Source: an uncultured Microthrixaceae bacterium (GTDB lineage: Bacteria > Actinomycetota > Acidimicrobiia > Acidimicrobiales > VFJN01). Taken from it: a DNA stretch of 64,000 bases. The stretch spans positions 770,238 through 834,237 of the forward strand of contig CAVVRO010000008.1 of assembly GCA_963750645.1 (NCBI GenBank), given 5' to 3'. The notes under the pieces are model-generated. The model had not been told where the DNA came from. It did not search any database and was given only the letters and a program-made list of their open reading frames with translations. The position numbers and the translations under genes are program-made. Positions 1-64,000 of the stretch are shown piece after piece (the stretch's first letter is position 1; each line of letters begins with the position of its first letter).

Positions 1-137
1 CGCACCTCGCCGGCCCGACGCTGCCCGTCCCGTCCGGGGTCACGGTGGCTGAGCCCCACGCCCGCCGAGCCACCGGCCACGGCCCGCGCCTCGGCCAGCA
101 CACGGAGGAGGTCCTCGCCGAGCTCGGGCTCAGCTGA
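1..137 (+). CDS. CaiB/BaiF (family III) CoA-transferase, C-terminal end (partial at window edge)
   Basis: Frame 3 reads ...GPRLGQHTEEVLAELGLS*, the typical P-x-LG-x-HT-x-EVL-x-ELG C-terminus of family III CoA-transferases; TGA at 135-137. Confidence 0.7.
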   Translation, partial: HLAGPTLPVPSGVTVAEPHARRATGHGPRLGQHTEEVLAELGLS

Positions 138-190
138 GGTCCCGCCAACCCCAGGGCGCGACGACGGCCGGAGGCAGTGCAGCATCCTGC

Positions 191-284
191 GAGGCGATAG
201 GTCCCACCGCGGCCAGGCCGAGGCGATCAGTCCCATATGCGGGACCCATGTCCTCCAGAGGCCGGCGATGGGACGCATTGCCTC
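191..284. repeat. 94-bp four-unit palindromic intergenic element (REPIN/MITE-like), copy 1
   Basis: 15-bp units at 191-205 (GAGGCGATAGGTCCC) and 220-234 (GAGGCGATCAGTCCC), inverted units at 241-255 and 270-284; spacers 14/6/14; lies between convergent genes; same architecture at 15236-15329. Confidence 0.8.
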
Positions 285-295
285 GCACATGGGGG

Positions 296-1087
296 CTAGG
301 TGAACGTGGCGGTGACGGTGCCGAGGCCGGTGAAGCGGGCCTCGACGTGGTCACCGACGCTGAGGAACGGAGCGGCGGTGCACGATCCGGGCATCACGAG
401 ATGGCCGGCTTCGAGGGAGATGCCGAGGGGCCCGAGCGTGTTGGCCAACCACGCCACCGCCCGGGCCGGGTGGCCCAGCACCGCGGCGCCCGTGCCCGCG
501 CTGACCACCTCCTCGTTGACGAGCAGCTCACACCCGACATCGGGGAGCGACGGCGCCTCCGACACCGGCACCCACGAGGACCCGACGACCATCGCCGCGG
601 CGCTGGCGTTGTCGGCGATCGTGTCAGCGAGGGTGATCCGCCAGTCCACGATGCGGCTGTCGACGACCTCCAGCGACGCGATGACCGCATCGGTGGCCGC
701 CAGCACATCGTCCACGGTGACGCCAGGCCCACGGAGCGGCGCGCGCAGCCGGAAGGTGATCTCCGGCTCGACGCGCGGCTGGCAGAACCTATGCGACGGG
801 ATGTCGGCGCGGTCCGCGAACACCATGTCATCGAGCAGGTGGCCGTAGTCGGGCTCGTCGACGCCGAGCAGCTCCTGCATCGCCTTGGCGGTGAGGCCCA
901 CCTTGTGGCCTCGTACGACGGCGCCAGACGCGCACCGGGCCGCGATGTTGGTGACCTGGACCTCGTACGCGTCCGCGACGCCGAACCCGGGCAGCTGCTC
1001 GGTCAGAGGGGCGATGGGCTGGCGATCGAGCTCGGCCTGACGCAGCTGCCGCGCCGCCTCGATGACGGCTTCCGCGGAGAGGGTCAT
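296..1087 (-). CDS. 2-keto-4-pentenoate hydratase (MhpD/HsaE-like)
   Basis: GHKVGLT, EPDYGHL, PRVEPEI, DTIADNAS, LGHPARAVAWLAN, VMPGSCT motifs. Confidence 0.92.
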   Translation of the reverse strand: MTLSAEAVIEAARQLRQAELDRQPIAPLTEQLPGFGVADAYEVQVTNIAARCASGAVVRGHKVGLTAKAMQELLGVDEPDYGHLLDDMVFADRADIPSHRFCQPRVEPEITFRLRAPLRGPGVTVDDVLAATDAVIASLEVVDSRIVDWRITLADTIADNASAAAMVVGSSWVPVSEAPSLPDVGCELLVNEEVVSAGTGAAVLGHPARAVAWLANTLGPLGISLEAGHLVMPGSCTAAPFLSVGDHVEARFTGLGTVTATFT

Positions 1088-1746
1088 CGAGCCACCGTGT
1101 GGGCGCGCGTGCTGCGCTTCGCGAGGTCGTCGGCCACCGAGAGCACAGCGACTGCCAGCATCTCGAAGTGCCGGACGAGATCCATGTCGTCGCCCCGGAT
1201 CTCGCGGGCGATGAAGAGCCCGTCGGCCATCGCCATGGTGAAGGTGGCGAGGTCGCGCACGCCGGTGTCGTCGAGGTCGGGGAAGTGCTTCTCGTACGAG
1301 GCGACCATCTGCGCGAACGACTCCCCGCGAGTGCGCAGGAACACCGTGCGGGCGCTGAGCTCATCGGGCCGGCGCTCCAGGGTGAGCATCAACCCGAGGC
1401 GGAGGAAGTCCGGCGACGCCAGGAGGGCCCGGGCGGTCCGCTGCAGCAGCGCACCCATGATCTCGACACGGGACGCCCCCTCCTGGATCGGCACCCGGCT
1501 GCTCATGTCCGACGCCCACTGGATGAAGCTGCGCTCGATGACGGCGGCGATGAGCGTGTCCTTGTCCTCGAAGTGCCAGTAGATCGAGCTGGCCGGCAGC
1601 CCCGACCGTTCGCTGACCAGGGCGATGCTCGTGCCGTCATACCCGCGCTCGCCCGCGATCTCGGCCGCCGCGTCGAGGATCCGCTGCCGTGACTCCTCAC
1701 CGTTCGCCCGACGACGACGCGGGGCGGGGCCTGCGCTGGTCACCAC
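1084..1746 (-). CDS. TetR/AcrR family transcriptional regulator
   Basis: HTH RQRILDAA...GYDGTSI...SSIYWHFEDKDTL; GTG at 1746 with GGAGG 7 nt upstream; divergent from the oxygenase operon. Confidence 0.92.
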   Translation of the reverse strand: MVTSAGPAPRRRRANGEESRQRILDAAAEIAGERGYDGTSIALVSERSGLPASSIYWHFEDKDTLIAAVIERSFIQWASDMSSRVPIQEGASRVEIMGALLQRTARALLASPDFLRLGLMLTLERRPDELSARTVFLRTRGESFAQMVASYEKHFPDLDDTGVRDLATFTMAMADGLFIAREIRGDDMDLVRHFEMLAVAVLSVADDLAKRSTRAHTVAR

Positions 1747-1767
1747 GGCATCGCCTCCAACAGGGTC

Positions 1768-1811
1768 TTGACGGCTCTCGGTCCCGCATCTTACTGTAAC
1801 GATCACTACAG
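1768..1811 (+). promoter_or_regulatory. Promoter of the oxygenase operon with overlapping palindromic operator (probable TetR site)
   Basis: TTGACG (1768-1773)-N18-TACTGT (1792-1797); imperfect palindrome CTGTAACGATCACTACAG at 1794-1811 (14/18 symmetric). Confidence 0.7.
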
Positions 1812-1829
1812 GAACAAGAGGGGATCTGC

Positions 1830-2990
1830 ATGCGCCTGGTCGAGGAAGCGAAGCGGGTGGCGCCGGAGCTGGCCGCCGCCGCGGTGGAGGGGGACGAGCT
1901 GCGCCGGTTGCCGGACAGCAGCTGGAAGATCCTCCAGGAGGGCGGGTTCCTGCGAGCGCTGCAACCGGCTCGCTTCGGCGGAGGCGAGGTCACCTTGCTC
2001 GAGTTCGTCGATGCGGTGGTGGAGCTCGCCAAGGCGTCCCCGTCCGCCGGCTGGATCGCCGGCGTGATCGGCGTGCACCCCTGGCAGCTCGCGCTCTTCC
2101 CCGACGAGGCGCAACAGGAGATGTGGGGCGAGGACCCCACGCGGATGCACTCGTCCTCGTACAACCCCACCGGCAAGGCAGCGCGGGTCGACGGTGGTTA
2201 CGAGCTGTCGGGGCGCTGGTCGTTCTCGTCGGGCTGCGACCACTGCCAGGGCGTGAACCTCGGCGCCATCGTCCGTGGCGCGGACACCGGCGGCCCGCCC
2301 GAGTACCGATCGTTCCTGCTGCACCCGGCGCAGTACCGCATCGAGGACAACTGGCACGTCGCCGGTCTGAAGGGGACGGGGAGCAAGGACATCGTCGTGG
2401 AACCGACGTTCGTCCCGGAGCACCGCAGCCAATCGCACGTCGACTACGCGATCGGCGCACCCCTTCCCGGCCAGGAGGTGAACCCGGGTCCGCTCTACCG
2501 GCTGCCGTGGTCCGTCGTGTTCAACATGGCGCTGGCGTCGTCGGTGCTCGGCTCGGCCCAGGGCTTCGTCGACACCTGGATCGCCGAGACCGCCACCCGG
2601 TCGTTGCCGGGCGGGATCAAGCTCGCCGACGACCCGCTCACCCAGCGACGCCTGGCCGAGGCCACCTGGACCCTCGACGCCGCCCTCACGAAGATGCGGG
2701 CCGACGCCACCACCTTGTGGGAGATGGCGGAAGCCGGCCACATCCCGACCATGGCCGAGCGCGGGCAGATGCGCTGGAACCTCAACCGCGGCTGCGAGCT
2801 CGTCGGTGACGCGGTCGCCGACCTGTTCCGCGCGGCGTCGGGTCGGTCGATCTACCTCGACCACCCGCTGCAGCGACGGTTCCAGGACGTGCAGGGCGCC
2901 CTCGGCCACGCCTTCCTCGTGGCGGACCCAGTGGCCAAGGCGGCCGGCGGCGAGCTCCTCGGGACCACGACGCCGGAGCTCGTGCTGTGA
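1830..2990 (+). CDS. Flavin-dependent monooxygenase, oxygenase subunit (HsaA-like, acyl-CoA dehydrogenase fold)
   Basis: LQPARFGG, GVHPWQLALF, SSYNPTG, SGRWSFSSGCDH, WHVAGLKGTGS, PLQRRFQD motifs. Confidence 0.9.
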   Translation: MRLVEEAKRVAPELAAAAVEGDELRRLPDSSWKILQEGGFLRALQPARFGGGEVTLLEFVDAVVELAKASPSAGWIAGVIGVHPWQLALFPDEAQQEMWGEDPTRMHSSSYNPTGKAARVDGGYELSGRWSFSSGCDHCQGVNLGAIVRGADTGGPPEYRSFLLHPAQYRIEDNWHVAGLKGTGSKDIVVEPTFVPEHRSQSHVDYAIGAPLPGQEVNPGPLYRLPWSVVFNMALASSVLGSAQGFVDTWIAETATRSLPGGIKLADDPLTQRRLAEATWTLDAALTKMRADATTLWEMAEAGHIPTMAERGQMRWNLNRGCELVGDAVADLFRAASGRSIYLDHPLQRRFQDVQGALGHAFLVADPVAKAAGGELLGTTTPELVL

Positions 2991-3889
2991 TCGAGTCCCT
3001 GAGCTACATCGGGTTCACCTCCCCGAACGCTGACGAGTGGACCACCTTCGGGCCCGAGGTCCTCGGCCTCGAGCTCGTCGACCCCGGCGCCGACGGTTCG
3101 GTCCGACTCCGGAACGACGACGCCGCCTGGCGGATCGCCATCCACCCTGGCGACACGGATGACCTCGGCTACCTCGGTTGGGCCGTCGGCGGCCCTGACG
3201 GGCTCAGCGCCGCGATCGCCACGCTGCAGGGCGCCGGCGTCGAGGTGCACCTCGGCGACGGAGAGCTCGCGGCGCTCCGGTCCGTGGCGGAGCTCGCGTG
3301 GTTCGTGGATCCCTTCGGCTTCCGCCACGAGCTCAGCCACGGCCAGCATGTCCGGCCCGGGTCCTTCACGCCCGGACGGAACATCTCGGGGTTCGTCACC
3401 GGCCAGGGCGGCCTCGGGCACGCCGTGCTGATCGTCCCCGACTTCGAGGAGGCCACCCGCTTCTACGTCGACCTGCTCGGCTTCCGGCACTCGGACGACA
3501 TCGACATGGGCATCCACGTGCGGTTCCTGCACTGCAACCCTCGCCACCACACCCTCGCCTTCTCGGCCGTGCCGGGGATGGTCGGGTTCCACCACCTCAT
3601 GGTCGAGGTCGGTGACGTCGACGACGTCGGCACCGCCTACGACCTCGTGAACGAGCGCCACCTCCCGGTGGCCATGACCCTGGGACGCCACACCAACGAC
3701 GGCATGACGTCGTTCTACGTGCGCACGCCGTCGGGGTTCGAGGTCGAGTACGGATGCGGGGGACGCCTCCTCGACACGTCGACCCCGTGGGAGCCCGAGC
3801 AGTTCGACGCGATGAGCCACTGGGGCCACAAGCCGCCGGCCGAGGCCCTGTTCCCCGGCATCCTCCGCCCGGCGGAGCTGCGGCAGTGA
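2987..3889 (+). CDS. Extradiol ring-cleavage dioxygenase (HsaC/BphC-like, VOC fold)
   Basis: GLGHAVL, FLHCNPRHHTLA, HHLMVEV, LGRHTND..TSFYVRTPSGFEVEYG; GTGA overlap with the upstream gene. Confidence 0.93.
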   Translation: MIESLSYIGFTSPNADEWTTFGPEVLGLELVDPGADGSVRLRNDDAAWRIAIHPGDTDDLGYLGWAVGGPDGLSAAIATLQGAGVEVHLGDGELAALRSVAELAWFVDPFGFRHELSHGQHVRPGSFTPGRNISGFVTGQGGLGHAVLIVPDFEEATRFYVDLLGFRHSDDIDMGIHVRFLHCNPRHHTLAFSAVPGMVGFHHLMVEVGDVDDVGTAYDLVNERHLPVAMTLGRHTNDGMTSFYVRTPSGFEVEYGCGGRLLDTSTPWEPEQFDAMSHWGHKPPAEALFPGILRPAELRQ

Positions 3890-4713
3890 AGCTCGCCAAC
3901 GTCGACGGCCGAGCCACCGTGGTGCTCGGTGACGAGATCGCGGACGTCGCGACCGCCTCCGACGGCCGGTTCGGACCGTCCCTGGCCGGCGTCTACGACG
4001 AGTGGGCGGCCTTCACCGACTTCGCTGGCACGATCACCGCCGGCTCCGCCCCGCTGGTCGAGGCCGACCTCGGCTGTCCGGTGCCCGAGCCGCGGCAGGT
4101 GTTCGCCATCGGCCTCAACTACCGCAGCCACGCCGAGGAGTCCGGCATGGCCGTCCCGGCGGTGCCCGCCACCTTCACGAAGTTCCCAGCCTGCCTCGGC
4201 GGGCCCTTCGACGACATCGAGATCGCCGGCCCGAGCATCGACTGGGAGGTCGAGCTGGTCGCCGTGATCGGCGCTCGCGCGGACCGCGTCGACGAGAACG
4301 ACGGGTGGGCGCACATCGCCGGCGTCACCGTGGGCCAGGACATCAGCGACCGGGCCCTGCAGTTCGCGGCGGGCGCCCAGTTCTCCCTCGGCAAGTCGCG
4401 CCGGGGCTACGGCCCGATGGGTCCGTGGCTCGTCACCCTCGACGAGGTGCCGGACCCCGACGACCTTGCCCTCGGCTGCTCCGTGGACGGCGAGGTCGTG
4501 CAAGACGCCCGCACGAACGACCTCGTGTTCGGCGTGCCACGGCTCGTGGCCGAGCTCTCCGCCGTGCTGCCCCTGCTCCCCGGCGACGTGATCTTCACCG
4601 GCACCCCCGCTGGGGTCGGCTTCACGCGGTCGCCCGCGAGGTCGCTGCAGCCCGGCAACGTGCTGGAGAGCTGGGTCGAGGGCATCGGCACGATCCGCAA
4701 TCGCTGCGTCTGA
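3886..4713 (+). CDS. Fumarylacetoacetate hydrolase family protein
   Basis: AIGLNYRSH, DWEVEL, QDISDR, GKS, GDVIFTGTPAGVG; GTG overlaps the upstream TGA. Confidence 0.9.
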   Translation: MKLANVDGRATVVLGDEIADVATASDGRFGPSLAGVYDEWAAFTDFAGTITAGSAPLVEADLGCPVPEPRQVFAIGLNYRSHAEESGMAVPAVPATFTKFPACLGGPFDDIEIAGPSIDWEVELVAVIGARADRVDENDGWAHIAGVTVGQDISDRALQFAAGAQFSLGKSRRGYGPMGPWLVTLDEVPDPDDLALGCSVDGEVVQDARTNDLVFGVPRLVAELSAVLPLLPGDVIFTGTPAGVGFTRSPARSLQPGNVLESWVEGIGTIRNRCV

Positions 4714-4733
4714 GGGTCGCGTACCGTGACCAC

Positions 4734-5612
4734 ATGACGGTCGACGTCGTCGTCACCGAGAGCCGTTCGGCGGAAGTCGGCTTCCTGACGGTCCGCCGGG
4801 CCCTCCCACGCCACGGTCGCCGCACCGTCGGCGCGTGGTGCTTCGCCGACCACATGGGCCCGCTCACGGTCACCGAAGAGCAGGGCATCGACATCGGCCC
4901 CCATCCGCACACCGGCTTGCAGACGGTGACGTGGCTCGTGGCCGGGGAGATCGTCCACCGCGACAGCCTCGGCTCCGAGCAGCCGATCCGGCCGGGCCAG
5001 CTCAACCTCATGACCGCCGGGCACGGGGTGTCCCACAGCGAGGAGCGGACGGGCGGCTACCGGGGCGACCTGCACGGCATCCAGCTGTGGGTCGCCCAAC
5101 CGGAGACCACCCGGCACGGCGACCCGGCGTTCGAGCACCACACCGATCTCCCGCGGCTCGATCTCGAGGCGGGCACGGCCACCGTGCTGGCCGGAGCGCT
5201 CGACGGGGCCACCTCGCCGGCGCGCTGCGACACCGAGCACGTCGGCGTCGAGCTCGCGCTGCGATCGGGCCGCTCGACCCTCCCGCTGCACGCCGCCTGG
5301 GAGTACGCGCTCGTGGTCCTGGCGGGGGCGGTCACGATCGACGGCACCCGCGTCGAGCCCGGTCACCTCGGCTTCCTCGGCGCCGGTCGCGACGAGCTCG
5401 CAATCTCCACCGACGCCGCCTCCACGGCGCTTCTCATCGGTGGCATCCCGTTCGACGAGCCGATCCTCATGTGGTGGAACTTCGTCGCCCGCACGCGCAC
5501 CGAGATCAGCGAGGCCCGTGACCAGTGGACCGAAGGCGACGAGCGGTTCGGCACGGTCGACTCGAGCCTGCCGCGGATCCCGGTCGGGCCTCCCCCGTGG
5601 GCGGGCGTCTAG
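4734..5612 (+). CDS. Pirin family protein
   Basis: GAWCFADH, PHPHTGLQTVTWL, HRDSLG, MTAGHGVSHSE, QLWV, MWWNFV; TACCGT-N6-ATG (probably leaderless). Confidence 0.92.
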   Translation: MTVDVVVTESRSAEVGFLTVRRALPRHGRRTVGAWCFADHMGPLTVTEEQGIDIGPHPHTGLQTVTWLVAGEIVHRDSLGSEQPIRPGQLNLMTAGHGVSHSEERTGGYRGDLHGIQLWVAQPETTRHGDPAFEHHTDLPRLDLEAGTATVLAGALDGATSPARCDTEHVGVELALRSGRSTLPLHAAWEYALVVLAGAVTIDGTRVEPGHLGFLGAGRDELAISTDAASTALLIGGIPFDEPILMWWNFVARTRTEISEARDQWTEGDERFGTVDSSLPRIPVGPPPWAGV

Positions 5613-6352
5613 GTGTTGGCAGGGCGGGACGCCAGCGCGGCGCCGGCCTGGTCGACCAGCGCCACTGCCTGGGCCAGCTGCTCCGCCGTGTAGGGCACGG
5701 CCAGCGGTGCGGTGAGGACGAAGCGGCCGAGTCGCACGCCCCGTGACCAGACGGGGATCGTGGCTCCATCCGTGGGCAGCCCATAGCGAGCGGTCTCCCA
5801 AGGGGTCGGCCCCCACTTCACCGAGCCGTCACGGTGGATCACCGGGAGCACCTTGTTGTCGTCGTGGGTCGCCTCGAAGTGGCACTCCACCAGGCCGAGG
5901 AGCTCGGTCAGCTCTGACTCCGCCGCCAGGATCACGTAGTCCGCGTCCTCGCCCTTGGCGACGAGGGCGCCCAAGCCGTGGAGGCTCGCGAGGTCACGAC
6001 GACCGCGGGCAACGGCCCTTCGAGCACGCCGGCCGCGCACGGCGAGCTCGCCGACGGCAAGTCCGACGACCAGCAGCAGGACGGCGGTCTCGATGTCGTC
6101 GCTCGAGTTGATGCGGAGCGAGTAATAGGGCTGGGTGTGGAAGAAGTTGAACGCGCCGGCTGCGAAAAGTGCGGCGATGGCGGCCGCCACGCGGTGTCCG
6201 GTGGCGGCCACCGCGACGACGACCACGACCAGCAGGAGCGCGATGTTCGTGCTCACGAGGTCGTCTCGTAGAGGGATCAGGGCGGCGGCCACCAGCACGG
6301 GCGCCACCATCGCCGCCAGGATGATCCACCGATGCGGGTGGAGGGAGGTCAT
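5609..6352 (-). CDS. Stand-alone DUF4118 (KdpD transmembrane-like) protein with GAF-like C-terminus
   Basis: Four hydrophobic helices with FNFFHTQPYYSLRI, similar to the KdpD TM region (LNWFFAEPTHTFTI) in this window; no kinase domain. Confidence 0.8.
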   Translation of the reverse strand: MTSLHPHRWIILAAMVAPVLVAAALIPLRDDLVSTNIALLLVVVVVAVAATGHRVAAAIAALFAAGAFNFFHTQPYYSLRINSSDDIETAVLLLVVGLAVGELAVRGRRARRAVARGRRDLASLHGLGALVAKGEDADYVILAAESELTELLGLVECHFEATHDDNKVLPVIHRDGSVKWGPTPWETARYGLPTDGATIPVWSRGVRLGRFVLTAPLAVPYTAEQLAQAVALVDQAGAALASRPANT

Positions 6353-6463
6353 GCCCTTGTTCTACGCCCGCAGCGCGTGAAGAGGTCGACAAAAAGGGCC
6401 TTCGGGGTGCAAACAAGTCGCGAAGGCCCTTCCTCTCGGCCGACCGAAGCGTAGAACTGCCCC

Positions 6464-6595
6464 ATGCGCGACATCATCTTCCTGGCCGTCATCGTCGGCT
6501 TCTTCGCCCTGGCCGGCCTCGTGGTCGCGGCCTGCGACCGCATCGTGGGTCCCGATCCGGGCGACCTCGGCCAAACAGGGAAGGGCGACCGATGA
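6464..6595 (+). CDS. 43-aa hydrophobic peptide upstream of kdpF (KdpZ/KdpG-like accessory peptide)
   Basis: Manual translation [43 protein letters not shown]; ATGA overlap with kdpF; absent from the ORF track. Confidence 0.75.
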   Translation: MRDIIFLAVIVGFFALAGLVVAACDRIVGPDPGDLGQTGKGDR

Positions 6596-6681
6596 CCATC
6601 GACAACGCGATCGGCCTGCTGCTCGCGCTCCTCACCGCTGCCTACCTCGTCGCCGCGCTCATCGCGCCGGAGAGGTTCTGA
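6592..6681 (+). CDS. kdpF: K+-transporting ATPase subunit F
   Basis: [29 protein letters not shown] (29 aa, YL..AL..PERF signature), 1 nt before kdpA. Confidence 0.9.
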
Positions 6682-6682
6682 C

Positions 6683-8410
6683 ATGAGCGGTGCTGCGTGG
6701 CTCCAGCTCCTCGCCCTCCTTGCCTGCATCGCCGTCGGCACGAGGATCCTCGGGCCCTACCTCGCCGGCGTCTTCGGCGACGAGGAGAAGGCCCTCGGTG
6801 ACCGGGCGTTCCTGAGGATCGAGCGACCCATCTACAGACTCTGCGGGATCGATCCCGAACGAGAGCAGCGGTGGAGCACCTACGCGTACTCGCTGCTGGC
6901 CTTCAGCGCCGTCTCCGTCCTGGCCGTCTACGCGATCCAGCGCCTGCAGGGCTCGCTGCCTTTCAACCCCACCGACGTCGGCGCGGTGCCGGAGGCCCTC
7001 TCCTTCAACACCGCGGTCAGCTTCGTCACGAACACGAACTGGCAGAACTACGCCGCCGAGAACACGGTGAGCTACTTCACCCAGATGACGGGCCTCGCGG
7101 TGCAGAACTTCGTGTCGGCCGCCGTGGGCCTCACCGTCGCCGTGGCCCTGATCCGTGGCCTGGCTCGCCGCCGGTCGGCGACGATCGGCAACTTCTGGGT
7201 CGACCTCGTGCGAGGCACGGTGCGGATCCTGCTCCCCCTCTCGATCGTCATCGCGGTCGTGCTGATGAGCCAGGGCGCCCTGCAGACCCTGCGGGGTCCC
7301 GAGACGGCCACCACCCTGGAGCAGGCGACGCAGTCGATCCCCGGCGGTCCCTTCGCCAGCCAGGAGGCCATCAAGGAGCTCGGCACCAACGGTGGCGGCC
7401 CGCTCAACGCCAACTCCGCCCACCCGTTCGAGAACCCCGACGGGTTCACCAACCTCCTGCAGATGGGAGCGATCCTGCTCATCCCGTTCGCGCTCACCTA
7501 CGCCTACGGCCGGATGGTCAAGGACCAGAAGCAGGGCTGGGTCGTCTTCGGCGCCATGTTCGCGCTCTGGGCCGGATCGGTGGCCGTCGCCACCGGCTTC
7601 GAGGTCGGCGGCAACCAAGCCGTCGACGACCTGGGCGTGAACGTCACCCAGGAGGTCACCGACCATCAGGCCGGCGGGAACATGGAGGGCAAGGAGGTCC
7701 GCTTCGGGCCGGCGGCGACCGGGCTCTACGCCGCCACCACCACGGGTACCTCCACCGGTGCCGTCATCGGAGCCCATGACAGCTTCACGCCGCTGGGCGG
7801 GGCCGCCCCGCTCGTGAACATGATGCTGGGAGAGGTGAGCCCCGGCGGGGTCGGCGCTGGCCTGTACGGGATGCTCATCTTCGCCCTCCTGGCGGTCTTC
7901 ATCGCCGGGCTGATGGTGGGCCGCACACCGGAGTTCCTCGGCAAGAAGATCCAGGCCACGGAGATGAAGCTCGTGGTGCTGTACATCCTCGCGGTGCCCT
8001 TGGCCGTGCTCGGGTTCGCCGGAGCGTCGGTGCTGCTGGACTCTGCCTTCTCGTCGATCCTCTCGGGCCACCAGGGTCTGCCGCATGGTCTGACCGAGGT
8101 CACCTACGCCTTCACCTCGGCGTCCAACAACAACGGCTCCGCCTTCGGCGGCCTGACCGGCAACACGGACTGGTACAACACGACCCTCGGCCTCTCGATG
8201 CTGATCGGGCGGTTCCTCCTCATCGTGCCCGCGCTGGCCATCGCCGGATCGCTGGCCCGCAAGCAGGCCACCCCTCCGTCGGCGGGCACCTTCCCCACCG
8301 GTACGCCGCTGTTCTGCGGCCTGCTGGTCGGCGTCGTGCTCATCGTCGTCGGCCTGACCTACTTCCCCGTCCTCGCCCTCGGGCCGATCGTGGAGCAGCT
8401 GAGCCTCTGA
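6683..8410 (+). CDS. kdpA: K+-transporting ATPase subunit A
   Basis: [53 protein letters not shown] motifs. Confidence 0.97.
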
Positions 8411-10488
8411 TGGACACCACCACCACCCAAGACGCATCACCGGCGCACGAGCACCACTCCGGCAAGCAGTCGCGCTCGCTGTTGGACGGCGCCATCATCA
8501 AGCAGGCGGCCAAGGACGCCGTCGTGAAGCTCGACCCGCGCCTGATGGCTCGGAACCCGGTGATGATGGTCGTCGAGGTCGGCAGCGTGCTCACCACCAT
8601 CGTGTGGCTGCGCGACTACGGCTCGTCATCTGGCACCCAGAACCTCTTCGCGGGACTGGTCGCAGCCTGGCTCTGGTTCACCGTGCTCTTCGCCAACTTC
8701 GCGGAGGCGATGGCGGAGGGCCGGGGCAAGGCGCAGGCCGATTCCCTCCGCAAGGCCCGCTCCGACACGATCGCCCACGTCCGTCGCGGCGGGGAGATCG
8801 TCGAGGTGCCCAGTCCCCAGCTGCAGCTCGACGACGAGTGCGTCGTCTCGGCGGGCGAGATGATCCCCGGCGACGGCGAGATCATCGAAGGCATCGCGAG
8901 CGTCGACGAGTCGGCCATCACCGGGGAGTCGGCGCCCGTCATCCGCGAGTCCGGCGGCGACCGGTCCGCGGTGACCGGCGGCACCCGCGTGCTCTCCGAC
9001 CAGATCATCGTGCGCATCACGGCGCGGCCCGGGGAGACCTTCCTCGACCGCATGATCGCCCTCGTGGAAGGGGCCTCGCGGCAGAAGACCCCCAACGAGA
9101 TCGCCCTCAACATCCTGCTGGCCGGCCTCACCCTGATCTTCCTCCTGGCGACGGTCACGCTGCAGCCCTTCGCCATCTACAGCGGGGCCGAGCAGGACCT
9201 GATCGTGCTGGTCGCCCTGCTCGTCTGCCTCATCCCCACCACCATCGGCGCCCTGCTGTCCGCCATCGGGATCGCCGGCATGGACCGGCTGGTGCAGCGC
9301 AACGTGCTGGCGATGTCCGGACGAGCGGTGGAGGCGGCGGGCGACTGCTCGACGCTCCTCCTCGACAAGACGGGCACCATCACGCTCGGCAACCGCCAGG
9401 CGGCCGCCTTCCACCCGGCGCACGGCGTCACGACCGCGGAGCTGGCCGACGCCGCCCAGCTCTCGAGCCTGGCCGACGAGACCCCCGAGGGCCGCTCCAT
9501 CGTCGTGCTGGCCAAGGAGCAGTACGGACTCCGGGAGCGCTACCTCGAGGGCGCCACCCTCGTGCCCTTCACCGCCCAGACCCGCATGAGCGGTCTCGAC
9601 ACGGACGGGCGCTCGGTGCGCAAGGGCGCCGCCGACTCCGTGAAGCGCTACGTCACCGAGCTCGGGGGGACCTTCCCGCCCGACCTCGATCAGATCGTCG
9701 CCGACGTGGCCACCAGCGGCGGCACGCCGCTCGTGGTGGCGGACGGCAATCAGGCGCTCGGCGTCATCGAGCTCAAGGACGTCGTGAAGGAGGGCATGCG
9801 GGAGCGGTTCGACGAGCTGCGCCGCATGGGCATCCGCACGGTGATGATCACGGGTGACAACCCCCTCACGGCGGCGGCCATCGCCGAGGAGGCCGGCGTC
9901 GACGACTTCCTCGCCGAGGCCACCCCCGAGGACAAGATGGCCCTGATCAAGTCGGAGCAGGCGGGCGGGCACCTCGTGGCGATGACCGGTGACGGCACCA
10001 ACGACGCCCCCGCCCTGGCGCAGGCCGACGTCGGCGTGGCCATGAACACCGGCACCCAGGCCGCCAAGGAAGCCGGGAACATGGTCGACCTCGACTCGAA
10101 CCCGACGAAGCTGATCGAGATCGTGGAGATCGGCAAGCAGCTCCTCATCACCCGGGGCTCGCTCACCACCTTCTCGATCGCCAACGACGTGGCGAAGTAC
10201 TTCGCCATCATCCCGGCGATGTTCGTGGGCGTGTTCCCCGCACTCGACCGGCTCAACGTCATGGACCTGCAGACGCCGCGCTCGGCGATCCTCGCCGCGG
10301 TGATCTTCAACGCGCTGGTGATCGTGTGCCTGATCCCGCTCGCGCTGCGGGGCGTGAAGTTCCGAGCGGAGAGCGCCGCCGCGGTGCTCCGCCGCAACCT
10401 GCTCATCTACGGCGCCGGCGGGATCATCACCCCGTTCATCGGCATCAAGGCCATCGACGTCGTGATCTCGGCCCTGGGAGTGAAGTGA
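8410..10488 (+). CDS. kdpB: K+-transporting ATPase subunit B (P-type ATPase)
   Basis: TGES, DKTGT phosphorylation site, [24 protein letters not shown]. Confidence 0.98.
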
Positions 10489-11105
10489 TGCGACGACAGC
10501 TCGTACCCGCCCTGCGCATGGTGCTGGTGCTCACGGTCATCTGCGGGCTCCTGTACCCGCTCGCGATGACGGGAGTCGCCCAGGCCCTCTTCGCGGACAA
10601 GGCCGACGGCTCGCTCGTCGAGCGTGACGGCGAGGTGGTGGGCTCGTCGCTGGTGGGGCAGGCCTTCAGCGCCCCGGAGTACTTCCACACGCGACCGTCC
10701 GCCGCCGGGGCGCTCGCCTCGGGTTCATCGGTCGACGGTGAGCCGGCCGATCCCAGCGACCTGTCGATCGCCGCCTCCGGAGCGTCGAACCAGGGCCCCA
10801 CCAACCCCGACCTCCTGTCGGCCATCGAGGAGCGCACGGCGGCCTACCGGGACGTCAACGGCCTCGCCGACGACGTGCCAGTCCCCATCGACGCCGTCAC
10901 CGCCTCAGGGTCCGGGGTCGACCCCCACATCTCCGTGGCCAACGCCCGGCTCCAGGCGGCACGAGTCGCCGACGAGCGTGGGCTGTCCGAGGCGGAGGTC
11001 CTCGCCCTCATCGACGAGCACACCTCCAGCCGGACGCTCGGGTTCCTCGGCGAGGAGGGCGTGAACGTCCTGGAGCTCAACCTCGCGCTCGATGCGCTGA
11101 ACTGA
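10488..11105 (+). CDS. kdpC: K+-transporting ATPase subunit C
   Basis: [48 protein letters not shown]; TGATG coupling to kdpB. Confidence 0.96.
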
Positions 11106-11109
11106 CGGC

Positions 11110-13617
11110 ATGAGACGCGGCAGCTTGCGCATCTACCTGGGGGCCGCGCCCGGAGTGGGCAAGACGTTCGCCATGCTGAACGAGGGGTGGCGACGCCACC
11201 AGCGCGGCACGGACGTGGTCGTCGGCTACGTCGAGACCCACAACCGGCCCCGCACCGCGGAGCAGCTGCAGGACCTGTCGGTGATCGCGCGGGCCACGAT
11301 CCACCACCGTGGCAAGGCGTTCGAGGAGATGGACCTCGACGCGATCCTCGCCCGTGATCCCGAGGTGGCTCTCGTGGACGAGCTGGCGCACACGAACGTG
11401 CCCGGCTCGCGCAACGAGAAGCGCTGGCAGGACGTCGAGGAGCTGCTGGGTGCCGGGATCGACGTCATCTCCACGGTGAACATCCAGCACCTCGAGTCGC
11501 TCAACGACGTGGTCGAAGGGATCACGGGCATCCGCCAGCAGGAGACGATCCCAGACGCGATCGTCCGAGCGGCGGAGCAGATCGAGCTGGTCGACTCCAC
11601 CCCCGAGGCACTGCGGCGCCGGATGGCCCACGGGAACATCTACGGACCCGACAAGGTCGACGCGGCGCTCGGCAACTACTTCCGGCCCGGCAACCTGGCC
11701 GCGCTCCGCGAGCTCGCGCTCCTCTGGCTGGCGGACCGCGTCGACGAGTCGCTCCAGGAGTACCGCGAACGGCACGGCATCGCCGCGCCGTGGGAGACGC
11801 GCGAGCGCGTGGCCGTCGCGGTCACCGGGGCGCCGGGCAACGACAACCTCATCCGCCGCGCCTCACGGATCGCAAGCCGAGCGAAGGGCGACCTCATCGG
11901 CGTGCACGTCCGAGCCGACGACGGACTGGCCACGCCGGGCAGCGGCATCCTGCTCGAGCACCGCCGGCTGGTCGAGGAGCTGGGCGGCACCTATCGGGAG
12001 GTCGTCGGCTCCGACGTGGCCAAGGCGCTCGTGCAAGCCGCCCGCGCCGAGGGTGCGACCCAGCTGGTCCTCGGCGCCAGCCGCCGATCGCGATGGGACG
12101 ACCTGACGCGCGGATCGGTCATCGGTGGGATCATCCGGGAAGCCGGACGAGCACTCGACGTCCACGTGATCTCCACGACCGACGCCGGCGCCGACGCCTC
12201 CGAGCGAACACCGCTGCCGCCCATGCAAATGCGACTCACGCCGCTGCCCCGGCGGCGCCAGCTGGCCGGGTTCCTGGTCGCGGGCGTCGGGCTGCCCCTG
12301 CTCACCCTGCTCCTCACGCCCTTCCGAGACGACATCGGGTTCACCAGCGCCGCCTTCTGCTACCTCATGATGGTGGTGGCCGCGGCCACCGTCGGGGGCA
12401 TCTGGCCGGCGGCCTTCGCCGCCGTGGCCGGGTTCGGGTTGCTCAACTGGTTCTTTGCCGAGCCCACCCACACCTTCACGATCCGCAACGAGCGCGACCT
12501 GGCCGCGGTGGCGGCCTTCCTCGTCGTGGCGGCGGTGGTCAGCATCCTGGTCGACGTCGCCGCCCGGCGTACCGCCGAGGCCAAGCGAGCGCGGAGCGAG
12601 GCCGAGGCCCTCGCCGGGATGGCCGGCTCCCTCCTACGGCAGGGCGATCCGATCCCGGAGCTGCTCGCCAACCTCGTGGCCCTGTTCCGCCTCGACCACG
12701 CCGCGGTGGTCCGAACCGAACCGGATCCCGCGGTGCTGGCCGAGGCCGGCGGCGAGCTGGGGGCCGACGCCGAGTCCCTCACCCTTGCATTGACCGAGGG
12801 GGTCGAGCTGCGCGTCGCCGGCACCGACCTCCTGGGCGCCGACCGCGACGTGCTGGGGGCGTTCGCATCCCAGCTGGCGGTCGCCCTCGAGACCCGACGG
12901 CTGCAGGACGAGGCGGCCGCCACCGAGGCCCTGATGCAGGGCAACGAGCTGCGCACCGCTCTGCTCGCGGCCGTGAGCCACGACCTGCGCTCACCCCTCG
13001 CGTCGATCAAGACGGCCTCGTCCAGCCTGTTGTCGGCCGACGTCTCCTTCACCGACGAACAAGCGCGGGCGCTCCTCGAGACGATCGACGTGGAGGCCGA
13101 CCGGCTCAACAACCTCGTGGGCAACCTGCTCGACATGAGCCGCATCCAGGCCGGCGGCCTCGTCGTCAAGCGCCGCGCCGTCGGCCTCGACGAGGTGATC
13201 GGCGGTGCCCTCAGCGGCCTGCCCGACCGAGGGCACCTCATCCACCTGGACGTGCCCGAGACCCTGCCGATGGTCGACGCCGATCCGGTGCTCCTGGAGC
13301 GGGCCATCGCCAACATCGTGGACAACGCGCTGCGCTTCGCGCCGCAAGGCACCCCGGTCCGGGTGGCGGCGGGCGCGTTCGGCGGCCGCGTCGACCTCCG
13401 CATCGTCGACACCGGTCCCGGCATCCCCCTGGACCAGCGCGCCGAGGTGTTCCGGCCGTTCCAGCGGCTGGGTGACAGCCCCCGGGGCACCGGCGTCGGC
13501 CTGGGGCTGGCGGTGGCTCGTGGCTTCGTGTTGGCGATGGACGGCGAGCTGGCCGTCGAGGACACCCCCGGTGGCGGAACGACGATGGTGCTCAGCCTCC
13601 CGGAGGCCGGCGGGTGA
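11110..13617 (+). CDS. kdpD: Sensor histidine kinase KdpD
   Basis: GAAPGVGKT, VDELAHTN, USP-like domain, four TM helices, SHDLRSPL H-box, DTGPG and GLGL ATP boxes. Confidence 0.96.
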   Translation: MRRGSLRIYLGAAPGVGKTFAMLNEGWRRHQRGTDVVVGYVETHNRPRTAEQLQDLSVIARATIHHRGKAFEEMDLDAILARDPEVALVDELAHTNVPGSRNEKRWQDVEELLGAGIDVISTVNIQHLESLNDVVEGITGIRQQETIPDAIVRAAEQIELVDSTPEALRRRMAHGNIYGPDKVDAALGNYFRPGNLAALRELALLWLADRVDESLQEYRERHGIAAPWETRERVAVAVTGAPGNDNLIRRASRIASRAKGDLIGVHVRADDGLATPGSGILLEHRRLVEELGGTYREVVGSDVAKALVQAARAEGATQLVLGASRRSRWDDLTRGSVIGGIIREAGRALDVHVISTTDAGADASERTPLPPMQMRLTPLPRRRQLAGFLVAGVGLPLLTLLLTPFRDDIGFTSAAFCYLMMVVAAATVGGIWPAAFAAVAGFGLLNWFFAEPTHTFTIRNERDLAAVAAFLVVAAVVSILVDVAARRTAEAKRARSEAEALAGMAGSLLRQGDPIPELLANLVALFRLDHAAVVRTEPDPAVLAEAGGELGADAESLTLALTEGVELRVAGTDLLGADRDVLGAFASQLAVALETRRLQDEAAATEALMQGNELRTALLAAVSHDLRSPLASIKTASSSLLSADVSFTDEQARALLETIDVEADRLNNLVGNLLDMSRIQAGGLVVKRRAVGLDEVIGGALSGLPDRGHLIHLDVPETLPMVDADPVLLERAIANIVDNALRFAPQGTPVRVAAGAFGGRVDLRIVDTGPGIPLDQRAEVFRPFQRLGDSPRGTGVGLGLAVARGFVLAMDGELAVEDTPGGGTTMVLSLPEAGG

Positions 13618-14297
13618 CCCGGCTCCTCGTGATCGACGACGAAGAGCGCTTCGCGAAGGCCCTTGCCATCAGCCTCCGGGCACACGGCTACGAGGTGGAC
13701 GTGGCAACGACCGGTGAGGAGGGCCTCGCCGTGGCCGCCCAGAACCACCCGGATGTCGTCGTCCTCGACCTCGGCCTCCCCGGCCTGGACGGCATCGACG
13801 TGCTTCGCGGCCTGCGGGCCTGGTCGACGGTTCCCGTCATCGTGCTCTCGGCGCGTCACCTGGAAGCGTCCAAGGTCGACGCGCTCGACGAGGGTGCCGA
13901 CGACTACGTCACCAAGCCGTTCGGGATGGACGAGCTCCTTGCCCGGCTCCGGGCGATCCAGCGGCGAGGCGTGTCACCCGACGACGCACCGGTCATCGAG
14001 ACGGCGCACTTCACCATCGACCTCGTCGCCAAGCGGGCCACCGCCGGCGGCGTCGACGTGCACCTCACCCCCAAGGAGTGGCAGCTCGTCGAGCTCCTGG
14101 TCCGCAATCCGGGAAAGCTCGTCTCGCAGCGCCAGGTGCTCCAGGAGGTGTGGGGCCCGCAGTACGAGACGGAGACCGACTACCTCCGCGTGTTCATCGC
14201 CGCCGTGCGCCGCAAGCTCGAGCCGGAGCCGGGCCGGCCCCGGTACTTCATCACGGAGCCCGGGATGGGCTACCGCTTCGAGCCCCACGCCACCTGA
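13614..14297 (+). CDS. kdpE: Response regulator KdpE
   Basis: Receiver LDLGLP..ADDYVTKPF; OmpR wHTH ending YFITEPGMGYRF; coupled to kdpD. Confidence 0.95.
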   Translation: MTRLLVIDDEERFAKALAISLRAHGYEVDVATTGEEGLAVAAQNHPDVVVLDLGLPGLDGIDVLRGLRAWSTVPVIVLSARHLEASKVDALDEGADDYVTKPFGMDELLARLRAIQRRGVSPDDAPVIETAHFTIDLVAKRATAGGVDVHLTPKEWQLVELLVRNPGKLVSQRQVLQEVWGPQYETETDYLRVFIAAVRRKLEPEPGRPRYFITEPGMGYRFEPHAT

Positions 14298-14298
14298 C

Positions 14299-14316
14299 TC
14301 ACAGCAACCTCCCAGC
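14299..14316 (+). promoter_or_regulatory. Tandem OmpR/PhoP-type box TCACAGC-N4-TCCCAGC
   Basis: 11-bp-period direct repeat 44 nt upstream of the ATG at 14360; related boxes at 38664-38681 and 41542-41559. Confidence 0.65.
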
Positions 14317-14359
14317 GCGCACTGCGACTGCGTTGGGGACGATCAGGCACCCTGGGGCC

Positions 14360-15221
14360 ATGTCCGACGACGACCTCCACGACCTCGGCCTGGCCTTCGA
14401 CCTCGCCACCCTGCAGAGCCGAGCGCTCCTGCCGGCCCGCCTCGAGCGGCGGGGGGCCCTGAAGCTCCTCGCCGGCGCCGGGGCGGGGCTGGTCCTGGTG
14501 GCCTGCGGCTCGGACAGCAAGACTGGGTCCACCACGACCTCGACCATCGGCGGCGCCACCTCGACCACGGCCGCCGGAACGCCCGCCGCCGGCACCTCGG
14601 TGGACGCGATCCCTGAGGAGACGGGCGGGCCCTACCCCGGCGACGGCACCAACGGCCCGAACGTGCTCGTGGAGAGCGGCATCGTGCGCCAGGACATCCG
14701 CTCCAGCTTCGGCGGCTACTCGGGCACGGCCGAGGGCGTGCCGCTGACGGTCGACCTCACGATCGTCGCCGCCAGCACCGGCGCACCCATGGCCGGCGCC
14801 GCGGTGTACCTCTGGCACTGCGACCGGGAGGGCCGCTACTCGCTCTACTCGAGCGGCGCCACCGACCAGAACTACCTGCGCGGCGTGCAAGCGGCTGGCG
14901 ACGACGGGCACCTCAGCTTCACCAGCATCTTCCCCGGGGCGTACTCCGGTCGCTGGCCCCACATGCACTTCGAGGTGTACCGCGACCTCGCCACGGCCAC
15001 GAGCTGCGGGCAGCAAGCTGGTCACGTCGCAGCTGGCCCTCCCCGAGGACGCGTGCGACGTCGTCTACGCCACCGCGGGCTACGAGCAGAGCATCACCAA
15101 CCTGTCCCGGACGTCGCTCCAAAGCGACATGGTCTTCAGCGACGGGTACGAGAGCCAGCTCGCCACGGTCACCGGCACCGTCGAGGGCGGGATGACCGCC
15201 ACCCTCACCGTCGGCATCTGA
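14360..15221 (+). CDS. Intradiol ring-cleavage dioxygenase-like Tat lipoprotein; apparent +1 frameshift near 15005
   Basis: RRGALKLL...LVAC signal/lipobox, ETGGPYP, WHCDREGRYSLY, PGAYSGRWPHMHF; continues in shifted frame as AGSKLVTSQLALP...SDMVFSDG...LTVGI* (TGA 15219-15221). Confidence 0.82.
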
Positions 15222-15235
15222 CGTCGAACCCGGGT

Positions 15236-15329
15236 GAGGCAATTGGTCCCGTTGTTCGGCTCTCGAGGTCATGGGTCCCGGATGTGGGACCCATGACCTC
15301 GAAGGTCTCCGAACGGGACTCATTGCCTC
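15236..15329. repeat. 94-bp four-unit palindromic intergenic element (REPIN/MITE-like), copy 2
   Basis: Units 15236-15250 (GAGGCAATTGGTCCC), 15265-15279 (GAGGTCATGGGTCCC), inverted units 15286-15300 and 15315-15329; spacers 14/6/14; perfect 17-bp inner stem. Confidence 0.8.
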
Positions 15330-15408
15330 GCCTCGGCCACATGCCACCTTGTCCGTGTGCCAGTAACGCGCGTTATCGTGCAGGGCGGCTGACCAAGGGG
15401 GACGCACG

Positions 15409-15609
15409 ATGAAGGTCCACGTCGACGACGAGCGGTGCGAGGGCCACGGCCGCTGCTACGCCCTCGCCCCCGCCGTGTTCCAGCCCGACGACCTCGGCCA
15501 GGGCCAGGTCGTCGGCGACGGCACCGTCGCCCCTGGCGAGGAGGACCGCGCCCGCCTGGCCGCAGCGAACTGCCCCGAGCAGGCCATCACGATCGACGAG
15601 GACGCCTGA
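15409..15609 (+). CDS. Ferredoxin ([3Fe-4S], P450-associated type)
   Basis: CEGHGRC...CPEQAI; directly upstream of the P450. Confidence 0.92.
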   Translation: MKVHVDDERCEGHGRCYALAPAVFQPDDLGQGQVVGDGTVAPGEEDRARLAAANCPEQAITIDEDA

Positions 15610-15610
15610 G

Positions 15611-16822
15611 ATGAGCACCACCGACGACCATCCCCCGGTTCGCGACTGGTCGACCGACTTCGACCACACCGACGAGGTCTACGCGGCCGACCCCTTCCCG
15701 ATCTGGGACGAGATCAGGTCGTCCGCGTGCCCGATCGCCCGCACCGAGCGGTATGGCGGCGCGTGGCTGCCCACCACACACGCGGACGTGTCCGAGATCG
15801 CCTACGACACGGATCACTTCACCTCGCGCAGCATCCTGATGTCGCAGTTCCGCCCGCCGCTGGAGCTCGCGCCGGCGGGGATCGCGCCGCCGATCTCGTC
15901 CGATCCGCCCTTCCACAAAGGCGCTCGCCGCGTGCTCCTTCCAGCCTTCGCGCCGAGGGCCATCGACAAGCTCGAGGCCTCCACGCGCGACTACTGCAAG
16001 GAGCTCATCGCGGCGATGGGTGACCGCGAGATCGTCGACGCCGCGAAGGAGTACGCCCAGCACATCCCTGTGCGCGTCATCGCCCGGATGCTCGGGTTCC
16101 CGGAGGAGGACGCCGATCGGTTCCGCGGCTTCGTCCACCACGTCCTCGAAGGCGTCGCGCTGCCGTTCGAGGAGCGCGAGGCGGGGATGATCGTCCTGTT
16201 CGAGTACCTCGAGGCGCAGGTGCAGGACCACGTGGAGAACCCGCGCGACGACCTCACCACGTTCCTCCTGGAGTCCGAGATGGACGGGGAGCCGCTCGGG
16301 ATGGACCACGTCGGCGGCACGATGGCCCTGCTGCTCCTCGCCGGCATCGACACGACGTGGAGCGCCATCGGTGCGTCGATCTTCCACCTCGCCTCCACCC
16401 CCACCGACCGAGAGCGCCTGGTGGCCGAGCCGGAGCTGCTCCCCACAGCCATGGAGGAGCTGCTCCGCGCCTACGCCCCTGTCACCATGGCGAGGCTCGT
16501 GCGGGAGGACATCGACTTCCACGGTTGCCCGATGAAGGCAGAGGACTGGGTGCTCCTGCCCTTCCCCGCCGCCAACCGCGACCCGCTCGCCTTCGAGCAC
16601 GCCGATCGTGTGGTCATCGACCGCGAGGTGAACCGCCACGCCGCGTTCGGGCTCGGCATCCACCGCTGCGCCGGGTCGCACCTCGCCCGCATGGAGCTGC
16701 GGGTCGCGCTCGAGGTGTGGCTCGAGCACTTCCCCAGCTTCAGCCTCGCGGACCCCGATGCGGTCCAGTGGTCCGGTGGGCAGGTGCGCGGCCCCCGCGT
16801 GCTGCCGATCCGCGTCGGCTGA
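15611..16822 (+). CDS. Cytochrome P450
   Basis: I-helix AGIDTT, EELLR (ExxR), heme motif FGLGIHRCAG. Confidence 0.96.
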   Translation: MSTTDDHPPVRDWSTDFDHTDEVYAADPFPIWDEIRSSACPIARTERYGGAWLPTTHADVSEIAYDTDHFTSRSILMSQFRPPLELAPAGIAPPISSDPPFHKGARRVLLPAFAPRAIDKLEASTRDYCKELIAAMGDREIVDAAKEYAQHIPVRVIARMLGFPEEDADRFRGFVHHVLEGVALPFEEREAGMIVLFEYLEAQVQDHVENPRDDLTTFLLESEMDGEPLGMDHVGGTMALLLLAGIDTTWSAIGASIFHLASTPTDRERLVAEPELLPTAMEELLRAYAPVTMARLVREDIDFHGCPMKAEDWVLLPFPAANRDPLAFEHADRVVIDREVNRHAAFGLGIHRCAGSHLARMELRVALEVWLEHFPSFSLADPDAVQWSGGQVRGPRVLPIRVG

Positions 16823-16823
16823 G

Positions 16824-17735
16824 TCAGCCCTCGCGGGTCTTGCGGGCCTCGGCGGCGTAGTCAGCCAGGGACCGCTTCGGCTCGAAGCCGATGGAGCGTG
16901 CCTTGGTCATGTCCGCCTTGCCGCGCGTGCGCTCGCCTTGCCGGGCGGGGATCATCTGGATGTCGTCGCTGAACAGCCGCGCCACCTCGAGGATCTGCCA
17001 GTCATGTGACGTGCCGAGCTCGTAGCCGTCCCCCTGCCCGTGCAGGTAGCAGAGGATGAGGCCGTCGACGATGTCGTCCACATGGGTGAAGTCCCGGGTC
17101 TGCGTGCCGGGCTCGACGACCGTGAGCGGCACGCCGTTGGCCGCCTGCTCCTCGAAGATGCCGATCACCGTGGCGTACAGACCCTTGCCGATCTGCCCCG
17201 GCCCGTAGACGTTGTAGAAGTACGTGATCACGTAGTCGAGGCCGAACCAGCTGGAGAAGTTGCGGATGAACTCGATGTTCTTCGCCTTCGTCCACGAGTA
17301 CGGGCTGAGGTGCTCGGCACCTTCGCTGGAGAACTTCGAGCTGGACCCCGCGTAGAGGAGCAACGAGCCGCGCTCATGGCAGAAGGTGACGACCTCCTTC
17401 GTGCCGCGGATGTTGAACTCCCACACGTCGTCGAAGTCGCCGAAGGACTGGACGATCCGCGAGTACTCGCCGAGGTGGAAGGTGACGTCGGGCGAGGGCA
17501 GCCGCCGACGGTCCCACACCCGGTTGATGTCGAGGCAGCTCGCGGTGATGTACTGGACGCGCGGGTCGTCGACGTGGTTGTCCACGGAGCCGGTGAAGTA
17601 GTTGTCGACCGAGATCACCTGCGTGTCCGGGAACTGCTCCACGAGCCGTCGGATGAGGTGGCTGCCGACGAAGCCCGCACCACCGGTGACGAGTGCGACC
17701 TCGGGGGGAGGGCGATCGAGGCGCGCAGGGGTCAC
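16824..17735 (-). CDS. NAD-dependent epimerase/dehydratase (extended SDR)
   Basis: TGGAGFVGS, YSWTK (YxxxK), YNVYGPG, RDFTHVDD. Confidence 0.9.
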   Translation of the reverse strand: MTPARLDRPPPEVALVTGGAGFVGSHLIRRLVEQFPDTQVISVDNYFTGSVDNHVDDPRVQYITASCLDINRVWDRRRLPSPDVTFHLGEYSRIVQSFGDFDDVWEFNIRGTKEVVTFCHERGSLLLYAGSSSKFSSEGAEHLSPYSWTKAKNIEFIRNFSSWFGLDYVITYFYNVYGPGQIGKGLYATVIGIFEEQAANGVPLTVVEPGTQTRDFTHVDDIVDGLILCYLHGQGDGYELGTSHDWQILEVARLFSDDIQMIPARQGERTRGKADMTKARSIGFEPKRSLADYAAEARKTREG

Positions 17736-17805
17736 GGAGGGGAGGCTACCGGGCGGCCCTCGTGGGCCCGGCGTACCGGCAGGGAGATCGGCCTAGGGTC
17801 GCGGC

Positions 17806-18588
17806 ATGTCGGGGGAGGCGGTCGCCTTGGACGACCAGGTGGTCGCTGCGTTCGAGGACGAGGGCTGGGCCGTGCTGCCGGCGGTGATCGACGCCGACGA
17901 GGTGGAGCGAGCGCTCGAGGCGCTCGCCGAGGCGGCGGCGGCCTCCGAGGCGAGGGGCATCCCGACGCGCATGGACTACCTCGACCCGGGCGGGCGCAAC
18001 ATCCGGGTGTACGACCTCATCGAGTACAGCCCCGTCTTCGCAGACCTCGTCACCCACCCGACGGTGATCCCCTACGTCTCGCACCTCCTCGCCGGTGACG
18101 TGTCGGTGTCGAACTTCTCGGCCAACGTCGCCCTTCCCGGCAGCCGGTCGATGAACGCCCACAACGACCAGTCGACGGTGATGCCCGAGCCCTGGTCGAC
18201 GCGATTCACGATGAACGCGATCTGGTGCCTCCACGACACGGACGCGTCGAACGGCGCCACTCGCTACCTCCCGGGCAGCCACCGCCTCGAGCGCTTCGCC
18301 GACCTGCCTCCGGACCCGACGGTCGGCATGCGGTCGTTCGAGGCTGCCGCCGGCTCGGTGATCCTGATGGACGGTCGGCTGTGGCACACGTCGGGCGAGA
18401 ACACGACAGCCGACCGCGAGCGAGCCCTCCTGTTCGCGTTCTACGCCCGGTCGTTCCTGCGCCACCAGAACAACTGGAACCGCTCGCTGTCCGGCGAGAC
18501 GCGACGGCGTCTCGACCCGAGGCTCAAGGAGTGGCTCGGCCTGAGCACCGGGAACATGGGCTACGGCGCCTATCTCGCCCAGCACTGA
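17806..18588 (+). CDS. Phytanoyl-CoA dioxygenase (PhyH) family protein
   Basis: HND (HxD), NGATRYLPGSH, GSVILMDGRLWH; TAGGGT-N6-ATG. Confidence 0.88.
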   Translation: MSGEAVALDDQVVAAFEDEGWAVLPAVIDADEVERALEALAEAAAASEARGIPTRMDYLDPGGRNIRVYDLIEYSPVFADLVTHPTVIPYVSHLLAGDVSVSNFSANVALPGSRSMNAHNDQSTVMPEPWSTRFTMNAIWCLHDTDASNGATRYLPGSHRLERFADLPPDPTVGMRSFEAAAGSVILMDGRLWHTSGENTTADRERALLFAFYARSFLRHQNNWNRSLSGETRRRLDPRLKEWLGLSTGNMGYGAYLAQH

Positions 18589-18623
18589 GGGCGCCCGACG
18601 AGCCATCTGAGGGAGGATGCGTG

Positions 18624-19274
18624 ATGGTCGAGCTCAGCCAGCACGGTGAGGTGTGGATCCTCCGCATGGACGACGGGGAGAACCGGTTCAACCGGTCCTC
18701 CGTCACCGAGCTGCACGCCGCGCTCGACGAGGTCGAGGCGGCCGACGGCAACCGGGCCCTCGTCACGACAGGTGCCGGCAAGTTCTACTCGAACGGCCTC
18801 GACCTCGATTGGCTCATGGCCGGAGAGGGCACGGACGGCTTCATCGAGGACGTCCATCGCCTGTTCGGCCGCGTGCTCGGGTTCCCGGCCTTCACGGTGG
18901 CGGCCGTGAACGGGCACGCCTTCGCCGGTGGCGCCATGCTCGCCAGTTCGCACGACCACGTCGTGATGCGCGTCGACCGCGGGTACTGGTGCCTGCCCGA
19001 GGTCGATCTCGGCCTGCCGCTCACCCCGGCGATGTACGCGACCGTGGCGGCCCACCTGCCCAAGGGCACCGTCGCCGAGGCCGCGCTCACGGGACGCCGC
19101 TACGGCGGCGAGGAGGCGGTCGCCGCCGGGATCGCCTCCGAGGCGGTGGCCGAGGCCGAGGTGCTCGACCGCGCCGTCGCCGTGGCGGCGGAGATGGCGG
19201 CCAAGGATCGCACCGTGCTGCGCGCCCACAAGGAGCTGCTCTACGGCGAGGCCCTCCGCACCTGCGGCGTCTGA
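18624..19274 (+). CDS. Enoyl-CoA hydratase/isomerase family protein
   Basis: ENRF, KFYSNGLDL, AAVNGHAFAGG, CLPEVDLG; GGAGG upstream. Confidence 0.9.
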   Translation: MVELSQHGEVWILRMDDGENRFNRSSVTELHAALDEVEAADGNRALVTTGAGKFYSNGLDLDWLMAGEGTDGFIEDVHRLFGRVLGFPAFTVAAVNGHAFAGGAMLASSHDHVVMRVDRGYWCLPEVDLGLPLTPAMYATVAAHLPKGTVAEAALTGRRYGGEEAVAAGIASEAVAEAEVLDRAVAVAAEMAAKDRTVLRAHKELLYGEALRTCGV

Positions 19275-19295
19275 GCGGCGGCCCGCTCCGGACGA

Positions 19296-20439
19296 TCAGG
19301 ACCCGTCGACGGGGAGGCCGAGCTCGAGCCGACCGGCGTGCACGAGCGTCGCCTCCGGCGTCAGCGGGTGGAACTTGGCGGCGCGGATGTCGCGGTAGGC
19401 GCGCTCGATGATCGAGCCCCGGGAGTACGCGGGGCCACCGGCGACGTCCATCGCGAGGTCGCAGACCTCGAGGCCGGCGAGGGCGATCTCCCGCTTGGCC
19501 GCCAGCGTCGCGGCCATGGCGTCCACCGAGGGAACGGGATCGTCGCCGACCTCGTCGAGGGCACGGTCGAGCGCCCAGGACGCGATCTGCAGGCGATGGG
19601 CCATGAGGCCGACCTGCCGTTGCACGGTCGGATCATCCGCCTTGGAGCGGGCCGCGTCGACGGCCGCCCGGAACGCCGCCTCGGCCACCCCGAGGTACAC
19701 GGCGGAGATGATCGGCATCGCGATGCTGACGATGACCTGCAACGGCGGGTCGATCACCCCGTACGGGCGGTTCGCCAGCACCCGCTCGTCGGGCACGAAG
19801 ACGTCCTCGATGACGACATCGTGGCTGCCGGTGCCGCGCATGCCGAGGCTGTCCCAGTTGTCCAACACGGTGACACCGGGATCGGCCATGGGCACGGCCA
19901 TGTTCAGGACACGAGGCCCCTGGTCGGGGTCGTCGTAGCGGAACATCGTCGACAGCACGGCTCCGGCCGGTGATTGGCTCGCGAACACCTTGTGGCCCGA
20001 CACGACGTAGCCACCCTCGACCTTGGTCGCCTCGCCTCGGGGGTGGGTGAAGTCGGCACCGCCTGTGGACACGAGCAGGATCCCTTCGTCGGCGATGCGG
20101 CGCAGGGTCGCCTCCGCGCCGGGCAGGCCCCGGTGGTAGCGCCAAGCGGTGAAGGCCGTGACGTGCTGGTGCATCGCGGTCGCGAGGGCAGTCGAGCCGC
20201 AGTGGTGAGCGAGCTCCCGCTGGACGGCCGCGATCTGCCGGATCGTGGCGCCAGCACCGCCGAGCTCGGCCGGGACCCCCACCGCGAGCAACCCCGCTTC
20301 GCGGAGGCAGCGCACCCCTTCGTCGACGAAGGTGCCCTCTCGATCGTGCCGCTCGGTGTGGTCGGCCAGCTCTGCGCCCGACGGCAGCGGCGAGGCCCAG
20401 CAGGTCGTTGTCGTGGATGATCTCCATGGTGGTGGACAT
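19296..20439 (-). CDS. Acyl-CoA dehydrogenase family protein; apparent +1 frameshift in a G run near 20379
   Basis: MSTTMEIIHDNDLLGLAAAVG (ORF 19633-20439) joins AELADHTERHD... (ORF 19296-20549); SGHKVFAS, WDSLGMRGTGSHD, ERAYRD. Confidence 0.85.
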
Positions 20440-20472
20440 GGGCTCGAACGTACGGCTGGCCTGGTCGAGGGC

Positions 20473-20513
20473 CTAGTACAGGATCGGGACCTGGCTGGTA
20501 CAGATTCGGGACT
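20473..20513. promoter_or_regulatory. Tandem candidate HxlR operator sites
   Basis: CTAGTACAGGATCGGGACC (20473-20491) and CTGGTACAGATTCGGGACT (20495-20513), 22-bp period, between divergent ACAD and HxlR genes. Confidence 0.55.
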
Positions 20514-20547
20514 ACCCAGGGACCGGCGCCGGCGCGACCATGCCCGC

Positions 20548-21240
20548 ATGGCTGATTACGGACGGTTCTGCCCGGTCGCGCTCGGGAGCGAGGTCATGGC
20601 AGACCGCTGGACGCCCCTGATCGTGCGGGAGCTGGTCCTCGGCAACACCCGCTTCAACGACATCGCGCGCGGCCTGCCCGGCATCTCGAGGTCGCTGCTG
20701 GTGCAGCGCCTGCGGCACCTGGAGCGCATGGGTGTCGTCGACCTCTGGCCGTCACCCACGGGCCGCGGCAACGAGTACCACCTCACCCCCGCGGGCAAGG
20801 ACCTCGAGGGGGTGGTGATGGCACTGGGGCGGTGGGCGGTCCAGTGGCTGTTCGACGACCTCCGGCCCGAGGAGGTGGACGCCGTCAACCTCCTCTGGTG
20901 GATGCACCGGCGCATCGACGACACGCAGCTGCCTGACTCGCGCGTGGTCGTCGAGTTCGCCCACACGGAGCCGAAGCGGACGACGATCTGGATGGTCCTG
21001 GACCGAGGTGAGGCCTCGGTGTGCCTGCAGCACCCAGGCTTCGACTCCGACCTCTTGGTCACCACCACCACGCCGGCACTGGCCAAGGTGTTCTCCGGCG
21101 TCGACACGTGGTCGAACGCCCTCCTCTCGGGTGCGATCCGCGTCGACGGGCCACCGTCCCTCGCCAGGCGCCTCCCGAGGTGGTTCCTGGGCAGCCCCTT
21201 CGCCGATGTCACCCGGGCGATGGTCAGCAGCCGCGGCTGA
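20548..21240 (+). CDS. HxlR family winged-helix regulator with SCP2-like C-terminus
   Basis: YGRFCPVA..DRWTPLIVREL..RFNDI.RGLPGISRSLL..RL; C-terminal LLWWM, VCLQHPGFD. Confidence 0.9.
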   Translation: MADYGRFCPVALGSEVMADRWTPLIVRELVLGNTRFNDIARGLPGISRSLLVQRLRHLERMGVVDLWPSPTGRGNEYHLTPAGKDLEGVVMALGRWAVQWLFDDLRPEEVDAVNLLWWMHRRIDDTQLPDSRVVVEFAHTEPKRTTIWMVLDRGEASVCLQHPGFDSDLLVTTTTPALAKVFSGVDTWSNALLSGAIRVDGPPSLARRLPRWFLGSPFADVTRAMVSSRG

Positions 21241-21911
21241 TCGGTGTGACGGCGGCAGCCCGTCGCTCGACGCGACCCTTGACGCCACGGAGCATCTGGC
21301 GCGACATGACGAAGTCGGCGGGCACGACCGCGAGCCAGCCGCCGAGGGTCAGCCACCACGGGGCGGTGCGCCAGCGTGATCTGAAGGTGAAGCGGGTACG
21401 TCGCCCGCCGTCGAGCGGTCGCAGCACGAAGGCCCACGACCAGTCGAGCGACGCTCGGTGCTCCTTGCGCCAACGGTCAGGGAGGTGGCTCGTCGAGTGC
21501 AACACCAGCGCGCGGTCGGGCTCGAGCAGCTCGACGATGAAACCGCACCCGGTCTCGGGAGCGCCGTCGGGCACGAAGTCGCCGACGCTGAGGTCCTGGA
21601 GCTCGCACGACCACGCGGTCCTCGCTGGCCCAGTTCGCGGGGAAGAGGAGCCGGTCCACCCAGCGGGCGGTGTACCAACCGCCCCGGTGCCAGCCCATCT
21701 GCACGAGCCAAGGCCACACGGCATCGGGCGGGGCCTCGATGGTGACGGCGTGGTCGGTCACCACCTGCGGATCCGGGACGATGCCATCGCCAGGAAGTGC
21801 CGTCGCCCGCTCGGCCGCGGTGGACCCGTAGGTGCGGCCGAGCCGCACGAGCACGACCTCGGCCAACGCCGCGACGCCCAACGTCACGACGAGGACGCCG
21901 CGCCGGCTCAC
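21224..21911 (-). CDS. SRPBCC-like hypothetical protein; apparent +1 frameshift near 21605
   Basis: LPGD..TDHAVTIEAPPDAVWPWLVQMGWHRGGWY (ORF 21477-21911) continues as ELQDLSVGDFVPDG..WSWAFVL..DFVMSRQMLRGVK (ORF 21224-21724). Confidence 0.75.
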
Positions 21912-21968
21912 GGAGCTGCCGGTCCTCTCACCACGGATCGATCAGACCAGGGTTCCTCCCGGCTCGCC

Positions 21969-21983
21969 AGGGGCGAACGTCCC
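21969..21983 (-). promoter_or_regulatory. DosR/DevR-like box GGGACGTTCGCCCCT
   Basis: Matches the recurrent GGGAC-N4-GnCCC-T motif; 58 nt upstream of the gene starting at 21911. Confidence 0.55.
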
Positions 21984-22144
21984 ACCGCCCGATGCCGTCG
22001 GTGCGGCGCGAGCCTCGACCCGGGTGCTGCCATGCCGCTACCCTCCGGCCCTTGCCGGACGCGACGGGAGAACCCACCGAGGAGGGCCTGATCGGGCTCG
22101 CGCTGGCGGCGTCCGCGCTGGCGTCCTCGATCGCGGCACCCGTG

Positions 22145-23341
22145 ATGGGACGTAGTGACGAGGGACTGCTCCCCCACATGTTCACGCGCGTCGTCGAACA
22201 GGTGGTGCCCACAGTGGTGGGCTCGGTCGACATCGACGCGCTGATCGAGCGGGTCGATCTCAACGCCCTGCTCGATCGCATCGACATCGACCGTCTCCTC
22301 ACGCGCATCGACCTCGATCGCTTGATGGCCCGAGTGGATGTGCAGGCCCTCCTCGATCGCGTCGACGTCGGGGACATCATCGAACGGGTGGACCTCAACG
22401 GCCTGCTCGCCGAGGTCGACATCGACGCGCTGCTCGACCGCATCGACGTGGCGTCCGTCGCCGAGCGCGCCGAGATCGGCGAGCTGGTGTCCCAGAGCAC
22501 CCGCGACGTGGCCGGGTCCACCCTCGATCTGGCCCGTCGTCAGCTCGTCGCGATCGATCTCCTCGTGCTCCGCCTCGTCCAGCGGGTGCTCCACAAGCGC
22601 GGCGCCCGGATGGAGGCGGGACCGCAGACGCTGCTCGGGCCCGAGACCACGACCGCGGACGAGAAGCCGGATCCCAGGAAGCTGGGGCAGGTCACCGGCC
22701 GCTTCGCCGGAGCCGCCACGCGACTCGCCGAGTTCGCGATCGACGCGTTCATGATCGTCACCCTCTTCGGTGTGGCCGCCAACGTGGCGACCTTCCTCAT
22801 CCGCACCGTCCTCGGCATCGACGTCGACACGACCAACACCGAGAACAACTGGTGGCTGGTGAGCTACCTCACCTGGGCGCTGCTCTACTTCTGGGTGAGC
22901 ACCGCCATCACCGGGCGGACCATCGGCAAGTGGCTCGTGGGCGTCCGCATCGTCCAGCGGGACGGGTCCCCGCTGCGAACGGGCCCGGCCCTGGTGCGCG
23001 TGCTCGTCCTCCCGATCAGCCTCGCCAGCTTCGGGCTGGGCCTCGTCGGCATCGTGATCGGCAGGGAGCGTCGAGCCTGGCACGACATGGCCGCGAGCAC
23101 GGTGGTCGTCTACGACTGGGGCGACCGCCCGGCCGAGATGCCCGCGCCCCTCAGCAAGTGGCTGAGCCGCCAGGGCACCCTCGAGCTGCCGACCGCACCT
23201 GCCGTCGAGCCGCCGGGCGAGACGTCCGTCGCCGCCGAGCGGACCTCAGCCGAGGGAGCCGGCGTCCAGCACCTCGGGACCTCGCAGGATCCCGAGGCTG
23301 ACCTGGCCGAGCTCGACGGAGCGGTCGGTCGGAAGGAGTAG
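22145..23341 (+). CDS. RDD family membrane protein with N-terminal 9-aa tandem repeats
   Basis: RLAEFAID, GRTIGKWLVGVRIV, RRAWHDMAASTVVV (RDD domain); (V/I)D(I/L)xxL(L/I)xR repeats; start uncertain (22145 or 22178). Confidence 0.8.
   Translation: MGRSDEGLLPHMFTRVVEQVVPTVVGSVDIDALIERVDLNALLDRIDIDRLLTRIDLDRLMARVDVQALLDRVDVGDIIERVDLNGLLAEVDIDALLDRIDVASVAERAEIGELVSQSTRDVAGSTLDLARRQLVAIDLLVLRLVQRVLHKRGARMEAGPQTLLGPETTTADEKPDPRKLGQVTGRFAGAATRLAEFAIDAFMIVTLFGVAANVATFLIRTVLGIDVDTTNTENNWWLVSYLTWALLYFWVSTAITGRTIGKWLVGVRIVQRDGSPLRTGPALVRVLVLPISLASFGLGLVGIVIGRERRAWHDMAASTVVVYDWGDRPAEMPAPLSKWLSRQGTLELPTAPAVEPPGETSVAAERTSAEGAGVQHLGTSQDPEADLAELDGAVGRKE
22226..22495 (+). repeat. 27-bp (9-aa) coding tandem repeat, about 10 copies
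   Basis: VDIDALIER VDLNALLDR IDIDRLLTR IDLDRLMAR VDVQALLDR VDVGDIIER VDLNGLLAE VDIDALLDR IDVASVAER AEIGELVSQ. Confidence 0.85.
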
Positions 23342-25366
23342 GGCGAAGGCTCGGCCGCCGATGGCGCGCTCGACCACCGGGGACACCGCCACGATGCGTC
23401 CGTCGAGCGCGGCCACCACGTGGTCGGCTCCATCCCCACCGTCGTCGACGGTGCCGGTCAGCACGAGCACCCGCTCCTCGCTGTCGAGCAACCGGTCGAG
23501 GTCGTCGACGGCCAGGGCGTCGCGGTCCACCTCGGCGGTGGGCCGGTACGGCTGGCCGACGAGCTCACCCCGACCGGACAGGGCGTAGAGGCTGCTGATC
23601 GGATCGTCGTCGGGTCCCACGGCAGGGAACGCCATGTCGAGCATCGACGCGAACCCGGTGGCGCCATCGACCTCGACATCGGATGACGGGTGCGGGTCCG
23701 CCATCGTCTCGAACCGCCGGAACGACTTGCGATCGCCCCGTGCCGCCAGCTCGTCGCCCGCGACATCGATCCCGTCGACGGACCACGGGATCTCGACACC
23801 GATGAGCGCGGCGAGGGTGGGGAGCACGTCGATGCTCTGGACGTTGGCATCGTCGACGTGGGGTTCGGACTGGCCCGGCGCCTTGACGATCAGGGGGGTC
23901 CACATGATCTCCGGCAGGGCCTCGGCCGTGGGCAGGCGCCGGTTCGGGTCAGCGCTGAACGCGATCCCGTGATCCGCGGTGACGACGATGGCAGCGTCGT
24001 CGAAGACGCCGACCTCGTCCAGCCGCTGCAGGACCTGCCCCACGAGCCGATCCGCGTAGCTCGCCTGCAACAGGTGCCGTTGGCGCTCGAGGTTGCCGAC
24101 CCACGGGTCGCCGCCACCGTTGATGGGCAGGTCGGCCGCGGACGCGGGATCGGCGTAGGTCTCCCCGTCGCCGAGGTAGCGCCACGGGTAGTGAGGCGAC
24201 ACCAGGTGCAGCACGGCCGCGAGCGGCCGATCCCCAGGCTCCAAGGCGGCGAGGAAGTCGGTGAGGCGCGCCGGTTGGCTCGCCACCGCCTGCTGCCACG
24301 TGCCCCGATCCTCGGGGACCTCACCGGCGCCGAACGACGAGCCGGCGGACGCCGCGCTGTCCGCGCTCTCCACCTCCTCCTCGAAGTCGTCGAAGCTCGC
24401 CGTGGCCTCGGATCCTCCGACGCGCTCCGTCCACAGATCGAGCGCGTCCCGGAACAGCGCCCCCATGGCCGGCCCGGCGTCCGCCGCAGGCTCGTCGGCA
24501 CCCGCGTCCGTGCTCGCCGCAGGAGATCGCGGGGTCTCGCCACAGACCGCCGTCGGGCACAGGCGGGTGAGCGCCTCGGACACGACGAGGTCATGCGACC
24601 CGGCGAGGAGCCGGAAGATGTTGTCCGGGTACTGGGTGAAGAGCGGCGCGACGTGCCTCGGGCTCCTACCGGTGAAGATCGCCGGCACCGCCGTGTCGGT
24701 GAAGCCCGACTGCGTCGTGTGGTTCCGGTACCACGTCGACTGGCCGGCCAGACGGGCGAGGTTCGGGAAGCGCACCGCGTCGATCGCGCCCGCATCGTCG
24801 ATGATCGACGCCGTCGGCAGCTCGTCGAGCACGATGAGCACGACGGGGGCGGCGTCGCCACCGGTGGCGGCCGCGGCGAACGCGGAGCCAGAGGCGACCT
24901 CGCTCGCGGGTGAACCCACGAGGAAGATCACCAGCGCGAACGCCGGCAGCCCGGCGAGGAGCTCGCTCCAGAGCCGGAACGCCGAGGACCGGACCGTCAG
25001 CACCCACGCGACGAGGGCGCAGGCCGTCGACAGCAAGAGCGCGGCAGGGCGGGGCAGACCGGACAGGGCTTGGACGGCGGCCAGCGCGGCCAGCAGCCCG
25101 ATCGACGCCCCCTGCACGAGAACGCGCCAGTGGGGCGCCACCAGGCCGACGACGAGGCCGACCCACCAGATCACGAGCGGCGGGACCAGCACGACCGCGA
25201 GCACGAACAGCACGACGTCGAGGCCCTCGACGTCTCGGAAGATGAAGGTCTCGGGGCTCTTGCCGAACGAATCGAGGACCGGCTGGGCGATGGCAACCCC
25301 TGCGACACCGACCAAGGCGGCCAGCCGCCCCAGCTCCACCCGCAGGCCGCCGCCCTCCTCGATCAC
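23246..25366 (-). CDS. Membrane-anchored sulfatase-like (alkaline phosphatase superfamily) hydrolase/transferase
   Basis: Five N-terminal TM helices; VLIVLDEL, FTDTAVPAIFTG, HLVSPHYPW, VTADHG; TACGAT-N6-GTG start. Confidence 0.8.
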   Translation of the reverse strand: MIEEGGGLRVELGRLAALVGVAGVAIAQPVLDSFGKSPETFIFRDVEGLDVVLFVLAVVLVPPLVIWWVGLVVGLVAPHWRVLVQGASIGLLAALAAVQALSGLPRPAALLLSTACALVAWVLTVRSSAFRLWSELLAGLPAFALVIFLVGSPASEVASGSAFAAAATGGDAAPVVLIVLDELPTASIIDDAGAIDAVRFPNLARLAGQSTWYRNHTTQSGFTDTAVPAIFTGRSPRHVAPLFTQYPDNIFRLLAGSHDLVVSEALTRLCPTAVCGETPRSPAASTDAGADEPAADAGPAMGALFRDALDLWTERVGGSEATASFDDFEEEVESADSAASAGSSFGAGEVPEDRGTWQQAVASQPARLTDFLAALEPGDRPLAAVLHLVSPHYPWRYLGDGETYADPASAADLPINGGGDPWVGNLERQRHLLQASYADRLVGQVLQRLDEVGVFDDAAIVVTADHGIAFSADPNRRLPTAEALPEIMWTPLIVKAPGQSEPHVDDANVQSIDVLPTLAALIGVEIPWSVDGIDVAGDELAARGDRKSFRRFETMADPHPSSDVEVDGATGFASMLDMAFPAVGPDDDPISSLYALSGRGELVGQPYRPTAEVDRDALAVDDLDRLLDSEERVLVLTGTVDDGGDGADHVVAALDGRIVAVSPVVERAIGGRAFALLLPTDRSVELGQVSLGILRGPEVLDAGSLG

Positions 25367-25418
25367 GCATGGATCGTAGGTGCCTGATGTCGCGGGCCCG
25401 GCGTCAGCCGAGGACGTT

Positions 25419-25433
25419 CCGACCTTTGGCCCT
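25419..25433 (+). promoter_or_regulatory. DosR/DevR-like box CCGACCTTTGGCCCT
   Basis: Motif match 35 nt upstream of the site-2 protease ATG at 25468. Confidence 0.55.
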
Positions 25434-25467
25434 GGGCGGACGCCGAGAGAAGATGGATGATCCTGGC

Positions 25468-26547
25468 ATGGATGGCCGTGCATCAGCTGAGCCACGAGCC
25501 GGGCTCCGGTGGTCGGTGCCGCTCGTGCGGATCGCGGGGGTGACGATCCGCGTCCACGTGACCTTCTTCGCGCTGGTCCTGCTGGTGGCCCTCACCGCCC
25601 GGGACTTCGGCGAGACGGAGGTGGCGGCGGTCGGCTGGCTCCTCCTGCTCTTCGCCTGCGTCGTGCTGCACGAGTTCGCCCATGCCCTCGTCGCCCGCTC
25701 CAAGGGCGTCGCGGTGCACGAGATCGACCTCCTGCCGATCGGCGGGGTGTCTCGCCTCGAGCACATCCCCGAGGAGTGGCGGGACGAGAGCGCCATCGCC
25801 GTGGCCGGACCGATCGCCAGCGCCGCGATCGCGCTCGTCGCCTTCCTGCTCGCGACCATCACCGGTCAGGCGCTGCTCCCACCGAGCCTCTGGGAGGGTG
25901 GGCTGCTCGTGCGGCTGGCGTGGGTGAACCTCATGCTGGCGGCCTTCAACCTGCTGCCCGCGTTCCCGCTCGACGGCGGCCGCGTGCTCCGGGCGCTGCT
26001 CGAGCGCAACCGCACGAGGCTCGACGCCACCCGGCGTGCGGCAGCCATCAGCCGCGCCCTCGCTGCCGTGATGATCGCCGTCGGCCTCCTCTTCAACGTG
26101 TGGCTGGTCCTGATCGGCATCTTCGTCGTCGTCGCCGGCCGCGCCGAGGAGGCCGCCGTCCTGATCCACGCGGCCCTCGGGCCCATGACCGCCGGCTCGC
26201 TCGCGGCGCCGTGCCCGATCATGTTCCCGGGCAACATGCCGGCCGCCGAGGGCGCGCGCATGGCGGCGCGGCATCCGCAACCGGCCTACATCGTCACCGG
26301 ACCTGACGGCAGGGCCCGAGGAGTGGTGAACGTCGGCGCCCTGCGCGGCGCCGACCCCGCCACGTTCGTCGGCGACCTCGCCACCGGACGGACGGTGAAC
26401 GCGGGCGACTCGCTCGAGCTGGTGGCCGAGACGATGGGAAGCGGCCCGGTCGTGGTCGTGACCGGGGCCGGCGCCGCGGTCGGCGTCATCACCCCCGACA
26501 TCCTCAACGCCTACCTGAGGCAGCGGCTCCACGACGTCGGCACCTGA
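25468..26547 (+). CDS. Site-2 (M50) zinc metalloprotease with degenerate CBS-like tail (Rip3/Rv2625c-like)
   Basis: HEFAH (HExxH), AVAGP, FNLLPAFPLDGGR. Confidence 0.9.
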   Translation: MDGRASAEPRAGLRWSVPLVRIAGVTIRVHVTFFALVLLVALTARDFGETEVAAVGWLLLLFACVVLHEFAHALVARSKGVAVHEIDLLPIGGVSRLEHIPEEWRDESAIAVAGPIASAAIALVAFLLATITGQALLPPSLWEGGLLVRLAWVNLMLAAFNLLPAFPLDGGRVLRALLERNRTRLDATRRAAAISRALAAVMIAVGLLFNVWLVLIGIFVVVAGRAEEAAVLIHAALGPMTAGSLAAPCPIMFPGNMPAAEGARMAARHPQPAYIVTGPDGRARGVVNVGALRGADPATFVGDLATGRTVNAGDSLELVAETMGSGPVVVVTGAGAAVGVITPDILNAYLRQRLHDVGT

Positions 26548-26571
26548 CCGCCGTGGGCAGCCCCGCCCGGG

Positions 26572-28710
26572 TCAGGTGCCGTCGGGGTAGATGCGCGTGG
26601 CGTACTCCCGCACCATCCGCGTGGCCGAGAAGCGGGGCCCGTTGGTGCGCAGGCTCGCGCGCACCATGGCCAGCCAGCGCGAGGGCATCCCCGCGTCGTC
26701 CCGCTCGTAGAACATCGGCGCGACCTGCTGTTCCATCAGGTCGAAGAGGGCATCGGCGTGGCGAGCGTCCTGCGCCTCTCGGTCCGGATCGACCTCACCG
26801 TCGATGGCCCACCCGTTCGTGCCGTCGTAGCCCTCCGCCCACCAACCGTCGAGCACCGACAGGTTGAGCGATCCGTTGAGGGCCGCCTTCATGCCGCTGG
26901 TGCCGCTCGCCTCCTCCGGGGGCCGGGGCACGTTGACCCACACGTCGCAGCCGGCCACCACCTCGGCCGCGAAGGAGAGGTCGTAGTCCTCGAGGAACGC
27001 CACGTGGGGGGCCACCTCAGGCGACCCCTTGAGGTGGAAGAGGTCGCTCACGATCCGCTTGGCCTCGTCGTCGAGGGGGTGGGCCTTCCCGGCGAAGATG
27101 AACTGGATCGGACGTTCACCGCCCAGGAGACCGACGGCGCGATCGGGCCGCAGGTTCAGCAGGTACAGGCGCTTGTAGGTGGCGAGCCGGCGCGCGAAGC
27201 CGATGGTGAGCCGATCGGGGTCGAGGCCGTTCTGCACCGCCTCGACGTAGCTGAGGTCCTCGCCTCGGCGGAGCCGGTCCTTGGTGGCTCGCACGCGGGC
27301 ACGCTCGATGAGGTGCGTGCGGGCCGCATTGCGCGCCGTCCACAGCTCCTCGTCGGAGATGCCCTCGACGCCGGCCCAGGTGGCCGGGTCGTCGGCGCGG
27401 GCGAGCCATCCGTCGCCGAGGTGCTGGTCCAGCAGGTCACGCATCGGGGCGGACAGCCACGTGGGGAGGTGCACGCCGTTGGTGACGTGGGTGATCGGGA
27501 CCTGCTCGACGGGACGCCCCGGGAAGAGCGGCTGCCACATGGCCCGTGCCACCTCGCCGTGCCGACGGCTCACGGCGTTGGCCGACCGGCTGCCTCGCAG
27601 CCCCACCACGGTCATCCCCGACGCCTGTCCGGGGTCATCTTCGTCGATGCGACCGACCGCGAGGAACCGCTCGGGATCGCCGGTCGAGTCCGCCAGCCGA
27701 CCCAGCACCCCCAAGATCTCGTCGCGCCCATAGGTCTCGTTGCCGGCGGGCACGGGTGTGTGGGTGGTGAACACCAGCTGCTTCGTCACGGCGGCCCACG
27801 CGTCGTCCCAGGAGACATCGGAGGTGCGCGCTTCTCGCAGCAGCTCGAAGGCCGCCAGCGCGGGGTGGCCCTCGTTGAGGTGCACCACGCCCGGCTCCAG
27901 CCCGATGGCCCGTAGGACACGGATCCCACCGACCCCGAGCACGGCGTACTGCCCGAGGCGGATCGCACGACTGCCTTCGTAGAGGCGAGAGGTGATCCAG
28001 CGGCCGATGACGGAGTTGTCGGACCGATCGGTGTCCAGCAGGTACAGCGGCACCCTGCCCACGTCCGCCCGCCAGACCTGGACGGAAACGTCCTCGTCAC
28101 CGACGGGCACCGTCACCGTGAGGCGCTCCCCGCTGGAGGCGTCGGTGACCGGCACGCACGCCCGCACCGTCGGGTCGCTCTCGACCCAGTACTCGTGCTG
28201 CATGCCGCTGGTGTCGATCCGCTGGTGGAAGTAACCCGTCCGGTACAGGAGACCGACCCCGACCATGGGCAACGCGAGGTCGGAGGCCTCCTTCACGATG
28301 TCACCGGCCAGGACCCCGAGACCCCCGGAGTAGACCGGCAGCGAGGCATGGACGCCGAACTCGGCACAGAGGAACGCGACCGGGTGCTCGGGGCTGGTGA
28401 AGCCGGGCCCACTGGGCCGCCCGAGGTCGGCGTCCACGATGGCCGCGAGCTCGGCCACCCGGCGGGCGAGGTCACGATCAGACGCCAGCCGCGCGAGCCG
28501 GGACGCCGGTACCTCAGCCAACAGGCGCACCGGGTTGGCGCTCACCCGCGCCCACCGCTCGGGATCAACCGCTTCGAACGTGGCCGCCCCGTCGGGGGCC
28601 CACGACCACCGGTAGTTGTAGGCGAGCCGGGCGAGCGGCTTCAGCGGCTCTGGCAGCCGGGCGGCCAAGACCGCCACGGCCGCTGCGACATCGTGATCAC
28701 CGGCAGCCAT
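26572..28710 (-). CDS. glgP: Alpha-glucan (glycogen/maltodextrin) phosphorylase, GT35
   Basis: YSGGLGVLAGD, HLNEGHP, FTTHTPVPAG, FARRLATYKR, EASGTSGMK (PLP Lys), DGWWAEG. Confidence 0.95.
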   Translation of the reverse strand: MAAGDHDVAAAVAVLAARLPEPLKPLARLAYNYRWSWAPDGAATFEAVDPERWARVSANPVRLLAEVPASRLARLASDRDLARRVAELAAIVDADLGRPSGPGFTSPEHPVAFLCAEFGVHASLPVYSGGLGVLAGDIVKEASDLALPMVGVGLLYRTGYFHQRIDTSGMQHEYWVESDPTVRACVPVTDASSGERLTVTVPVGDEDVSVQVWRADVGRVPLYLLDTDRSDNSVIGRWITSRLYEGSRAIRLGQYAVLGVGGIRVLRAIGLEPGVVHLNEGHPALAAFELLREARTSDVSWDDAWAAVTKQLVFTTHTPVPAGNETYGRDEILGVLGRLADSTGDPERFLAVGRIDEDDPGQASGMTVVGLRGSRSANAVSRRHGEVARAMWQPLFPGRPVEQVPITHVTNGVHLPTWLSAPMRDLLDQHLGDGWLARADDPATWAGVEGISDEELWTARNAARTHLIERARVRATKDRLRRGEDLSYVEAVQNGLDPDRLTIGFARRLATYKRLYLLNLRPDRAVGLLGGERPIQFIFAGKAHPLDDEAKRIVSDLFHLKGSPEVAPHVAFLEDYDLSFAAEVVAGCDVWVNVPRPPEEASGTSGMKAALNGSLNLSVLDGWWAEGYDGTNGWAIDGEVDPDREAQDARHADALFDLMEQQVAPMFYERDDAGMPSRWLAMVRASLRTNGPRFSATRMVREYATRIYPDGT

Positions 28711-28829
28711 GCGAGACGAGCCTTCCACGATGTCCCCGGCCGCGCCCGATGGGAACGGCGGGACCGCCGATAGCCTGGCGTGAGGGTCGGCGTCAGGAGA
28801 GATCGCTCCTGTCGATCGTCACGAGGTTC

Positions 28830-28844
28830 TGGACCTTGGACCCT
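28830..28844 (+). promoter_or_regulatory. DosR/DevR-like box TGGACCTTGGACCCT
   Basis: Motif match in the glgP/GT4 divergent intergenic region, oriented toward the GT4 gene. Confidence 0.45.
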
Positions 28845-28904
28845 GGTGCCCCCGATCACCTGAGGCGCAGCCTGGGTGTTGTTGCGAGGCACGAGGAGTA
28901 GCCC

Positions 28905-30155
28905 GTGAGTGAGTTGACCGAGATGCGGAACGTCGTCACCGGCTTCGGTGACAGGTCAGCGGCGTCCCCACACCGTGTCGTCGATCTTCGCCATGGAGTT
29001 CGCCTGGCCGACTGTGACGAGGCCGTGCCCGCGAGGTCGATCGTGTTCGTCGGCACCTACCCGCCGACGGCATGCGGGTTGGCAACGTTCACCGACAACC
29101 TCCGAGCCGCGATCGCCGCACCGGCCTCGGGTTGGACCGCCCGGGTCGTGCGCGTCCTCGATCGGGAGGAGCCAGAGGAGTCCAGCGACGTGATCGCGCA
29201 CTGGGTCACCGGTGATGCCGAGTCCCTGCGCCACGCCCTCCACCGCATCGAGCTGTTCGATGCCGTCGTGCTCCAACATGAGTACGGGCTGTTCGGGGGC
29301 GAGGACGGTGCGGACGTGCTCGACCTGGTGAGCCGACTCGACGCCCCCCTGGTTCTGGTGCTGCACACCGCATTGCAGGAACCCAGCCCGCACCAGCGGT
29401 ACGTCCTCGATCGGCTGCTCCAGGCCGCCGCCGTGGTGGTCGTGCAGAGCGAGGCGGCCCGCGATCGGATCCTCGCCGTCCACGACGCCGATCCCGATCA
29501 CGTGGTCGTCGTACCGCACGGGGCAGCCGAGAACTTCGCCGGAACGGTCCTCGGGGAGGTCTCGCGGCCCGCCGTCCTGACGTGGGGCCTCTTGAGCCCA
29601 GGCAAGGGCATCGAGCACGGGATCGCCGCCCTCGCCGGCCTCGGGTCGCGGACTCCGGAGGCGTCCTACGTCGTCGCTGGGCAGACGCACCCGAAGGTTC
29701 GAGCGCAGCACGGCGAGGAGTACCGGCGAGCGCTGCAGGCGCAGGCCCGTTCGCTCGGCGTCGCCGACCGCGTTCACTTCGAGGCTGGTTATCGCGACTG
29801 GAACTCGCTGCGAGAGCTCGTGCGCAGCGTCGACGTGGTCTTGCTGCCGTACGAGTCGCGGGACCAGGTGAGCTCGGGGGTGCTGGTCGAGGCGGTGGCC
29901 TCGGGCAAGCCGGTGGTGGCGACTCGCTTCCCGCACGCCGAGGAGCTGCTGGCCGGCGGGGCGGGCCTCCTCGTCGCTCACGGCGACGTCGATGCGATGG
30001 TCCGCGCGCTCGACCGCGTGCTCTACGAGCCAGGGCTCGCGCCCGAGATGGCGGAGGCTGCGCAGCGAGCTGCCCAGCCGCTGCTGTGGCCGGCCGTCGG
30101 CCGCGAGTACCGGGCGCTCATCAGCCGGGTGGTCGAGTCCCAGGCCGTGGCATGA
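28905..30155 (+). CDS. Glycosyltransferase family 4
   Basis: TYPPTACGLATF, QHEYGLFGG, TWGLLSPGKG, GQTHP, QVSSGVL..A.ASGKPVVAT; start uncertain. Confidence 0.9.
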   Translation: MSELTEMRNVVTGFGDRSAASPHRVVDLRHGVRLADCDEAVPARSIVFVGTYPPTACGLATFTDNLRAAIAAPASGWTARVVRVLDREEPEESSDVIAHWVTGDAESLRHALHRIELFDAVVLQHEYGLFGGEDGADVLDLVSRLDAPLVLVLHTALQEPSPHQRYVLDRLLQAAAVVVVQSEAARDRILAVHDADPDHVVVVPHGAAENFAGTVLGEVSRPAVLTWGLLSPGKGIEHGIAALAGLGSRTPEASYVVAGQTHPKVRAQHGEEYRRALQAQARSLGVADRVHFEAGYRDWNSLRELVRSVDVVLLPYESRDQVSSGVLVEAVASGKPVVATRFPHAEELLAGGAGLLVAHGDVDAMVRALDRVLYEPGLAPEMAEAAQRAAQPLLWPAVGREYRALISRVVESQAVA

Positions 30156-31213
30156 GCCGATGGCCCGACGTGTCGCTGCGGCACATCGGCCGGCTGACCG
30201 ATGACGTCGGCATCGCGGAGCACGCCCGCGCATCGGTCCCCCGGCGGGATCTGGGCTACTGCACCGACGATGCCGGCCGAGCACTGGCGGTCGCTGTCGA
30301 CCTGCCCACGGATCCAGATGCGCGTCGAGTGGCAACCGTCGCGCTCGGGTTCCTGGACGCCGCGCACGTCGGTGGGGGCCGGTTCCGGCTCCGCCTCGGC
30401 CCCGGTGGGCGATGGACCGATGACCCGCCGAGCGACGATGCCGATGGCCGGGCGCTGCTCGGCCTGGGCACCGCGGCCGCTCGCGCGCCTTGGCCTGACG
30501 TGCGCTCTGGCGCGCTCGACCTGTTCGACGAGGCCGCAGGCAAGTTCCGGTCCCGGTACCCACGGGCCGTCGCCTACGCGGTGCTCGGCGCGGTCGAGGT
30601 GCTCGCCGCCATGGCCGGCCATCCCGCGGCCACACGACTCGTGGACAACAGCGGCGACCAGCTCCTGCAGCCCGTCCACGACCGGGCCTGGCCCTGGCCC
30701 GAGCCTCGGCTCACGTACGCGAACGCCCTGCTCCCCGAGGCCGCCCTCGCCGTGGCCGTGACCACAGGCCGCGAGGATGCGGCCCGCCGGGCCCTCTCGC
30801 TGCTGGCGTGGTTGGTGCGCGAGGAGACGCTCGACGACTGGTTCAGCTTCACGCCGGTCGGCGGCCGCGGGCCATCGGACCCGAAGCCTGCCTTCGACCA
30901 GCAGCCGATCGAGGCGTCGGCCATGGCCGACGCCTGCATCCGCGCGCACCGGGTCACCGACGACCCCGGCTGGGCAGATGCCGCGGAGCGAGCAGCTCGC
31001 TGGTTCCTCGGAGACAACGACGCCGGCGTCGCCATGTTCGACCCCGTGACCGGCGGCGGCTTCGACGGGCTCGAGCCGGGCGGGGTCAACCAGAACCAAG
31101 GTGCCGAGTCGACGCTCGCCTTCGTGGCCACGATGGCGCACGTGCGCGGGCTGCACCTCGGAGTTCAGGCGGCGCGATCCTCCGCCGCTTCGGCGAGCAG
31201 GTCGAGAAGATGA
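30152..31213 (+). CDS. Glycosyltransferase-associated helical protein (stand-alone C-terminal module of long GT4 proteins; six-hairpin-like)
   Basis: LTDDVGIAEHA, GYCTDDAGRAL, WPWPEPRLTYANA, FDQQPIEA, WFLGDN, NQGAESTLA; ATGA coupling. Confidence 0.78.
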   Translation: MSRWPDVSLRHIGRLTDDVGIAEHARASVPRRDLGYCTDDAGRALAVAVDLPTDPDARRVATVALGFLDAAHVGGGRFRLRLGPGGRWTDDPPSDDADGRALLGLGTAAARAPWPDVRSGALDLFDEAAGKFRSRYPRAVAYAVLGAVEVLAAMAGHPAATRLVDNSGDQLLQPVHDRAWPWPEPRLTYANALLPEAALAVAVTTGREDAARRALSLLAWLVREETLDDWFSFTPVGGRGPSDPKPAFDQQPIEASAMADACIRAHRVTDDPGWADAAERAARWFLGDNDAGVAMFDPVTGGGFDGLEPGGVNQNQGAESTLAFVATMAHVRGLHLGVQAARSSAASASRSRR

Positions 31214-32184
31214 GGCACCGACGCGACGGCGGCACCGACGCAGCGGTCGGCGGCACCGTACGTGAGGTAGATCTCGTCGCCATCGAGGTGCGCCCCCTGC
31301 ACGAAGACGACCTCATCGACGTCTCCCGTGCGCTCCCAGTCGAGCTCGGGCTCGAGCACAGGCTCGGGGAGCCGACTCAGCAGCTGCCCGCTCGCCGAGT
31401 CGAGCAGGGCCACGTTCATCGTGTAGGCGCCGTCCGCGCGGCGTTCGTGGAAGAACAGCAGGAACCCCGCGTCGGTGCGCACGGGCGGCGCGCCAGCTCC
31501 GATGCCGAGCGCGCCGGGCGAAGGACTCAGCAGCGTGTGGCTTGCCAGCTCAGCGAGGTGGGCGTCCCAGTACTCGTCGGGTGCGTGCCACAGGTGCTCG
31601 AGGTCCTCGAAGATTGCGAGCTGCATGTCAGGGTGGATCCGGTGGATCAGCGCCACTCGACCGTCGTCGAGGGTGAACACGACCGCATCCTTGTTGGCCA
31701 TGTCGCTGGGCCCGAGCAATCGCCCGCTCGACACGTCGAGCTCGAAGCGCTCATCTCGCCAGCGCAGGCGGTGAGCACCGATGCGCCACGGCCCGGTGCC
31801 GGACATGGGCAGGTGCGTGTAGGTCATCACGAGGTGCGGATCGCCCGCGTGGTGCACCCACTGCACGCGAGGATCTTCGACGCACTCCATGCCCCCGACC
31901 CCGGCGGCAGCGAGGACATAGCCGTAGTCGTAGTCATGCCCGTCGATCGACGTGAGCACGACGATGTCGGACACGTAGTCGACGAAGCGCGGGCCGGTCC
32001 CATCCCCCGCGCGGTAACCATCTCGCACCGCGCGCACGAAGAGGTGGTAGGCGCCCGCGTGATGAAGGACACCCGCGTTGAAGAGCGCCCCATAGCCAGC
32101 GACCGCGTCGGCCTCGACGATGGGGCGGGCGCGCAACCTGCGCACGGGCGGCGATTCGCTGGATCTGGCCGTTGCGTCGGGCAC
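31165..32184 (-). CDS. Glycoside hydrolase/phosphorylase family 130-like protein
   Basis: FNAG, EDPR, NKDAV, HRI, GAGAPP, EPELDWERTGDVDEVVF, YGAAD. Confidence 0.85.
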   Translation of the reverse strand: MPDATARSSESPPVRRLRARPIVEADAVAGYGALFNAGVLHHAGAYHLFVRAVRDGYRAGDGTGPRFVDYVSDIVVLTSIDGHDYDYGYVLAAAGVGGMECVEDPRVQWVHHAGDPHLVMTYTHLPMSGTGPWRIGAHRLRWRDERFELDVSSGRLLGPSDMANKDAVVFTLDDGRVALIHRIHPDMQLAIFEDLEHLWHAPDEYWDAHLAELASHTLLSPSPGALGIGAGAPPVRTDAGFLLFFHERRADGAYTMNVALLDSASGQLLSRLPEPVLEPELDWERTGDVDEVVFVQGAHLDGDEIYLTYGAADRCVGAAVASVPHLLDLLAEAAEDRAA

Positions 32185-32270
32185 AGCGCTCCCTCGAGGC
32201 GTTGCGGCGATGTCCCACCTCGTATCGTCACGATGAGAGCACGCCTGTACCCGATTGGTGGTGGATCCCT

Positions 32271-33266
32271 GTGAACAGTCCTGCCGATCCCCGCGAGCTG
32301 TTCCGCCGGTCCTCGGAGAACCCGATCCTGCGCCCGCAGGACTTCCCGAAGATGGTCAACGCCGTGTTCAACCCCGGCGTCACCGTGCTCGACGGCCGGA
32401 CCCTCCTGCTCATGCGAGTCGAGTACCGGACGGGTCTGTCATCGCTCGTCGTCGCCACCAGCGATGACGGTGTCACGAACTGGGAGATCGATCCCGCGCT
32501 CGGTCTGCATCCGCTGGAGGACAGCTTCGAGGAGCACTGGGGCATCGAGGACCCGCGCATCACCAAGGTGGGCGACGAGTACTTCGTCGTGTACGTGGGG
32601 TACTCCGCCGCCGGCCCCCTGGTCCTGCTGGCCACGACGCGCGACTTCGTGCATTGGGAGCGCAAGGGCGTGCTCATGTCTCCTGAAGACAAGGATGCCG
32701 CGCTGTTCCCGACCACGTTCGCGGGTCGCTGGGCGCTCATCCACCGGCCAGCCCCGTCGATCGGCGGGCTCGGCGCCCACATGTGGCTCTCGTACAGCCC
32801 CGACCTGCGCCACTGGGGCGACTCGCGGGTCCTGGTTCCGGCGCGGCGCGGCGGATGGTGGGACGCCAACAAGGTGGGGGTCGGCCCACCACCGCTGCTG
32901 ACCGAGCAGGGTTGGCTGGTCTGCTACCACGGCGTGCGGGTCACCGCGTCGGGGTCGATCTACCGGCTCGGGCTCGCGCTGCTCGACCGGGACGACCCCT
33001 CGAAGGTGCTGGCCCGAGGCAACGAGTGGGTCTTCGGTCCGCACGAGAGCTACGAGCGCGGCGGTGACGTGCCCGATGTGGTGTTCCCGTGCGGGTGGGT
33101 CCTTCGCGAGGACGGGGACACCCTGCACATGTACTACGGCGCCGCGGACTCGGTGGTGTGCCTCGCCGAGGCGAGCCTGGCGACCCTGCTCGCTCACCTC
33201 GAGGAGCATCCGTGCTCCCAGGTGTCCAACGGGATCCCCCCGATGGGCGAGATCCGGCCACGATGA
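32271..33266 (+). CDS. Glycoside hydrolase/phosphorylase family 130 protein
   Basis: VNAVFNPG, GIEDPRIT, EDKDAALFP, HRP, KVGVGPPP, YHGV, GDVPDVVFPCG, YYGAAD. Confidence 0.9.
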   Translation: MNSPADPRELFRRSSENPILRPQDFPKMVNAVFNPGVTVLDGRTLLLMRVEYRTGLSSLVVATSDDGVTNWEIDPALGLHPLEDSFEEHWGIEDPRITKVGDEYFVVYVGYSAAGPLVLLATTRDFVHWERKGVLMSPEDKDAALFPTTFAGRWALIHRPAPSIGGLGAHMWLSYSPDLRHWGDSRVLVPARRGGWWDANKVGVGPPPLLTEQGWLVCYHGVRVTASGSIYRLGLALLDRDDPSKVLARGNEWVFGPHESYERGGDVPDVVFPCGWVLREDGDTLHMYYGAADSVVCLAEASLATLLAHLEEHPCSQVSNGIPPMGEIRPR

Positions 33267-34285
33267 CGCGGGTGGCGATGCTCGCGCCCATCGCCTGGCC
33301 CACCCCGCCTCGCGGCTACGGACCATGGGAGCAGGTCGTCGCCACGCTGACCGACGCGCTCATCGATCTCGGTGCCGAGGTCACCCTGTACGCCACCGGC
33401 GACTCGAGGACCCGTGCCGAGCTGCGCTCCGTGGTGGCCCATGGCTACGAGGAGGACGGGAGCTACGACGTCAAGGTGCACGAGGCACTCCACATCGCCA
33501 GGGTGTTCGAGGAGGCGGGCGACCACGACGTCATCCACAACCACTTCGACTTCCTCCCGCTGGCCTGGAGCCGGCTCGTCGACACGCCGCTGGTCACGAC
33601 GATCCACGGATTCTCCAGCGATCGGATCCTGCCCGCCTACCGCGCCTACGACGACCGCGTCCACTACGTGGCCATCAGCGACGCCGACCGCCACGGCGAC
33701 CTGACGTATGCGGCCACGATCCACAACGGCATCGACCTCGACGCGTTCCCGTTCGTCGCCCGGCCCGACCCCGACGGCCACATCGTGTGCTTCGGTCGGA
33801 TCCATCCCGACAAGGGCTCCGCCGAGGCCATCGACATCGCTCGCGCCGCGGGCCGACGGATACAGCTCGCGGGCATCATCCACGATCACGAGTACTTCGA
33901 CGCCGAGGTCCGTCCCCGACTCGGTCCCGACGCGGAGTACCTCGGTGCGGTGGAAGGGTCCGAGCGAGCCCGAGTCCTCGGGTCGGCAGCCGCGCTCGTG
34001 CACCCCATCGCGTTCGCGGAGCCGTTCGGGCTGTCGGTCGTCGAGGCCCTGGCAACGGGGACCCCGGTCGTCACCTACCCGCGGGGCGCCATGGCTGAGC
34101 TGGTCCGGCCCGACGTCAACGGCTTCCTTCCCGCTGGCCGCGACGAGGCCGCCGCCGCGCTCGACAAGATCGAGATGATCGACCGCGCCGCATGCCGCGC
34201 GGATGCGGAAGCCCGGTTCTCCGCTCGTCGCATGGCCACCGACTACCTCGCCCTCTACGAGCGGATCCTCATGACCGGGCCGTGA
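33263..34285 (+). CDS. Glycosyltransferase family 4
   Basis: APIAWPTPPRGYGPWE, GRIHPDKG, EPFGLSVVEALATGTPV; ATGA coupling. Confidence 0.92.
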   Translation: MTRVAMLAPIAWPTPPRGYGPWEQVVATLTDALIDLGAEVTLYATGDSRTRAELRSVVAHGYEEDGSYDVKVHEALHIARVFEEAGDHDVIHNHFDFLPLAWSRLVDTPLVTTIHGFSSDRILPAYRAYDDRVHYVAISDADRHGDLTYAATIHNGIDLDAFPFVARPDPDGHIVCFGRIHPDKGSAEAIDIARAAGRRIQLAGIIHDHEYFDAEVRPRLGPDAEYLGAVEGSERARVLGSAAALVHPIAFAEPFGLSVVEALATGTPVVTYPRGAMAELVRPDVNGFLPAGRDEAAAALDKIEMIDRAACRADAEARFSARRMATDYLALYERILMTGP

Positions 34286-34300
34286 GCGCGACCGAGCTCG

Positions 34301-35713
34301 TCAGCCGCTCACGCTCGGATCGGGTTCCTCGGCAGCAGGCTCGAGCGGACCCTGGTCGAGTCGGAACGGCGGGTAGCGATCCGTCATCAGGGCCACGTAG
34401 GGGATCACCCGGTACACCCACCGGTTGAGGCCCATCACGAAGTCGAAGAGGCCCCGCGGGTAGCGGCCGACGAACAGCAGCACGACGGCGGCGACGATGA
34501 CGAGCCAGGTGATGAGGCCTGGCGTGCCGGCCGTGTCGCCGCTCGTCCACCAGCCGCCACCTCCGAGGAAGATCGCGAGGACCACGTAGTGCGGGATCGC
34601 CAGCAGCCACCCCTTCACGAGCACCAGCCCCCGCGACAGGTGCTCGGGGTAGGCGATCTCCAGCCTCGCGGGGTAGTCGGGCTGTGCGTCGAGGGTGAAG
34701 GGCGGGTAGCGGTCGGTGCCGAAGGCGCCGATCGAGTAGAAGGCGACCCGCCAGGTCCAGCGCAGCACCCCGACGTTGAAGTCGAAGAGCGCGCGTGGGT
34801 ACCGACCGGTGATCAGGATGGCGAACCACGCGATGAACGTGAGCACCGCGAACGCCACCCAGAGCAGAGCGAGGATCACGAAGTGCGGGATCAGGAGGAT
34901 CCACTTCACCAGCCAGAGCCAGCGACTCAAGCCCTCGTCGAGGTGGCCTTCGAGGCGCACCGGTTCGGGACCCGGCGCCACGGCCTCGACGGGGCGGGTG
35001 AGGCCGGTTGCGCCGATCACCAGCAGGACGGTGCCCAGGATCGCGAGGAAGGCGGCAGCGACCAGCAGGCCGATCCCCACGGGGAGCAGCCAGTCCGCCT
35101 TGACCCCGACGGCGGCATCGAGGGACACGCCCGCCGAGCCGTCGGCGTTCATGACGACGACCGCCCACTGACCCGACTCCAGCTCCCACTCCAGCGTCTG
35201 GTCGCCGGAGCCTTCGGCGCTGGCGGCCCAGAAGTCCTCGTCGCCGGGCGGCCCCGCCGGTTCGCCGCCCTCCACGAAGTCGTAGGTGACCCGGAACGGA
35301 TGGTTGTCGATGTCGTCGATCTCGGCGTGGGCGACTCCTTCGAGGTAGCGGTCGACGTCGTCTTCCGGCCCGATCCCCACGAAGATGGGCGCTTCCGTCT
35401 GCGGGTCGACCGTCAGCCGGACGGTGGCCAGGTCGCCGAGGTCGAAGCGGCGCTCGCGCCCGCCGGGCCGCACGCCGAGATCGATCTTCTCGGACGTGAT
35501 GGCATAGGCCACGGTCTCCAGGCGCCCGCCGTCACTGGTGAAGAAGCCGTCCGCGTCTCGCTGGGTGGTGTGCGCCCAGACGACGACCGAGCCGGCGATG
35601 CCCAGCGCCAGCGCCGGCACGATGAGCAGCGCCCCGATCACGGCGAGGACGATCCGCCCGACGGAGGGCCCGTGGTGGGCAGGGGGAGATCCAGGGGCGG
35701 TGGGCAGCGTCAT
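34301..35713 (-). CDS. DUF4389 domain membrane protein
   Basis: Two repeats [16 protein letters not shown]...[14 protein letters not shown] and [17 protein letters not shown]...[14 protein letters not shown]. Confidence 0.85.
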
Positions 35714-35763
35714 GGAGCCTCCTCGAGGAGCCGGACGCCCACACCGTAGGGCCCCGAGCGGGC

Positions 35764-37173
35764 TCAGGCCGCGAGTCGGCAGCCGTCGCGGAGCAGCAGC
35801 TCGTGCGGGCCGTACCGCGCGACCGGTCGGTAGCCCTCGAGCGACGCGTGGAGGCCCGGGAGCCCCTCGAGACGGCCCGACCACACGAGGACCGCGCAGA
35901 CACCGGGCTCCCGCGCCGCGGACGCGACCTCTGCAGTCGTGAGCCCGCCGGCGTCGATGCGAACGTGCGACGTGTCGACGAGCCACCCGGGGCTGGCTCG
36001 GTCGGCCAGCCAGCTCAGCGTCGGCTCATCGGAGATGACCAGGCCGTCGTCGGGCTCGATCCTGCGGAGGGTGTCGACCATGGCCAGCTGCAGCGGTGTG
36101 GCGCGGGGTTGGCTCAACCGCCAGTCCGCACGTTCGCCGTGCGCGGCGACGAGCACGACCACCACCGCGACGATGACCACCACCGGGGGACGATGCCGAG
36201 CGGCGAGCACGGCCACTGGTACGACGAGCATGGTGAGGTGCTGGGTCCAGAGGGGCGCGTGGATGAGGACGACGACGATCGACGCCGCCGTCCAGAGCCA
36301 CAGCGCGACCGTCACGTCGCGGCGGCCGGTGGGGTCCTCGCGCCCACGCCGCGCCGCGCGGACGAGCCCGGTCACCGCACCCGCCGCGGCCATGGCGACG
36401 AGGAGCCGGTCCTTGCGCCACACGGTCTCCCGCAGGAGGGCGAGGCGGTCGCCCAGGTCGACGCCGGCGTGACGGGCCTCCAGGTGCAGCCGAACGGACT
36501 GGTCCCACACCTCGGAGAGCCCCCACGGCAGGGACGCGACCAGGACGACGGCAGCCGCGCCCACCACGGCGCCGACGACCGCGCGAGGCCCGCCGCGCCG
36601 CCCGAGGAGCCAGAGCACCGCCAGCAGCGCCGGGGCGGCCATGAGGCTCTTCACCCCGATCGCCAGGCCGATCAGGACCACCGACGCGATCGACCACCCC
36701 CGTTGCGCTGAGGTCGCGGCGAGCACGGCACCCGCCGCCAGGGCCGCCACGACCGCGTCTGACTCGATCCGCACGGTGGAGAACAGGAGGAGTCCGCTCG
36801 TGGCGACGAGCCCGGCCGCGAGGGCGGCGCTCACGGCGTCGCCGGTGCGGCGACCCAAGCTGTGCGCGATGACGACGAGCGCGAGGCCGGCCACCATCGG
36901 GACCAGACGGGCGGCCCACGGCGTGCCGAAGCCGAGCAGGTCGCCGAGGCGCAGGAGCGGCAGGAACACCGGGCCCTGGCTGGAGTACACGTCCCGGAAC
37001 GGCGCACCGCCCTCGCGCATCGCCAGCACGGAGGAGAGGTAGACCCCGTCGTCGTAGCCGATGACGGCTCGGGTGGACGCTCGCGGGAGCCAGAGCAGTG
37101 CGGCGACCGCCACCGCAGCCCAGAGGCCGACGTGCGACCCCAGCGACGTCGAACGGGCGCTTCCCTGGATCAG
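35764..37173 (-). CDS. GT-C fold membrane glycosyltransferase (ArnT/GT39-like); start uncertain
   Basis: YDDGVY acidic loop after the first [13 protein letters not shown], many TM helices; abuts the apbE stop. Confidence 0.7.
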
Positions 37174-37967
37174 TCGCTCCGGTGTGCCAGGGCGCCGTCG
37201 AGGCCCGACGACCAGTGGGCTCGCTCGTCGTGCGTGACCAGGAAGGCGGAGTAGCCGACCTGCTGCTCGATCCACTCGAGTCCCGCGAGGCCCATCACGA
37301 AGACCGCGGTGGCATACGCATCGGCGACGGCCAGATCGGGTCCCACCACCGTCGCGCTGGCGAGCACGGTCGTCGGCTGGCCCGTCGAGGGGTCGATGAT
37401 GTGTGCGCCTCGCTCGTAGGTCGCCGAGGTGGCGACGCCACAAGGGCCGGCCAGCTCGAGCGTCGCGGCCTGCCGGTCCGCACGGTCTGGGTGGCGGATG
37501 CCCACGCGCCAGGTGGCTCTGGGCATCGGCGCACCACGCAGGAGGACGTCCCCACCCGCGTTGATGCAGAACGTGGTGGCACCACCATCTTCGAGGATGC
37601 GGGCGGCGAGCTCGATGGACCAGCCTTTCACGTAGCCCGACGGGTCGAGCGTGCTGTCGCTTCGCTCGGTCAGGTCGAAGGCGTCGAAGGCGCCGTTGGT
37701 GATCGACGTCAGCTCCACACATCGCCGCAGGACGTCGCGCACCTGATCCTCGACGTCCTCCAGGGCGATCTCACCTCGTCCGAGCCGGTTGATCTGGCTG
37801 TCGTACCGGTACGTGCTGAAGGTGTCGTCGACGTGGTGAAGCCAGTGGACGGCCTCACCGAGGCTCGCCGGATCCGGGAGCGGATCGAGGATCTCGAAGC
37901 TGATCGCCGTCCCCATCACCTGTTCGACGTGACGCAGTGCGGGCGGGACTGCGCCGGTCGAGCTCAC
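37170..37967 (-). CDS. apbE: FAD:protein FMN transferase (ApbE family), module 1
   Basis: VMGT, FSTYRYDS, DPSGYVKGW, INAGGD, ATSATYERGAHIIDP, ADAYATA. Confidence 0.92.
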   Translation of the reverse strand: MSSTGAVPPALRHVEQVMGTAISFEILDPLPDPASLGEAVHWLHHVDDTFSTYRYDSQINRLGRGEIALEDVEDQVRDVLRRCVELTSITNGAFDAFDLTERSDSTLDPSGYVKGWSIELAARILEDGGATTFCINAGGDVLLRGAPMPRATWRVGIRHPDRADRQAATLELAGPCGVATSATYERGAHIIDPSTGQPTTVLASATVVGPDLAVADAYATAVFVMGLAGLEWIEQQVGYSAFLVTHDERAHWSSGLDGALAHRSD

Positions 37968-38620
37968 GCGATCGACACGCCCTCAGCGCGGGCCGAGTCG
38001 AGGGCGGCCTGCAGCGACTGCCGGTACCCCTGGCTGGTGTAGGTGGCGCCGGAGACGGTGTCCACGTTGGCATCCTGGGCGCCGAGGACCTCCGTGCGCA
38101 GCTCCGGGAGCGCTCGGGCGTTGATGCTCCGACTCCGACCGTCGCCATCGGGGTAGGCGATGACGGCGACGTCGGTGATCGTGCCGTTGGCGATCTGGGC
38201 CTGGACCTGGACGGGGCCGTAGCGGGTCTGGACGAGCGCCCCGTCGAAGGGCTGCACGGTGGCCTGCGCAGGCGCAGGCGCCGCGGTGACGCTCCCGGAC
38301 GCGGTGGCCGGCGCCGTCGGCATCGGCGTCGGGAGGGAGGCGAGTGCATGGCTGGTCGCCTGGGCGGCGTCGAGGGTGGCGAGCAGGGCTCCGAGCCCGC
38401 CGGTCGTGACCACCGTGAGCGCGAGCGCGCCCGCCCGGGCACCAGCAGCGGGGTGACGACGGCGCCCGGCCGGCCGTGACGGCGACGAGGACCGGGCGCC
38501 AGGGATGTCCGTGGTGGGCTGGCGGCGCTGCTGGAGACGGGCGAGCCGTTCGGCCAGCTGCGCATCGGTGGGCGCGCCGGGCGGCGGCGGGATGGCGCCG
38601 GGGGGCGGCGGAAGGGTCAT
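37964..38620 (-). CDS. Membrane-anchored FMN-binding (flavinylated) protein
   Basis: TM anchor, Pro/Thr/Ala linker, TRYGPVQV...VDTVSGATYTS flavinylation motif. Confidence 0.9.
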   Translation of the reverse strand: MTLPPPPGAIPPPPGAPTDAQLAERLARLQQRRQPTTDIPGARSSSPSRPAGRRRHPAAGARAGALALTVVTTGGLGALLATLDAAQATSHALASLPTPMPTAPATASGSVTAAPAPAQATVQPFDGALVQTRYGPVQVQAQIANGTITDVAVIAYPDGDGRSRSINARALPELRTEVLGAQDANVDTVSGATYTSQGYRQSLQAALDSARAEGVSIA

Positions 38621-38660
38621 GTCGCCACTGTCGCCCGGGCAGCTCAGTGGGAGGTTGGCG

Positions 38661-39209
38661 CTACCTGTGCCCAGGCTGTGAATCCTGAACCCACCTCAGG
38701 ACGACGCCCAGGATCCGCACCGCCAGGGCGTAGACCGCCAGCGCGATGCAGCCGACGAGACCCGCCTGGAACCCGAGCCCGGCACGATCGCTGCCCGACT
38801 GGTAGCCGTGCAGGACGGCCAGCACCACGGCCGCGACCGAGCTCAGGTGGACGATGCGCCACGGTGTCGGACGCAAGCGCTTCGTGGGCCATGAGGTGAA
38901 CACGACTGCGGCGAGCAGGTACGCCGCGAGGACGCCCCAGGTGATGGCGAACGAGCTGGCACCGGGGACCACCAGCTGCACGACGTCGATGTCGCTGTTG
39001 GCGTCGAGGTAGGCCGCGGCCATGTGCACGCCGGTCATGGCGAGCGCCAGGCCCCCCAGCCAGTTGTGGAGGTCCAGCCACCAAGCGGGCGACCGGCGGA
39101 CGCCGGTGTTCCGCGACGAGAAGAAGAAGCCCCCGACGAGGGCCGCGATCACCAGCACCGTCGCAACGATGCCCGTGGCGCGGCTTGCGTACCACCAGAA
39201 CTGGTTCAC
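38661..39209 (-). CDS. Ferric reductase-like transmembrane (MsrQ-like cytochrome b) protein, module 1
   Basis: WYASRATG; His residues in LDLHNWL, GVH, WRIVH, VLHG; no cytosolic FAD/NAD domain. Confidence 0.85.
   Translation of the reverse strand: MNQFWWYASRATGIVATVLVIAALVGGFFFSSRNTGVRRSPAWWLDLHNWLGGLALAMTGVHMAAAYLDANSDIDVVQLVVPGASSFAITWGVLAAYLLAAVVFTSWPTKRLRPTPWRIVHLSSVAAVVLAVLHGYQSGSDRAGLGFQAGLVGCIALAVYALAVRILGVVLRWVQDSQPGHR
38664..38681 (-). promoter_or_regulatory. Tandem OmpR/PhoP-type box TCACAGC-N4-GCACAGG
   Basis: 11-bp-period direct repeat 44 nt upstream of the FMN-binding gene ATG (38620), the same spacing as at 14299. Confidence 0.65.
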
Positions 39210-40675
39210 GGGTCGACCTCATCCGCCGCCTCCACCTCGGGGACGCTGACCGTGAGCGGCAGCGTGATGCGCACGGTCCACCCGGCCCCGGGGCTGGTCG
39301 TTGCCTGCACGGTGCCGTCGTGCGCTTCGACGATGGAGCGGACGATCGAGAGCCCCAGACCGGCACCGCCAGACCCACGGGAGCGTGACTCGTCCGCCCG
39401 GTGGAACCGCTCGAACGCCCGCCTCGCCTCCTCGGGGGCTTCTCCGGGTCCGTCATCGGCGACGACGAGCAGGACCTGGCCATCGCCTGTCGTCAGTGCG
39501 GCGTGGGTGCGGGTGGACGGTGGCGTGTGAGCGCGCACGTTGGCCAGCAGGTTGTCGACCACCTGCCGGAGCTGCGCCCGGTCGCCGGTGACGAACGCGA
39601 CCTGGTCGACACGCAGCTCGATCGGGTAGCGGCCGTCGACGGCGTGCGCCATGGCCACCGCTTCGATGACGACCTCGCTGAGGTCCACCGCGGTGAACTC
39701 CGGCAACCGATGCTGGTCGAGTCTGGCCAGGAGGAGGAGCTCGTCGACGAGGACCGCCATCCGTGCCGTCTCCGAGGCGATCCCGGCCAGCGCCCGGTCC
39801 AGGTCGGCGGGCTCGCCGCGTGCGCCCCGATCGATCAGCTCGACGTAGGCGCCGACGGCCGTCAAGGGAGTCCGGAGCTCGTGGGACACATCGGCCACGA
39901 ACTGGCGCATCCTCTCCTCCGACTCCCGTAGCGCGGTCTCCGTCGTATCGCGGTCGGCGAAGGCACCTCGGATCCGATCGAGCATCAGGTTCACCGCCAA
40001 GGCCACGCGTCCGACCTCGGTGGCCTCGTTGGCGCCGGGTACCTCGATGTCGAGGTCCCCTGCCTCGGCGATGGCGAGGGCGGCGCGCTCGGTGCGACGC
40101 AGCGGTCGAAGGCCGAACGTGACGAGTGCGAGCCCGAGCAGGGCGGCGATCACCAAGGCCAGCGCCGCGGTCGTCGCCTGGACGGACACGAGGCGCCCGG
40201 CAGACTCATCGGCTTCGTGCAGCGTCGCCCCCACCAGGAGCACGCGTCCGTCCGCGAGCCGCTCGCTGCGGACCCGGAGCCGATCCTCGCCGCCCGGAGC
40301 CGAGACGACGTCGTGCCGGACGGCACCCGTCGCCGTCCGGCTGAGCTCGCTGAGCGCGCTCGACAGGGCTTCATCACCCGGCGGCGGCGGATCGTCGCGA
40401 TCCCGCGGCCGGGTGTCGACGGTCAGGTCCGTCCCCCCATCGGCGGCACGCACCTGGACCAGGGTGCCGGGTGCCGCCAACCGGATCTCGGCGCTGGGGT
40501 CGTCGAGATCCTGCGCGAGGATGGAGCTCACCTCGTCCGCGGTCTGGTCGAGGCGGACGTCGACCTGGTCGATCAGTGACCGGGTGAACACCGAGTGCGT
40601 TGCGAGACCGGCTCCTCCCAGGGCCAGCGCCACGACGACGACCGTGACGGCGGCAAGCCGAGCGCGCAGGGTCAA
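39206..40675 (-). CDS. HAMP-domain sensor histidine kinase (PhoR/TcrY-like)
   Basis: Two TM helices, HAMP, FVADVSHELRTPL, NLLANVRAHTP, DDGPG, GAGLGL; TTG overlapping the RR stop. Confidence 0.92.
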   Translation of the reverse strand: MTLRARLAAVTVVVVALALGGAGLATHSVFTRSLIDQVDVRLDQTADEVSSILAQDLDDPSAEIRLAAPGTLVQVRAADGGTDLTVDTRPRDRDDPPPPGDEALSSALSELSRTATGAVRHDVVSAPGGEDRLRVRSERLADGRVLLVGATLHEADESAGRLVSVQATTAALALVIAALLGLALVTFGLRPLRRTERAALAIAEAGDLDIEVPGANEATEVGRVALAVNLMLDRIRGAFADRDTTETALRESEERMRQFVADVSHELRTPLTAVGAYVELIDRGARGEPADLDRALAGIASETARMAVLVDELLLLARLDQHRLPEFTAVDLSEVVIEAVAMAHAVDGRYPIELRVDQVAFVTGDRAQLRQVVDNLLANVRAHTPPSTRTHAALTTGDGQVLLVVADDGPGEAPEEARRAFERFHRADESRSRGSGGAGLGLSIVRSIVEAHDGTVQATTSPGAGWTVRITLPLTVSVPEVEAADEVDP

Positions 40676-41379
40676 GGTTCGACCGGCGGCGTGGGCTCGC
40701 GCAGCGTGTAGCCGACGAGCCGGACGGTGTGGATCAGCGGCGGCCCGAGCGCATTGAGCTTCTTCCGGAGGTAGCTGACGTAGGTCTCCAGGATGTTGCT
40801 GTTCCCGTCGAAGTCGTACTGCCACACGAACTCGAGGATCTGCCCCTTCGACAGCACCGTCCTGGGGTTCAACATGAAGTAGCGCAACAGGTTGAACTCC
40901 GTGGCCGTCAGCTCGATCGGTGCGCCCGCCCGCCACACCTCGTGGGTCCCGACGTCCATGACCACATCGGCGAACTCCAACCTGTCGCCCTGGTCGGTCC
41001 CGGCCGGACGCGCCCGCTGCAGGATCGCCCGCACGCGCAGCACGAGCTCGGCGAGCGAGAACGGCTTGGTGACGTAGTCGTCAGCGCCCGATCCGAACCC
41101 CTCGCGCTTGTCGTCGAGGGTGTCGCGCGCCGTCAGGAACAGGATCGGCATCGAGAGCCCGTCCACGCGGAGCCGGCGTGCGACGGCGAACCCGTCGAGG
41201 TCGGGGAGCATCACGTCGAGGACGATCAGATCGGGTAGCTCCTGCTGCGCGGCCACCAGCCCACTTCGCCCCGTGCCGGCTTCGATCACCCGGAAGCCCT
41301 CGTAGCGGAGTGCGGTGGCCACCGCATCGAGGATCGATGCTTCGTCGTCCACGACGAGTACGCACAGCTGGGAGCCCAT
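40672..41379 (-). CDS. OmpR-family response regulator (PhoP/TcrX-like)
   Basis: VVDDE, LDVMLPD, ADDYVTKPFS, VWQYDFDG..NILETYVSYLRKKL, IHTVR.VGY. Confidence 0.95.
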   Translation of the reverse strand: MGSQLCVLVVDDEASILDAVATALRYEGFRVIEAGTGRSGLVAAQQELPDLIVLDVMLPDLDGFAVARRLRVDGLSMPILFLTARDTLDDKREGFGSGADDYVTKPFSLAELVLRVRAILQRARPAGTDQGDRLEFADVVMDVGTHEVWRAGAPIELTATEFNLLRYFMLNPRTVLSKGQILEFVWQYDFDGNSNILETYVSYLRKKLNALGPPLIHTVRLVGYTLREPTPPVEP

Positions 41380-41541
41380 TCAGGCGGCCACCCATGACCA
41401 ACGAGCCTTCACCGCTGCTCCTCCACGGTCGCCCTCGCCGTCGCAGGGGTCGAGCCTTCGCGTGCCGAGCCTATGACCGCGCCAGGACGACGGGGGACGC
41501 CGAGGTGATCCGGGGGCACAGCACGCACGATGGTCCGGTCT

Positions 41542-41559
41542 CCTGTGTGCCACCTGGGA
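41542..41559 (-). promoter_or_regulatory. Tandem OmpR/PhoP-type box TCCCAGG-N4-ACACAGG (possible autoregulatory site)
   Basis: 11-bp-period repeat upstream of the response regulator operon. Confidence 0.5.
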
Positions 41560-41610
41560 CCGCCATGAGCACCCGCGTAGAGGGGGGGTGACGACCGGTA
41601 GCCTCCGTCG

Positions 41611-42351
41611 ATGAGGCGGAGCCGCCGTGGACTTCCCGACGACGCCGAGCAGATCATCGAGCGGGACCTCGCCCACTGGGCGGTGCTCGATGACGAGGAG
41701 CGCCAGCGGTTGCTCGAGCTCACCGAGTGGCTCCTGCAGCGCAAGCACTGGGAGGCCGCCGGCGGCTTCGAGCTGACCGACACCATCCGCCTGGTGATCG
41801 CCGTGCAGGCCGCCCTGCTGATCCTCGGCTTGACCCCGGACCACTACCGGCTCGTGAGCTCGATCATCGTCTACCCCTCGACCGCGATCTCCACCGGCGA
41901 GCGACCGGGGCCGGCCGCGGGGACCCGCACCGACGAGCCGCTGGCGATCCACGGCCTGGCCCAGGACCGGCGGGGGCCAGTGCTGGTCGCCTGGGATCAG
42001 GCCCAGGCGTCGGCCCGCCATCCCGAGCGCGGCCACAACGTCGTGATCCACGAGTTCGCGCACAAGCTCGACATGCTCGACGGGCTCATCGACGGCACGC
42101 CCCCGATCGACGCCGCGGCGATGAAGCCCTGGGTCGCGATCTGCACGGAGATCTTCGACGACCTCCGGGCCGGGCGTCCCCGGCCGCCGCTGCGACCGTA
42201 CGGGGCCACGAACCCGGGCGAGTTCTTCGCGGTCGCCACGGAGGCCTTCTTCGACCTCGCCGCGGAGCTGGCGGAGAACGAGCCCGACCTGTACCGGATC
42301 CTGTCCGACTTCTACGGACAGGATCCCAGCGCGCGCCGCCCGGCGCGCTGA
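41611..42351 (+). CDS. Zinc-dependent peptidase M90 (MtfA family)
   Basis: IAVQAALL, IIVYP, NVVIHEFAHKLD, YGATNPGEFFAVATEAFF. Confidence 0.92.
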   Translation: MRRSRRGLPDDAEQIIERDLAHWAVLDDEERQRLLELTEWLLQRKHWEAAGGFELTDTIRLVIAVQAALLILGLTPDHYRLVSSIIVYPSTAISTGERPGPAAGTRTDEPLAIHGLAQDRRGPVLVAWDQAQASARHPERGHNVVIHEFAHKLDMLDGLIDGTPPIDAAAMKPWVAICTEIFDDLRAGRPRPPLRPYGATNPGEFFAVATEAFFDLAAELAENEPDLYRILSDFYGQDPSARRPAR

Positions 42352-42502
42352 CGGCTGCTGGGACGAACAGGAGGAAACCAGCAGAATCGGGCGCCCATCG
42401 GTAAAGACTCGGCCAAGTCCGCGCGGCAGCTCTTGAGGACTCGGGTCGGGCCGTCGATGGCTCCCCAGGCGGTCGCGCGGGTCGACCCCAGAGGAGGTCC
42501 CG

Positions 42503-42976
42503 ATGGAGCGACGCACAGCGCTGGCGGCGGCGGCCGTGGGTGCGTTGTTGGCCGCGAGCGGGGTCGTGGCCATCAGCACCAGCCTGCTCGACGCCGGCGG
42601 TGACGAGACGAGCGCCTTCGAGGGCCCCTCGCCCACCACGCTCGCGACGACGCCCTCGACGGCTCCTGGACCGGTCGTGGTCACCGAGACGCGAGACGTG
42701 TTCGACACGATCGTGGTGCCGGTGGCTGATCCGGTGAGCAGCCCGGCCGCGCCAGCGCCGGCGGCGGGCTCGACCCCCACGAAGACGTCCAAGGCGACCT
42801 CGCCGCCCACGACCTCGCCGCCCGCGCCGCCCGCGACCGCCCCGTCCACCACCTCGACCACGCGCCCTCCCGGGGTTCCGGCGGACTGGCCGGCCGACAA
42901 GCCGATCCCACCCGTGCCGGCGGGATGTCAGAAGCCGCAGCTCGAGGACAACGGCGTGTGGAACTGCGATCACTGA
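42503..42976 (+). CDS. Secreted/anchored Pro-Thr-rich protein with a small C-terminal Cys/Trp domain
   Basis: MERRTALAAAAVGALL signal, GAGGAGG RBS, low-complexity stalk, C-terminus PADWPADKPIPPVPAGCQKPQLEDNGVWNCDH. Confidence 0.75.
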   Translation: MERRTALAAAAVGALLAASGVVAISTSLLDAGGDETSAFEGPSPTTLATTPSTAPGPVVVTETRDVFDTIVVPVADPVSSPAAPAPAAGSTPTKTSKATSPPTTSPPAPPATAPSTTSTTRPPGVPADWPADKPIPPVPAGCQKPQLEDNGVWNCDH

Positions 42977-42977
42977 C

Positions 42978-43583
42978 ATGAGCACCGACGCAGAGCGTGC
43001 CGAGCGGCTTCGACGCCTACAGGAGCGGCGAGCGGGCGCGCCCCCGCGCCCCCCGTCGCGCGACGGGGAGCTGCACCCAACCGCGCCGGTTGACGGCGGC
43101 GGGGTACCGGCCCCCGCGCCCCGAGCGGCCACGGGCAACCGACGCCGCCGAGCGGCGCCCGCCGGCCGGGTGCTGGCCGCCGGCCTCAGCGCCACGGCGT
43201 TCCTGGGCGGCGTGGCAGCACTGGGGGCCACCGCCAAGGCCCCCTCAGCCGGCGACGATGGCACGGCAGCGGCCGGCGCTGACCCTTCGGCGACGCCCTC
43301 CAGCACGATGCCGGTCCCCACCACGGTTCCCGTGCCGGCCACCGTCGTGGTCGTCGAAGAGGTGCACCACCCCGTGTACGTCGACCAGCACGGCAACCCC
43401 ATCGGTGGTTCGAGCACCGGGTCCGCGGCCGGCGCCCGCGCGACGGGCAGCGGCGGCACGTCGACCGTGAGGTCCGTGACCACCACACCCACCGCGGCAC
43501 CCGCCCCGGCGGGGCCCGCGCCGGTCGCCACCACCCCGCCGCCGCCGCCGCCTCCTCCGGCCTGCTCCGGCTCGACGTGCTGA
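42978..43583 (+). CDS. Membrane-tethered Pro/Thr-rich protein ending in C-SGST-C (candidate ApbE substrate)
   Basis: N-terminus AERLRRLQERR...RRRR + TM resembles that of the FMN-binding protein; poly-Pro then ACSGSTC*; overlaps the apbE start. Confidence 0.75.
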   Translation: MSTDAERAERLRRLQERRAGAPPRPPSRDGELHPTAPVDGGGVPAPAPRAATGNRRRRAAPAGRVLAAGLSATAFLGGVAALGATAKAPSAGDDGTAAAGADPSATPSSTMPVPTTVPVPATVVVVEEVHHPVYVDQHGNPIGGSSTGSAAGARATGSGGTSTVRSVTTTPTAAPAPAGPAPVATTPPPPPPPPACSGSTC

Positions 43584-44509
43584 GGGGCGCTCCGCACTGG
43601 CACGAGCGCCGGTTCCATGCCATGGGCAGCCCGGCGCACCTGATCGTGGGTGGCGCCCACGAGCCGCTTCTGGAGTGGGCGGTCGACGAGGTCGAGCGGC
43701 TGGAGCAGAGCTGGAGCCGCTTCCGACCCACGAGCGAGGTGTCGCGGGTCATGGCGACCCCTGGCGAGTGGGTGGCCGTGAGCGAGGACCTGCTCCGGAT
43801 CCTCGTCAGAGCACGGTCGCTGTGGGAGCACACCGCCGGCGCCTTCGACCCGACCGTCCTCCCTGCGCTCCGTGCGCTCGGCTACGACCGCACCTTCAGC
43901 GCCGTGGCGCCACGGGACGACGCCACGCTGGCCGTGCCCGAGCCCGTCCCTGGCTTCGGAGCAGTGGAGCTGGATGAGGACGCGGGCGCGGTACGACTCG
44001 CTCCAGGTGCCGGGCTCGACCTCGGTGGCATCGGCAAGGGCCTGGCCGCCGACCTGCTGGTCGAGGGCCTGTTGCTCCGCGGCGCGGGCTCGGCACTGCT
44101 CGGGATGGGCGGCGATGTCCGCGCAGCAGGTGTGGTGCCCGACGGCGGATGGCGCATCCCCGTGCTCGACCCCTTCGACGCGGAGCACGTGTGGCGGGAG
44201 GTGGTCCTCGACACGGACGCGGTGGTCACCAGCACCTCCCTCCTGCGGCAATGGAGCCGGGGCGGGCGCGAGCTGCACCACATCATCGACCCGCTCGACG
44301 GGATGCCGACCGACGCGGGCGTCGTCGCGGTCGTGGCGCAGGGCCCAGAGGCGTGGTGGGCGGAGGGTCTGGCCAAGGCGGCGATGGTGCTCGGCACCAC
44401 AGCTGCGCCCACCTTGTTCCAGGGCACAGGAGTGACCGCCACGCTGTTCCGGGAGGATCGGACGGTCATCGACGTCCGCGACGAGGCGATGACGTGCTCG
44501 CCGCGGTGA
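43577..44509 (+). CDS. apbE: FAD:protein FMN transferase (ApbE family), module 2
   Basis: FHAMGS, WSRFRPTSE, FDPTV, DLGGIGKG, GGD, TS, HHIIDP, AEGLAKA. Confidence 0.92.
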   Translation: MLRGAPHWHERRFHAMGSPAHLIVGGAHEPLLEWAVDEVERLEQSWSRFRPTSEVSRVMATPGEWVAVSEDLLRILVRARSLWEHTAGAFDPTVLPALRALGYDRTFSAVAPRDDATLAVPEPVPGFGAVELDEDAGAVRLAPGAGLDLGGIGKGLAADLLVEGLLLRGAGSALLGMGGDVRAAGVVPDGGWRIPVLDPFDAEHVWREVVLDTDAVVTSTSLLRQWSRGGRELHHIIDPLDGMPTDAGVVAVVAQGPEAWWAEGLAKAAMVLGTTAAPTLFQGTGVTATLFREDRTVIDVRDEAMTCSPR

Positions 44510-45066
44510 ACCCACAGGTGGCCTGGTACGCGTCGCGCTCATCCGGCGTCGTCGCGTGGGCGCTGGTGACGGCGAGCATCTTGTGGGGGCTCGCGCTCTC
44601 GACTCGCCTGATCCGCAAGCGCGGGGTCCCCGCCTGGCTCCTCGACCTGCACCGCTTCCTCGGCACCCTCTCGCTGGTGTTCGTCGCGGTCCACCTCGTG
44701 GCCCTGTGGGCCGACAGCTACACGGTCTTCGGCTGGAGCGAGCTGTTCATCCCGCTGGCGTCGACCTTTCGACCAGGCGCCGTCGCGTGGGGGATCGCCG
44801 CCACCTACCTGCTCGTCGCCGTGGAGGTCACGTCGTGGCTGATGCGGCGCCTGCCGCGTCGGCTGTGGCACACGATCCACCTCAGCAGCTTCGGGCTGTT
44901 CGTCACCGCGAGCGTGCACGGCTTCCAGTCGGGTGCCGACCGGGAGACGTTGGTGGTGCAGTGGCTGGCCCTCACGGGCGGCACGTTGCTGGTGTTCCTG
45001 GTCCTCTTCCGACTGCTCGCGCCACGCCGGGCCCGCGCCAAGGTCCCGGTCGCCTCCGCCGCGTGA
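44506..45066 (+). CDS. Ferric reductase-like transmembrane (MsrQ-like cytochrome b) protein, module 2
   Basis: WYASRSSG; His residues in LDLHRFL, AVH, WHTIH, SVHG; GTGA coupling; paralogous to 38661-39209. Confidence 0.85.
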   Translation: MNPQVAWYASRSSGVVAWALVTASILWGLALSTRLIRKRGVPAWLLDLHRFLGTLSLVFVAVHLVALWADSYTVFGWSELFIPLASTFRPGAVAWGIAATYLLVAVEVTSWLMRRLPRRLWHTIHLSSFGLFVTASVHGFQSGADRETLVVQWLALTGGTLLVFLVLFRLLAPRRARAKVPVASAA

Positions 45067-45083
45067 TCTGGGGAGCGGTGCCT

Positions 45084-45692
45084 TCAGGAGGGGCGACGCG
45101 CGATCGGATGGCTGGCCACCACGCTCTCCAGCACCGCCAGCCCGACCGTGATCTTGCGCAGGAACGACGGGTTGTGCGGCACGAGGTGGAAGCTCGGATG
45201 GGACGACCACAGGGTTCGCAGCTTCCGGTCGAGCTCGAGGGCCTCCTCGTTGGTCTCGGTGCGGTAGCGGTTCCCGCCCTCGATCTCGACGCCACCGACG
45301 ACGGCCGTCTCGAAGAACAGCACGATGTCGTAGCGGGCCAGCTCCGCCTCGTGTGAGGTGCCCATCGCCTCGAAGTACCCGTCCGGCCCGTCGGGCCAGT
45401 ACGCGGCGCCGTCGATGGTGCCCCGGTCGCAGAGGAGGATGCGATCCGGGAAGGTGGTGGCCTGGATGTCCTCCAGCGCCCGCTGGACCTCGAAGATGGC
45501 TCGTTGCACGGACCGCCGGGCGTCGGCGTTCGGCACCCGGGGGAAGCCGCCGGCGAACAGGGTCGTGGCCGACTCAGGCACCACGACGACCTGCTCACCG
45601 ATCTCGCGCCGGAAGAGGTCGACGGCGGTGGTCTTGCCTCCGCCGGGACCACCCGTGAGCACGATCCGCAACGGTTGGTCGACGAGATCCAC
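45084..45692 (-). CDS. P-loop ATPase/kinase-like protein (NadR/Ttd14 AAA type)
   Basis: RIVLTGGPGGGKTT Walker A, VPESAT, LCDRGTIDG; start approximate. Confidence 0.8.
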   Translation of the reverse strand: MDLVDQPLRIVLTGGPGGGKTTAVDLFRREIGEQVVVVPESATTLFAGGFPRVPNADARRSVQRAIFEVQRALEDIQATTFPDRILLCDRGTIDGAAYWPDGPDGYFEAMGTSHEAELARYDIVLFFETAVVGGVEIEGGNRYRTETNEEALELDRKLRTLWSSHPSFHLVPHNPSFLRKITVGLAVLESVVASHPIARRPS

Positions 45693-45872
45693 GATCAGGC
45701 GACCTCCGTCGCATCGGCAGCATCCTGCTCGGCGTAGCCGTCCTTCGCCATGGGCAGATACTTGCGCCTGCGGAGTCCGCCTGCCTGCGGTCGGCCGTCG
45801 TTGACTCCCGCTCACCGTCATCGCTTAGCCTCCCGCGGATGCGAACCGGCGACTGGCGATGGGGGCGACCTC

Positions 45873-46640
45873 TTGTGGGGTGACCGGCGCGTGTCCGTCG
45901 TGCTGATGACCTACGCGGAGCGGGACTCGATCCGCTCGGTGATCGACGGCTTCTACGACACCGGCGTGGTCGACGAGGTGCTGGTCGTCAACAACAACGC
46001 CGAGGACGGCACCGTCGAAGAGGTCGAGAAGACCGACGCCAGGATGGTCTTCGAGCCCCGTCAGGGCTACGGGTACGCGTGCCGACGGGGCCTGGTCGAG
46101 GCCGAGGGCGACCTGATCGTGCTCGCGGAGCCCGATGGCACCTTCCTGCCGAGCGACATCCACAAGCTGCTCGCGTTCGTCGGTGAGTGCGACGCCGTCT
46201 TCGGGACCCGGACGACCCGGGAGCTGATCTGGCACGGCGCCAACATGGACTGGTTCCTGCGCTGGGGGAACTGGGCCGTCGCGAAGTCGATCGAGGCGAT
46301 GTTCAACACGACCCACCTCAGCGACGTCGGGTGCACCTACCGAGTGTTCACGCGCGAGCTGGCTGACCTGATCGCCGAGCGCATGCGGGTCGGCGGGAAC
46401 CACGCGGGGCCTGAGATGATGCTGCTCACGATCACCTCGGGTGCCCGCTTCGTCGAGATCCCGGTCAACTACCTGCCGCGGGTCGGCACCTCGTCGGCCA
46501 CCGGCAGCCTGCGAACGGCGATCGGCATCGGGCTGCGGATGATCGCGCTGATCCTCGACTTCCGGCGCCGCACCCCCCGCTCGATGCCGCGCCCGGCACG
46601 ACTCGGCATCGACCCGGCCATCGGGATCGACGATGACTGA
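45873..46640 (+). CDS. Glycosyltransferase family 2 (DPM-synthase-like)
   Basis: VSVVLMTY, VVNNN, QGYG, EPDGT, SDVGCTYR, EIPVNY; TTG start inferred. Confidence 0.88.
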   Translation: MWGDRRVSVVLMTYAERDSIRSVIDGFYDTGVVDEVLVVNNNAEDGTVEEVEKTDARMVFEPRQGYGYACRRGLVEAEGDLIVLAEPDGTFLPSDIHKLLAFVGECDAVFGTRTTRELIWHGANMDWFLRWGNWAVAKSIEAMFNTTHLSDVGCTYRVFTRELADLIAERMRVGGNHAGPEMMLLTITSGARFVEIPVNYLPRVGTSSATGSLRTAIGIGLRMIALILDFRRRTPRSMPRPARLGIDPAIGIDDD

Positions 46641-47319
46641 GGACACCTTCGATCGGATCGCCCACGAGTACGACGAGGCGCTGCCCCCCCACGTGGTCGA
46701 GCACTACCTCACCAAGCGCGTCCGCTACATCGTGGAGAACTGCAAGTCCGGGCGTGCCCTCGACGTCGGCTGCGGCACCGGCGTGCTCGCCGGGCGGCTC
46801 TCCCGCGCGGGCTTCACGGTGACGGGGCTCGATCCCTCCCAGGGGATGCTCGACGTGATGGCCGAGTCGGAACCCGGTGTCGAGGGACTGCGCGGCGAGG
46901 GATCCGCGCTGCCCTTCGGCGACGAGACCTTTGATCTGGTGCTCACGGTCGCCGCGCTGCACCACGTCGCGGACCCCGAAGAGGTGCGGGCCACGCTCGT
47001 GGAGATGGTGAGGGTGACGCGGCCGGGCGGGCGCCTCGTGGTGTGGGACCACAACCCCCGCAACCCCTACTGGAAGAACCTGATGGCCCGTGTGCCCCAG
47101 GACGACGGCAGCGAGCGACTCATCCCGGAAGCCGAGATCGTGGGCGGTCTGCACGAAGGCGGGGCCGAGATCCTCGGCTCGAGCCAGCTCGGGCTCGTCC
47201 CCGACTTCGTGCCGCCCGCGCTGCTGCCGGTGGCCCGGGCGGGCGAGCGCGTCGTCGAGCGTGTGCCGGGTCTGCGGCGGCTCTGCGCCCACAACGTGAT
47301 CCTCGCCGGCCGCCGCTGA
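46633..47319 (+). CDS. Class I SAM-dependent methyltransferase
   Basis: LDVGCGTG, LPFGDETFD, VTRPGG. Confidence 0.9.
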   Translation: MTEDTFDRIAHEYDEALPPHVVEHYLTKRVRYIVENCKSGRALDVGCGTGVLAGRLSRAGFTVTGLDPSQGMLDVMAESEPGVEGLRGEGSALPFGDETFDLVLTVAALHHVADPEEVRATLVEMVRVTRPGGRLVVWDHNPRNPYWKNLMARVPQDDGSERLIPEAEIVGGLHEGGAEILGSSQLGLVPDFVPPALLPVARAGERVVERVPGLRRLCAHNVILAGRR

Positions 47320-47338
47320 CCGGCCCCGCCTGTGAGGG

Positions 47339-48898
47339 TCAGCCCGCGGCCCCGGTGCGCTCGTACACGAGGGCCTCCAGGTCGAAGGTGCCCAGGGTTC
47401 GCTTCGTCTCGGTGAGCTCATACCCCTCGGGCAGCAGCTCGATGAGCTCCTTCGTCGCCGGCGCCATGTCCTCGAAGCTCATCACGATGATCGGCCCGCC
47501 ATCGGCAGCCGCGGCGGCCCGTCGGGCGACGTCAGCCGGCTCCGGCAGCACCTCCCCCACCGCGAACGGCGTCGTCATCTGCTCGGGTACGACGAGGCGG
47601 AAGACCTCGGCGCGGGGCGAGGACGTCTCGACGTCGAAGTTGGTGAGGGGCCCAGGGGTGAAGCCGGCCCCGTCGACGACCACGCTTCCAGGGTGCTCGT
47701 CGGCGAACTGCGCCAGCCCGGTGTAGTCGGGGCGCTGGAAGTCGGTGCCCAACATCTTCACCGCGCCGATCGCAAAGGCCGTGACCGCGAGGCCCGCGGC
47801 CACCATCCGCAGCGAGAACCGGCCCACGGTCACCAGCGCCGCCACGGCGAGGGCGAGGTAGGGCCACGAGGCGGCCAGGCTGCGCGTGCTGAAGACGTTG
47901 GGACCGAGGGCGCTCTCCAGGACGGTGCCGAGCGGCGTCGCGACGGCGAGCAGGACGACGAGGCCGAGGTGCCCACCGCGAGCCGCGAACCACGGCCCGA
48001 GCCGCGACCGGTTCGTGACGATCCCGTACAGCCCGACGCAGATGCTCGCCGCCAGCAGGAGCAGCGCGGGGACGCCCGGCAGATCGCTGAGCGTGCGCGG
48101 TGGACCGGCGAACGGGAAGCCGACGCTCCAGTGACCCAAGGTCAGGCGCGTCGCCTCCCAGCTGAACTTGGAGTAGTCGCTGAGGATGTCCGTCGTCGGC
48201 GAGTCCATGTCGCCCTTGAGACCCGACAGCCACGGCAGGTAGAGGAGCACGGCCGCCGACGTCGCGATCAGCAGCGGCCGGCGCGCTCTGGGATGAACCC
48301 ACAATGCCCAGCCGAACTGGGCCGCGAGCACGAAGACCGCGGTGTAGTGCGTGTAGGCAGCCAGGCAGACGGACAGCCCGTAGACGACCCACCAACGGCG
48401 TCGGCCGTCGTCGACCGCCACCAGCAGGGACCAGGTGGAGAGCAGGGCGAGGGCCATGAGGATGCCGTAGCCGCGCGCCTCGGCCGAGTAGAAGATCATG
48501 AACGGGCTCAGGGCGGTCAGGGTGGCCGCCAACAGCGCGGCACCCCGGCCGACGGTGCGGACGCCCACCGCGTAGACCAGCGGGATCGAGGCGATCCCGC
48601 CGACGAGCGCCGGGAGCCGCACGAGCACGGGGCTGAGCCCCATCCGGGTCGTCAGCCAGGACATGACGAAGCTGAACGGCGGGGTGATCTCGGCCGTGGT
48701 CCAGACGGTGTCCACGACCCCACGGAGCCCACGCGTGGACACCACCCAGTAGGTCGCGAGCTCGTCGGCGAACAGGTCCTGGGTCGCGGTGGCCAGCCGG
48801 AGGATCCCGCCCACGATCACCAGCGCGAGGACCGCCAGCGGGAGAGCCGCGGGGTGGTCCAGGACGCGCTTCAACCCTCTCTCGACGCCGAAGCGCAT
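47339..48898 (-). CDS. GT-C fold membrane glycosyltransferase (GT39/PMT-like)
   Basis: LFADE, PPF, RLP, YSAEARGY, YTHYT; many TM helices; AGGAGG RBS. Confidence 0.8.
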   Translation of the reverse strand: MRFGVERGLKRVLDHPAALPLAVLALVIVGGILRLATATQDLFADELATYWVVSTRGLRGVVDTVWTTAEITPPFSFVMSWLTTRMGLSPVLVRLPALVGGIASIPLVYAVGVRTVGRGAALLAATLTALSPFMIFYSAEARGYGILMALALLSTWSLLVAVDDGRRRWWVVYGLSVCLAAYTHYTAVFVLAAQFGWALWVHPRARRPLLIATSAAVLLYLPWLSGLKGDMDSPTTDILSDYSKFSWEATRLTLGHWSVGFPFAGPPRTLSDLPGVPALLLLAASICVGLYGIVTNRSRLGPWFAARGGHLGLVVLLAVATPLGTVLESALGPNVFSTRSLAASWPYLALAVAALVTVGRFSLRMVAAGLAVTAFAIGAVKMLGTDFQRPDYTGLAQFADEHPGSVVVDGAGFTPGPLTNFDVETSSPRAEVFRLVVPEQMTTPFAVGEVLPEPADVARRAAAAADGGPIIVMSFEDMAPATKELIELLPEGYELTETKRTLGTFDLEALVYERTGAAG

Positions 48899-48964
48899 GC
48901 TCCTCCTGTCGGCGGTGGTGCGAGCGACCGAAACTAGCAAGCGCCCGCACGAGAGACGGAGCGC

Positions 48965-50158
48965 TCAGGTCGCGGGCGTCTCGGCGACCGCTGGGTTGCG
49001 GCGCACGCGGTGCATGAGCGGACGCTCCAGCAGGTAGTAGCTCACCGCGGCACAGGTGACCGTGAGGGCGAAGGTGAGCACCGTGAGCGGCACGAACCCC
49101 TCGACGCCGGCGTCGATGAGGAAGATGAGGACGGGGAACTGCCAGAGGAAGATCCCGTAGGACACGAGCCCGAGCCAGATCAACGTGCGGTGACGGAGGG
49201 CGCGGCGCACGAGCCCGCCGCCGTCGGCACCGAAGATGGCGGGGAGCAGGATCAGCGCGGCGATCACACCGAAGAGCAGGTACTGCGTGACGTAGCTGCT
49301 GATCGCGACGATCGGGAAGGCCATCGACGGCGCCGGCACGACGACGATCGAGGCGAGCACGTAGAGCAGGACCCCAGCGAGCACGGGCAGACCCGGGTTG
49401 CGACGCAGCCAGCCGACGAAGGCGGGCTCGTGGGGGCGGCGGGTGGCGTGGACCGAGATCGCCGCCAAGGCGAGGCCGAGGCCGAACCACCAGCCCCTCC
49501 CGAGCGGGGAGAACCAGAGCCAGGTGTGCAGGTCACCCTTCGGTGCCGAGCTCTGGATCACGATCGAGATCGCGGTCAGGAGCGCAACGACCGCCAGCTC
49601 CAGCCGCAGCCAGCCACCTCGCCAGCGCGCGCCGAGCCACGCCATGGCGAGCACGAAGAGCGGCAGGGTCAGGTAGAAGAAGACCTCGATGGACAGGGTC
49701 CAGGCGATCGGGACGCCGCACCGGAACGGGTCGACCGCACAGGTGCCGGTCGGCTCGTACACGGGGTAGTTCTGGAGCAGGCCGTAGTACACCCACCAGT
49801 TGCCGCTGAAGGCCCCGGCCATGCCGGGGACGATCGCGGCGATCGTGAGGACAGCCCAGTAGGCGGGCGCGATGCGGACGAAGCGACGTTTGCCGTAGGC
49901 GGTGAAGGTCGTGCGATCGGTGCCCGCGATGCGGGCCTCGACGAAGGGCCGGTAGAGCAGGAACGCGGAGAGCAGGAAGAAGAAGGGGACACCGATGTCG
50001 AGGTGCGCGAGCAGGCGTCCGTAGCCCGGGTCGTCGAGGGCGTCGGAGAAGATGGCCGTGTGGACGAGGAGCACCGAGATCGCGGCGAGACCCCGAAGCG
50101 GATCGAGCATGAGGAACCGGTGGGCCGCTGAGGCCCTGGTCCCGTCGCTCACCGTCAC
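48965..50158 (-). CDS. Acyltransferase family 3 (OafA-like) membrane O-acyltransferase
   Basis: LDPLRGLAAISVLLVH, GVPFFFLLSAFLL, RRFVRIAPAYW, WTLSIEVFFY, GLVSYGIFLWQ, SYYLLERP. Confidence 0.9.
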   Translation of the reverse strand: MTVSDGTRASAAHRFLMLDPLRGLAAISVLLVHTAIFSDALDDPGYGRLLAHLDIGVPFFFLLSAFLLYRPFVEARIAGTDRTTFTAYGKRRFVRIAPAYWAVLTIAAIVPGMAGAFSGNWWVYYGLLQNYPVYEPTGTCAVDPFRCGVPIAWTLSIEVFFYLTLPLFVLAMAWLGARWRGGWLRLELAVVALLTAISIVIQSSAPKGDLHTWLWFSPLGRGWWFGLGLALAAISVHATRRPHEPAFVGWLRRNPGLPVLAGVLLYVLASIVVVPAPSMAFPIVAISSYVTQYLLFGVIAALILLPAIFGADGGGLVRRALRHRTLIWLGLVSYGIFLWQFPVLIFLIDAGVEGFVPLTVLTFALTVTCAAVSYYLLERPLMHRVRRNPAVAETPAT

Positions 50159-50323
50159 ACCGCGCCCTCCTCGAGCTCCTGCGTCACCCACGTCCGCCGC
50201 CACGCTACCGGTGCCCGTGGCCCCCGGCCGAGTGCGCGTGGACGCCGGGCCCCGTGCAAGGATTGCGCCCTTGAACGCCATGGCAGCCCACGACAGCCCG
50301 GCCCGCCGCACCGGGTCCTCCAG

Positions 50324-51085
50324 ATGAAGCGCACCGGCGAGCGGGTCATCACGGCCGCGGGCGGCTTCAACCCGACCTGGCAACGCCACGTGGCCGCGTA
50401 CGCCCTCGCCGACGGCTTCCTCCCACCCGGTCGGCTGCTCGACGTCGGGTGCGGGATCGGGCACAGCTACCACCTGCTGGCGCCCCGGGAGACCGTCGGC
50501 CTCGACATCTCCGCCGAAGCGCTGGAGGGCCAGGAGCGCGAGACGGTCGTCGCGGACATGCGGGTGCTTCCCTTCGACGACGGCGAGTTCTCCTCGGTGC
50601 TCTCGGTGCAGTCGCTCGAGCACGTACCCGACCCCGAGCGGGTCGTCGCCGAGGTCGCGCGGGTCCTCGAGCCGGGAGGCACGGCGATGTTCGTGACGCC
50701 GAACCGGCTCACGCTGGGACGACCAGACGAGATCATCGACCCGTACCACTTCCGCGAGTTCGACCACGCCGAGCTCGCGGAGCTCTGCGAGAAGCACTTC
50801 GCCCGGGTCCGGGTCCTCGGCCTGTTCGGATCGCCTCGGTACATGGAGATCGTCAACGAGGAGCGGGCCAAGCTCGAGCGGCTGCTCGCCAAGGACCCGC
50901 TGCGGCTCCGCCGCTTCGTCCCGATCCGCACCAAGCAGTGGCTGTACGACGCGGTGCTGCTCAGGAACCGCGAGAAGCCCGACGCGCGTGCCGAGGCGAT
51001 CGACGTGGACGACTTCGAGCTCCGCGACACCGACCTGCTCGAGGCGCTCGACGTCTGCGCGATCTGCGAGCGGACGGAGGCGTGA
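50324..51085 (+). CDS. Class I SAM-dependent methyltransferase
   Basis: RTGER, LDVGCGIG, LPFDDGEF, LEH, PGG..FVTPNR, PYHFRE. Confidence 0.9.
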   Translation: MKRTGERVITAAGGFNPTWQRHVAAYALADGFLPPGRLLDVGCGIGHSYHLLAPRETVGLDISAEALEGQERETVVADMRVLPFDDGEFSSVLSVQSLEHVPDPERVVAEVARVLEPGGTAMFVTPNRLTLGRPDEIIDPYHFREFDHAELAELCEKHFARVRVLGLFGSPRYMEIVNEERAKLERLLAKDPLRLRRFVPIRTKQWLYDAVLLRNREKPDARAEAIDVDDFELRDTDLLEALDVCAICERTEA

Positions 51086-51992
51086 CCCCGCAGGCCCCGA
51101 CCCCTGGGGCGACGGCCTGCCTCTGGTGCGGCCAGCCCTTCGACGAGCGGGCCACGCACCTCCACCTCCGCACGCGCTGCGGCGTCTGCGGGGCCGCCAC
51201 GACGGACCCGCCGCCCACCGAGGACGAGCTCGCCGCGGCCTACGGGGACTGGTACCGGCCCCACGCCCAGCGTCGCTTCTACTTCGCCGCCGACGCGATC
51301 CTCGGTCGCACGCGCGGGCTGCAAGCGGCCCGCATCGACGAGATCACGCCGGCGGGCCCGGTGCTCGACGTCGGCGCGGGTGACGGCACCCTGATCGACG
51401 CGCTGCGGGCCCGTGGACGCGAGGCGACCGGGCTCGAGCGGAACCCCGCGCGGCCGATCTGCGCGACGAGCCGCTGGCCGAGGTCAAGGGCGAGTGGGCG
51501 AGCGTCGTCTTCTGGCACTCGCTCGAGCACCTGCCCGATCCCGGCGAGGCGATCCGGCAGGCCGCCCGCCTCCTCGTGCCGGGGGGCACCGTCGTGGTCG
51601 CCGTGCCCAACAACGACAGCCTCCAGGCGCAGCTCTTCGGCGACCACTGGCTCCACCTCGACATGCCGCGCCACCTGGCCCATCTGTCGACCCGCTCCCT
51701 CCGGCGCGGCCTCAGACAGAACGGCTTCAAGATCGAGCGCGTCTCGTTCGTCCGGGGCGGGCAGATCATGATCGGCTGGCTCCAGGGCCTCGTCGGCCTG
51801 CTGCCGGGCCGACCCGACCTCTACCAGGCACTGCGCCGGGAGCAGGCACGCGGCGTCCACCAGTCAGCCGACAAGCGCATCCTCGCCATCGCCGCCGGCG
51901 TCCTGCTCTTCCCGGTCGCCGCCGTCGCCGCGCTCGTCGAGATCATCCTGCGACGCGCCGGGACGGTGTACATGGAGGCCAGGCTCGTCTGA
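51082..51992 (+). CDS. Zn-finger plus class I methyltransferase; apparent -1 frameshift near 51454
   Basis: CLWC..CGVC, LDVGAGDG; resumes in shifted frame as DLRDEPL..FWHSLEH..PGG..VPN..DMPRHL. Confidence 0.8.
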
Positions 51993-52017
51993 GGTGGAGG
52001 CCGCTGACCGGCCGCGA

Positions 52018-54375
52018 TCAACCCGACGTGCCCAGCGGGACCAGCTCCACGACCTCGAGCCCCTCCTCGGTGCGGACGAGCGTGCGCAGGTCGAACCGCT
52101 CGCCGATCTCCCGGAGGACCCACTCCTGCAGCCCGGCGAGGTCGGTCGGGACGATCGACTGGGCGCCGGAGTCCACCAGGGGGTCGAGCGACGGCTGTGC
52201 CCGGTAGCCCTCGAAGGCCTCCCGCCCTGGCCCATCGATGAGCATCCGGTCGCCCGCCTCGAGGCGGTCGACGAACTCCCCGAGCGGAACGAGGTGCTGC
52301 TCGGGGACGAAGCTGTCCTCCCAGGGATCCCCAAGCGGCACCGAGTTGCCGCGCGCCGTGCGCATCAGGATCTCGACCGACAGATCGGCGCTCGTGAGCA
52401 CGATGCTGCGCGCCTCGCCGGGCATGTACTGGTCCAGCAGCTGCTCCCCCACCGGGGCCTCCGGCCGCAGGGCAGGTGGGTTCCACACGCGGTCGAGCGC
52501 GGTGCGCAGCGATGTACCCCCCGGGACGGCGTGGGCAAGCACGGACTGCGAGTAGCGGGTCTCGACCGAGGACCAGGCAACGGCGACGAGCAGGGCCGAG
52601 AGCGCGAGCGCCATGGCGAGGGACGCGTGCCGGCCGACTCGGGAGACCTCGAGATCCGGGCAGAGGACGAGCGCCAGCCACAGCGCGCCGAGGGCGACCG
52701 TGGGAAGGCAGACGTACGGGATGATGTGATCGGCACCGCGGTTCACGATGTAGCTGAGGAGGGCGATGCCCCAGGCCGTCATGCCGGTGATCGCGACCAG
52801 CAGTGGCCGCTGTCTCGGGACGAGGTCGGCCCGGCGTATCACGATCAGCGAGAGCGCGGCGGCGCTGGCCAGGTACAGCGCGCCGACGGCGAACCCGGGC
52901 GAGAACCGCGAGAAGTCGTAGGTCCAGTCGCCGAGCTGACCGAAGAGGAACGCGCGCAGCGTGTTGAGGTACCACCCCCAGTCCGGCAGCTCACCGGTGA
53001 CTGCGAGGGTGCCTGCGATCAGCACCAGGTGCGCGAGCACGCAGGCGGCCGAGATCTGCACCACCCAGCGGAGCGCCTCACGGCGGCGTTCCCCTGCGGG
53101 CTGGGTCGCCACGCAGAAGGCAGCGATGGCCAGCACGGTGAGCAAGGTGTACGCGAACGCCTCCAGCGCCCACACCGAGGCGACGGCGACCGTGAGCAGC
53201 TGGAGCCCGCGAGCGGGAGTCGCCGCCCGCGGCCACCGCGCTTCGGCGACCGCGCCGACGACCACCCCGACCGGGAGCCCGAAGCGGATCGCGCCGTGCT
53301 GGAGCAGTGCCCCGACCGGGTACTGGAGCCCGTAGACGAGCACGATCACCCCGAGGGCCATCGCCGCGGCGGCGAGCAGCCTGGAGACGCCTGCGATGCG
53401 CAACGTCGCGAACGCACCGATGAACACGAGGGCCGAGAGCCCGCCTTCGATCAGGCCCAGGGTGGCGTTGCCGATGGGGATCACCGTGAACGCGCCGGCG
53501 AGGAAGTAGATCGAGCCGACCCCGTACTGCGAGAGCACCTCGACCAACATCGCGTCACCGGCCAGGATCTGGTTGGCAGGTCCGAGGAAGAAGTTCTGGT
53601 GGAACTGGATGATCGCCTGGTCGAACGGCACGGCCGGATCGCCCGAGACGGAGACCACGAGGCTGGGGACGGCCAGCAGGAGGAGCACCACGAGCGCCAC
53701 GTCGATCGCCGCGCCGAGCCATCTCGGCGTCGTGGGCACTCGAACCCGCTCCTGCAGCAGCAGCACCACCGTCACGAAGGCACCGCCGGCCAAGAGGATC
53801 GGCACCGAGACCGACTCGAGGTGCGTGAAGGACAGCACCACCGGGATCAGCAGCAGCCCGGTGACGGCCCAGACCCAACCGGCGCGGCGCCCCACGGTGG
53901 CCGAACCTCTCCAGTCGCGAGACGACGCCGCACGACCCAGCGTGACGGAGGCGAGGACCCACCAGAGCGCAGCGGCCGCGGCGAGCACCTCCGGCCCCCC
54001 GCCCCAGGGGAGCTCGTCGGACACCTTGGTGAACACGACCACCAGCGCGAGGCCTGCGCTCAAGAGGCCGACCGCGCCCGAGAGGGAGCCGGCGTTGGGC
54101 CCGGCCGCGATCCGATCAGAGATCCGCACCGCACCGACGACCCCCAGCGGCAGCAGCACGGCGTAGGCGACGACGTACATCAGCGTCTCCGCGTCCTGGT
54201 GGTGGTCGGGAAACGGCTCGGGGAGCGCGGTGACCGGCAGCAGGCGCCAGATCAGGGGGGCCAGCACCAGGACGGCACCGATCGCGAGCGAGATACCGAG
54301 CGCGATCTCCGGCCAGAGCCGCGTTGCCGCGCTCGGCGAGGGCCGTGCCGTCGCTCTGCTGTCCGCGCTGGCCAT
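52018..54375 (-). CDS. Large polytopic membrane protein, possibly GT-C-like
   Basis: 785-aa ORF with many TM helices and FHQNFFLGP...SQYG; lies in the glycan cluster; function is inference. Confidence 0.65.
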   Translation of the reverse strand: MASADSRATARPSPSAATRLWPEIALGISLAIGAVLVLAPLIWRLLPVTALPEPFPDHHQDAETLMYVVAYAVLLPLGVVGAVRISDRIAAGPNAGSLSGAVGLLSAGLALVVVFTKVSDELPWGGGPEVLAAAAALWWVLASVTLGRAASSRDWRGSATVGRRAGWVWAVTGLLLIPVVLSFTHLESVSVPILLAGGAFVTVVLLLQERVRVPTTPRWLGAAIDVALVVLLLLAVPSLVVSVSGDPAVPFDQAIIQFHQNFFLGPANQILAGDAMLVEVLSQYGVGSIYFLAGAFTVIPIGNATLGLIEGGLSALVFIGAFATLRIAGVSRLLAAAAMALGVIVLVYGLQYPVGALLQHGAIRFGLPVGVVVGAVAEARWPRAATPARGLQLLTVAVASVWALEAFAYTLLTVLAIAAFCVATQPAGERRREALRWVVQISAACVLAHLVLIAGTLAVTGELPDWGWYLNTLRAFLFGQLGDWTYDFSRFSPGFAVGALYLASAAALSLIVIRRADLVPRQRPLLVAITGMTAWGIALLSYIVNRGADHIIPYVCLPTVALGALWLALVLCPDLEVSRVGRHASLAMALALSALLVAVAWSSVETRYSQSVLAHAVPGGTSLRTALDRVWNPPALRPEAPVGEQLLDQYMPGEARSIVLTSADLSVEILMRTARGNSVPLGDPWEDSFVPEQHLVPLGEFVDRLEAGDRMLIDGPGREAFEGYRAQPSLDPLVDSGAQSIVPTDLAGLQEWVLREIGERFDLRTLVRTEEGLEVVELVPLGTSG

Positions 54376-54455
54376 GCTGCCCGTCTCTACGTCGACCCGT
54401 CCGAGCGCCCGACCGGCCCGGGCGGCGAGGTCAGACAGTAGTGGGCCCGGCCCTC

Positions 54456-54995
54456 CTACTGGTCGGCACCCGTCCCGGCCGTCGTCTCGGTGACGTGCAT
54501 CGCGCTCTCCTCGGGACCGAGCTCGGCATCCTCGTCCTCCTCCTCCGACGGCAGGAACTCCGGGTGTCGGCGGCCCTCACGGGCCGCGATGTCCTCCGCG
54601 AAGGCGGCCGCACCGGGCCGCGCGGTCAGCGCCTGCTCCAGCTCCCACCGCGTCTCGTGCTCGATGCAGAAGCGCGTGGCAGGTACGGCTTCGAGGCGGT
54701 CGTCGGGGATCGGTGCATCGCACGCCTCACACAGGCCATAGCTGCCCCGTTCCAGCCGCGCGAGCGCGTCGCGCACGTCGCGCAGGTCGTTGTCGATGGC
54801 GACGAGGATCGACAGGTCCTTCTCGCGCTCGAACATCTCGCTGGCGATGTCGGCCTGGTGCTGATCGAGCACCGACAGCTCCGCGGCGGTCTCGCCCTCC
54901 GACTCGTGAGGGAACTCGCCTTCCAGCCCGCGTCGCACCTCCAGCAAGCGCTCGCGCTCCGCCTCCAACAACCGCATCGACGTCTGGACATCCAT
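54456..54995 (-). CDS. TraR/DksA C4-type zinc finger protein (YteA-like)
   Basis: Coiled coil, ELSVLDQHQAD, ALARLERGSYGLCEAC...RLEAVP..RFCIEH; GGAGG RBS. Confidence 0.88.
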   Translation of the reverse strand: MDVQTSMRLLEAERERLLEVRRGLEGEFPHESEGETAAELSVLDQHQADIASEMFEREKDLSILVAIDNDLRDVRDALARLERGSYGLCEACDAPIPDDRLEAVPATRFCIEHETRWELEQALTARPGAAAFAEDIAAREGRRHPEFLPSEEEDEDAELGPEESAMHVTETTAGTGADQ

Positions 54996-55043
54996 CACGC
55001 GCACCTCCTGGACCCAGCGTGACGGACGACCCCGCCCGTGAAC

Positions 55044-55131
55044 AGAGGCGTTGGTCCCGGTGCGATCCAGCCGACGATCCGACCTCGCGGTCGCGGTTCG
55101 CGAGCGGGTCGGACTGGGGACCATCGGCCCT
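55044..55131. promoter_or_regulatory. Two divergent DosR/DevR-like boxes
   Basis: GGGACCAACGCCTCT on - strand (55044-55058, toward the DksA-like gene) and GGGACCATCGGCCCT on + strand (55117-55131, toward the PRTase fusion). Confidence 0.6.
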
Positions 55132-55178
55132 AGCCGTCTGAGACCGCGCACGGGCATGGTGGATGGCGGAGGTGCGCC

Positions 55179-56519
55179 ATGGTCTTCTCGGATCGCGTGG
55201 ACGCCGGCCGGCGGCTGGCGGCGAGGCTGCTGCATCTGCGGGGCGAGCCGGTGGTCGTGCTGGGCCTCCCCCGGGGAGGCGTCCCCGTCGCGGCAGAGGT
55301 CGCGGCCGCCCTCGACGCGCCGCTCGACGTGATCGTCGTGCGCAAGCTCGGCGTGCCGTTCCAGCCCGAGCTCGGCATGGGTGCCATCGGGGAGGACGGG
55401 GCCCGGGTCGTCAACGACGAGATCGTCCGCATGGCCAGGGTGACCGAGCACCAGCTGGCCGACGTGGAGGCACGGGAGCGAGCCGAGCTGGAACGGCGCG
55501 CGCGGCGGTTCCGTGGCGATCGGCCCCGGGAGCCGCTGGAGGGGCGGGTCGCGGTGGTGGTCGATGACGGCATCGCCACCGGCTCGACGGCTCGGGCGGC
55601 CTGTCAGGTCGCCCGTGCCCACGGGGCCGCTCGCGTGGTGCTCGCGGTGCCGGTGGCCCCGGCGGACTGGACCACGCGCTTCGTCGGTGTCGCCGACGAG
55701 CTGGTCTGCGTGGACACCCCTGAGCCGTTCTTCGCGATCGGCCAGTTCTACGCCGACTTCTCGCAGACGCCCGACGACGAGGTGGTGGCGTGCTTGCAGC
55801 GCGCCCACGACCGCGTGCCGGGGATGGTGGCGGGCGCCGGTGTGACGAGCGACGATCCACCCGCCCGTGACGAGGAGGTCATCGTGCACGCCGGAGCGCT
55901 CCGCCTCGGCGGCCATCTCACGCTTCCCGAACGGGCCACCGCGGTCGTCGTGTTCGCGCACGGCAGCGGGAGCAGCCGCCACAGTCCTCGCAACCGCTAC
56001 GTCGCGTCCGTCCTCAACGAGGCCGGGCTCGGGACGCTCCTGTTCGACCTGCTCACCGCGGAGGAGGAGCACGATCGGGCCAACGTGTTCGACATCGAGC
56101 TCCTCGCGGAGCGCCTCGCCGACGTCACCCGCTGGCTGCGCACCCGGCCAGAGCTCGCGGGTCTCCCCATCGGGTACTTCGGCGCGAGCACCGGTGCGGC
56201 AGCCGCGCTCTGGGCCGCCACCGAACCGGGCGTGGACGTCGCCGCGGTGGTCTCACGTGGCGGCCGGCCGGACCTCGCCGCCCCTCGCCTCCCGATGGTC
56301 GTGGCTCCCACCCTGCTCATCGTCGGAGGCCACGACGACGTCGTGCTCGACCTCAACCACCAGGCCCGGGCACGGCTCGAGCGGTGCGAGAGCAGCCTCA
56401 CCGTCATCCCGGGGGCCACGCACCTCTTCGAGGAGTCCGGCACCCTCCAGGAGGCTGCCGTGGCGGCGCGCGACTGGTTCACCCACCACCTGGCGCGACC
56501 CCCGCACCTGGCGGGGTGA
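55179..56519 (+). CDS. Phosphoribosyltransferase + alpha/beta (dienelactone hydrolase-like) fusion, Rv0571c-like
   Basis: FSDRVDAG, LPRGGVP, VVDDGIATG; then FAHGSGSSRHSPRN, GYFGASTG, SRGGRPDLA, GATHLFEE. Confidence 0.9.
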   Translation: MVFSDRVDAGRRLAARLLHLRGEPVVVLGLPRGGVPVAAEVAAALDAPLDVIVVRKLGVPFQPELGMGAIGEDGARVVNDEIVRMARVTEHQLADVEARERAELERRARRFRGDRPREPLEGRVAVVVDDGIATGSTARAACQVARAHGAARVVLAVPVAPADWTTRFVGVADELVCVDTPEPFFAIGQFYADFSQTPDDEVVACLQRAHDRVPGMVAGAGVTSDDPPARDEEVIVHAGALRLGGHLTLPERATAVVVFAHGSGSSRHSPRNRYVASVLNEAGLGTLLFDLLTAEEEHDRANVFDIELLAERLADVTRWLRTRPELAGLPIGYFGASTGAAAALWAATEPGVDVAAVVSRGGRPDLAAPRLPMVVAPTLLIVGGHDDVVLDLNHQARARLERCESSLTVIPGATHLFEESGTLQEAAVAARDWFTHHLARPPHLAG

Positions 56520-56528
56520 CCGCGAAGG

Positions 56529-57326
56529 TCACTCGAGTGTGATCAGCCCGTAGTGGCCGTCATAGCGGTGGTAGAGCACGTTGCCGCGCCCGGTCGCGGC
56601 GTCGGCGAAGAACACGTGGCGCTCACTGCCCGCCGCCATCCGCTCGATGGCCTCGTCCACCGTGAGCGTCGGGGCCGGGAGCGCCACCACCTCCAGCGCG
56701 ACGGCAGTCGGTCCGGTGTCGACCGCGGTCCCACGCAGGCGCGTCAGACGGCAGGCGTCCGGCCCTCCCCGCTCGAGGAGCGCGTCCTCGCCGCTGGCGA
56801 GCTCCCGGAACAGGTAGAAGTCGAAGTCGAGCTGCGCCATGTCGAAGGCTGCCTCGTCCGGCGTGAGCTCGTCGGGCACGAACGCCTTGTGGCGAACCAC
56901 CTCGCGCTCCTCGTCGGGCCGGTCGAACCAGTCGGGACGCGCCGTCGGCGGGTCACCATGACGCCACTCGCCGGGATCCGGGGTCGCGTGGCGCTTCCGC
57001 AGGGCCAGCCGGTGCTCGGCTCGATGCTGGAGCTTGTCGCGCAGCCGCTCCTTCAACAGGTCGATCGCCTCGTTCATCACGTGTCCAGCCAGCTGCGCCC
57101 GCACGAGGTCGCCGTCGATGTCGACCGAGACCTGGGCGATGGCGGGCCGCTCGCGGGCCGGGTCGGGTGCCTGGGTCAGCTTCACCTGGGCGAGGAGGAC
57201 GGGCTCCTCGATGTGCCCGATCACGGCGCCGAGCTGCCGCTCGGCATAGGCGCGAGCCTCGTCTGCGACGTCGCCACGGGTGACGATGGTCAGCGCTCCG
57301 GTCCTCTGGTCGACTGCATCAGGCAT
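56529..57326 (-). CDS. Ribosome hibernation factor-like protein (HPF/RaiA fold + duplicated S30EA C-terminal domain; RafH/Rv0079-like)
   Basis: AIDLLKERL, EWRH, VVRHKAF...EAAFDMAQLDFDFYLF, VLYHRYDGHYGLI. Confidence 0.85.
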   Translation of the reverse strand: MPDAVDQRTGALTIVTRGDVADEARAYAERQLGAVIGHIEEPVLLAQVKLTQAPDPARERPAIAQVSVDIDGDLVRAQLAGHVMNEAIDLLKERLRDKLQHRAEHRLALRKRHATPDPGEWRHGDPPTARPDWFDRPDEEREVVRHKAFVPDELTPDEAAFDMAQLDFDFYLFRELASGEDALLERGGPDACRLTRLRGTAVDTGPTAVALEVVALPAPTLTVDEAIERMAAGSERHVFFADAATGRGNVLYHRYDGHYGLITLE

Positions 57327-57377
57327 CTCGACTCCTTCCGACGACGACGATGCTCCTCCGCGGTCGGTGCGCTCAGT

Positions 57378-57392
57378 AGGGGCCAACGTCCC
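57378..57392 (-). promoter_or_regulatory. DosR/DevR-like box GGGACGTTGGCCCCT
   Basis: Motif match 52 nt upstream of the hibernation factor ATG. Confidence 0.6.
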
Positions 57393-57441
57393 ATCCGTGC
57401 GCGCTGGTCGTCGGGAAACGAGCACTCGCTACCCTCGCGGC

Positions 57442-58632
57442 GTGCCCCCCGCCCAACCAAGCTCCGCCGCCGTCTTCGCCCCTGCTCGGCTCGGCCCGCT
57501 GCAGCTGCGGAACCGGATCATCAAGGCCGCCACGTTCGAGGGCGTCATGCCCCGCGGGGCGGTCACGACCGACCTCATCGACTTCCACACGGCGGTTGCC
57601 CGAGGCGGCGCGGCGCTCACGACGCTCGCCTACTGCGCCGTCTCCATGGGTGGACGGGTCGAGCGCCACGCCCTCGTGTTCGAGGAGGCCCTCGTCCCGG
57701 ACCTGGTGCGACTCACCGATGCCGTCCACGCCGAGGGCGCGGCGGTGTCCGCCCAGCTCGGCCACGCCGGCCTCGTCGCCCAAGCTCACTCGAAGCAGCA
57801 CCCCACGCTCGCGCCCTCCACGCGGCTCAGCGCGCCGGCCATGGGCCGCGTCAAGGCCGCCACCCCCGCGCAGCTCGACGAGGTCGTCACCGACTTCGAG
57901 CGAGCCACGCGTGTCGCCGTCTCGGCCGGGTTCGACGCCATCGAGATCCACCTCGGGCACAACTACCTGCTGAGCTCGTTCATGAGCCCGAACCTCAACA
58001 AGCGCCGAGACGAGCTGGGCGGCAGCATCGAGAACCGGGCACGCTTCCCCCGCCGCGTCGTCGAGGCCGTCCGCCGGGCCGCCGACGATCGCGTCGCCGT
58101 GCTGGCCAAGTTCAACATGGCCGACGGCGTCGACGGGGGGCTCTGGCTCGACGAGAGCCTGCAGATCGCACAGCTGCTCGAAGCCGACGGGCACCTCGAT
58201 GCCCTCGAGCTCACGGGCGGCAGCTCGCTGCTGAACGGCATGTACTTCTTCCGGGGCGACGTCCCCCTGAGGGAGTTCGCCGCCACCCAGTCCACGCTCG
58301 TCGGCCTCGGGGTGCGGGCCTTCGGGAGCCGCATCTTCCCCGAGTACCCGTTCGAGGAGGCCTTCTTCCTCCCGTTCGCCCGGCAGTTCCGCGATGCCCT
58401 GCAGATGCCTCTGGTGCTGCTCGGCGGCATCAACGAGCTGGCCACGATCGAGTCCGCGCTCGCGGAGGGCTTCGAGTTCGTCGCCATGGCACGCGCGCTG
58501 CTCCGCGAGCCCGACCTGCCCAACAAGCTCGCCGATGGGCGCTCCACCATCGGGCTCTGCGTCCACTGCAACAAGTGCCTCCCGACGATCTACCGCGGCA
58601 CCCGCTGCGTCCTCGTCCCCTCCGGCTCCTGA
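57442..58632 (+). CDS. NADH:flavin oxidoreductase (Old Yellow Enzyme family)
   Basis: LRNRIIKAAT, QLGHAG, GFDAIEIHLGHNYLLSSF, NKRRDELGGSIENRAR, ARALLREP, CVHCNKC. Confidence 0.92.
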   Translation: MPPAQPSSAAVFAPARLGPLQLRNRIIKAATFEGVMPRGAVTTDLIDFHTAVARGGAALTTLAYCAVSMGGRVERHALVFEEALVPDLVRLTDAVHAEGAAVSAQLGHAGLVAQAHSKQHPTLAPSTRLSAPAMGRVKAATPAQLDEVVTDFERATRVAVSAGFDAIEIHLGHNYLLSSFMSPNLNKRRDELGGSIENRARFPRRVVEAVRRAADDRVAVLAKFNMADGVDGGLWLDESLQIAQLLEADGHLDALELTGGSSLLNGMYFFRGDVPLREFAATQSTLVGLGVRAFGSRIFPEYPFEEAFFLPFARQFRDALQMPLVLLGGINELATIESALAEGFEFVAMARALLREPDLPNKLADGRSTIGLCVHCNKCLPTIYRGTRCVLVPSGS

Positions 58633-58635
58633 GCG

Positions 58636-59556
58636 GTGCTCCTCAGTCGACGTCCCCTGCCGCGACGGGTGGCAACGGTCGTGCTCGCGATCGTCCTCGC
58701 TGTCGCGGTCGTCGGGTTGCTCCAGTACCGCCGCGACGTCGTCCCGTACCTCACCCACTGGCGCGGGAGTCCGAACCACACCGAGGCCTACGTCCCGTTC
58801 CCTGCGGACGACCCGCCGGGGATGCGGATCGGGGTGGCAGGCGACGTCGGCGAGAGCGGCGCGCGCCTCGACGCCACCGCCGACGCGATGGCGCGCATCG
58901 AGGATGGTGACGAGTTCGACGTGCTGCTGCTGCTGGGGGACAACGTGTACCCCTCCGGGGACCCAGCGGAGCTGCCCCACACCGTGTTCGAGCCCTTCGC
59001 CGACGTGCTCGACGACGGGACGGACCTGTTCGCCGTCCTCGGCAACCACGACGAGCCCCACGGCGATGCCCAGCTCGAAGCGCTGGGGATGCCCGGGCGC
59101 TGGTGGGCCGAGGAGCGTGGCGACGTCCTGCTCGTCGGGCTGGATTCCAACCAGGTCGACAACCGGGAGCAGCTGGCCTTCCTCGAAGAGACGCTCGACG
59201 ACTCCCCCGCCACGTGGAAGATCGTGGCGCTCCACCATCCGCCGTACTCGGCGGGGTACCACGGCTCGGACGAGGCGGCCCGGGAGGCCTTCAGCCCCCT
59301 CTTCGAGCGCTATGGCGTGCAGCTCGTGCTGTCCGGCCACGATCACGACTACCAGCGCAGCAAGGTGATCAACGGGGTCACCTACGTCGTGACCGGTGCC
59401 GCGGCCCGCACCCGGCGCACCGGCAAGGACGACTTCACCGCGGCGTCGTTCTCCTGGCACAGCTACGTCGAGCTGGGCATCTACCCGGATCGGCTCGTCG
59501 GCAGGGTGATGAACCAGGACGACCGGGTGGCCGACGAATGGGAGCTCCAACCCTGA
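58636..59556 (+). CDS. Membrane-anchored calcineurin-like metallophosphoesterase
   Basis: GDVG, LGDNVY, GNHD, HHPPY, SGHDH; N-terminal TM helix. Confidence 0.9.
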   Translation: MLLSRRPLPRRVATVVLAIVLAVAVVGLLQYRRDVVPYLTHWRGSPNHTEAYVPFPADDPPGMRIGVAGDVGESGARLDATADAMARIEDGDEFDVLLLLGDNVYPSGDPAELPHTVFEPFADVLDDGTDLFAVLGNHDEPHGDAQLEALGMPGRWWAEERGDVLLVGLDSNQVDNREQLAFLEETLDDSPATWKIVALHHPPYSAGYHGSDEAAREAFSPLFERYGVQLVLSGHDHDYQRSKVINGVTYVVTGAAARTRRTGKDDFTAASFSWHSYVELGIYPDRLVGRVMNQDDRVADEWELQP

Positions 59557-59642
59557 GGTGGCAAGGGTCGGTCAGGGGGAGGTCGGTCGCATTCCAGATC
59601 GGCCGCGGAAGGGTGGAACTACGATGCCGACCGGCTCGTCCC

Positions 59643-60647
59643 ATGAACGAGGAGCGCGCGATTCGCACACGACGGTTGGGCAGCACCGGGTTCGAGGTGT
59701 CGGAGATCGGTTTCGGCGCCTGGGCCATCGGCGCGGGGTGGGGTCACGTCGACGACGCCGATGCACTCGGCGCCCTCGCGGCGGCGGTGCAGGGACAGGT
59801 GAACTTCATCGACACGGCCGACGTCTACGGCGACGGGCGGTCCGAGCGACTGATCGCACGGTTCCGTCGGGAGCGCCCCGACGCCGATCTGGTGGTGGCG
59901 ACCAAGGCCGGCCGCCGCCTCGATCCCCACGTGGCCGAGGCGTACACGGCCGCGGCGCTGGAGACCTTCGTGGACCGGAGCCTCGCCAACCTCGAGATGG
60001 AAGCACTCGACCTCCTGCAGCTGCACTGCCCGCCCAGTGCCGTGTACGACGACGCGTCTGTGTTCGAGGCGCTCGACGATCTGGTGCGGCGCGGCAAGGT
60101 CCTGCACCACGGGGTCAGCGTCGAGCGCGTCGACGAGGCGATGCGCGCGCTCGCGCACCCCACGGTCGAGACGATCCAGATCATCTTCAACCTGTTCCGC
60201 CAGCGACCGGCGGAGGAGCTCTTCGCCCGCGCCGCGGCACGCGACGTCGGGATCATCGCTCGGGTGCCCCTCGCCAGTGGCCTCCTCTCCGGGAAGATGT
60301 CGGCCGATACGACCTTCGCCGCCGACGATCATCGGTCGTTCAACCGCCACGGCGAAGCCTTCGACGTGGGCGAGACATTCGCCGGCGTGCCCTACGAGGT
60401 CGGACTGGCGGCCGTGGACGAGCTTCGGCGGCTCGTCCCTGTCAGTGCGACGATGGCCCAGTTCGCCCTGCGATGGATCCTCGCCTTCCCCGAGGTGTCG
60501 GTGGTGATCCCTGGAGCCCGCAACGCTGAACAGGCCGCGGCCAACGCGGCCGCGTCGGCGCTCCCGGCGCCGTCCGAGGCGACGATGGCCGCCGCTGCCG
60601 AGGTGTACGACCAGTGGGTGAGGCCCCACGTCCACGATCGATGGTGA
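59643..60647 (+). CDS. Aldo/keto reductase
   Basis: SEIGFGAW, DTADVYGDG, ATK, LLQLH, ARVPLASGLL, VIPGA. Confidence 0.93.
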   Translation: MNEERAIRTRRLGSTGFEVSEIGFGAWAIGAGWGHVDDADALGALAAAVQGQVNFIDTADVYGDGRSERLIARFRRERPDADLVVATKAGRRLDPHVAEAYTAAALETFVDRSLANLEMEALDLLQLHCPPSAVYDDASVFEALDDLVRRGKVLHHGVSVERVDEAMRALAHPTVETIQIIFNLFRQRPAEELFARAAARDVGIIARVPLASGLLSGKMSADTTFAADDHRSFNRHGEAFDVGETFAGVPYEVGLAAVDELRRLVPVSATMAQFALRWILAFPEVSVVIPGARNAEQAAANAAASALPAPSEATMAAAAEVYDQWVRPHVHDRW

Positions 60648-60651
60648 CCAG

Positions 60652-61473
60652 GTGAGCGATCGGATCTCGGGGGACCGCTACGCCGCCAGCGAGGACGAGC
60701 GCACGCGCTTTCGCACTCGTGGCTTCGTCCACCTCCCCGGGCTCCTCACCGAGGACGAGGTCGCCGGGCTCGAGGCGGTCTACGACCGGTTCCTGTGCCG
60801 CGAGATCGAGGTGCCGGGGAAGGACTTCTGCGACATGGCCGGTGACTACGGCCGTGACCCCGACGACTTCTCGATCGTGAACGTGATGCTGCCCCGCCGA
60901 TACCACCCGGCCTGGCAGGGCAATGTGTTCGAGCGCCGGGCGGCTTCGGTCGCGGCCCAGCTGTGCGGACCGGGCATGGTGCTCGACTACGACCAGCTGC
61001 TCGCCAAGCGACCTCACCGAGAGGACGCGGTGTTCGCCTGGCACCAGGACCTCGCCTACTGGCCGGCCACGCCCGATGCGCGCACCGCCACCCTATGGCT
61101 GGCGATCGACGACTCGACCCTCGAGAACGGCTGCATGCGGTTCGTGCCGTCCACGGTCGACGAGCCGGAGCTGCGCCCGCACCTCCCTCAGTTCGGCGAC
61201 CGCGGGACGTCGCACGCGCTGGGCACCGAGCTGCGCGACACCGACGAGGTGGTCCCCGTGCCCATCCGGCGGGGCGACGTGACGGTGCACAACGAATTGG
61301 TGATGCACGGGTCGGGTGGGAACTCGACCGATGGGTACCGCCGCGCCTACGTGCTGGCGTTCCGGGCCGCTGAAGCCGTGGCCCTCGAGCGCGAGCTGGG
61401 ATTCACCCACAGCCACAACGACGCCGAGGACGTGCTCGACTCGGTCACCGGTTCGGCCAGCGGGCCCGCGTGA
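60652..61473 (+). CDS. Phytanoyl-CoA dioxygenase (PhyH) family protein
   Basis: WHQD (HxD), ENGCMRFVP, GDVTVH..MHGSGGN. Confidence 0.88.
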   Translation: MSDRISGDRYAASEDERTRFRTRGFVHLPGLLTEDEVAGLEAVYDRFLCREIEVPGKDFCDMAGDYGRDPDDFSIVNVMLPRRYHPAWQGNVFERRAASVAAQLCGPGMVLDYDQLLAKRPHREDAVFAWHQDLAYWPATPDARTATLWLAIDDSTLENGCMRFVPSTVDEPELRPHLPQFGDRGTSHALGTELRDTDEVVPVPIRRGDVTVHNELVMHGSGGNSTDGYRRAYVLAFRAAEAVALERELGFTHSHNDAEDVLDSVTGSASGPA

Positions 61474-61567
61474 CGACACCGGCGAGCTGGTGGCCTGTGC
61501 CAGCGCGGCCCACCCGTCGACCAGGTCGTCGTGGAGCACCTCCTCGGAGCTCGATGGCCGCAGCCGC

Positions 61568-62152
61568 TCAGGCTCGATCGCGCTGGAGGAGGAGCACCCC
61601 GGACGGTGTGCCACCGCCCGAGGTCACCACGGCCGTCATCGCATCGGTGACCTGGCGCTCGCCGGCGTCGTGCCGGAGCTGGGTCACCGCCTCGTAGAGG
61701 AACCCGAAGCCGTGGGTGCGACCCTCGGAGAGCTGGCCGCCGTGAGGGTTGACCGGGAGCTGGCCGTCGAGGGCGATGCGCCGGCCGCCGTCGAGCCACT
61801 CCTGTGCTTCACCGAACCCGCAGAAGCCGAGCCCCTCGAGCCAGGAGATGGCGTTGAAGGTGAACCCGTCGTAGACGAGGGCGAGGTCGACGTCGTCGGG
61901 GCGGAGGCCCGGCAGCCATGGGTGCGCGTTCACCGTGACACCCACCACCGTGCCGCGCCCCGACACCGGCGTCGGCTCCCAGGCCCGGCTCCGGCAGCTC
62001 GGGCAGATCGGCACCGGCGGGTGGACGAGGGTCCCGCAGTCCGTGCACCCCTGCACGCGGAGGACGCCGTCAGCGCCGGAGGTCCAGAACCACTCGGTCG
62101 CCGGCGTGAGCTCGGGAAGCGGCCTCGTCGCAGCACGCTCAGGCGCGGTCAT
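61568..62152 (-). pseudogene. Internally deleted Zn-ribbon/OB-fold (DUF35)-thiolase fusion remnant
   Basis: CTDC..HPP..CPSC..SGRGTV..NAHPWLPG fused directly to the thiolase C-terminus LRPDDVD..YDGF..VNPHGGQLSEGR; rest of the OB fold and the thiolase N-domain are missing. Confidence 0.75.
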
Positions 62153-62444
62153 GGCGAGGTTCCTCCGGAGCGGCCGAGCATCGGGATGATCCGGGGAGAT
62201 CGACGCTCGTGCGGATGCCCGGCGGCGCGGCGCAGACGGCGGCGACCGCGTTGACGGCTAGGTGCGCCGTGTAGCCGGGCCACGGACCGCAGGTCGTGGT
62301 ACGCCGTGCGATGCGCCACGCCGAAGGTTCACGGCGGCGGCGACCCGCACTCGAACGTGACCGGCCGGCACCGGGGGGGCCGGGGAGGTCCTCGACCCGC
62401 ACGACCTCGGGCGGCCCGTAGGCGTGGCAGACGGCGGCGCGCAC
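62149..62444 (-). pseudogene. Fused remnants: NADPH:quinone oxidoreductase pieces plus the C-terminus of a DapB-like/amine dehydrogenase gene
   Basis: MRAAVCHAYGPPEV../PAGHVRVRVAAAVN, then FGVAHRTAYHDLRSVARL, then GYTAHLAVNAVAAVCAAPPGIRTSVDLP, in different frames. Confidence 0.65.
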
Positions 62445-62445
62445 G

Positions 62446-63507
62446 TCAGCGGTAGTCGGTCGTCTCCGCCAGCTCGGCGGCGGCGCGCATGGAGTCCAGG
62501 ACGATGGGTCCGAACGCCTGCAGCGCCGGGGTGTCGTCCGTTCTCCGCTGATAGCCCTGCTCGAGGACGATGGCGAGCTTCCACTTGGCCAGGATCACGT
62601 AGTAGTCGATGTCGTCGACCTGCCGGCCCGACACCTGCGAGTAGCGGGTGAGGATCTCCGAGCGGGACGGCATGCCCGACATGTCGACGTAGCCGCCGAC
62701 GGCCCCGTCGCCGGCAATGGTCTCCTCCGGCCAGGTCTGCACGACCCAGGCCAGATCCAGCTTGGGGTCGCCGACCGTGCCCATCTCCCAGTCCACGATC
62801 GCGGCCAGCCGCGCCGGTCGCCCGTGGCGGTACATCACGTTGGCGAACTGGTAGTCGCCATGCATCAGCCCCGGGATGTAGTCGATCGGCTTGTGGGTTC
62901 GGAGCCAGGCGGAGGCCTCCTCGAACCCGGTCAGCTCGCGTCCCTTGATCCGCTCGAGGAAGGCCGTCCAACGGTCGACCTGCCGCTCGTGGAAGCCCTC
63001 GGGCCGGCCGAGGTCCTCGAGACCCCTCGCCCGCCAGTCGACCTTGGAGAGCCGAGCGATGCCCTCGACCAGCTCGTAGGCCAGTCCCTGCCGCGCCTCG
63101 AGGTCGCTGTCGAAGGGCTCCGGCCACCGCCCGTTGTCCAGCTCCATGGGCGACCACCCGTCGACGAAGCCCATGAGGTAGAAGGTCCGGCCCAGCACCG
63201 CCGGGTCGGTGCAGACGGCGACGGCCTCGGTGTGGGGGACGTCGGTGCCGTCGAGCGCCTCGATGATCCGCCACTCGCGCACGATGCCCTTGTCGCGGTC
63301 GGCGGGGGCCGTGGGAGGAGGGATCCGCATCGCGCAGTGCAGGTCACCCCGGCGCAGCTCGTAGATCTCGTTCTGGCTGCCGCCCGAGATGTAGCGGCAC
63401 TCGAGGGGCGCACCCGCACCCGGCAGCGCCGTCGCGTCCATCCACGCCACGAGGCGGTCCGCGCGCTCTGGGTCGAGGGTCGGGACGGACGGTTCCCCGT
63501 CCGTCAC
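62446..63507 (-). CDS. Phosphotransferase (APH-like) family protein, ACAD10/11 N-terminal type
   Basis: GGSQN, FYLMGFVDG, HGDYQFAN, DWEMGTVGDP; GTGA coupling to the ACAD gene. Confidence 0.9.
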   Translation of the reverse strand: MTDGEPSVPTLDPERADRLVAWMDATALPGAGAPLECRYISGGSQNEIYELRRGDLHCAMRIPPPTAPADRDKGIVREWRIIEALDGTDVPHTEAVAVCTDPAVLGRTFYLMGFVDGWSPMELDNGRWPEPFDSDLEARQGLAYELVEGIARLSKVDWRARGLEDLGRPEGFHERQVDRWTAFLERIKGRELTGFEEASAWLRTHKPIDYIPGLMHGDYQFANVMYRHGRPARLAAIVDWEMGTVGDPKLDLAWVVQTWPEETIAGDGAVGGYVDMSGMPSRSEILTRYSQVSGRQVDDIDYYVILAKWKLAIVLEQGYQRRTDDTPALQAFGPIVLDSMRAAAELAETTDYR

Positions 63508-64000
63508 AGGTTCCCCACCTCGTGCTCGAGGTGCTCGGCGAGCTTCGCCTTGGCGGCGGCCAGCTTCTTGGGAAGGTGCTCGGTGGGCCAGAGGTCGTCG
63601 CTCGCCGAGTAGCCGCGCAGCACCTGACGGGCCACGGTCACCTTGTGCACCTCCGTGGGCCCGTCGGCGAGCCCCATCACGCTCGCCCCGATGAGCATCC
63701 GGGCGAACGGCATCTCGTTGCTCACGCCGAGCGCGCCGTGGACCTGCAGCGCCCGCTGGGCGATGTCGTGCAGCACGGTGGGCATCACGACCTTCACCGC
63801 GGCGATGTCCTTGCGGACCTTTCGGTAGTCGTTGTGCTTGTCGATGGTCCACGCCGTGTACAGCACGAACAGCCGGAACTGCACGAGCTGCGCGTAGGAG
63901 TCGGCGATGTAGCCCTGCACGAACTGCTTGTCGGCGAGGAGGCTGCCCTGCGTCTCGCGGCTGAGCGCTCGCTCGCACATCATGTCGAGGGCCTTGGTGG
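63504..64000 (-). CDS. Acyl-CoA dehydrogenase, C-terminal part (runs off the window edge)
   Basis: IADS, IAAVKV, ALQVHGALGVS, LADGPTEVHK. Confidence 0.9.
   Translation of the reverse strand, partial: TKALDMMCERALSRETQGSLLADKQFVQGYIADSYAQLVQFRLFVLYTAWTIDKHNDYRKVRKDIAAVKVVMPTVLHDIAQRALQVHGALGVSNEMPFARMLIGASVMGLADGPTEVHKVTVARQVLRGYSASDDLWPTEHLPKKLAAAKAKLAEHLEHEVGNL

Follow-up and report, generated by a model that had tools for sequence, protein, structure and literature searches.

The ORF at 42978-43583 of a 64,000-nucleotide stretch of DNA (the window) encodes a 201-aa protein that may be a domain-less covalent-FMN carrier, acting as the subunit that tethers the cofactor in an electron-export operon of four genes (up157, ORF 42978-43583, ApbE2 and FRD2). 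On comparative sequence evidence, we give this reading a probability of about 45%. Judging from gene order and profile comparison, the protein takes the place in the operon where an FMN_bind protein would stand and carries the N-terminal module of such a protein, and a Cys-bracketed, fold-less tail protein filling the FMN_bind slot beside ApbE and cytochrome b is probably new here. An earlier note on this DNA had put forward the same general idea. Its conserved, fold-less, tethered partner of ApbE and cytochrome b is upheld at the level of comparative genomics, but its assignment of Thr as the acceptor is not. The features of the operon (module 2) and of the neighboring cluster used for comparison (module 1) are as follows.

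42503..42976, + strand: up157, upstream operon gene, 157 aa, with signal-anchor, Thr/Pro stalk and C-terminal Cys-x12-Cys loop (GCQKPQLEDNGVWNCDH)
42978..43583, + strand: class-C tail protein (the finding), a 201-aa bitopic protein without a folded domain; ATG start
42987..43037, + strand: N-terminal cytoplasmic helix of the tail protein (residues 4-20, DAERAERLRRLQERRAG); pLDDT about 90; common to FRD-linked FMN_bind proteins
43140..43229, + strand: Arg-rich stretch and TM helix (residues 55-84, RRRRAAPAGRVLAAGLSATAFLGGVAALGA); helix 62-84 in the model
43344..43400, + strand: conserved extended mid-stalk block VVVVEEVHHPVYVDQHGNP (residues 123-141), from alignment and model
43536..43559, + strand: octaproline (residues 187-194), a rigid spacer ahead of the tail, from the sequence
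43563..43580, + strand: C-terminal loop C196-S-G198-S199-T-C201, the proposed working end, from the family alignment
43577..44509, + strand: ApbE2, homologue of FAD:protein FMN transferases, leaderless and in the tail-linked clade (Pfam PF02424, E 1.2e-51)
44506..45066, + strand: FRD2, small Ferric_reduct/MsrQ-like cytochrome b (PF01794, E 1.1e-6)
37170..39209, - strand: module 1, comprising FRD1, an FMN_bind protein and ApbE1 (Pfam and ORF list)
38661-39209, - strand: FRD1 of module 1
37964-38620, - strand: FMN_bind protein of module 1, with canonical DTVSGAT
37170-37967, - strand: ApbE1 of module 1, leaderless
40672-41379, - strand: OmpR-type response regulator, heading module 1 and divergent from module 2
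39206-40936, - strand: histidine kinase (longest ORF; true start probably after the regulator's stop), heading module 1

The open frame and its tail were confirmed as originally described: the 201-aa ORF ends in eight Pro, followed by A-C-S-G-S-T-C and a TGA, and this stop (43581-43583) overlaps the GTG at 43577 of the 310-aa ApbE by 7 nt. Scanning against Pfam and NCBIfam returned no match for the ORF, so it had rightly been called invisible to domain-based surveys, and the AF2 model (pTM 0.21) contains two helices only. Residues R55, R57 and A59-L66 of the Arg-rich/TM region are invariant in A1, and the positive-inside rule leads us to infer an N-in/C-out topology. The remainder had been described as only a Pro/Thr/Gly stalk, which overlooks the conserved block VVVVEEVHHPVYVDQHGNP in its middle; V135 and P141 of this block are at least 90% conserved, and the block is modeled in an extended form with a pLDDT of 83-89.

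Upstream, the stop of up157 lies 1 nt ahead of the ATG of the tail gene. The up157 product has no Pfam or NCBIfam match, and homologues with the same Cys loop are found upstream of class-C stalk genes in loci L001, L022 and L023. The earlier note had called the system minimal, which misses this fourth conserved gene (42503-42976). Downstream, ApbE2 matches solved ApbE structures (PDB 5mgy, 1.4e-23), and FRD2 likely starts at the GTG at 44506, in a GTGA overlap with the ApbE2 stop. The linkage of the tail gene to apbE is conserved, with a PF01794 gene in the same cluster and the genes overlapping or abutting. A Pfam scan found no FMN_bind gene in module 2, in agreement with what had been noted before. 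FRD2 itself was considered as an ApbE substrate, since a motif-like loop, H-G-F-Q-S-G-A-D, follows its last haem His, but it was rejected because the would-be acceptor is Asp; the position preceding it is A, S or T among the four paralogues of the genome, as judged by eye.

Module 1 supplies the comparison, and its FMN_bind protein carries the sole FMN_bind domain of the 3.85-Mb genome. The regulator and kinase at its head, which were named solely from sequence appearance and tblastn, have homologues adjoining 46 of 92 ApbE2-like loci, and these are also present in loci L002-L013. That the tail protein shares an N-terminal design with the module-1 FMN protein had been read from the letters. 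BLASTP by itself is insufficient here, as the N-terminal segment gives no significant match between the two proteins (E 40), but the design is borne out by hhalign, in which a 71-member family profile aligned with the module-1 protein over the helix and RRRH with a probability of 94.8 and an E of 5.5e-8. The family HMM also matches the N-terminus of an FMN_bind protein from another genome (3.6e-10). Among FMN_bind proteins, the N-terminal module tracks FRD adjacency, and those with no neighboring FRD have a plain signal-anchor.

A profile search with the tail protein returned 131 matches. Members have a charged helix at the N-terminus, followed by a TM anchor rich in Arg and then by a Pro/Thr stalk, and they close with a short, conserved C-terminal stretch; neither FMN_bind nor any other real Pfam domain was found in the 132 library members; Pfam and NCBIfam likewise placed none of the known flavin-binding folds (FMN_bind, DUF2271, DUF3570, NqrB/RnfD type) on the ORF or on its 132 relatives. 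Two classes of tail can be distinguished, class C ending in C-x-G-[S/T]-x-C(-P) and class T in [S/T]-x-[G/A]-S, and both are found directly ahead of genes for a leaderless ApbE and a small cytochrome b of the Ferric_reduct type. When the window's own protein is included, 73 of 133 tails end in the strict C-x-G-[ST]-x-C form and 26 in [ST]-x-[GA]-S. Most class-C members have a Pro run ahead of the tail, and the core of block VVVVEEVHHPVYVDQHGNP was detected by regex in 45 of 78 class-C tails and in 0 of 26 class-T tails. Among 71 aligned members, in which mean column identity is 16%, no columns other than C196, G198 and C201 are invariant. The tail is thus retained in syntenic homologues, and so is the stop, with apbE behind it each time; it is not an artefact that truncates a longer domain.

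Conservation at the end of a gene that runs into the next one could follow from constraints on the apbE start that overlaps it, or on the ribosome-binding site of apbE, and spurious ORFs are plentiful in high-GC DNA, so the frame might even be due to chance. Many class-T stops do overlap the apbE start, where the last three codons are shared (cATGgcaGCTGAg), and ApbE has a conserved N-terminus of its own, M-x-A-E-R-R-F; terminal conservation in class T is therefore partly common to the two proteins. Nevertheless, we regard these explanations as highly improbable. A chance frame is at odds with the 131 profile matches and with a GC3 of 0.86 in the ORF's own frame, compared with 0.75-0.76 in the other two. 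In class C, the 7-nt overlap lies downstream of the invariant Cys, Gly and Ser, for which different loci use different codons (Ser TCG or AGC, Cys TGC or TGT). The class-T motif is kept where FRD, not apbE, comes next after a gap of 25-30 nt, and these tails, which have no apbE overlap, retain [RK]-[GA]-S via synonymous changes. The codon switches indicate that selection acts on the tail at the protein level. We therefore reject an origin from the ribosome-binding site or the overlap for class C and for those class-T tails that precede FRD; where class T precedes apbE, it is retained as a partial reservation.

To obtain a view that was unbiased as to the tail, 151 Acidimicrobiia genomes were surveyed starting from ApbE, giving 92 ApbE2-like loci in 63 genomes. 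The ORF ending at the ApbE start had a class-T tail at 51 loci, a class-C tail at 4 and a looser two-Cys tail at 6, and four further loci had a class-T ORF ahead of the FRD gene. In total, 59 of the 92 loci carry a strict tail ORF, or 65 when looser two-Cys tails are counted, against a background of 22 class-T and 1 class-C endings among 2891 other ORFs. FRD2 orthologues directly follow ApbE at 63 of the 92 loci, and the tail is present at 55 of these compared with 6 of the 29 without FRD directly downstream. FMN_bind, found in 17 of the 151 genomes, is never next to an ApbE2-like gene, and DUF2271 was found in 9 of the 151. Under a known-substrate screen made up of FMN_bind and DUF2271, 44 of the 63 genomes with ApbE2 gave no match to either domain. 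A search for DUF3570 gave 0 of 151 genomes, a count that is uninformative because the control genomes were silent too.

The tail differs from the ApbE motif characterized previously. The canonical motif is [S/T](-3)-G-A(-1)-[S/T](0) (PMC12052999), and the extended form D-x-x-[S/T]-G-A-[S/T] is absent from the tail P-P-A-C-S-G-S-T-C, which has no Asp at -6 and has Ser in place of Ala. S-G-S-T had been read as [S/T]-G-A-[S/T] with Thr as the acceptor, and this detail fails, because the corresponding position is Lys in 51 of the 73 strict tails (the others being T 7, Q 7, G 3, R 2, and A, N and S 1 each). Position 199, directly after the Gly, is Ser in 60 of these tails and Thr in 13. Since the hydroxyl residue after Gly is conserved whereas the Thr200 position is mostly Lys, Ser199 is the likelier acceptor. 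With this register, positions -3, -1 and 0 are C, G and S/T in class C, and S/T, G/A and S in class T, although in class T all three were fixed beforehand by the search regex. Class T also displays P(-7) in 32 of 51 tails and T(-5) in 27 of 51, neither of which was demanded by the regex. The core in common with the canonical motif comprises only a hydroxyl or thiol at -3, a small residue, and then Ser/Thr. We know of no ApbE substrate with Cys at -3, the residue there if Ser199 is the acceptor. At locus L040, a two-Cys tail encloses a canonical S-G-A-T within the bracket.

The transferases differ along with their neighbors. All 19 FMN_bind genes of the class adjoin ApbE1-type genes. In a quick ML tree, 18 ApbE1-type rows fall on one side of a branch with an SH-aLRT of 90 (97 with two unlabelled rows), and the ApbEs linked to class C group in one five-member clade (support 99). 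Because the two ApbE groups were gathered by different queries, only the association on the FMN_bind side is independent of ApbE type. By tree and gene adjacency, tail proteins are paired with their own ApbE clade and FMN_bind proteins with a separate one. The active site varies as well. The catalytic residues of Vibrio cholerae ApbE are Ser241, His257 and Asp285 (PMC12052999); S219 of ApbE2 aligns with Ser241 and H235 with His257 (mutant H257G chain 6nxj versus wild-type 6nxi), and E263 occupies the Asp285 position. At this position, 60 tail-linked enzymes have E in 52 cases, N in 7 and D in 1, compared with D in 18 of 18 FMN_bind-linked ApbEs, suggesting that the chemistry may differ, and the ApbE2 clade also has an extra His.

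These features bear on the possibility that the arm is free of flavin, with the C-x4-C loop itself serving as a dithiol/disulfide or a Cu/Fe center supplied by the cytochrome b, perhaps in partnership with the up157 Cys loop, while ApbE2 acts elsewhere or by other chemistry. The altered acid and extra His of the ApbE2 clade would suit such an arm, as would the invariance of the Cys pair and the presence of a second Cys-loop stalk protein in the same operon at 4 of the 6 class-C-type loci examined. A C-terminal C-x4-C is also a known mobile redox center: in the high-Mr thioredoxin reductase of Plasmodium falciparum, Cys535 and Cys540 sit on a flexible C-terminal arm beside the flavin center (PMC8395237), a likeness in the sense of "works like" only. 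That arm is part of a folded cytosolic FAD enzyme, whereas the arm of the tail protein would be its whole extracytoplasmic part, with any flavin on the arm itself. A literature search with what we take to be the exact sequence of the reductase arm found nothing. We nevertheless consider a flavin-free arm unlikely. The sister class has the same N-terminal module, stalk, ApbE clade and cytochrome, lacks any Cys and retains G/A-S, so that Gly-Ser, rather than the thiols, is what the two classes have in common. Haems carry one electron at a time, and the operon encodes no two-electron mediator besides flavin. Furthermore, apbE is translationally coupled to the tail gene at 55 of the 92 loci.

The location of the enzyme, on which the earlier note was silent, raises a different alternative. 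No signal peptide was seen in ApbE2 or in any of the 61 tail-linked orthologues examined, the ApbE2 N-terminus leading straight to the R-x-M-G-[ST] first strand (both by eye), and the stalk protein has a TM anchor. With the tail predicted to be outside and ApbE leaderless, flavinylation would have to precede export. The signal is equally missing from 18 of 18 FMN_bind-linked ApbE1-type enzymes (by eye), so its absence does not single out the tail. It does fit a structural or escort subunit, whose N-terminal module docks to the cytochrome while the tail or the mid-stalk block binds leaderless ApbE, tethering it or exporting it as a hitch-hiker toward a target elsewhere outside. Also in its favor, the genome encodes TatC, and the N-terminal module accompanies FRD adjacency. 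The Arg-rich stretch, however, differs by eye from the usual S/T-R-R-x-F-L-K pattern, no other candidate substrate was detected in the 44 genomes mentioned above, and FMN_bind proteins with the same N-terminal module are substrates themselves. Apparent stalk-ApbE fusions (P0061, P0099, P0086 and P0014) contain Arg-rich out-of-frame stretches; we take them to be frameshifted gene calls and did not count them as evidence. On balance, an escort role seems improbable.

Pairing of the two proteins was also modeled, with ApbE2, residues 118-201, FAD and Mg in the complex. The score was 0.47 (runs 0.02, 0.54 and 0.47), and the best of three controls reached 0.04. In calibration, 58 of 80 solved complexes and 2 of 110 mismatched pairs attained the mark; those attaining it with 0.60 or under were just 7 of the 80 solved complexes and both mismatches. 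The runs had a partner pLDDT of at least 39 and a contact agreement of at least 3%, and no interface was reported. The prediction weakly favors an ApbE2-tail pairing, and its score would fit a docking peptide as well as a substrate.

If the tail protein is a covalent-FMN carrier, it might work in the following way. The N-terminal helix and TM anchor would keep it at the two-haem Ferric_reduct cytochrome b, and the Pro/Thr stalk and octaproline spacer would hold the six-residue Cys-bracketed loop away from the membrane. An ApbE2-type transferase would join FMN by a phosphoester to the hydroxyl residue after Gly, Ser199 and not Thr200, yielding a natural "flavin-tag" in place of an FMN_bind domain. 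Because ApbE has no signal peptide, the modification would occur in the cytoplasm and be followed by export of the unfolded C-terminal part. We propose that C196 and C201 form a disulfide, in a loop that may present the flavin or couple with it in redox reactions. In the most ambitious version, which we consider doubtful, FMN esterified to Ser inside a six-residue disulfide loop on a polyproline stalk would form an extracellular FMN/dithiol swinging arm on the two-haem cytochrome, loaded before export by the leaderless Asp-to-Glu ApbE clade; this minimal electron-export machine would exist in three variants (Cys-bracketed, Ser/Gly-ended and canonical FMN_bind) in one genome, and would explain most "orphan" ApbE genes of Acidimicrobiia.

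The closest described systems are the MsrQ-like flavinylation-associated clusters of Actinobacteria (Meheust et al., 2021, eLife; PMC8238504). Like module 2, these clusters of Actinomycetota bring together apbE and the gene for a two-haem PF01794 membrane protein, and module 1, whose FMN_bind protein has DTVSGAT, is a textbook case. Such clusters typically hold a gene for an FMN-binding domain, in place of which module 2 has the fold-less stalk protein, and they also differ in that the module-2 cytochrome lacks an NAD-binding domain and its ApbE a signal peptide. The survey dropped genes without a signal peptide, so the leaderless ApbE clade would have been filtered out. DUF2271 and DUF3570 were discovered through the same reasoning, from conserved neighbors of apbE where FMN_bind was absent (PMC8238504), but those domains are folded, carry canonical [S/T]GA[S/T] and were confirmed by co-expression, while the tail protein is a fold-less candidate with a divergent motif. 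A short, unstructured C-terminal peptide was the entire ApbE recognition site in the engineered Flavin-tag, where no flavin-binding fold is needed (Tong et al., 2021, cited in PMC12052999). That tag is artificial and has the canonical D-x-x-[S/T]-G-A-[S/T], in contrast to the natural tail, which lacks the Asp and Ala and has Gly before Ser/Thr and two Cys. According to the same source, ApbE flavinylates a 7-residue tag at a protein C-terminus, and cytosolic ApbEs exist (PMC12052999). Flavinylation-like motifs have been predicted in the unstructured C-terminal extension of FMN_red (PMC11334425). In the openly accessible articles searched, we found no description of the tail-protein family.

If the tail is flavinylated, covalent flavin carriers would need no flavin-binding fold, and domain-based censuses of extracytosolic electron transfer would overlook a whole class. 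This would bear directly on the "orphan apbE" remainder of the survey, in which 4% of apbE genomes were left unexplained (PMC8238504). The tail would then amount to a naturally occurring flavin-tag of very small size, served by a transferase dedicated to it. Leaderless ApbEs, even beside exported FMN_bind proteins, raise the question of where flavinylation occurs and how a flavinylated chain crosses the membrane. If the tail is not flavinylated, the proteins are still a large, unannotated and tightly conserved family of partners of a membrane cytochrome.

Look-alikes of the protein in the ESM Atlas were only unnamed Actinomycetota or Chloroflexota clusters, all below 0.9. The genome of the window itself has 4 ApbE genes, 1 FMN_bind and 3 tail modules; its two class-T tails are at loci L016 and L017 on contig C12. 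Across the phylum, the class-C profile was found in at least 7 of 401 genomes when 7 candidates per genome were scored.

The ORF for the candidate flavinylation substrate, a stalk protein with a short C-terminal tail, was found in the sequence with exactly the coordinates and ending claimed in the earlier note, and its in-frame GC3 was 0.86. It belongs to a tightly packed four-gene unit, module 2, in which the ORF stop and the GTG of ApbE2 overlap by 7 nt, and the ApbE2 stop overlaps the GTG of FRD2, a Ferric_reduct (FRD) gene.

Features of the window
35764-37722, - strand: PMT_2/GT87-type glycosyltransferase, directly downstream of module 1 (Pfam E 4e-7 and 9e-5; GT87 score under the cut-off)
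37170-37967, - strand: ApbE1, leaderless, the ApbE of module 1
Strand opposite to the ORF: module 1, with response regulator, histidine kinase, Ferric_reduct gene, FMN_bind protein (canonical D-T-V-S-G-A-T) and ApbE
41611-42351, + strand: Peptidase_M90 (MtfA-like; E 1.2e-65), upstream flank of module 2
42503-42976, + strand: up157, 157 aa, unannotated, stop 1 nt ahead of the ORF's ATG
42978-43583, + strand: the ORF, ATG start, 201 aa, ending in eight Pro, A-C-S-G-S-T-C and TGA
43577-44509, + strand: ApbE2, leaderless, 310 aa, GTG start (PF02424, E 1.2e-51)
GTG at 44506, + strand: FRD2, small Ferric_reduct membrane protein (PF01794, E 1.1e-6)
45084-45821, - strand: AAA_28 ATPase, convergent downstream flank of module 2

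Homologues of the flanking Peptidase_M90 and AAA_28 genes recurred only in the own-genome copy of the locus (L021), and were absent from the relatives' loci examined.

The description of the protein as domain-less held except for one conserved extended block, VVVVEEVHHPVYVDQHGNP. Pfam and NCBIfam scans of the ORF gave no match, and an AlphaFold2 model (71 relatives) had a pTM of 0.21, with an N-terminal helix (4-20) and a TM helix (62-84) as its sole helices, and with residues 121-140 and the polyproline run extended yet confident. The family of the ORF is large: 4 relatives came up in a word-based search, and a profile of these gave 131 matches against 1.84 billion representatives. Neither FMN_bind nor any other real domain was found in the 132 library members, and ten members looked up had either no name or the name 'hypothetical protein'. 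No description of the family was found in the open-access literature searched, including the available portions of PMC8238504, PMC11334425 and PMC12052999. Four library proteins that appeared to be stalk-ApbE or stalk-up157 fusions (P0014, P0061, P0086 and P0099) contained Arg-rich out-of-frame stretches, which suggests frameshifts in genes called on error-prone assemblies.

Tail classes among 133 sequences, the window's own ORF included
Class C, strict C-x-G-[S/T]-x-C, optionally followed by P/G/A: 73 of 133
Class T, [S/T]-x-[G/A]-S: 26 of 133
Other tails: the remainder, many visibly truncated or frameshifted

Within strict class-C tails, the first Cys was followed by S (39), T (22), Q (6) or A (4), the Gly by S (60) or T (13), and the second position after Gly was K in 51, T in 7, Q in 7, G in 3, R in 2, and A, N or S in one each. 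SGST is therefore the less frequent variant of C-S-G-S-K-C, and its Thr, one of the acceptors proposed in the earlier note, is not conserved. Only C196, G198 and C201 were invariant in the 71-sequence alignment, where mean column identity was 16%. Class-C loci use either TCG or AGC for the conserved Ser and either TGC or TGT for the Cys, and class-T tails lying ahead of FRD (25-30 nt gap, no overlapping gene) kept [RK]-[GA]-S through synonymous changes; the tail is therefore conserved as protein, and we consider it very improbable that it is an artefact. Two-Cys tails of another kind were seen in L040 (G020:C30, ORF end at 1471), where C-T-T-P-S-G-A-T-V-Q-C holds a canonical S-G-A-T within the bracket, and in L092 and L097 (C-Y-x-x-P-S-G-x-V-x-C-Y). 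These may be a third class that links the canonical motif with that of class C.

So that tails played no part in the choice of loci, we started the survey from ApbE2, used as query against 151 genomes of the class, and fetched the neighbourhoods of all matches. There were 92 ApbE2-like matches at E <= 1e-20, in 63 of the 151 genomes, and an upstream ORF was counted when it ended at most 100 nt from the ApbE start. Comparison of C-termini upstream of orthologous apbE genes, as the earlier note had proposed, recovered the tails.

Tails of ORFs upstream of ApbE2-like genes
Class T: 51 of 92 loci
Class C: 4 of 92 loci
Looser two-Cys: 6 of 92 loci
None by these rules: 31 of 92 loci

Four of the 31 loci in the last row had a class-T ORF ahead of a separate FRD gene. 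As background, the 2891 other ORFs (>= 80 aa) in the same loci included 22 class-T endings and 1 class-C ending. Where FRD directly followed ApbE, a tail ORF was present in 55 of 63 loci; where it did not, in 6 of 29. Class-T tails before apbE overlap the ApbE start with their last three codons (for example, H-G-S-stop reads M-A-A-E in the other frame), so their terminal conservation may be partly shared with ApbE; beyond the positions fixed by the regular expression, 32 of the 51 class-T tails share a Pro at -7 and 27 a Thr at -5. A second, independent set of 13 MAG loci, reached via the stalk protein, had another arrangement, with the regulator, the kinase and in some also ApbE on one strand, and on the opposite strand a stalk protein ending in H-T-T-T-[RK]-[GA]-S followed by FRD. 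The same module was present in one genome from another class of the phylum, and the own genome carries two further stalk-ApbE-FRD modules on a different contig.

G000:C12:230823-234611: L016, tail T-T-S-S-H-G-S
G000:C12:88558-92340: L017, tail V-T-T-T-K-G-S

L016 also has a further small anchored protein (3085-3444) after FRD, which likewise ends in T-S-S-H-G-S. Some ApbE2-like loci lacking a downstream FRD had upstream ORFs ending in a long acidic run, such as ...HEDEDHEDGDDD; this ending was seen in L029, L042, L045, L054, L085, L087 and L132, and in L132 the acid-tailed ORF, PepSY-like by eye, lies upstream of a stalk gene.

Known substrates were sought in the same genomes. FMN_bind was found in 17 of 151 genomes, and none of its 20 matches lay beside an ApbE2-like gene; DUF2271 was found in 9 of 151, and the DUF3570 search gave 0 of 151 with an equally silent control. 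Of the 63 genomes that carry ApbE2-like genes, FMN_bind occurred in 15, DUF2271 in 4 and neither in 44, a figure that covers these two domains. The own genome, 87.9% complete, encodes four ApbEs and a single FMN_bind domain.

We also fetched 19 FMN_bind loci outside the own genome, and the FMN_bind proteins read there had the canonical [S/T]-G-A-[S/T]; L120 and L129 gave no FMN_bind frame, and L124 only a spurious opposite-strand frame. An ApbE1-type gene lay beside FMN_bind in 17 of the 19, with none within the stretch fetched for L112 and L116. A quick maximum-likelihood tree built from 108 ApbEs set the 18 FMN_bind-linked rows apart by one branch (SH-aLRT 90; 97 with two unlabelled rows) and placed the class-C-linked ApbEs in a clade of five (support 99) within the tail-linked group. 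Enzyme and partner co-vary; since the tail-linked rows were collected with the ApbE2 query, independence from ApbE type holds for the FMN_bind side alone.

Active-site positions, with V. cholerae wild-type and H257G ApbE chains as the ruler
His257, H235 in ApbE2: invariant in 108 of 108
Ser241, S219 in ApbE2: S or T in all
Asp285, E263 in ApbE2: D in 18 of 18 FMN_bind-linked; E in 52, N in 7 and D in 1 of 60 tail-linked

In 55 of the 60 tail-linked ApbEs a further His precedes the catalytic one (residue 234 in ApbE2), a place taken by Asp, Ala, Arg or Asn in FMN_bind-linked enzymes, and in the D-x-G-G-I-x-K-G motif (residue 150) tail-linked ApbEs had Gly where Ser, Ala or Cys otherwise stands. 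Since His and Ser are kept and the Asp285 position and pre-His residue are altered, the tail-linked clade retains a plausible catalytic core in an altered pocket.

The N-terminal design that the earlier note saw in both the ORF and the module 1 FMN protein was borne out, with the class-C profile matching the latter over the helix and RRRH stretch (hhalign probability 94.8, E 5.5e-8), as well as the N-terminus of an FMN_bind protein in another genome (E 3.6e-10). In the class, most FMN_bind proteins adjoining FRD have this N-module (L118 lacks the helix; L112 and L117 are weak), and those with no FRD neighbour have a plain signal-anchor. We infer from these comparisons that the N-module accompanies the cytochrome and that the C-terminal part is exchangeable cargo, either an FMN_bind domain or a bare tail. 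We think it unlikely that the ORF instead serves as an escort or anchor.

The best-supported reading is that the ORF stands in for the FMN_bind subunit of an MsrQ-like module, with the tail as target of the dedicated ApbE; we put the probability that the tail is an ApbE substrate at about 0.45.

Alignment of acceptor cores, positions -3, -2, -1 and 0
Canonical: S/T, G, A, S/T
Class T: S/T, x, G/A, S
Class C: C, S/T, G, S/T, then x-C

The acceptor in the window's protein would be Ser199, enclosed in a six-residue loop that the Cys pair would shut. The nearest analogue in function to this Cys-bracketed tail is the C-x4-C arm at the C-terminus of thioredoxin reductase from Plasmodium (PMC8395237). 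In the available part of PMC12052999, a seven-residue flavinylation tag works best at a terminus, and Gly-to-Ala or Ala-to-Val changes merely halved flavinylation. ApbE2 (47-row alignment) and ORF residues 118-201 (71-row alignment) were also predicted as a complex with FAD and Mg. The score was 0.47 (runs 0.02, 0.54 and 0.47), against 0.04 for the best of three controls. In the calibration set, run without custom alignments or accompanying ligand, unlike ours, 58 of 80 solved complexes attained the mark, as did 2 of 110 mismatched pairs; scores of <=0.60 came with only 7 of the 80 yet with both of the mismatches that passed. Partner pLDDT was at least 39, contact agreement between runs was at least 3%, and the prediction reported no interface; it weakly favours the ApbE2-tail pairing, a small push at most.

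The invariant Cys pair could instead make the tail a flavin-free thiol or metal arm, which we regard as unlikely. Up157, which abuts the ORF translationally, is another fold-less anchored stalk protein, ending in G-C-x12-C-x-H. Its homologues with the same Cys loop lie upstream of class-C stalk genes in L001, L022 and L023, and up157 may pair with the Cys-bracketed tail as its thiol partner. The rest of the probability falls to something else again. We file the ORF module as a variant of the flavinylation-associated MsrQ-like system. According to the accessible sections of PMC8238504, that survey explicitly removed genes lacking a signal peptide, and 4% of apbE genomes were unexplained.

No ApbE examined had a signal peptide (61 of 61 tail-linked, 18 of 18 FMN_bind-linked), the criterion being a start at most about 25 residues ahead of the first strand R-x-M-G-[ST]; this covers the window's two ApbEs and loci L021-L129. 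The stalk protein is predicted to lie N-in/C-out, from the Arg-rich segment ahead of its TM helix, so substrates and tails should lie outside and the enzyme inside, a conflict that weakens every model equally. Cytosolic ApbEs are known, according to the portion of PMC12052999 available. Either tails and FMN_bind domains would be flavinylated ahead of export, or ApbE would exit the cell by an unrecognised route; TatC is present in the own genome.

Pmt enzymes of actinobacteria O-mannosylate Thr/Pro-rich linkers. By analogy, and prompted by the PMT_2/GT87-type gene near module 1, the stalks might be glycosylated.
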